Below the pieces are notes generated by a model. That model was not told the DNA's origin. It saw only the letters and a program-made list of their open reading frames with translations, and did not search any database. DNA of 62,918 bases, counting the filler, from Rhabdomonas costata (lineage: Eukaryota): the NCBI GenBank assembly GCA_019059605.1. It is 21 parts of 21 records of this genome, joined end to end, with 100 filler letters (N's around TTAATTAATTAA, not from the genome) between each part and the next. Parts side by side here need not be neighbours in the genome. Positions count along the whole stretch, not along the records: positions 48,025 to 50,916 come from JAHMHO010001799.1; 20 more parts are not named here. One strand, given 5' to 3'. The position numbers and the translations under genes are program-made. This document shows positions 1-62,918 of the stretch, piece by piece. Positions within the stretch are counted from its first letter, which is position 1, and every line of letters starts with the position of its first letter.

Positions 1-727
1 GTTTTTTGGGGAACCGGCCTCCTTAGAGTTCTTCGAGTTGAACAACATTGAACAACAGTTTCTTCGGAGATCGAATACTTTTATCTCTTTGCCAACTGTT
101 CCATCCATCTTTCCTTTCCTTGGGGTCCACGAACGGGCATTGCCGTAAAGGAGATTTGTCTCCCACAGCAGTTGCAGAAAAGAGACAGCCAAGCGAAGGG
201 GGAAGGGGAGACCTCACAAGGCTGGAAGAGCGCTGTTCACGGAGAAGAGAAGGAAAAAGGCCCAATTCAAACAAGGTGGGCATCTCATCCTTTAATCATA
301 CACTGCGGGTGAGTTGCTGACCCACCCACCCCGGCAAAGAGGCAGAACACGACCAAAGATAGGGAAAGGTGAGTTGCAGGTGGTGAGATTGGGTAGGGGC
401 TCAAAGAGGGTTGTTTTTCTTTCCCATCTCGGAGGAAGAAATGTGACAGGCTTGCAAGTTGGTGGTGGTTGTGATGGTTGGTGGGAAGAGCTGAAAAGAG
501 GTGGAAAACGTGGAGCGTGTGCAGGTTACTTTGCTGCAGGGACCGAGATCCTATTGGCCCAAAGCCCAGAAAAGAGAAGGTTTCTTGTGGGGCGAGGAAG
601 GAAAAACATTTTCCTTCGGGAGAATAATTGGAAATCTCATACCGGGCCTTGAGGCTGGAAGATGAGGCTTGAAAAGGGGAAAAGGGAGTGTTTTGAGCGA
701 AAAGGGAGAGAGGGGGTGAGGATCTAC

Positions 728-2608
728 CAGGTAGGGGTCGAGGATTTCCCTGGAAAGGCTCCTGAGGCACACGAGAAAGCTCACCACAACTGAAGCCGCC
801 CAAGAGGTGAATGGCAGGAGCCGCAGAGTGCCGAGCAGTAGCCCGCACTCAAGGAAACCCGTTAGCCTGCGCAGAGGACGAAGCGATAGTCGGATTGAGA
901 TGCAGAGATGCTGCAGAGACACGGTGATGAGCCATCAACCTGACACGTCGTTGGGACTGTTTTGAAACAAACACAAGACAAACGAAAAACAGGTGAGTTG
1001 GAGCTTGGTAACCAGGCAGGTAAGAAATTGAAAGAGACAGAGCAGAGAAACGTTCCTGGGGGTGGGAAGAAGTACAAATAATGGTGGAACAGCATTTATG
1101 ATTGTTCAACCGAGCGCTGGTTCAGCGCCGAAGCTGATCCTTTTTTTATGACCCTCCCACTGCACAGGTATGAATTTTTCGGTATAAATTTTTTTCGCGA
1201 AGAAAATCTATGATACAAATGATTCAAGGAGGGCAATGAAAGAAAAAATAAATGAAAGAAAATCCCTTTTAGCTATGAGATAGTGGAAAATATTTTGTCG
1301 GAAATGTTGCTTCGTCATTCAGTGGCTCAACCCAGGCTGATCTACTGATCCATTTTATGTACTGTTCTAGATGACGCTTTAGCGGTATTTTAACGGTAGA
1401 TTTTTGAACCAATATTCACTAAAAATATCCGGTGACGCTGTGCCGTGAATTGTTTTTGTTTAAAGAAAATGTCGGGAGCATTATTAATACCTTTACGGCT
1501 TTAGGAGGGGAAGAAACTCCGCACAAAGAAAGGATAAGGGCGGCTTGGAAGCGTTTCGTCTGGGGTCTTCGGATGAATGGGGGCAGGAAGAGAGCGTGAC
1601 ACACTGCGTCGCGGCGTACACCGACGCTGCCGCCGAGGCAAAGAAGCCCACTCCTGGGATCTGCTTGGCAAGGAAGAGCAGCAGCCCAAGACCCGCTAGA
1701 CGGGCGGTGCGGCGCAGCGTGACAAGCAACCTAAGTTCATGCAGCCGCTTCACAGCAACAGCTAATGAACTGGGATCGTTTTTGGAGACTGGGTAAGATG
1801 CTTTCCGTCCGCGCTCGCCAAATTTGCTGATCTTTTTCGGTGATTTTCAGGGTTAAATTCTGGCACTGCCAATGAAACCCTAACACCTTTGTGTTGTTGT
1901 CCTATTCTGCATAACTGCCTTCTAACGTTTTGCGCCCACCAGAGAAGAGCATATTCGGCAACTTGGGTTCACCATTTTCAAAACGGAAAAAATGCGAGAG
2001 AAAAAGCTGCATACAAACGCATCGGAGTGCGTGGCTTCAGTGCCTGCAGCCGGTCAGCAAGGTCCGGGGGTAGAAAGCGAAGTTCAGCAAAGAAGACGTC
2101 TGCAGGCGAGTGAGGTGGGAGGTTTTGGAAGGATGGTAAGGCCTTGGGAAAAGGACAGAGCACGACGTGAAATCAAACTTTTTAATGGCGAAGCACAAAC
2201 CATGATGAAAGATAAAAACCCCAAACTGCCACACCGCGCGCGTAAGGTTGTCAAAAGTCACCAGTCTTACTTGAAAAAATACAGCACTGAAAACTACTCA
2301 GCTGTAATAGCTTGATGTGGAGCAGGTGTCTGAACAAACAGCCAGAAATTCGAAAGGAAGCCGTTGGGGAGGAGAGCAAAGAACCGTCGCAAGTTGTGGT
2401 CAGGTAGCGCAGCCCGACCAGCACCACGGTGGGAATGAGGTAAGACACGCCATAAAGCAGCGAGGTGGTGGTGGGCAGGGAGCTTGCCAGCTTGGCGGAT
2501 GGAAAGGCGACGTCCACGGCCAGCAGGATGAAGTGAATCGGCACCATCAACAGCCAAAGGGTGGCGTAGACCCCAACGAAGAGGGGCACCACCAATCGCA
2601 GGTAGCGC
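728..2608 (-). CDS. UsgS/EI24-like multi-pass membrane protein, partial, at least 3 exons (~2385-2608, ~1604-1770, 728-866)
   Basis: Peptides YLIPTVVLVGLRYLTTTCD, LRRTARLAGLGLLLFLAKQIPGVGFFASAAAS and CLRSLSREILDPYL occur in the same order as motifs of fungal UsgS-type EI24-domain proteins. The last junction is in frame (ca|g). Confidence 0.6.
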
Positions 2609-2898
2609 CTTTGCAAAGATACTGACAGGAAGGAACCTATTAAAGGTAACCCACTACTTTCAATACAAAATTTGACAGGAAGAGTAACCTGTACACCCCA
2701 CTGGTGAAACCACTGGTGAAGGCAGAGGCCAGAGCAGGAACTCCGGCGCAAACTCCCGAAAATAGCTTCTGCAGAAAGGTGTACAACCTGACAGCGCTCT
2801 GAGGGGGAAAATGCCACGAACAACAGCACCAAAACGCAAAATCTAAATCTTAAATGCGAATATAAAGGATGCCCAAAGCGGCAAATTTCACCAAACAA

Positions 2899-2998
2899 NN
2901 NNNNNNNNNNNNNNNNNNNNNNNNNNNNNNNNNNNNNNNNNNTTAATTAATTAANNNNNNNNNNNNNNNNNNNNNNNNNNNNNNNNNNNNNNNNNNNN
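2899..2998. other. Artificial contig linker (Ns + TTAATTAATTAA + Ns), first of 20 recurring about every 3 kb
   Basis: The same N-flanked all-frame-stop spacer starts at about 2899, 5896, 8892, 11889, 14888, 17881, 20874, 23859, 26976, 29970, 32964, 35953, 38946, 41939, 44933, 47925, 50917, 53909, 56931 and 59928. Gene content is unrelated across each spacer. Confidence 0.98.
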
Positions 2999-3330
2999 TG
3001 TGGGGTGTTCCCTGCCGAGCAGTCCTGCAGTGCTGGTTTTAGCCAGCTTTTGGCTCAATTAATGTTGATTTCTTAACTTAGAGATGTGCGTAAGTGATCC
3101 AGAGAACACATCGCCGGGATGGGGAGCGAGGAGGTATATACTGCTGCCATGTACCGCTGTGCACTGCCGGTATGCTTTGTAAATTTTCTATTGCCGCCGT
3201 CACTGGTGGGGGGTGCTATCAGGCTGTTCAACCACAGATTCAAAAACTGTACTTTTCTGTTGTTGGCCCAGTGAAAGAAGGCTTGCTTCAGCTTTGCCAC
3301 TCAACCTTCATGGGATGCGCTCCAACTCAG

Positions 3331-5791
3331 GCTGAGCTGGAGACCTCAGAGCTCCGCGAGTTCATCGTGCAGGGCGATGACAGCCAGGCCGGGGGTGGCG
3401 CCTCCCTAGCCTCGGGCCCGGCAGCCACTGCAGCAGGGCCCCGAGTGAGATGGGGAACCGCAGCGGGGGCAGCAGGAGGCGCCGCGCTGGTTACTGGGCC
3501 CCTACGGCCCTCCCGGTTCAGCAGCCTCCTGAAGGCCATCGGACTGCTCCACAAGGTCTCTACCTGGTTGTGGTTGTGGTTGTGGGTGGCATGTCGTTCT
3601 GATGCTGTGGTCTGCATGCAGTTCCCTCAGTAGCGTTGGCATTTCGTCTCACCACAGCCCTGCTCCCTCATGGAAAAACAGTAACCGTCGCTCAAATGCG
3701 TGCGCCATCACATGCAATTGTCGACGGGCACCCTCCCACTTCACACACTCCTCCCTTCAAATGTGTTTGTTGCCCCCCCGCTTCGGCTTCTGAAATGCAC
3801 GCGGGGGTCTTCCCAGGACCTTGGCGGGCGATTCAGCGCAGAATGGATGGACAACGCGACCAACCCCTCGCGCCCCCTGATGCTCGTGGTGTGGCCCCCG
3901 CGGTGCATCAAGAGCATGTTCAGCATCGTCGGCCAGGCCCGCGCCAGCCCCACAGGTGCGCGCAGGCCATACAGTGCAAAGGTGCCGGCTGTATCTCCAC
4001 GGAAAGTCATACATGGGAAGGTGGAAAGTGGAAAGCGGTGCAGCAGTAAATTCACCTTTTGGGTGCGCCAGCTGGGACTTTGACTGAGTCTGCATTTCGT
4101 TCACTTGTTTTAGCATGATTGGATTGTTTCCTAGGAAAACCTTACTGTTTACGAAAGAAAAGGGAAATGAGCAACAAGGAACACAAGGGCAGCTAAGTTG
4201 CAGGGGGATCCAGATCATGAGAAGAAAGCAGATAGCATCGTTGGGAACAACGGGAAATAGGAGAGGAGAAATTTGATTGTTTTTCGCCTGTCAAACTCTC
4301 ACCGTTTTGCTTTTTGATTCTGCGTACTACGCAGGATTACGTTACGTTTTCTTAAGATAGTGCTGTTCCACAACTCTGCAGTATCTGCACCTGCACTGCT
4401 GCCTTTTACTCTCTCCAGTGTCGAGGGCCTGGCAGCAAATCTGGAGCTTCACTGCGGCGTATGTCGAGATGCTGGCCAACTTTGTGGCAGAGCCTGCCAC
4501 GGCACAGTTCGTGTTCACCAACCTGGAGCACGAGAGGCAGGTTTGGCCCAGGCCTGTATTTCTGCGTCACCTTTTTTATCATGATTTGCAAGGGTTTTCC
4601 AGCAGGGGATCAGCCGAGGAGAGATGCGCGATGGTGGGGCCTCCCTTTGGCTGTAACCCAGGTGCCTCAAGTGCGGTGGGAGTTCCTGTTCGACTTCCCC
4701 AACCAGACCTACCAGACCTACATGCCGCAGCGCACAGATGGGTGTGGATCCCTCCCACTCTTCTCCTCACCAGGGGCTCTCATTTGTTGCCCTTCTGCAG
4801 AGAGGACCATTTTGCCCAGTCGTGCCCGTATTGAAACTCGGAAAGGACAACATGATGGGCGATTGCGATCGCGCTGCTTTTTTTACTTTTCTTCTGGGGG
4901 GAGAGAAAATATGACACTTCCACTGCCCGCCTTTTGCAGCGAGTTAGTGAGGAGGTAGAGGTTTTCTGGCGTCACGGGGCGTCGCCATTTTTTTTGATGC
5001 AGGGAACAGGCACCCGAGCTCCCCTCGCCCGCCAAAGAAGACCTAATCAAAGGTCGTTGTTTGTGTGCTTTTTTGGTATTCCGCTGGCCCCCTCCTCCCC
5101 CGCATCTCAGATTCTCACCTCACGGTTAACACTCTTAGGGACCGCGTCGGTATTTGCAGGCGCTCTTAAGTGTTGGTTGTGCCTGGAAATGTTTTGGCTG
5201 ACTTTGATAGCTGAAAGGAATTCATTCCCGCCTTCTCCGGTGTCACTGCATTTTAAATTCGTTAGTTTTGCTCCAGCGACGAAGAAAGAAGAGAAGCACA
5301 AGGAAAAGAAAAATAGAGTGTAATTTAGGCGAGAAGGGGCGTACGAACGAGGCGGAGAGATGCGGTGTGCATCCACCCTGGCTCACAAACTTGGGCATCA
5401 CAGGTCAGTGTTGCCTTGAGGGGCGTCGGTAAAATAGGTCATATAGCTTTTTTAAGCTATACGAACATGTTACTGAGACAATTCAACGCGTCCTTTTCCC
5501 CCAACACTCAGGTATCTGGTGCTCATCTTTCGATTCTCTTGTGATGTGGTCCCCTTCCCCGAATTTGTAGCGATCTTGGGACTGTTGGAGGCCCTGGCCC
5601 GGCACTCGGAGTACGCGCTGGCACTCATGGCCTCGGAAGCCTCGCGGTACCCCGCACTGCCTGTGCTGCTGCGGCTGCTGGCCAGCCCCCTGAGCTGCGG
5701 GGTGGTGGGCCAAGCCTTCCAAGCCCTTGCCGCGTTCGCTCTGCGCCCCGCGACGGCAGTGCAGATCTGGCGCAACGTCACCGCCATGCAG
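3331..5791 (+). CDS. NUP205: Nucleoporin Nup205/Nup192, internal exons 3331-3555, 3817-3955, 4419-4540, 4662-4741, 5512-5791
   Basis: The exons splice in frame. AYVEMLANFVAEPATAQFVF...VRWEFLF and LLRLLASPLSCGVVGQAFQALAAFALRPATAVQIW resemble the Nup205 alpha-solenoid motifs. The last donor is GC (5792). Confidence 0.65.
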
Positions 5792-6088
5792 GCACGCTCT
5801 CCACTATCCTCAACTCCCAACCGCCCACCCACTTACCCAAGGGAAACCATAACGCAGACATGCACAACGCATATGCAGGGAAAGGCTCCCAACACNNNNN
5901 NNNNNNNNNNNNNNNNNNNNNNNNNNNNNNNNNNNNNNNTTAATTAATTAANNNNNNNNNNNNNNNNNNNNNNNNNNNNNNNNNNNNNNNNNNNNCAAAT
6001 AAAAGTATCCACCGCAATATAATTACTAAAAATTGCCGAACTGAGAACCCATTCTGTTGGCTGCTCTGGCTACCAATTACAACTGCAG

Positions 6089-8530
6089 GTTTCCCTCGAC
6101 CATGCGCAGTACTTTGCGTACCAAGTCTTACTTGGGGTGGAGGCTCTGCATGGCGCGGGGATTATTCACCGCGATCTGGTATGTGTGCGTGTGGGTGTGG
6201 TCAACCTTTCCTTCTTCGAACTTGGTTGTAAAATACGAACTTGCCTTTGTCCAATCTCCTGCAGCCTTCTTGTCGTGTGGTTGCATTTCCAGTGAAATGC
6301 AGAACTAGGCCATTGTGAAAAAGAAAAGAAAAGGCAAGCAACAAAAGAAAATGCAACAAATGTGCGCGGGTACATAGACAAAGATTCGTTTAATGAGGGA
6401 GGGGAGGGGGAGGTCCCTCCACCCATTCATTCACCCGCCCGTTCCGCCACCCCGATCTTACTGTCCTGCATTTACACCCCTACCACCCATTTCCACCTTT
6501 CCACTGCTCTGCATCACCCACAAGGGCTATCCGGTTTCTGCAGCGGGGACTACTGCAACAAGGCGTCGTCAGGGCAAAAAGTCGCCATCTAAGGCGAAAA
6601 GTAAAAAAAAAACACTGGAATTCAAATTTGATTGCTTGCTAGATTTACGAGAAATTATATCTTTAGCTGATTCAAAAGAGTAGATTTCAAAAACACCAAC
6701 GTGACACATAGTGCCTCACGTACTGAAGCCTTTTGTGGATGCCGTCACCAAGGAATTGATTGGAACGAATGCCTAAAGGTTTTGGTCACAAACACATCAC
6801 ACATACATGTTCATTGTAGACTTCATCACAAAATTTCACAGAAGAACAAAGAGAACGTCATTGTCTTCCCCGACTTTCTTCACTCTGGAACTATTTTTAC
6901 GTGTGCTCCGTCAACTGTGTATTTTGCCTTAGGTGTCCATTTTGCCAACTCAACCGCTGTAATAAAAGGTGCGGCTCACCATATGCAGGTGAATGTGCAT
7001 GCAATAAAATTTTTTTGGCATGATTGTTTTAATGATGCCATGTGTTTGAGTGGGGTTTGCAGGAAAAATTGCGACATATTTGGAAGTGAAATTTGATAGC
7101 ATGACTCGAGTGGCAAGATGCCATAAAAGTGTTCAGCAGCTTATTTGTCAAGTGAATTGCTCTACGGATACATAAGCGTGGTTACCACCTCACCTCGACC
7201 CAAAGATGCTGTCTCGTGCTCTATATCCCAACCTCATTTCCTGCAGAAACCTCGCAACCTTCTCGTGAAGGGTGACTGCACCTTGAAGGTGTGCCGCACT
7301 ACTTTTGCAGAGGCACGCATTTCTCAATTTTTCTTATCTTTGCGATGCGACTGACCTCATCGGTGGTGTCGCTGCTGTCCTCATCCAACAAGAAACCGCC
7401 TTACGACCGAGTTGCGTTTTAGATTGCGTTTTACGACCAAATTGTCCCCCGTGTGTCAGCTGTTGATGGTGATGATGCGCACATTCAGAAGGGAACGTAT
7501 GTCGTGCGGGGGGGGGGTCAAAGATCTGCGACTTTGGGATGTCTCGAGGTCACCAGGAGGCTGACGAGACAATGACGGAGTACGTCATCACAAGGCATGC
7601 GTGGTGTTTTCATATGCAAAATTCATCATAGGGTCATATTCCTTGCTGGCTCCCGACACACATGCAGCACCCTCATGCGCTGTGCTCAGCTCCCTCTCTA
7701 CTGCCTGTACTTCTTCTGTTCCAAAATGGAATGCAATGGTTCCTGGGGTTCTGACCGGATCGAAAGCTGGGCTTGCGTGCTGCCTCTCCCTGAGCTTCGG
7801 TTTTACTATGCCTTGGGATTCTGTGGATGTGTAAGAGAGGAGAAGGCCTTGTGGTCTGTGGGGAACACCCAGGTGGTACCGAGCCCCGGAACTCCTTCTG
7901 AAAGAGAAGCACTATGGGTTTAAAGGTGTGTCTGAACCGTGCATCTTGGGTTACGCCAGATTTCTACTTTTGCTGGGAAGGCGAGCGGGTTGCACTCTTC
8001 TTTTTGTTCTTTGGCTTGTTCAGTCAACCGAATTCCGTCAACCCTCTGCCGGATTTCGGAATCTGGAGAGAAGCAGCACCAAATTCAGGCAAAATCTGCT
8101 GGGCAAAAAATATAGGATACTCACCACTCAGGACCTGTGCTTCCTCAATGAAACCTGCTGTTGTCGACTCAAAGTTGGCAACTCCGTGGTCTGGCAACGT
8201 CTTTTTCTTCCCGCTCGCTTTCTTCTTACTTCTTTAGTGGGCGGGTATTTTTGCTGTTCTTTTTTAGTTCTTGGGTTGCACCATTGTTGCTACCACAATC
8301 GCTAAATCCTGTGTCCATCCTGTGTGCATCCAACCCTTTGCCATGTGCCGCTGCTACTGTTGGCACCCCGATTGTGCGGGCATGGCGTGGATCTTGGGTG
8401 GTTCAACACTAGACAATGAATGCAGGGAGACAGGGAGTGACGCACGCACCCCGCGCAGTGGACATATTCAGCGTGGGATGCATCTTGGGGGAGATGTTCC
8501 TGGGCAGGCCCGTCTTGCCTGGACATGACT
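6089..8530 (+). CDS. MAP kinase (TEY activation loop), exons 6089-6178, 7247-7288, 7524-7594, 7873-7925, 8459-8530
   Basis: Spliced translation: ...LHGAGIIHRDL|KPRNLLVKGDCTLK|ICDFGMSRGHQEADETMTEYVITR|WYRAPELLLKEKHYGFK|VDIFSVGCILGEMFLGRPVLPGHD. Confidence 0.95.
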
Positions 8531-9537
8531 GTATGCACTGTTGCCCTGCCTCGTCTCCTTTGACCCTTCTGCCTCCCATTATATACGCATTGTTTCCTGC
8601 TGCTGTCTTGATCCGATTTCTTTTCGATGCTCTGATTGTGAACTGGTGAAGCCATAGGAGCAACATTCATAAGCTCTCAGGTCCTTGTGGAATGCTCCTT
8701 GCGTGTGGGGTGCTGCAGGTGTCGAAGCCCACTGTGCTTTCTTCCCGAACTCCACTTCTCCGTGGCTGCCCATAATTAAAAAGCAACAGGAGACTGTCTC
8801 CAGGAGGAGGAAGGGGTGCGGCTTGTTAATTATGGGCAGCCACGGAGAAGTGGAGTTCGGGAAGAAAGCACAGTGGGCTTCGACACCCACANNNNNNNNN
8901 NNNNNNNNNNNNNNNNNNNNNNNNNNNNNNNNNNNTTAATTAATTAANNNNNNNNNNNNNNNNNNNNNNNNNNNNNNNNNNNNNNNNNNNNGGTTGTGTT
9001 TTGCCCCCTGAGTGGAAATATATTTTGTCCGCACCACCTTAAAACTGAGAGGTTTTGAAATGTCCTTCGAGAGTGTTGGAGGAAAGCAATCAGTTTTCAC
9101 GGTGGGTTGTATGCACCAAGACGAATATCGAAAACATCGAAATACAAAAGGAGGGGAGGAAAGAAGAATGGCGCACTAATAGCAATGCAACCAGATAACA
9201 CTTTTCCGAATTTCGCGATTTAGCGTTGTAGCATTGTAACATTGTAAAAAAACAAATGTGCCACGTGCGCCGCCCCCTAATCCCCTGCGAGACCAAATGA
9301 ACTCACCTCGGGAACTCTTTTGGAGACTAAACTGCACTGGCTCCTCGGATCTTAGCCGCGGAGCGCAGGGGAGCAGCCCAAGAATCCCGCACCTGCAGAA
9401 AGTAACTCGACCAAGATTTCAGAGCGTCGCGTCGCCGTAAATGTGAAAACAATTCGGTGGCATAGCGCTAATAATTTGTTTGTGCTCCCTCACTACTTCA
9501 AAACTGAGGCTCGACAATCACCTCTCGCCTTTTTCAG

Positions 9538-9939
9538 GTGCTGATCTCACCGAACGAAACTATCGGCCTGCAGTGGAGGCTGGTGGTTGTACTACCAGAC
9601 TCAGACTACTACTCTGGGATCTGGAGGCTTAGCCGAGTTGCTGGGGCCGAGGGAGGTGCCATCCTGGTCGTGTTCCTGCTCACTGTGATCGGGATGACTC
9701 ACCTTTTGGTCACCCGCCCACTGCGGATGCTGACACGGCACATTGACCAGCTGCGGATGACACTGCTCAGCGGAGATTCTGCCCCACTGGGGACGACGGT
9801 CCACCGGCGGCACGACAGCCATGGCACCAGTGTTGCCGTGCTTCTTGCCACCACTAGGAGCAGCGGAAGGCACGGCTCCAACTCCAGCATGAACTTAGGG
9901 GAGCTTCCTGCAATAGAAAGGAGGCGAAGGGGCTTTTAG
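9538..9939 (+). CDS. Exon of a membrane sensor-like protein (end of Cache-like domain, TM helix, HAMP-like segment)
   Basis: Polypyrimidine-CAG acceptor at 9537, then GLQWRLVVVLPDSDYY, a hydrophobic helix, and TRPLRMLTRHIDQL. Confidence 0.55.
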   Translation: MLISPNETIGLQWRLVVVLPDSDYYSGIWRLSRVAGAEGGAILVVFLLTVIGMTHLLVTRPLRMLTRHIDQLRMTLLSGDSAPLGTTVHRRHDSHGTSVAVLLATTRSSGRHGSNSSMNLGELPAIERRRRGF

Positions 9940-10399
9940 GAGGGTACCTCTCTGCGGCTAAGGTTTCTATCTTCTGCTTGCTCTTATTTGTCCAAGTGTG
10001 ACTATGGTTTTTGGGGTAAATTTCGGCACGTTTTTCGAATTCCACAAAGTGCTGCAGTTATAGTTGTTCATAAAAAGGTGGGTCGTCCTTGTATCGAAAG
10101 CTCCATTCCAGGTTTGTGTGGATCCAAATGGGAAGGATTAGTGCCAGTTCGCTTTCAGACACCAATGGCAAAGGTGTTATTTTTCTCCGGAGCGCTTCTA
10201 AAAATCTTAGGCAATCTAAAAAACCCTTTTTTGTTGCAAAGCCGGCAATCGGTTCCCTTTTGACCAAGGAATCAATGCCATTCCAGTCCATTTCAGTGGG
10301 TTGAATTGGGTTTCATCTGGTCCTATCTGGTTCCACTGACATCGCAACCCACCGTCATGGTTGCTGAGTTTTTATTAGCCCCCCCCCCCCAACAAAAAG

Positions 10400-11818
10400 G
10401 TACTTCCGGCGGCTGACACTTGTTCTTCTCGGAGGGATCCTCCCATTTGGGTCCATATTCATTGAGCTGTACTTCGTGTTCACTTCGTTCTGGAACTACA
10501 AGTTTTACTACGTCTACGGGTGTGTGCGACTGTGCTTGCGGGTCCTCACAGGAGATGGGATGCGCTGAACGGGGCCCACTTCTGTACCCGACAAGAGTTT
10601 CTTTTCAGTGCTTCCTGTTACAATGGAAACGGTTGCCCCTATGTCTGCAAGTTTATATGTGATGTTTGCTCGAACAAGGCGTTACTAAGTCTTCAAAGCT
10701 GGAGGCTGGTTGGTCGCCAGACTTGACAGCAGGGAAGCGGCTGTTATTTGGGTTTCGTGAATCAATGCAGAGCGCATTAATGTGTTTTTCTTTTTGTTGT
10801 GCGAAGGTTCCTTTTCTTGGTCTTCATGATCCTTCTGGTGGTGCTGGCGTGCGTCAGCACAGTGACCACCTACTTCTTGCTCAACGCAGAGGACTACCGG
10901 TGTGTTTCTGGTGGCGTTCCCGAGTGAGTTTATAGTTCGTTGGGTTTTGCTTAGGTCCAGTCACGCGGCTGGCGTATTTTTGTCTTTCGAGGTCTCCGAG
11001 GTTGTTGGGCACTGTGAATTGACTGGTTGAGTTGCAACCAAGGTGTTGGAGGTGCCAGATAGCTGGGAGAGTAGCTGTCTCATCGTGTGTCCTCGTGTGC
11101 TGTTGATGCGTGTGTGAATTATACTGCTTCGTTGTTTCACCCGGCATGCCTCGAAATCCGTTTGCAAAGTGTCTGTATTATGTGAAGGTGATGCTTGCTG
11201 GTATCAGATCCACGAAGTAATTATATCCAGTGATTATCGTTTTGTGGCTTATGGTGCCTCACCATTGCCAGCGTTCCTATTGGACAGGTCCTGCGAGTTG
11301 TAAACCTTTTTGCTGGCAGATGGCAGTGGACGAGCTTCTTCATTGGATGCTCCACTGGGGTGTACACCTTCCTGTACGCGGCCTACTTCTTCCGGTACAA
11401 GACCAAGATGAGTGGGCTGCTGATGACGCTGCTGTATTTTGGCTATATGGCGCTGCTGAGCTTCGGGTTCAGCTTGCTGGCAGGCATGCTTTCTCCGGTC
11501 CTTTCCCGCTGTCTGTGGACATAATTCTTGCATGGCGATTCATCATAAACTCCCTCGAATATCTCACAAATCGATGAGTCTACCTCTGATGTTTGCTGCA
11601 GTTCTGCATGGTTTTTTCATATGGTCGCGCTTAATAATCAACTCCACCAAACAAGGGAAGATAGTTTTTGTGGGAGAGCAGTCACAAGAGAACTGAGTGA
11701 ACTCGTCGTTTTGCTTTACACACAGTCCCGCCTCCCATCTCTCCCCTCAGGGGCGGTGTGCTTTCTGGCGGCGAGGCAATTTGTCTGGCGGATCTACCGC
11801 AACCTTAAACTGGACTAG
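10400..11818 (+). CDS. TM9SF: TM9SF/EMP70 nonaspanin, C-terminal exons 10400-10519, 10807-10899, 11320-11483, 11751-11818
   Basis: [36 protein letters not shown]...[14 protein letters not shown]...|...IYRNLKLD* with the terminal KxD motif. Confidence 0.95.
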
Positions 11819-12355
11819 ACCAGGGCCACGGACACGGCTGTACCCTGAGCTGTGGTTCGCACAAACACAACTGCTTTAACACAACAACNNNNNNNNNNNN
11901 NNNNNNNNNNNNNNNNNNNNNNNNNNNNNNNNTTAATTAATTAANNNNNNNNNNNNNNNNNNNNNNNNNNNNNNNNNNNNNNNNNNNNGGTTTGGTGGTG
12001 GTGCGTGCGTGCGTGTGAGTGTCTGTGTGTGTGTGGGAGGGTATATCTGTCGACGTGTTGACCTGTTGATATTAAAAAAAAGCTGGCCGTTTGGCAGAGA
12101 AGAGAAGCAGCACACAAACGAAAGGGTTTCTCGCCCCATTGTGTTGGGCGCCAGGTGGTGGAGGACACAGAGTTTCTTTCGCGCCTTTTTGTACACGAGC
12201 CTGGGACACTGGGGGAGGCGGAGGGTCTTGGCCTGTTGTTTGGTGAACCGACACCCCACACCCCACGTCTGACGTACCCAGGCTCGTACCCAGGCTGCGC
12301 GCGTCTTAGGTTAGGGGCAACCTTTCTTTTCTTTCCATCATCGCATTCCTTCACT

Positions 12356-12386
<31 letters not shown>

Positions 12387-25980: not shown

Positions 25981-26440
25981 ATGGCGCTGTTCTTCAACTT
26001 CAAGACTCAGCCGCCCATCAAGGCCAACATCCTGGTCTCCGAGTGGCACTCCGAGTCCCCCAAACTTGCCGTCGCTGCCGACGACAAGACTGTCTCCATT
26101 TACAATGATGAGGCATGTCAAGCTTAACTTAAACCGCTTAAATATCCCTACTCCACCCCTAAATGCGGAACGACTTACCCAGATTTGCTTGAAGTGTGAC
26201 TTTCCCGAAAGTTGCGGAGTTACGGAGAATTTTTCCCATGCTCAATCCTGTTGTAGCGGTGCAAGGATGAATGGGTTGTTGTCTTATTCCGCTGCCCTCC
26301 AGTTCTGACCGTGTAGGACACCACACACGCACCTACACCCACAGGGGGACAAGATCGACCGGGGATGATTCGTGCCGCTTCGTGCTCCGCTCTGGCCTGG
26401 CACCCCAAGCAGAAGCTTCTGTGCACTGGCTGGGAGGATG
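25981..26440 (+). CDS. IFT140: Intraflagellar transport protein 140, first two exons (25981-26112, ~26345-26440)
   Basis: MALFFNFK...SEWHSESPKLAVA...VSIYNDE and CSALAWHPKQKLLCTGWEDG match the IFT140 N-terminal WD40 repeats. Both donors are GCATGT. Confidence 0.85.
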
Positions 26441-27075
26441 GCATGTGCCGCCATACCCCATATACCCCATGCTTTCCACCCCTATTTGGAAACCTGAATA
26501 GCTTCTTCGGTGTGCTAATTCTCCGCTTTGCTGGAAGTAGTGCTGTCCTTCAAGTGCGACTGCCTTTGGGGAGCTGTGTTGCACTCCTTATTTTGTGTGG
26601 CACGACCTCCCCCCCGCCTTTTTTTTTTGCTCGGTGGTAGTTTGTTGCAGCTGGCTTGTCTTTCGGTTTCCGTTTACAGTTCTTTAATTATCGCTTTTCT
26701 GAGGGTTCTACCTATCTAGCCTCTTCAGCCGACCTCGAGAACCTCACCGATCGACGGGGGCCTCATCGGAAATGGGGGGCTAGGACCATTTACTTCGGTC
26801 CAAAACCTCGCCCTATTCGCTGGGTGACATCCGCGATGGTCACTGCCGGACCGGACCGGAGACCTAACTTTGACCTCAGAACTCGAGCTAGAGTGACGGG
26901 TTGGGGCTCATATTTGGTGGAATGGAAGTACTTCTGAGATGAGTTGGTTGGCCGCTTCCTGGCCTCGGACTCCTTNNNNNNNNNNNNNNNNNNNNNNNNN
27001 NNNNNNNNNNNNNNNNNNNTTAATTAATTAANNNNNNNNNNNNNNNNNNNNNNNNNNNNNNNNNNNNNNNNNNNN

Positions 27076-29969
27076 TGTGGTGTGTCGAGCACTCTCGTCT
27101 CCTGCTGGACGAGAGTGCTCGACGACACCGTGTGAATGTTACCAGAGAATGAGGCGTACGGAAGTGAAGATCCAATAAACAGCGTTCAAGATGAGAACGA
27201 AGGAAGTAATAATCCAGCCACATCCACACTTCTGAGTGTCGTTTTGGATGGAAGTTCAGATAAGTCAATATCCAAACCGAGTGGATGAAAGACTATATTG
27301 ATCATTCCGGATTAATGAAAAGATGATGAAAAAGAGAAAAAAGTTCAGTGGTTGGACCCAATGTGCCTTCGTTATGCAGAGGAAGGTGGGATGGGTTCAG
27401 AGAGCTTAGGGGGTTCTTCTAGACCAGAGGACTATGACATGGAAGCTGAGTACCACGTGTTTACAGAAGCATAGTTTCCAGAAGGGGACGATGTTGTGGT
27501 AGCATAACCAGAGCAGTACCATACCCGCGCAGAGCCATATCTGGAGGATGTAAGTCAAGACGGCTCATCAACTCACAGAAAAGTTCTGAGAGCATTGGCC
27601 AGAGCCATACGTGGAACCAATGGCGGTGGTGGTTTCTACCGAATCCAGAGCTTTGTGAGACCGGAGACGAGGCGGAGCGTTTCATAGAGTTACATATGAG
27701 AGCTAGTGAAATAACTGTGCAGACCGCAGTTCAGTGTCCAGAAAATTGGTGTATTGATTCACTGCGAATGCCTTTTGAGGACTTTCAACAAAATGTGGCC
27801 GATGAGAAAGGTTCACAGGACGATGCCTACGGAGAGTTAATGTTGCGTCCACTTGTGAGAAGAGATTTGTTCAGAGTTTGGTGTGGAAGAAGAAGTGAAG
27901 TTAGAGCCAACAATGTGTGTCTGTACGCCAACCCGCAGTGGATCGCCCTATCTCGCGTGCTGGCGAAAGAATGTCGTGAGAAATCTCGGCTGTGAGTGCT
28001 GGTGACTCCAGAGTGTCCATATGCACAGTGGTACTCGACGCTGAAGGAGCTGACTGTGCGAAGCCATATTTGGAATGGAGGGTTGTGCCTTGATTCGACA
28101 GGACTTTTGAGGTCAAATCCCAGTGGGTTAGAGTGGTTTTTCAACAAGAGTAAGTGTGGTTGACTGTGTAAAATAGTTTAGGGAGGACAATCCGTTGACG
28201 TTTCTTATTTGTCTTGTGCTTACATTTGTTTTCCCCTTTTAAGACAAGACAAACCTTCCAGAGCGTAGTACCCTTTCCAGACTCCAGACTCAGGTTGGGT
28301 GGAATGCTGTCAAATGTTAGGAGAGAGGATAACATGATCCAGAGTTTCTCTAGCTGGTTGTGTTTTCACAACCACTTGTAGTATTTAGCTAGCTACTTGT
28401 TTCAGAGTTCATTCATTCAGAGTCCAGTGTTCTTGAGAGGTTTGTTCATACTTTCAGAGCTTTGTGTGTGCGCGTCTGAAGTGTGGTGTTCCAGAGCGTT
28501 TTGTGGGTTGTAACTGAATTCAGAACTAATGCGCTTCCAGAGCTGTATATATGTCCCATACCACTAAACCCCGTGCACAGAAGCGTTACTTGGAAGGTAT
28601 GAACGCGTTTGTGAGGGCCAATTTACAGAATTAGTATTATGCTTGTGTGCTTTAATAAGTCCTCCACAGATTTAGATAATGTGCGAAAAGAATCTGCAAA
28701 GGTAGAAAGTACCACGAGTTGTATGAATGCAGTGCAGTGGATTTAATATCAGTAATGTCAATGACATGAAAGATAATGAAGATCACAAATCTCAACGGCA
28801 AAGCTATGCAGTGAATTAGTGTATGATGGTTTTCAATGTATATTAACAGTTAGCGACCTTGAGTACCATTCCACAAGTGTTGGGGGATCAAGCATTGGTG
28901 AAGTATGTGATGGAGGTGATTGAAAAGATAGAGGAATAGGTTATTATTTCAGAACTGTATAATATCTAGTGGTTGCTTAATGAGATTTTGAGAAGAAAAC
29001 TATTTTCCAGAGAATTTCTGTCCCAGATTCCATAGACCAGGCAGTGGGTGAAGTATGTCACTCGAGCCTCGAATCCACATCCACAGCCATCAGTTGCAAA
29101 TGCTTTGTGTAGACAGTTGTGGTCAGAGCCACGCCATCGTCTTCCACGGAAAGTGCAGTTTATAAGGGGCCGCAGATACAGTTCCAAATTTGATGTCAGC
29201 GTTAGTACAGCATTCTGTTGCGGAAACCCAGAGGGAGCGTAGCGAGACACCTGGCGCAGTCTACGAGCATACATGGGCAGGGACCAGTTCCATACCGGCG
29301 GCCAAGTTTCCCAAGCCTAAATCGAGACAGACGACCACGATTGAAGGAATTTCCACAGGCAGCAGACCGTCATCATCCACATCCACATATGAGGAGGTGG
29401 TAATTTGGGGTTGGGAAAGTGGTGGAAAGAAAGCAATGCAGACTAATTGACAAATGTGTGAAGCAACACCACCATCCACTTAATCCACAGTTCCACAGGC
29501 CGAACCCTCGAGGTCAGCTATGTCAGTACCTAGTGAAGCTGTTGCGGAGCACAAACCACACAGTTCCAGAGTCTGTAAAGAACAGGTACTGCAGACCACT
29601 TCCTGATGGAGCTTTGCCTAGAACTAAAGATGCAGAGTATTTGGAGGCTTTACGTTGGTTGATTTCAGAATATATTTTGTCAGGAAGATCCCAATCACCA
29701 AGTACGAGGTCGAAAGGTGTTTCATATGGTTGCAGGATTTGGGGACACATACCCATAGGGCGATGGACGTCCATGCAAAGGCGTTTCTGAGGAGAGCACT
29801 CAGAGAGAAGTTCCAAACAAAGATCAATGCAGAATCGTTTCTAGCCACAGAATTTGAGCTTAGAACGCTGTTGGATTCTTTGAGTTCCATAGGAGTGAAG
29901 GAACTAAACAGCAGTTGCGGAATGAGACTAATAGGCTCCAGACGCTATGTTTTACTATTCCACCAAAAC
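27076..29969 (-). mobile_element. Heavily decayed APE-type non-LTR retrotransposon (endonuclease and RT remnants)
   Basis: AT-richer contig without clean exons. Minus-strand remnants NAVLTLTS...GSDHNCL (APE end), RTVSSFSVEY, TAGWR, KAF and PLS-like words fall in LINE ORF2 order, with many stops and frameshifts. Confidence 0.55.
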
Positions 29970-30475
29970 NNNNNNNNNNNNNNNNNNNNNNNNNNNNNNN
30001 NNNNNNNNNNNNNTTAATTAATTAANNNNNNNNNNNNNNNNNNNNNNNNNNNNNNNNNNNNNNNNNNNNTTGTTTTGTTGAGTCCTCTTTGTAGATGGCA
30101 TATCAGCGCACGTAAAGAAATTCAGTTACGGGGTGGAGAGGAACGGAGTTTTATACCCTTGACTGTTTTTTTCCGCTTGCTATTGATTCGTTGTTGTATC
30201 TCTAGTTGTGCTGCGGTTTCCGTTGAATGCTCTTGTCGATGTGCGCACCAGCTGGAATTTAACTCTTGGTTTCCTTTGTACAGCCATGTGTGCTATCTGT
30301 GAAGCACCGATGAATGGAATGAAAAATGGAATGGGCACGGCGGATTTTGAATTTGAACAGGTGATAGAGGGTGGAAGCCACGATTCCACGGGTAAGAGTC
30401 TTTGACCTTAAGTCGCCTGCACGTCTTTTTCGTTCTCCAGCGTCTTGCATTTCAAAAAGAAATCCCGCGCGCATC

Positions 30476-30500
30476 TAGGGTTAGGGGTTAGGGTTAGGGG
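30476..30500 (+). repeat. Short interstitial telomere-like repeat (TTAGGG/TTAGGGG x4)
   Basis: TAGGG TTAGGGG TTAGGG TTAGGGG. Confidence 0.75.
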
Positions 30501-30960
30501 CAGCGTTATTTTTCAGTGCTCTCTTGCACGTTTGTGTTCCTTTTCTGACTTTTCAACGCACAAACATACCCAGATCCGAGCAATAAACAAGTCCTGTTCC
30601 TAAGTTTTCGACTCCCTGGACTCTGCCTAAGGCTTCCCAGTGTTCACCTGATGTGTCCCTTGATTCTTCGATCCTTCGATTTGTTTAATATTGCACCAGT
30701 ACAGGTAACACATGACATTTCTGTGCAAAATGCCCGCGTACAGTTTGGAGCTGTGTGCTTTATCTGCTTTATTGTGTTGCCCCTTCTGCTGATGTGCAGC
30801 CATTTTCCCATCCCATTTTCACGTCTTTGTTTTGTTTGATGTGTCTACTGTAAGCTCATTTCCCAACTGACCTCATCGATTCAACAAGCAGAAAGCTGCT
30901 GAGGTGCCCTTCGATCTTAATGTGTTTGCACGGGTGGGTCGGGCAGTGTGCTTCGAACAG

Positions 30961-31381
30961 GAAAAATTGTTACCACTGGAAACTGTTACTCCCCCCGTTC
31001 AATTGAGTTTGGAACGGGGGGAGTAACGGTTTCCAGTGGTAACGATTTTTCTTGTTGGTAAAGGCCCCTCCAGGTCACGTTCCCGCCCCGGCCTTGCTGG
31101 CCTTTGCCCCAAAACTGATATTGTTCTGCTCGTCCGCCGCATCCAGCCATAGGTTAGTCCTAAGTCAGCACCAGATTTGAAATGCAAACCAAAAAAAAAT
31201 ACGTAGGGAACAGTGGCACAGGCCACTGCACTTAAATGAATCCATTTCCAGCGCGCAAGTTAACAGAACAGAACAGAACAGTTAACAGAACATTTTTTTT
31301 TGATTATTTTTATGTTACCGTTGGTGACGGTTACCAGTAGTAACAGTTTCTACCGATACCACTGGTAACCATTACGCCTCC
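30961..31381. mobile_element. MITE-like element 31016-31381 with an adjacent inverted end (40-bp hairpin arms 30961-31000 / 31012-31051)
   Basis: Left end GGGGGGAGTAACGGTTTCCAGTGGTAAC is an imperfect inverse of the right end GATACCACTGGTAACCATTACGCCTCC. Non-coding. A related copy lies at 38460. Confidence 0.7.
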
Positions 31382-31502
31382 CACCCCCCACATAAAAAAA
31401 CAACGCCAATTGTGCCCTGAACATAATGGAATTTACATACATGTGCATTTGCACGTGTTGTTCAGCGAAAGCTTGAAGCTGAGATCAATGGGCTGTCTGC
31501 CG

Positions 31503-31562
31503 CAGGATCGCGCCAAACATGCTTTTCCCACAGGATCGCGCCAAACATGCTTTTCCCACAGG
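31503..31562 (+). repeat. Perfect 28-bp tandem duplication upstream of the kinesin ATG
   Basis: CAGGATCGCGCCAAACATGCTTTTCCCA x2 followed by CAGG. Confidence 0.95.
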
Positions 31563-31614
31563 CTGCAGGTGGCATTGCTGAACCCAAACCTCTTCCGCGG
31601 CTGCTGCTTTCAAG

Positions 31615-32963
31615 ATGAATCTGGAGTGCGGTGGCGCGGATGGTGACTCGGTGCAGGTTGCGGTGCGGATGCGCGTCTTTAACGGCCGCGAGAAGGCCGC
31701 GAATGCTGAGCGCATTGTGAGAATGGAAAACTTTGACAAGGGCAGCAAGACCTACATCACTGACCCGGACACCCAAGAAGAGAAGTGTGCGCGTTGCCCG
31801 TACCAAATAAAATCTGTGATGGGTTCCTCTTTCCGTTCTAGAGCAGCGAAACTCTAGATAAACATGGCCTGCCCTCTCCGTATCATTTCTGTTGATTGGT
31901 GTGACATCCGTGTTGTTTCAGTTTCATATGGGATAAGGCATCGCAGTGGTATTTGTGCTTTTCGTTATTGTGAATTGTGCAATTACGCTGTGTGCTCCCC
32001 AGGGAGTTCAAGTATGACTTCTCGTTCCAGTCCCACTCGGACTCCGAGCCTGGAATCGGGGAATGGGCCACTCAGGACACTGTGATGCAGACCCTGGGAA
32101 TCCCCGTTCTGAACGCCGCCCTGGAGGCATGGCTGTTTCCCTCCTCCCAAACACATCTCACACCACACCGCAAGGCACCGAAACCTACCCAGAGGACCAG
32201 AGGAGCGGGGTTACCACAGCTTGAGCTACACTGGCCGGTTGGGGCCCGTACTTGTTGTGTTGGGTCTGTTTTCTTCTGTGCAGGGTCGCAATGTCTCACT
32301 GTTTGCCTACGGCCAGACAGGTGCGTCAGGGTCCCCGAAGGGTTTTGTGTTCGAGCTTTGGACGCTTCGTTTCATTCCCTTTTTTTTGCGTGGCTGAAGC
32401 GAACGTCCCCACCACTGCGTGAATCATGCTTGTTTGCACGTTGTTTTCTGGATCCGAGTTGCTCTGAACTTTTGTTGTGATTGCTTTTGCTGTAAGAGGG
32501 GTCTGGGGTCAGGAAAGGTGCCGGCTTGATTTTGGCTAGGCTCCGGAAAGAGCTTCAGCATGCTGGGCAAGGTTGGGGTCCCAGAGTTGGAGGGGATTAT
32601 TCCCCGCTCATGCCGCGAGATTTTCCGCCGCCGTGATAGTGAAACCAGTCCCCTGGTTCAGATCAACGTGGACATCCAGGTTCCTGCGTACACAGCACCG
32701 CTTTCATGCTCTCGCTGCCTCCAGCTCTCCCGCGTACTTACTTCTTCTCCCACTCCAGGTCAAATATCAAACAGAGAGCGCCAGGCCGTGCGTAAAAGCC
32801 CCCCTTCCCGTTTATGCGCTACCGATACCTTTACTTGTACCGCTATCTTCACCTCGCGCTGCAGGTGGTTGAGGTGTACTGCGAGCAGGTCAATGATCTC
32901 TTGGCTGACCGCAAGAACTGGCCCGCCAACGGGCACAAGCCCAGATTGACCCCCAAACCAACC
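31615..32963 (+). CDS. Kinesin motor (kinesin-3-like), exons 31615-31784, 32003-32126, 32284-32320, 32540-32679, 32865->
   Basis: SVQVAVRMR...EFKYDFSF...LE|GRNVSLFAYGQT|GSGKSFSM...GIIPR...|VVEVYCEQVNDLL. The P-loop is split by an intron. Confidence 0.96.
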
Positions 32964-33292
32964 NNNNNNNNNNNNNNNNNNNNNNNNNNNNNNNNNNNNN
33001 NNNNNNNTTAATTAATTAANNNNNNNNNNNNNNNNNNNNNNNNNNNNNNNNNNNNNNNNNNNNTGGGTGGTGCGCAACCAGGCAAATGTTTTCTGTCGCC
33101 ACCTGTGCAGAAGAGAGGATCAATGGATGACGAGTTGTATGTGTATAGATGTATCCTCGCGCTACGAATGGGGTTGAAAGTAGAATGTGAAGGTCCTGCT
33201 CAGCTGAAGTGGTAAGCGGAAAGACCGACACCATCGTTCCCAAAAAGGGAGAACTGCCACACAGACACACTACAAAAGCAAATTTGGCAACC

Positions 33293-35430
33293 TCACGTGG
33301 TCTCGTGTCCTCCGGCAGGGGCCTCGGCCGGAAAGCCCGCAATGTTCTTCCTTCGACCCGACTGAGCAAGACGGCGATGCTGAGCAACCCCAGGAGGGAC
33401 ATCCAAAGGCATCCTCTCCGCTGCAGGACCCAAGGCCACCCCTTCCTCAGGGGACAGCGCAATCCTCCACTGCTGCGAGTGGTTTCGCTCGAGGGACGCG
33501 TGCAGGGTGCATGGGTACGCCGGAGACGGGGGCGGTCCTGCCCCGCTCGCCGCACTCAACCCTTGGCCGAATGAAGGGGAAGCCCCACTGAGGGGTCCAC
33601 TCTCGCCTCGGCGTAGCTGTAGCTCGTGAGAAGGCTCCAATGCATCGCCACTCACACCCACACGACTCTGGCTCGCATGGAGGTTCGCGGTGGAGCGACT
33701 GGAGCCCCCCGGGGGGCGTCGTGCAGCAGCACCGTGGGTGGTGACAGCTGGGCCAGGCCCGTCGGAAGCGGAGCTTTGTGTTCTTCGCAGGGCCTGGGCG
33801 GTGACGGGTTGCAGCATAGAGTCCAGGTAGGTTGCAACAGAGGAGAGGTTGAGGTCGGAGCAGCCCTCTGGGAGGACGCCAGGCAAGGCTATAGCGGAGG
33901 GGTGGTGGTCCGCAACTTTAGGAACATGCACAGGAAGCGAAGGCGGTAAGAGTGAGGGTGAACTGTGTCTGGTGGGAGGCAAGGGGGCCCGCGGTGTGGT
34001 GCCGATGGGCATCGTGGAGGTGGGTGACTCGCTTGGGTCACACGAGGGCTGTGGCAGCAACGGAGCCCAGAAGTACTGCAGAGCTGCCCGAGTGCTTCGA
34101 TCAAGGTCTGTACAGAGCAGAAGAGGTGTGAAATTCTATGCTGAAATGAAGCTCTGACAAAAAAAAGAACGCCTGATACCGGCAACCGCATTCAGGCTTA
34201 TCTGAGTTTTGGTTTCGCTGTGCCAAGCTGACATCCTGCCGTCCTCAATTATTCTTAAAAATTACCTTCTCCAATTTTCTTTTGCATTTTCTTTTATTTT
34301 TGTTCTTTTGACAATTCCAAAAAAGAACACATCAGCGCGCCCCAGTATCATCAGACCACACCCGCACCAGCAAAAGGGTGTGTGCGCGGGTGGGCATGTG
34401 CGTACGGCATGAGCCGGGCCGGCCCCCTTGCAGCAGTGCCTGCAGCTGCTGCCGCCGCGGCTGTGAGGGCGCCGGTCCCCTTTTGTACCCCCCGCGGCGG
34501 AGCAGTCCCCCGAGCACCCTACGCAGTAGCCCCGGGGGCGCCGGGGGAGAACCAGGGGCACTGGGCTGCACCCCCGAGCGAGGGCCGGGAGGCAGCGTAG
34601 CCCCTGGGTTTCGCCCAGGGCCGAAGAAGGCACGCCCTGGAGGTGCAGGGGAGGATTGGGCTGTGCCGTCGCTGATCTGGTTGCCCTGCAAAACAGCGGG
34701 GTAGAAGGAAGGAAAGGGAGTTTGGGATTACCCTTCGGATGCTTTGTCTCTCCGTTTTTTTTTTTTGGAATCCTCGTGCCGAGCATGATGCGTTGAGGAC
34801 ACCGCAGCATGAGCAATGGCACTGCACGGTTGACGAATGCGGCCAAGCAAACTTTTGCATCACACCTTTTCCAGCTGTGCGTCAAGCAAATCAAGAACGT
34901 AAAACGAGGAAGTGTGCTTGGGAAAGTACTTTGGAACATTGGAGACATGTTAGTGGTGGGGAAAATAAGGGGGAGCAGAGGGTTGTGGTGAGTGAAAGAA
35001 GGACTGAGGAGGACAATCTGCCCAGCCCCACCACCCAATCTTCTCCGTCCGGGCAGGTCAGCAGAACACTTCAGCAGCTTAGTGAACGAATGGAAACTGA
35101 AAACCACCCGCATAGCTGCGAAAGGAAACAACAGAAAGACCTCGCTCAGCTTTTCAGCGTGCTGTTTTCTTTGACTTGAGGGAAGGAACTTACCGTTGCC
35201 CCACGCAACTCTTGGCCAGGGACAGGTACCGCAGCCGCGGCCTGCACAGATGGGGGCAAGCTCAGCTCCAGCTCTCTCGGATCGGCGGGTGGGCTGAGGT
35301 GATGCGCTCCAGCCGCGGCCCTGCCTGCACCACCACCCAGCGCAGGGGAGGCCGGTGAGCACGGCGACGGGGGAAGCACACCGATACCCCCGCACAGGTC
35401 CGGCTCGCCCTCGCTGTCATCCTCCGTGCC
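33293..35430 (-). CDS. Hypothetical Pro/Ser/Gly-rich protein, several GC-rich exons, boundaries uncertain
   Basis: GC-rich open blocks (~33293-34080, ~34410-34650, ~35210-35430) separated by T-rich intron-like DNA. No recognisable domain. Confidence 0.35.
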
Positions 35431-36439
35431 AGCATCAAGGGTTGGGGCAGTCCGAGGATAGGCCAAGGTACACTGCAACACACACACACACACACACACA
35501 CGATCTCGGGGTGCTTTCCAGCCCCCAACACACGGGCACGTCAAACAGACGGGTTTTCTCTCACGGGAAAGGCGTTAATATGTATCAGGCCAAGGGCATC
35601 AGGGAAACTGGAGCGTCACTGACTTCGCTTCCTGACCCCCCCCCCCCGCTCGGGAAAACCTGAATTCTTGGGCTGAATTCTTGGATGGACTGAATTGGAA
35701 AATTCCACCCATTTCCTGCAAAACCAACAAAAGACCACGTGCAAACCACCCAGAACCACCTTGAAACCACCCTGAACCACCTCGAAACCGAGCCAAACCA
35801 CCTGGAAACCAAGGGAACCCACCCAGAACCGACCTGACATCGGGCGACGGTGCGCCGCGAAGTGTGCAACACGTGCAAGCCACCTTTTCGTTTTGTCCGC
35901 TACGTCCAACTCTGCAACTTACCCCGGAAACGACCTGTTTGCCACCCCAACCNNNNNNNNNNNNNNNNNNNNNNNNNNNNNNNNNNNNNNNNNNNNTTAA
36001 TTAATTAANNNNNNNNNNNNNNNNNNNNNNNNNNNNNNNNNNNNNNNNNNNNGTTGTTTTGGACTTCAGAGGTCATTGTTTTCTCTCTACTTAGTGATGT
36101 GTGCCTGGTGGTTTTCAGCGGTAAGTTGCTGGATAATCCCGATGCTTTTTTTTTGCACAGAAACAGCAATTAACAGGAATACAGGATCGACACCGCGTCT
36201 GCACGGGCGTAATGCTTTTCGTCCGCTCCTCATGCATGTTCAGGTTTCTTATTTCAGGCTGCGCCCCGAAAAGCGCAGCTTTTTCTGAGTCAGACGGCGG
36301 TTTTCTGGAGGAAGTTCATTAGTTGTAGGAGTGGCAGAAACCCTAATGGTATTGCGATGACATCTTCCCTGTGTATGCCGCGATCCATCTTTTGGGTTAG
36401 GGTTTCCTCGGACGTCATGCCCATCCCACCTCCTCGGCA

Positions 36440-38404
36440 AGTGCAACTCCCCTGGGGCTCCACCGCCTGGCGCGGCGGGCTCGTCCTCTGTGGAGTACCG
36501 GTTCCACTCTCAGGACGGGGAGGATGCTTTGGCCTACCTCACGTTCTTCCCGAACCTCACTGGAGGCACTTTTGTGGAGCTCGGGGCTCTGGACGGGGTG
36601 TACTTCTCCAACACCCTGTTTTTCGAGGCTCACCGGGGCTGGAGGGGGGCTTTGGTCGAGGCCGACCCCTTGGTGTGTGGGAGGCTGTGCCGGAACCGTG
36701 GAGGCTGCGCGAGTGTCAGCTGCGCCGCAGTGTGCGACAGCCCAGGTGTGTGGGCAGCTGGGTTCTCTGCAAGATAAAGAGGTGAAGAGAGGCTACCCAG
36801 CCGCATAAGAGCTGGACGAGTGCAGAAGGTTGGAGTTCTGTACAACTGCGGCTATCGAGGTTTCTCAGCAGTGCAGATGGACGACCCCCCCCCCCGAGAA
36901 GCGGCCCTGAAGCGGGGGAAGATTCCAAATCTCGCTGGAGACAGAATTGAGACCGAAAGAGCTCCACAGTAGCAATTAATCTTGCAAGCAATTCTGCGTG
37001 TGACTCCACCAAATTGGCGTTTCTTTTTGCTCCTGTTTGCAAAATAATGTTGGTAGCTCCTCCGGCACAGTCGACATGCAGCCGACCACATGGCTGCATT
37101 CGCGGCCGTACACGTGGGGAAATGACGACTTCGAAGGCTACAGTTCCGGAACCTGATTTTGAGCTTATCTTGGTTGGTAGGTTGAAATTGGACTTGTTGC
37201 AGGTTTCTGATCAACTCGGAGTGTCCTCCCTTTGCTTGTGAATCTCTGGAGTTTGCTTTCGGGTTGTTTCGGTTTGGGAGCATTTACCTGCGCATTTTCA
37301 TTGCCAGTCCTCGCTGCTTTTGGAATTGGGCTGGGCGTCAATTGCGCAGGGGCATTCCTTCTGCACACTGGCGCCCAAACACATTGGCATATGCCCTCAA
37401 CCTGTGCAGGTGTGGTCCACTACGTAGTGCACCGCAACCGACCGGGCTCGAGCAAACTGTGCCACACGAATGTCGGCGGAATCGAGGAGTTGATGGCTCC
37501 CAGCTTTAAGCGCCAGTGGTTCCCGTCTTCGCAGGCCGTTCATAGGTCTTCGTGAATATCTTGTTGATTTGCAGTGCTGTGTTGGGGAATATGCATTGCA
37601 AATGTAACATGTTGCTTCCCATTCTCCTGTCTCCCTCGATGACAGGTAACTTGAATTTTCTTCTAGAACAGTTCTGCCGAAACGCATACGCTGCTGTGGG
37701 CTGCTGCTGCACCTTTCAGGGAACCCCATATTTTCGCTTTGAAAGAGAAGCGCGAATAACACCGAATGATAGTGTTGGTTTAAAAATTTCACCATCGACA
37801 TGTGCCGCTGGTCTCAGATGGACGTCTCTGAGTTGAGGTGCATAGCCACCAGCTGGCAGTATAGCTTGGCAAAACAAAGATGTGTCGCAAAAAGAAAGTG
37901 GGTGCCTTTCAGCGTAGAAGCTGCTATTTTCCTCAATCCAGGATTCTATTGGGAAAACGGTACAGACGCAAGGTTTGACCGAGAACCTAAGTTCAGTCCA
38001 AGTGACAAAAAGCCTCAAGTTTACGGTGGAGGCTACTATTTTTTGTCTCAGATCTGCCGTTAATTTATAGTGCTGCTGGTTGCGGTCTTCTGCCTTTGGA
38101 CGTGGTTTTGTGTACTCCTGTTATTCTAATGCCTTTTTTATTTTCCTTGTAATACTTGATTCATTTCTGGTTTCTGGGATCGGAGACCGCCGTTATCGCA
38201 CCTGCATAGCCTCGGACCATTTGGTTCGTCGCTCCGCGGCTTTCTCGGTTTGTTAATTGGGTTCAAAACAGAAGAGTTTTTGTGTGCACCTTTCCTGTGA
38301 CAGGTTCCATGTCACTTGCTTGCCCATGTCCTTGCTGCTGGCTAAGGCTGGCTTACGGCACATTAACTTCTTTAGCCTTGACGTCGAGGGGGGTGAGCTG
38401 GCAG
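36440..38404 (+). CDS. FkbM-family methyltransferase, exons ~36440-36745, 37410-~37546, 38304-38404
   Basis: FHSQDGED...GTFVELGALDGVYFSNTLFFE...GWRGALVEAD and INFFSLDVEGGEL. Confidence 0.9.
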
Positions 38405-38459
38405 GCGTGCCTGTTTCCTCCACTTCTTCCTCTCTTCCTTTCTCGGTGCACGTGTCGTT

Positions 38460-38660
38460 GGGGGTAACGGTTACCACTGGTAACAATTTTTCCATTGGGA
38501 CACACTGTAAAATGTGACTAAAGGCCCCATCCGCCCGCGCCGGCCGCGCCGCGGACTGACCTTCGCCCCTAAAATAATGCTGACTCACGCCTACCCCAAT
38601 CCTGGCGACAGGCTAGTCCTCAGGCAGCATCATTTTTAACATGCTAACGGTGATTACCCC
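38460..38660 (+). mobile_element. Second, shorter copy of the GTTACCANTGGTAAC MITE family, intronic
   Basis: GGGGGTAACGGTTACCACTGGTAACAATTTTTC...TAAAGGCCCC...CCTTCGCCCCTAAAA...AGGCTAGTCCTCAGGCAGCA is colinear with 31016-31170. It ends in TTACCCC. Confidence 0.7.
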
Positions 38661-39368
38661 TCGTCTTGTCGACTCGTCATGTTTGAAAACGAAAGTTCAC
38701 CCAATCAAAGAAATGGTTGTCAATGTCATGTCATGCTTAACCTGTGTACCCCTCTGCCACTGTCAAGCAAGCGGTTGCCTTACTTCGTCATCATTCGTAA
38801 ATTTGTGGATGTGTATGTGGTCTTAATAGCAGCGCCTTGTTGTGCACCTGGCCTCTTGCCGCTGATGTTCATCGGAGAGAAGGGGGGCTGCATTTCCTCA
38901 CAGTGCTTCGGTCGATGAACTTTGAGGAAATGCAGCCCCCCACAANNNNNNNNNNNNNNNNNNNNNNNNNNNNNNNNNNNNNNNNNNNNTTAATTAATTA
39001 ANNNNNNNNNNNNNNNNNNNNNNNNNNNNNNNNNNNNNNNNNNNNTAAAGGAACATCAAAACATATTCTTGGACACCACCCTGGCAGCTTAGAACGCCAA
39101 GCCCGGTCAGTGGGGCACTGATTCCCTCAAAAAAGATACAGTGGCGCTCACAGAAGTAGCTTCCGCTGTTCCTCAAAATGCAAATGTTCACCGCGATAAC
39201 ACCGACGAACGCTGAAAAAGTTCTCCTAATATCGCATCTGGAAAACAGCTTCGCTTTGAAGTGAAGCTTTGGAACGCTAAAAGATGCAATTGTCCACATG
39301 TAGGACTTGATGCGAACCAACAACTGCAGTTCATCGAACAGAAAACGAGGAAAACGAGTTACCCATAC

Positions 39369-41594
39369 CAGGAAGATGTGCTCCACAAGCTTCGCCTCAA
39401 ACATCTCCGCGGCCCGCAGCTTCCACTCCTCGCGCCTTTCGTGGGCGAGAAGCCTCCAGGCAAGGCCTTTTATGCAGGGGTTGGGTGCACGAGAATTGCC
39501 AGCGCATCGAAAAAAAAATAGGCCCAAAACTGAAAGCACTTAGCTGTGCTGAGCAGAAGCGACTGCATTTTTGTATGGAAAAAGCACAGAAAGATTAATG
39601 GTGAGCAAAAAATCTGCAAGTCCTTAGATTAGGATTCTCGTAAAAACCTGTCCCACTCAATCGCAGCAGCTCAGCAACGAATCCAATAGTCCACAAGAGC
39701 AAAACAAAAAAGGTTTCCTGGTCCTAACGAACGAACGAACGAACGGACGAAACATTTGACCCCACCCCGCAATACCAGCTGGCCTCCAAACACAAATGCT
39801 CCCCCGCAAGCAGTGCACAAGCATGGGACGTACCACAAGAGCGCATGCGCTCAGTCGACGTGAAGCCCGCCATTTCTGGCCGCGCGTTGAAGTACTTTCG
39901 AAACAGGGCGAATCCGGTGAGCATATGGATCTGTGACAGTAGGAGAGCGCAAATGGGAAGCTTCCACAGACGATGCACACAGATGGCTGCTACAAGGCAT
40001 CACCATCGCGCATCCGCCACTATTACACATATAGCGAGGGGCACAGGGGTAATCTCTCAGGTCAACGTGTTGGGATTGTGTGGTTCTTGGGATACTTATC
40101 ACACTTATCACCACCCCTGTAAATACATCACCAAACTTCGACGGTTTAATAGTGTAACGTTTAACTAAACTATTTGTACCACCACCGCGGCATCGCGAAA
40201 GTAAAAAACCTTACTCGTTCGGCAAACTCCGAAGACGCGGTTTTCCCTTATCGATGATGCAACCTACGAAGTGAGTCACAAATTTTTGTGGCTCAGAAAA
40301 GACAAACATGTCCAAATATGTTTCTGGGTGAGGGTGTTTCTGGGTGCTTGCCCTTGTGTCGCCGTAAGCCATCGAGGCCACCTGCCACCACTTCACATAA
40401 TAATTGCATTGTTGCGTCCAAGGTCATGAAGACGCACACCACACGACATCACCAAATGGAAGCGTAGGGAAAGAGATGGAAAGAATGCATTGAAGGGAGG
40501 AGGGCGGGACAATTGCAAACCGTCTGCTTTCCTTCACGTTTGCTTTCATCAGACTCCTTGGTGGGATTCTTCTTCTTCCTCCCGCTCTTGGCACGGGGGC
40601 GATCCTTCGCGGTAGACTCGCATCCCTCGGTGTTCGGTGTGGCACCGGGACTTTCATTCTGGGGAATGGCACCATCCTCGGACACTGGTCTGGAAGTGAA
40701 ACAATTCGTCGAAGAGGCTTCCTCTTTCGCATCCTTCAGCGTGACTGTGGGACTGCTCTTCCCAGAGGAATCCTCACTCGGTGAGGCTGCCTCTTTTGCT
40801 GCCTTTCGCTTTGTGCTGGAACGTTTTTTCAGAGGAATCTTCTCTCTTTCAGACTTTGTGGGCGCCTCTGCATTCCTCTGGTGTGACGCATCCGCTTCCT
40901 GGGCTGTCGGCTCACCACTGGAGCTCTGCTTCGCGGGGGCTTCTTCGCTCTCTGCGGTAAGATTGACATCGGAACTCTTGCTCGGGAAGGAATCCGCATT
41001 GTTCGCGCACACCTCAGTGGCTCTGGCACTTGAGCCCTGGTTCACCGACTCGCTGCAGGAACCGTCCGCCAAAGAAGAAGTCACATTTTCCAAATGTGGC
41101 ACAGCAACATCAATCTTCACCCTGAGCCCAGCTCCAGCCACGCCAGGCGCGTTACCGAGACTCTCCTTCGAAACAGCCTCAACCACGTCAGTGGTCGGTT
41201 CGGTACTTGAGCCCTGGTCTAGAGTTTCTCCTCGGGAACTGTTCGCTGTCGAGGCAACAACATCATCCAAATGTGGCACAGCAACAGCAATCTTCACCCC
41301 AGGCTCAGCTCCGTGGGGCGCGGCGCTGGCACTCTCCTTTGAAGTAACCTCACCGACCTCAGAAATTCGAATGGGTCTGACACCCCGGTTCGGAGTGGTG
41401 CGGGAAGGCTTCGTCGGTGAGGCAGCCGCATCATCCAAATGTGGCAGAGCAACGCTAATCTGCAAAGGGGGCACAGCTCCAGCCTCATGGGGTGTGGTGT
41501 CTTCGGTCGAATAACTCCGAGTGGGCCTGGAGAAAGCCAGAGCGCCGGGGATGGCTCTGACTCCCATCCCACCAAACCGTAGTAGTCGCAACAT
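39369..41594 (-). CDS. HMG-box protein with a putative mitochondrial presequence and three internal repeats
   Basis: Starts MLRLLRFGGMGVRAIPGALAFSRPTRSYS. Later exons 39849-39930 and 39369-39466 splice to MLTGFALFRKYFNARPEMAGFTSTE|RLAWRLLAHERREEWKLRAAEMFE. Confidence 0.65.
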
Positions 41595-42494
41595 GCCGGA
41601 GAAAAAGAGAAGAGTGTCAGGAGAATTTCATCCCTCCCTTGCCTCGCCCTATCCCGCTCAAAAACCAAACAAAAAGACAGCAGCTGAATGGGGTAACAAA
41701 AAGGGTAACAAGATGACTCGACCTGCAGACAATAATGAGAAGCAATTCATGCATGTGCATCACCCATCTGCACAGAGTTGTGAAAGACAAAAACAATGCA
41801 CCAGAATGGAAAATATAAGGATGCTACAAAAAACCAAAATCAAAGAAACAAAGTCATGAAATCCTCCTTCCGGTTCAGTATTAACATTTACTCGACATTA
41901 ACATTTAACAGATTCACTCGTCGAAGACCCACCACAACNNNNNNNNNNNNNNNNNNNNNNNNNNNNNNNNNNNNNNNNNNNNTTAATTAATTAANNNNNN
42001 NNNNNNNNNNNNNNNNNNNNNNNNNNNNNNNNNNNNNNTGTGTGGGGTGTTCCGAATTCCTTGAGTTTTTGATATTATAATACCGCGGTAGCGTTGAACC
42101 GCTGGCTACTTTGGTGTGCGTCATTTTTGACGGATAAGGTTCTGAGTTGCAGGTTGTTCTGAGTTTACCGTGTAACCTGCTGTAGGTTCATCCTTCACAA
42201 ACGGTCCCTGCTGATCTGTGCTTTGTGGAGTTGGTAACCATCCACGTCATCACTATTTTACGCACTTTTTTCTCTTCAGACCGAGGCTCTTCCTTTCGAC
42301 ACCCTCCTACCCTTCCATTGGTAAGAGTGGGGAAGAAAATATGCGGTGACAGAATCACTGGTTAGTTGACCACCTCAATTCCCAGCTTCCAACGCTGTGA
42401 GGGTTTCCAAAAAAAAATACTTCAGAAATGCATTTTGGTGTTTACCAAAATATGGATTTGGTAAATGCACGGGCGCCCTTCTCTTTGTACCCAG

Positions 42495-44522
42495 AGCACC
42501 TCTACTTCTTCTTCCGCGTGGCTACGGAGGATCGCTTTCGGCAGTACGATGAGAAGCAACTCCACAACGACCTCTTGGACTTCGATCTCGTCGACGTGTG
42601 CGCTCGGCCTCCCCTCCCCTTGCCCTGACCCGCCCGTTTCTGATGTTCTGTATTCGGCCTTCACTTCCACACTACGGACTTGCCTGCTAGTAGTTCAGCA
42701 AGGAGCAGATTCGGCAGTGCTCATTGGGAATCCTGTCCTTCAAAGAGTTGGCATCGTGACGTTTAGGAAATGCTGTTTCATGAATGATCGCAGCGTGCTT
42801 TGGTTGTGCCCTTATTCCACGCAGTGGTAATAGGACGCTTGACGACATAACTCTGCTAGGTTTTGGTCAGAGGATCCGATGAATCGAGAGCTGATAAGGG
42901 CTACCGTCTCGCTCGCCTCACCTTACCAACCCCCTTTACTGACTGGTGCAGGATGGCTTCCGGTTCTCCAAGCGGGAAACCTGGGGCAACTTTAAGCTGT
43001 TCGTCTCGAAGCGATACAACGTACCCGTGGACCGAATGAGGTTTCTTGGTCCACCCGACTTCAGTTGTTTCCTCATTGAGGCGTTCCGCCTCGGCTTTTT
43101 GCTAGTCGTGGATTTGAGTTTGATTTCGAAAGTTGACTTTCTGAGTTTGTCATTAGAATAAATGATTATCTGCGTTGAGTTATAGCTCCACAACGTGGGG
43201 AGTACCGACAGAAATTAGTTTCGTTTCCTAGTGCGCGAAAAGAATGAGGAAATCGCGTTGAAAAGCGGGTCGCGAAAACGGAAGATGAAAGTCGATTGAA
43301 GCGAATTGCGAATCGCTTCTCTTCTTTTCCAGCTTCTCAGCGTCTCCACCCCAAACAGTTCTGAAAAAAGAATGCCTGTCCATCGTGCATGCGTGTGTCG
43401 ATCCCGGGGAAGTGGTGCAAACCACGAGTCTGGTTTTCCCGGCGTACAGGCTGTGGAAGTGGAGCAAGAGGAACAACCGCACGTATCGGCCGGACACTTT
43501 GCTGGGCTGCTCACGCTCCAACCCAGACGCCGCCGGTGCGTGTGCGTGCCTCGTTTTTTATTCGTATGCGGTTACCGTGAAACCGCGTCGGAATTCTACC
43601 GAGCTCTTGGTTCGAATCCAGCGATGCAGAAGCTCTTTAACGTTTCTGCTTGTCTCTGATGTCAATCGCCTATTGGATGGTTATTTCACTGATGCTGGCG
43701 GGCACAATGAACTACGGCGGTTGAATAGGCAGGGTCTAGAATGGGGACAGGACGGGACAGGTGCCACTTTTTATCCTTCCTCTTCTATGAGCACAACCCA
43801 GAGCTAAGAATGGGTCTTCCCGTCTCCAGCAGAGTCAGGGGGAGCCTGTGGTGTTGTGGTTCACGCAGTGTTACGTGATATCCTGAAGGAGGTTCAGGTT
43901 CACTCTCAGGAGAAGGTCGACCTCTTCCTGCAGACCTCATGCCCGCGAGTCCCGGACAACGTGTGTCTGTGCGTCTGTGTTACTAAAGCACCCCCTGCCC
44001 TCCCATCTCCGGTACCTCATCTTTACTACGTCTAACCTGATGAATACGATCAATGTCACGTTAAGGTTGGGAGGACCATCAGGGCCACCGCTCTCTGTAT
44101 CCTCTCTGTATGGACCACAACTCTGTATGTAGAAAGTTGAGCGTTTGGTGAAAGAATTCCTCCCGGAATGTGTGCAGCGATCTTTTCACCGCACAGTCAT
44201 GAGGCTGCCCAACAGTGGGTGGGTTTTGACCATGTGATGATCTGCCTTTTCGTCTGCCTTGTTCTTGGGTAGCTTCTGGAGAGGTTCTGGGATATCCGCA
44301 GCGCCCAATCTCCTCTTCCACGTCAAGTTCAACGCATTCCTTCGACTTGCCACACCCTACTCTGATTTGGCTACACTTTCCTCACTTTACCCATGGAAAC
44401 AGGATGATATGTTTTCCCCATTGATATACATTCTCCCAGGTTCCATTTGAGTTTCCCCCAGCTTCGGAAGACCAGGTTTTCATCCTGCTGAAGTACTACG
44501 ACCCACGAGCAGCAAGGCTTTC
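42495..44522 (+). CDS. USP7: Ubiquitin-specific protease USP7/UBP12-like, C-terminal UBL region, 5 exons
   Basis: EHLYFFFRVATED...DLLDFD|...FRFSKRETWGNFK...VPVDRMR|LWKWSKRNNRTYRP|...|VFILLKYYDP. Confidence 0.85.
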
Positions 44523-45645
44523 GTATGCTTGTATTCGTACGTTATTCTTGGCCGATGGCGAAATTGAAGAACCGGGATGGAGTTTAAACCGTGTATGTTG
44601 GTGGCGGGTGGTGGTCGTGAAGGTAAAGCTTGAGGTGGTCGTAGTTGGGTTGGGTTGGTCGTAGTAAGGGTAACACTGATGTGATTTTCTTCCAAAAACG
44701 TTGCCTTTCCTTCGGAAACTTTCGTTTCTCGGCCCACCCGGGAGAAGACCAGAAGCACGCAAACTTTTCTGGTACTTGCACCATCCATTAGGATTGTGTA
44801 CAGCATTGTTGCCGTGGCAGTTCGAAGCTGCAGGTTCAGGTAGGGAGAGAGATTGAGAGAGACAGAGAGAGACAGAGAGAGAAGAATGGATGGGCAAAAA
44901 AGGTGGGAAGGGAATATAGAAAGACTAGCAGTNNNNNNNNNNNNNNNNNNNNNNNNNNNNNNNNNNNNNNNNNNNNTTAATTAATTAANNNNNNNNNNNN
45001 NNNNNNNNNNNNNNNNNNNNNNNNNNNNNNNNTGTTGGTTTTCTTTCATGATCGAAATGTGAAGACTTCTCTTGGTGAATTCATAAGAACTTGACTTTCT
45101 TTTGAATGCTCGTGCCACTTTGTGATATCGCAGTCGTGTCCAGACATCTTTTTGAAAGAGAGCGAACTGATATGAAGGTTGGCACGGATTTTTTCACACT
45201 GAAATCTGATTTCTGGTTTTCTGCGATTTGGGTGGAAGGGTGGAATTTGATGAAATTGGGCGGACACATGGGAGTTCCTGGCTGTCTGCGTCTGGGCTCC
45301 TTTGGGGACTGTGAGCTGCAGCGGGGTGGAGAATTGCAGTTGTCAATGTGGAACCGTGGTTTGTAGCTTTTGCACCGAACCCGTCCGTCTGACACGCGGA
45401 AGAAATTTGCGGAACCCTGTGTGCTGTGTTTTGCGGCACCAGCTGCACGCGCAAATAAAGCGGCTGGGCGGCGGATTAGTAGTGGGGCATGCCGTCTCCT
45501 CGCAATTGTACATTCTACGTCGACAATCCCATCTTGTAATCAGTGTCAGGGATTTTTACTTTTGGTTTCAGGCGGTCGCCTTTACATCGCTCGTACCAAT
45601 GACGGTGTCCATTTTCGTACTTTTTCTTAACAGCGTTTTCTTTCA

Positions 45646-47887
45646 ATGATGCACGTTTTGATATCATGCTTTCCTAGAGTGCTTCCAAGTGCTAGGCTTA
45701 CCCCGTCTCTCTTTCATATTTTCCTTCTTCTTTTACCATTCGTCCGAGCGGACTCTTTCGCCTCGAAAATTTCAATTACCAGCACACCCCGAACCATCGC
45801 CCTGGTGTGCGAGCAGTGTAATGAAGCCGATGTATGGTACAATGTGCTCAGCCTGCAGGCTTCCCAACTAGCGTCTGCCATCCCGGACGTTACTGTGCAG
45901 TGTTACAATGCCAGCGGCTATGCAGAAGCCCTGAGCTCAGTTCCGTTTGTTGTAGTGGCGGTTCCTGCGCTGACAACGCTGTCTCCGCTCACCACCGAAG
46001 CTGCGCGGCAAGGAGTTCCCGTTGTAGTCGCCGGGCCTTCAACTGCTGCCCCCACCCACACCACGGTACAAGTGTGGCCCAGTGCCCGGGACCTTCTTCG
46101 ATCCGCTCTGCTTGTTCTGACAAACATGGGGATCGCGGACATTGGAATTATGTATCACAACGGAAGTCTTGGGGTGTCGCTTGGCCTTGAGTTGGTGTCT
46201 CTCCTGACAGAGATGGGGCTCACGCTATGCAGCAGCTCTTCGTTTTCGGAGGCCACGGTGGTCCAGGCTGTGCAGAACTTCAGCACCACAGCGGAGCCCT
46301 TTACTTGCGCTGGGGTGATCGTGTTTGGAACCTCCGCCGAGATTGCTGCTGTGGTCAACGCTACCCTGCAGCAGCAAGCTGCGGCTCCCGAGTTTGTGGC
46401 CGTGGGACCGCAGCACTTTGTGTCTTTGCAAGGAATGCTCAGCACTACCGCGCAAGATAAGGTGTGGGTTGTGCATGAGATCCCACCCGGCACTTCAGCC
46501 TCAGTGACGGGCTGTGAGGCGCTTTCCTTGGAGTGGTGTCAGAGCGTGCTTGCTCTAGACCTGATTTCTTACGTTTTGAATTCTTCCGGCGGAGGCAGCA
46601 CTACTTTTTTGGCCTTTTTGTATTCCCTACCCTCGGATTTTACCTTGGACGAGATACCGCTGCAATTCTCGGATAGCTGCCCGGAAGCCATCTCCACGCT
46701 GTGGAGCACTCCGCTTTCCTCGGCTTCCACCGGCACCGTTTCCTCCTTTTCACTGCCGCGGTGCTGGTGTGAGGCTGGAAATTCCTCGTCTCCGATGGTC
46801 CTTCCGAAGTTCCTGGTTTTCGGACAATTGATGTCTACGCAGACTGCTGCAACCAACATCTCGGCAGGAGTGATGGCCGCCTTCGCCTCGCAAAACGCGC
46901 GCGGAGGAGTTCATGGGTATATGCTGCATGCTCTGCCGCTTCCTTTGCTTGGAATCGGGGGTGTTTCTTCCGAATCGTTGATTCGTGCCTTTATCCGACG
47001 CGGAATCCATAGCATCGTTGGCGTCTCGGGGTCCACTGGACAAGTTGTTGAAGTAGCTAGGGTGGCTGCCTCTTTGGAGGTTCCTTTGATAGGAGCTCAG
47101 TCTGGGGCTTTGGCTTTGCAGCAGCCGTATTCCCCTTTTGTGGTCAATCTTCGAGCATCGTACCGTGATGAGATTGCTGCGCAGATCACCTTTCTGCACA
47201 AATTCACCCCATACACACGGGTTTCTCTTGTGTTCCAAAATGATTCGATGGAGCAGAGCATTTTGGGAGTGGTTCAGGCCTTGTTGGTTGAAGTGGGCCT
47301 CAACCTTATCAGTAGTGCGGCGGTGCAGCCCAACGGCAGTTCCAATGCCAGCGCTTTGGCGCTGAGCGCAGTTCTTCAGGACGCTGGCCTGCTTCCCCCA
47401 GAGGTGGTCCTTGTGCACCTTGAGACTGCCCTGGCCGTGAGCCTTCTTGCCGTGGCTGCGACAGCTCTGTCCAGCTCTTGGCCTTTTTTTCTGTGCACCT
47501 CTCTGGCAAGCTTGACTCAGCTCCGGGGAAACATTCCGGCACCATTGGCGGTATTTACTACCAGCAACCTACCAGACCCGAGCCTTGGCATATCAGAGAG
47601 TTTTGTACAGAGCTATCTATCAAGTCTTCCTGACATTCTTTCTGCTGAGATGTTGTCCCTTGAGGCCTATTTTGATGCTCGATTCATGATCCAAGCGCTG
47701 CAGAGCGTTGAGGTGTCACAAATGCAGAACCGGTCGTTTCTCCCTGAGCTGCTTTCACGAGGCTTCGGAACTTTTCTTGACGGGTTCTCCACAGGTCCCT
47801 TTCATGGAGAGAATGTGAGTGGGGCTGCTTGCAACCAAGGCATGAGGGCAGTGTGGGTAATCCAGGTTTCTGGCACTGTTGGCCCGG
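45646..47887 (+). CDS. Large receptor-like ectodomain with signal peptide and tandem type-I periplasmic-binding (Venus flytrap) folds; 3'-truncated
   Basis: Open frame of about 750 codons with a hydrophobic leader, GVMAAFASQNARGGVHG, VPLIGAQSG, VVNLRASYRDE, RVSLVFQND and CNQGMRAVW. Confidence 0.8.
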
Positions 47888-48024
47888 GTATGCCCTCATG
47901 CCTTGGTTGCAAGCACCCCCCCCCNNNNNNNNNNNNNNNNNNNNNNNNNNNNNNNNNNNNNNNNNNNNTTAATTAATTAANNNNNNNNNNNNNNNNNNNN
48001 NNNNNNNNNNNNNNNNNNNNNNNN

Positions 48025-50916
48025 ACCCCGATCGCCCCCATTAGACCGGAGGTGCTGATGCGGGGCACGGACACCGGAGCAGCAACCCGACCCAAGTACA
48101 ACCCTGCGGATGCCCTTCGAGTTCCCAACGTCATCGACTTCATCTCCGAGAGGTTGTGGGGAACCCTTGCGGAGCCCTTGCCCCCGCTGCCGAAGTCCCT
48201 CGCCGGGAAGTGGAGAGGCAAGGTTGGGGTTCCCCGTGCGCTGGGCATGTGGGAGGACTTCCCGATGTGGCGTGTCTTCCTGCACCACCTGCGGTACAAG
48301 GTTGTGCTCTCTGGGCATTCCACGGCGGAACTCTTTGCGCAGGGCCTGGAGACGATCCCCTCGGATGTGATTTGCCTGCCAGCGAAGCTGCTTGGGGGGC
48401 ACATCATGAGCCTGTTGCGCACGGCCAAGTCTCGCCCCATGGACTTCATCTTCATGCCCTCCATCATCAAAAAGGGCTTGGAGGATCCCCTTGCCAACGA
48501 TGGGTTCAATTGTGGAATGGTTGCCAGCTGGGCTGAAGTGGTGCGAAACAACCTTCCAGGGGTCAGCTATACTCAGGAGGCGGAGTTCCCTCACAGGAAC
48601 ATCCTGAAGCTGAAGAAGAAGGAAGCTTCGGAGGACGAGGATTCCACCGGAGAGCTTCCCTTGATTGTGACTCCGGTGGTATTCACGCACTCCCTGGAGG
48701 CCATGGTCACTCCTCTGATGGAGGTTTTCCAGCATGTCGACCACTCAATTACCCGAGAGGAGATTCTTGAGGGGCTCATGCTTGGTCAAGCTGCGCAGAA
48801 GCGGTTCAAGGCGGACATTGTTGCGGAAGGGCAGCGCGCGATCTCGTGGGCCAAGGAGCACAACACCTTTGCGGTGGCCCTTGTGGGGCACCCCTACCAC
48901 TCCGACCATTTTGTGAATCACGGCTTGGGGGACGTGATTGCCTCCCTGGGGCACCCTGTAGTCGTGGAGAGGTGTCTGGCGGAAAAGGGCTTTTCTTACT
49001 TGGCCAAGTATCGCCCTCTGCGGATCCAGGACCAGTGGCCAAACATCACCCGAATCTTCGCGACGGCAGCGTACGTTGCGAACAGTTCGGATCCCATCGA
49101 GATGGTCCACGTCACTTCATTTGGCTGTGGCCTCGACGCCGTGGTTAATGACCAAGTCCGGGACATCGCCGAGTCCACGGGCAAGCTTTACATGCAAGTG
49201 AAGATTGACGAGATGAGCAACCTGGGTCCTGCCACTGTGCGAGTCCGCTCCCTAATTGCAGCCGTGAAGGCCAAGAAGCAGCCCACGGGCGGCTCAGCAG
49301 CAGGCGAAGCTCCTTCCGAGGCACCCTTCGATGTGGTGCCCAAGTCGGATTGTTCAGAGCCGGCGGAGAGCCTCTTTGACAAAGCTGCTGGGCGGCGGCA
49401 CGTGCCATGGAAACACAGCGCGATGTCGAACGAGTACGTCGTTTTGATCTCACCGCCCTCGATCCAGAACACGGAGCTAGCGTGTCATGCGATGCGGGGA
49501 ATCGACGGTTACCTTGTTATGACTCTTGATAAGCTGGACGATGACATCATGAGAGGAGGACAGCGCAGCATGCCTCAGGACATGTGCCTGCCTTGTCATG
49601 CCTTCTTTGGGATGTACCTGGACGCAATGAATCGTCTGAAGCAAGATGGATACAAGGTTGTTGGTGTTGCTGTTTGTCTCCTGCATCCGATTCTTTTGAT
49701 TCTTGTGGGCTTTCGACAATTTTGAGAAACGGGGACTCTCCACGGATGCACAACTGAGCTCCAAGCGTTTCAACAGATTTTGTGTGTATGTTCCCTGCGC
49801 TTCCTGTTCCTCCTTTTTCCAATTTCAGGTAGCGATGGGTACAGCTCAGATCCCGAACTCTTGCCGCGGGGGCAACTTCATTGGCATCTTTCTTCGGGGC
49901 CTGCAGAGGTCAGGGTATGGGGAGATCCCGTGGTGCAGCTGGTTCAGCAATGACCACGCCTTCCTGAAAATGCAGCTCTTGAGCCCTCTGTGCCTGTCGA
50001 AAGTTCTACTGGGGTCGTACTTTGCTGACCTCTTCAACAGGGTACTCTGTCGGACTCGGCCGTACGAGAAAGTCCCAGGTTCCGCGGAAGCCTTAGCGGA
50101 GCACCTGAAGCAGACCAAACTCGTTCCGTTCCTGTGCGATGGCTCCGGGCTTGGGTTTGCAACCTTCCGAAGGCTGATCTTCGAGATCGTGCAGGCCTTC
50201 GACGATCTTGAGCTGGACGAGAGCGGGCCCTCGCGGCCCAAGGTCGGGCTGCTGGGGGATGCCGTGGTGCAGTTCTGTGACCCAATCAATCGCTTCCTGA
50301 TTCGACAGGTGGAGCAGGAGGGAGGCGAGCTCGTGCCTTGCGACTTCATGAACTCCTTCTACTACCTTTGGGAGCAGCCTATTGTGAATGCGCAGCGGTT
50401 TGGGTCCTCGAAGCTTGTCGCTGCGTTCTGCCAGATCGCCCTGAAAGCCCAGGAGTACCTGCGGCAGCCGCTGCTTGACGCCCTGAGCGGCTCCAAGCGA
50501 TTTGACCGACCCCCTACCCACCATGAGCTGTGCACCGTGGAGCCCGTTATCGACCGAGCGAACTTCTTTGGCGATGGATGGATCCTGAGCGCGGAGATGG
50601 CCTTCAAGCTTGGCCCGGAGGGAGTGCGCAACCTCTTGGTGGTCCAGTCGTGGGGGTGCATGGGAAACCAGCTCGGGGGCCGGGGCTTCTTCAAGAGAGC
50701 CAAATCGCTGTACCCGGACTGCAACCTTGCGGCGATTGATTACGACCCGGCGATCAGCGAGACGAACATCCTGAACCGGCTGCGGTTGTTTATGGCGAAC
50801 GCGCAACGCCTAGAGGCCATGCGCAGGGCGATGAAGCCCAGGTGCCCGCTGGTTTCGATGCCTTCCACCGCTTCCTCAGGCCACTGCGCCGAGCACGTCC
50901 ATCATCAACCCACCCC
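48025..50916 (+). CDS. Bacterial-type 2-hydroxyacyl-CoA dehydratase/activase-related protein (DUF2229-type region plus dehydratase-like C-terminus), partial; intron 49657-49828
   Basis: KVGVPRALGMWEDFP, ETIPSDVICLPAK, GHPYHSD, TSFGCGLDAV, KIDEMSNLG, DMCLP, CRGGNFIG, RTRPYE, GDGWIL, QSWGCM, IDYDPAISETNILNRL. Confidence 0.88.

Positions 50917-62918: not shown

Follow-up and report, generated by a model that had tools for sequence, protein, structure and literature searches.

A candidate laterally acquired gene for oxygen-independent ether-lipid synthesis in Rhabdomonas costata

Plasmalogens are synthesized by two routes, the O2-dependent peroxisomal route of eukaryotes and the reductive PlsA/PlsR route of anaerobic bacteria. 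In a review by Goldfine, the divide is drawn between aerobic and anaerobic organisms rather than between eukaryotes and prokaryotes, and two anaerobic protozoa are described in which DHAP is not the plasmalogen precursor, the passages concerned naming no gene (PMC9702350). The portions of the literature available to us describe a fused architecture of two activase domains and DUF2229 for both Ger and PlsA, and demonstrate their activity by expression in E. coli (PMC13159169, PMC12838417, PMC9702350). According to the same portions, these characterised members act on membrane glycerolipids (PMC13159169, PMC9702350, PMC12838417), and some of the bacteria that carry a homologue make no ether lipids (PMC13159169, PMC12838417). 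A family criterion relative to Ger is given in one of them as DIAMOND E ≤ 1e-50 with a coverage of at least 30% (PMC13159169).

Gene layout and intron

The window, a 62,918-nucleotide stretch of the R. costata assembly including filler, consists of 21 unlinked pieces of ~2.9 kb with artificial N/TTAATTAATTAA joins. The gene studied here fills one entire assembly piece of 2892 nt (48025–50916, plus strand, as are all features below), which is bordered by artificial spacers at 47925–48024 and 50917–51016, each made up of 44 N, TTAATTAATTAA and 44 N. Because the pieces are unlinked, the sequence around 48025–50916 tells nothing about contamination, and a flank-based linkage of the gene to its host was ruled out for this reason. 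Primer-like G/T and C/A runs at piece ends suggest whole-genome amplification. No Rfam family or tRNA was found in the window. Pfam searches of 65 further window ORFs recovered only kinesin and cation-efflux fragments, and a long ANF/Peripla_BP_6 ORF elsewhere in the window has one weak relative.

With tblastn and seven full-length homologues as queries, the family match within the window was confined to this piece, and the ATPase half of these proteins found no match anywhere in the window. The piece would carry ~60% of a PlsA/Ger-type gene, counted from the 3′ end, with the start codon and the predicted ATPase half beyond it and no stop codon on it. Removal of the intron leaves 906 open codons over two exons. 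The part of exon 1 present on the piece, 48025–49656, has 544 codons and ends in phase 0; exon 2 covers 49829–50916 with 362 codons and 2 nt. Long ORFs that overlap the gene in antisense or alternative frames (Pfam match in 0/4) are taken as by-products of GC3-rich coding.

The intervening 172 nt (49657–49828) have the GT-AG boundaries AAG/GTTGTT…TTTCAG/G with a polypyrimidine tract, and differ from the exons in composition (GC 0.46 and T 0.38 vs 0.59 and 0.21). They move the frame by +1, and read-through from exon 1 stops after 26 codons. Once they are removed, the junction is gap-free against 12/12 full-length bacterial homologues, and a single BLASTP HSP (32% identity, E about 1e-134) spans it, aligning aa 29–879 collinearly with residues 644–1417, the C-terminal end of a 1417-aa relative. 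The tblastn alignments of the seven homologues break at the intron, with the second block starting at 49826/49829 for five bacterial queries. Two kinesin introns on another piece, of 219 and 185 nt with GT…AG/G boundaries, are of a similar size class and boundary style. Judged by its sequence, 49657–49828 is a genuine spliceosomal-type intron, exactly where the initial annotation had placed one that restores the frame; the ~900 codons which that annotation had matched to the C-terminal part of large fusion proteins are likewise borne out, being open throughout and collinear to the C-terminus.

Reductase modules, conserved cysteines and predicted fold

The relatives of the encoded protein are fusion proteins of ~1400–1650 aa with two BcrAD_BadFG domains and DUF2229. 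The fragment begins with 32 open codons (48025–48120) that are GC3-rich by eye and show no significant homology. Their assignment to the end of the second ATPase domain was plausible by eye and was rejected after a profile test of the first ~30 residues (−0.4 bits; 4/500 shuffles as good). A first reductase module (Red1, 48121–49278) follows, which includes a nearly complete DUF2229 match at 48220–48975 (PF09989; 8.8e-54, 182.8 bits, aa 66–317, model positions 1–217 of 218). A low-complexity inter-module linker (aa 419–466, 49279–49422), non-conserved and gapped against homologues, separates it from the second module (Red2, the PlsR-equivalent region), which starts at 49423–49656 and continues after the intron at 49829–50833, where the bacterial proteins end. 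A second DUF2229 match in the Red2 region is weak (E 0.07). Beyond the bacterial C-terminus, 27 extra codons (50834–50916) stay open without a stop before the piece ends; the final 11 nt are a C/A-only run, as at most piece ends, and may be non-genomic.

The candidate Fe-S cysteines listed in the initial annotation are all retained. The motifs ICLPAK, FNCG and FGCG in Red1 supply C117 (48373–48375), C163 (48511–48513) and C368 (49126–49128), and MCLP, SCRG and WGCM in Red2 supply C521 (49585–49587), C556 (49862–49864) and C821 (50657–50659). With their codons verified, all six lie on columns that are 95–100% conserved among 66 non-redundant bacterial relatives, and across the columns with at least 90% conservation the window protein is identical in 59/80, including 6/6 Red-module cysteines. 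A further feature of the family, a CxxCxNxC...GNRC four-Cys linker at the activase-reductase junction, occurs in 98% of the 66 bacterial relatives, where some twelve residues separate its last cysteine from the first conserved block downstream; this linker is an observation of the present analysis and corresponds to no published criterion. It is absent from the 32 residues that precede this block in the fragment, and may be missing from the gene or encoded by an exon further upstream.

A rival reading of the fragment is a decaying, non-functional relic of a transferred gene, to which its truncation, the absent four-Cys linker, the missing stop codon and a long branch (see below) would be congenial. 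Against this stand 906 stop-free codons with a strong codon bias (GC3 0.75), the 59 retained conserved columns with all cluster cysteines, and a confidently predicted fold, which together make decay very unlikely.

The AlphaFold2 model has a pLDDT of 79.5 and a pTM of 0.77, with pLDDT mostly >85 over Red1 and <50 at residues 1–29 and 422–466. Foldseek returned 13 PDB matches at E ≤ 1e-3, the best being 2-hydroxyisocaproyl-CoA dehydratase, MbdON and DCCP; among the PDB matches listed, all are HadB/C, MbdON or DCCP except 3l9w_A (KefC, prob 0.84). The probability reached 1.00, yet TM-scores were 0.37–0.53 by target at 9–12% identity, with the 2-hydroxyisocaproyl-CoA dehydratase entries 3O3M/N/O at E 2.6e-5 and TM 0.53 by target. 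The modelled fold is that of the BCR/HAD/DCCP superfamily, as a distant match only. It agrees with the view of the initial annotation that the protein is a relative of bacterial-type, ATP-activated Fe-S radical enzymes.

The more specific proposal, a 2-hydroxyacyl-CoA dehydratase/activase that confers amino-acid or lactate fermentation, was not supported. It could draw on the modelled resemblance to (R)-2-hydroxyisocaproyl-CoA dehydratase (3O3M/N/O) and on database names such as '2-hydroxyacyl-CoA dehydratase' carried by bacterial relatives. However, identity to HadB/C is ~10%, and BCR and DCCP are equally similar. The HMM search suggested alongside that proposal was positive for DUF2229 and negative in the fragment for HGD-D and BcrAD_BadFG: HGD-D (PF06050) had no Pfam match in either exon at E ≤ 0.01, nor even at E ≤ 10 in exon 2 and aa 326–544, and is equally missing from three bacterial relatives tested. 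NCBIfam gave 0 families and a PDB sequence search 0 matches at E ≤ 1 for either exon. The partner genes that a fermentation route would need were also sought around the bacterial homologues, and 0/103 neighbour ORFs at 18 loci encode a CoA-transferase, acyl-CoA dehydrogenase or ETF. In 2/18 of these loci the gene immediately upstream encodes a TetR regulator; such a regulator upstream is described for pls in the consulted part of the review (PMC9702350), which also gives the orders of our named relatives as pls carriers. The characterised members of the fused family, PlsA and Ger, moreover act on lipids; on all these grounds we regard a fermentative dehydratase as very improbable.

We instead assign the fragment to the PlsA/Ger type, of which it probably holds the two reductase modules, Red1 and the PlsR-equivalent Red2. 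The assignment draws on architecture, taxonomy and published descriptions; the relatives compared directly are all uncharacterised proteins, distinct from the characterised PlsA/Ger set (Q8XL48/Q8XL47, Q835P9, AGL49404, SHJ90043).

Eukaryotic residence and phylogeny

The composition of the gene resembles that of its host. Its relative synonymous codon usage correlates at 0.774 with seven pooled ORFs from other pieces, which correlate among themselves at 0.48–0.76, and the values for 80 bacterial homologue genes against the host ORFs stay at or below 0.596. CpG is depleted (o/e 0.80) in the manner of the host ORFs (0.63–0.77), and the ratio is at least 0.94 (median 1.16) in the 44 bacterial homologue genes with GC >0.52. 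Only one of the 21 pieces deviates more than this one in di- and tetranucleotide signature; this test is confounded by coding content (~94% of the piece is coding, the others being mostly non-coding), and was therefore set aside for the codon-level tests.

That deviant signature, the lack of linkage to any other piece and the amplification suggested by the primer-like runs are what could be said for contaminating bacterial DNA, or for an artefact in assembling an amplified library of low input. Such an origin is nonetheless extremely improbable: a canonical intron stands exactly where homology demands it, codon usage and CpG differ from those of all 80 bacterial homologue genes, and no bacterium among 185,579 species genomes exceeds 36% identity (29–36% for the best 80 of 303 loci). 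The initial annotation had argued against contamination, a view that the intron, codon usage and CpG uphold and the surrounding sequence, being unlinked, does not. Eukaryotic residence rests on these three features.

Among 1.84 billion representatives, 2014 matches were found and none exceeded 43% identity; identity to any relative is 24–43%, and all named close relatives are bacterial. Given a bacterial-type enzyme with an intron, host-like codon usage and CpG, and bacterial relatives at no more than 43% identity, the piece is best read as part of a nuclear gene of a eukaryote, derived by lateral transfer from anaerobic bacteria, as the initial annotation had proposed. No supported sister that would indicate a donor lineage was found in trees of 85, 40 and 35 rows (the 40-row tree being a quick search), in which the terminal branch of the window protein is 4–5 times the median (1.65–3.3 vs 0.41–0.68).

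Unannotated homologues are present in EukProt for two anaerobic Archamoebae, Mastigamoeba balamuthi (P014131, 1548 aa) and Mastigella eilhardi (P014525, 1390 aa). The Mastigamoeba protein has two BcrAD_BadFG domains and DUF2229, and the mRNA span in its record (r:62883-68525) exceeds the coding length. Both form a clade of their own (SH-aLRT 100). A clade of Archamoebae with the window protein received no positive support and, as a constraint, was not rejected (p-AU 0.63); the two share six exclusive residues with it, within the range of nine control pairs (1–10).

Proposed function and comparison with known systems

We consider it probable that the gene encodes a laterally acquired, O2-independent ether-lipid synthase that has since gained an intron and host codon usage. 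In this scenario, a bacterial gene would have been transferred to the nucleus of a eukaryote and adapted there. Members of the family convert the acyl ester at sn-1 of membrane glycerolipids to a vinyl ether (plasmalogen) or an alkyl ether without O2, and the window protein, if expressed, may do the same. By analogy, two N-terminal ASKHA ATPase ('activase') domains, predicted to lie beyond the piece, would couple ATP hydrolysis to the injection of a low-potential electron into the Fe-S clusters, each probably held by the three invariant cysteines of its reductase module (C117/C163/C368 and C521/C556/C821). The clusters would then reduce the ester carbonyl, with protonation and dehydration to follow. 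The protein appears to be of the joint PlsA/Ger type, the descriptions consulted giving no sequence criterion by which to tell the two apart.

A family member with a changed substrate, that is, an ATP-driven low-potential Fe-S reductase with a target different from the glycerolipid sn-1 ester, would account for the very long branch, for the 21 conserved columns not retained among 80 and for a fragment without the four-Cys linker; the superfamily does include small-molecule reductases such as DCCP, according to the portions of two papers available to us (PMC9351452, PMC7317905). We think this unlikely, as collinearity extends fully to the C-terminus, all six Red-module cysteines are kept, and the literature examined gives the fused architecture no other function.

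If the ether-lipid synthase reading holds, the gene bears on the protozoan plasmalogens mentioned at the outset. A 2026 PNAS study reports that the aerobic pathway is missing from Archamoebae and Metamonada, and the part of its text available to us leaves PlsA unmentioned (PMC13012113); no link of PlsA or Ger to any eukaryote was found in the literature searched. Tentatively, and with less confidence than we place in the enzymatic assignment, we suggest that the window gene and the archamoebal copies could be the missing enzyme of DHAP- and O2-independent protozoan plasmalogens, and that eukaryotes living without oxygen repeatedly borrowed the bacterial reductive synthase, in place of the O2-dependent PEDS1 route missing from Archamoebae and Metamonada. 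A PlsA/Ger-type gene that carries an intron and is adapted to its host, along with full-length copies in Mastigamoeba and Mastigella, makes for a concrete and cheaply testable candidate, and for a clean case of eukaryotes acquiring an oxygen-sensitive radical enzyme. It also illustrates how automatic '2-hydroxyacyl-CoA dehydratase' names on the fused family mislead metabolic reconstruction.

Of the known systems, PlsA of anaerobic and facultative bacteria (PlsA-PlsR in C. perfringens, CPE1194-1195, with single-gene forms in E. faecalis, L. cremoris and B. longum) resembles the window protein in having a DUF2229 module followed by a PlsR-equivalent module up to the C-terminus, with three invariant cysteines each. 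The relatives of the window protein match the lengths (4248–4920 bp) and bacterial orders described for single-gene plsA in the part of the literature consulted. Unlike PlsA, the window gene is eukaryotic, intron-bearing and a fragment without the four-Cys linker; its protein reaches ~32% identity with the best bacterial relatives, against 41–55% among characterised PlsAs in the data available to us (PMC12838417). Ger (glycerol ester reductase, a 'modified PlsA') of Thermotoga maritima and Desulfatibacillum alkenivorans belongs to the same family, with the same 'BBD...' domain logic, and, as far as the consulted descriptions go, forms alkyl ethers at sn-1 and requires anoxia to do so; its product is a saturated alkyl ether, in contrast to the vinyl ether of PlsA.

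More distantly, HgdAB/HadBC, the class I benzoyl-CoA reductases and the double-cubane cluster proteins appear, from the model, to have the reductase-module fold in common with the window protein, and ATP-driven electron injection by ASKHA activases is described, in the part of the source available, as a common family logic (PMC12838417). They differ in being ~10% identical, with the window protein giving no HGD-D match, and in working as separate subunits on CoA thioesters or small molecules, whereas the present family is one fused polypeptide acting on lipids. The archamoebal homologues share with the window protein both the family and a eukaryotic host. At 24–30% identity they are no closer to it than bacteria are, and the Mastigamoeba copy retains the four-Cys linker that the window fragment does not have.

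Gene structure within an assembled window

The window of 62,918 nt is not one contiguous locus but consists of 21 pieces of 2885–3017 nt each, joined by 20 identical artificial spacers (44 N + TTAATTAATTAA + 44 N), and inference across any spacer from adjoining sequence is invalid. The gene fragment occupies exactly one piece (48025–50916), between the artificial spacers at 47925–48024 and 50917–51016. Its neighbours are therefore uninformative about its genomic home, and the argument of the initial annotation must stand on this piece alone.

Exon 1 (48025–49656, + strand; 544 codons) and exon 2 (49829–50916, + strand; 362 codons plus 2 nt) are both open. The intervening 172 nt start with GT and end with AG, preceded by a long pyrimidine tract, and differ from the exons in composition (GC 0.46 and T 0.38 vs GC 0.59 and T 0.21); read through in the frame of exon 1, they reach a stop after 26 codons. 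Splicing joins ...QDGYK to VAMGTAQ..., a junction that aligns gap-free in 12 of 12 full-length bacterial homologues. One BLASTP HSP spans it (aa 29–879 against residues 644–1417 of a 1417-aa Butyrivibrio-type protein; 32% identity, E ~1e-134), and BLASTP matched all 156 collected full-length homologues. In tblastn, seven homologues independently split into two blocks at the intron. The open codons and the frame-restoring GT–AG intron of the initial annotation are thus borne out, as are its six cysteine motifs, all of which fall on cysteine columns 95–100% conserved in 66 non-redundant bacterial relatives. Of the 80 columns conserved to at least 90% in the same set, the spliced protein is identical at 59.

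Residence in a eukaryotic genome

A G/T-only run of at least 9 nt opens 16 of the 21 pieces and a C/A-only run of at least 9 nt closes 15 (e.g. 8992–9003, 11878–11888 and 50906–50916); at internal positions, such runs occur at a rate of 0.8%. They resemble remnants of self-inert G/T-degenerate whole-genome-amplification primers. If so, the sample would have been of low input, with a real risk of contaminating DNA, and the outermost ~10–15 nt of pieces may be non-genomic. The piece studied here lacks the 5′ G/T run and carries an 11-nt 3′ C/A run, which may be primer-derived. The 73-nt microsatellite that opens another piece, likewise of G and T only (23959–24031; (TTTG)n, then (TG)n), exceeds the primer-like runs of other pieces in length. 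In composition, one piece stands out most among the 21 (27076–29969; GC 0.453; mean tetranucleotide r 0.37 vs 0.62–0.70); it has a perfect inverted repeat immediately after its starting G/T run and may be of separate origin (organelle, symbiont or repeat).

The assembly itself derives from an intron-rich eukaryote, since a kinesin motor gene on another piece (32285–32950, + strand) has short exons split by GT–AG introns at 32321–32539 (+; 219 nt, CAG/GTGCGT...CTAG/G) and 32680–32864 (+; 185 nt, CAG/GTTCCT...GCAG/G), whose removal restores the GQTGSGKS P-loop and an open kinesin-like frame. The 172-nt intron resembles these two in the style of its boundaries and belongs to the same size class. 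When seven long ORFs from other pieces are pooled, their codon usage correlates with that of the gene at r = 0.774. These host ORFs reach 0.48–0.76 against one another's pool; the highest value for the matching part of any of 80 bacterial homologue genes is 0.596, with a median of 0.46. The gene has a CpG o/e of 0.80 vs 0.63–0.77 in the host ORFs; the 44 bacterial homologue genes with GC >0.52 all reach 0.94 or more, with a median of 1.16. Among 1.84 billion cluster representatives (2014 hits at E ≤1e-3), every relative is at most 43% identical over comparable lengths. A search of 185,579 bacterial and archaeal species genomes gave 303 confirmed loci, of which the best 80 show 29–36% identity; neither collection yielded a candidate contaminant.

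In favour of contamination or artefact, only one of the 21 pieces departs further than this one in its di- and tetranucleotide signature; we discount this because coding sequence makes up ~94% of the piece, whereas the rest are largely non-coding. Against the intron, the host-like codon usage, the low CpG o/e and the lack of a close bacterial relative, we consider this explanation very improbable. A real, laterally acquired gene is solidly supported.

Among other coding pieces, one holds an ORF (45631–47922, +) that runs for 764 codons without interruption and encodes Peripla_BP_6/ANF_receptor ligand-binding domains; it has a single weak relative among 5.8 billion proteins (30% identity, E 2e-10), which points to a poorly sampled lineage. 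A short-chain dehydrogenase ORF (18934–19782, +), a protein with three zf-C2HC_2 fingers (21410–22795, −) and a cation-efflux exon fragment (13516–13860, −) are recognisable and unrelated to the gene.

Protein family and predicted reaction

A Pfam search of the fragment matched DUF2229 alone (8.8e-54, aa 66–317), with a weak second copy close to Cys521 (E 0.07), and neither HGD-D nor BcrAD_BadFG; NCBIfam and PDB sequence searches gave no match. The relatives are fusions of ~1400–1650 aa in which DUF2229 comes after two BcrAD_BadFG ATPase domains; in three of three bacterial relatives tested it was matched as two stretches. An AlphaFold2 model of exon 1 alone (30-sequence alignment; pLDDT 79.5, pTM 0.77) found its best PDB matches in the beta and alpha subunits of 2-hydroxyisocaproyl-CoA dehydratase, MbdON, of benzoyl-CoA-reductase type, and the double-cubane cluster protein (probability 1.00, identity 9–12%, TM 0.37–0.53 by target). 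Those relatives that carry a taxon name belong to Coriobacteriales (with Collinsella), Eggerthellaceae, Propionibacteriaceae, Actinomycetaceae, Lachnospiraceae, Peptostreptococcaceae and Tissierellia; their orders are among the pls carriers in the cited part of a review of plasmalogen synthase (PlsA) (PMC9702350). The BBD... relatives, these taxa and the BCR/HAD-type fold place the initial assignment to 2-hydroxyacyl-CoA dehydratases in the right superfamily and the wrong family, HGD-D being absent and the fusion architecture being of PlsA/Ger type.

Homology starts at about residue 33 (VPNVIDF...) and ends at aa 879 (nt 50833), the bacterial C-terminus, followed by 27 more codons with no stop. 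The fragment spans the first reductase module, a low-complexity linker and the second, PlsR-equivalent module. The two ATPase domains, start and stop lie off it, and tblastn found none of them encoded elsewhere in the window. A resemblance of the first 32 residues to the end of the second ATPase domain was considered and failed a profile test. Directly upstream of the first conserved block, after that domain, bacterial relatives carry CxxCxNxC...GNRC, each of its four cysteines 98% conserved in 66 non-redundant family members. This motif, of which the consulted portions of the family literature make no mention, may bind an extra metal site relaying electrons between the halves. The window protein has no cysteine among its 32 residues upstream of the block; the motif may be lost or may lie on an upstream exon.

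The two homologous modules hold three invariant cysteines each and have a BCR/HAD-type fold. By analogy with the family, each triad would hold an Fe–S cluster, and ATP hydrolysis in the upstream activase domains would inject a low-potential electron. Two one-electron steps would then reduce the carbonyl of the sn-1 ester in a glycerophospholipid, after which protonation and dehydration would follow, a sequence summarised for this ester in the cited section of PMC8788747. A PlsA-type enzyme would yield a vinyl ether; in a Ger-type enzyme, reduction would go on to an alkyl ether.

The initial annotation had proposed a fermentation route. True 2-hydroxyacyl-CoA dehydratase genes adjoin CoA-transferase and acyl-CoA dehydrogenase/ETF genes. 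We scanned 103 ORFs that flank the homologous gene across 18 bacterial loci of diverse taxonomy; none encoded a CoA-transferase, acyl-CoA dehydrogenase, ETF or HGD-D protein; the neighbours were unrelated housekeeping genes, which speaks against that route.

Archamoebal homologues and comparison with pls systems

Mastigamoeba balamuthi and Mastigella eilhardi are anaerobic Archamoebae. In our first tree, the EukProt protein P014131 of M. balamuthi was one of the long-branch neighbours. It has 1548 aa, two BcrAD_BadFG domains plus DUF2229, the four-cysteine linker and an mRNA span exceeding its CDS. Its best relative is P014525 of M. eilhardi (1390 aa, 39% identity; E ~1e-202 vs ~1e-149 for the best bacterium); both are labelled just 'hypothetical' or with a Trinity ID, and they form their own clade (SH-aLRT 100). 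The window protein is 24–30% identical to this pair vs 31–34% to Clostridia, and its exclusive residues shared with the pair (6 vs 1–10 in nine control pairs) show no excess. The free tree places it apart, without support, and gives its branch a length of 3.3 substitutions per site. A single eukaryotic clade was not rejected (p-AU 0.63), and the constrained tree was 3.97 lnL units better than the free tree from a quick search, to which long-branch attraction may contribute. The trees are compatible with one transfer or several and support no particular donor.

The enzyme family is already known. No paper reached by our searches describes a family member that is eukaryotic, carries an intron and is adapted to its host; eukaryotic hits might be mentioned in the founding study (Jackson 2021) or in supplementary data to the Ger work. 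The aerobic plasmalogen pathway is absent from Archamoebae according to the cited part of PMC13012113. Moving the gene from fermentation to oxygen-independent ether-lipid synthesis would provide a specific candidate for plasmalogen-making in anaerobic eukaryotes, with activity predicted from a 2.9-kb fragment.

As far as the cited parts of these sources go, PlsA/PlsR is described in C. perfringens and a single-gene plsA of 4248–4920 bp in E. faecalis, L. cremoris and B. longum (PMC9702350, PMC12838417). Glycerol ester reductase (Ger), a 'modified PlsA' with BBD... architecture (Sahonero-Canavesi et al., PMC13159169), yields 1-O-alkylglycerols in E. coli under anoxia only, and some homologue-carrying bacteria were without ether lipids under the conditions tested (PMC13159169, PMC12838417). 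In the cited part of a preprint (10.64898/2026.06.23.733905), the plasmalogen type plsA/plsR is linked with a second reduction domain. The window protein has this domain, which tilts it towards PlsA; both regions are, however, also covered by Ger of T. maritima, so we do not commit to either type. In 2 of the 18 loci, a divergent TetR-family regulator sits immediately upstream of the PlsA-like gene, in a Syntrophomonas genome (L030:2193–2795, −) and a Mobiluncus genome (L059:2241–2849, −), the same arrangement that the cited part of the review gives for pls genes, including that of E. faecalis (PMC9702350).
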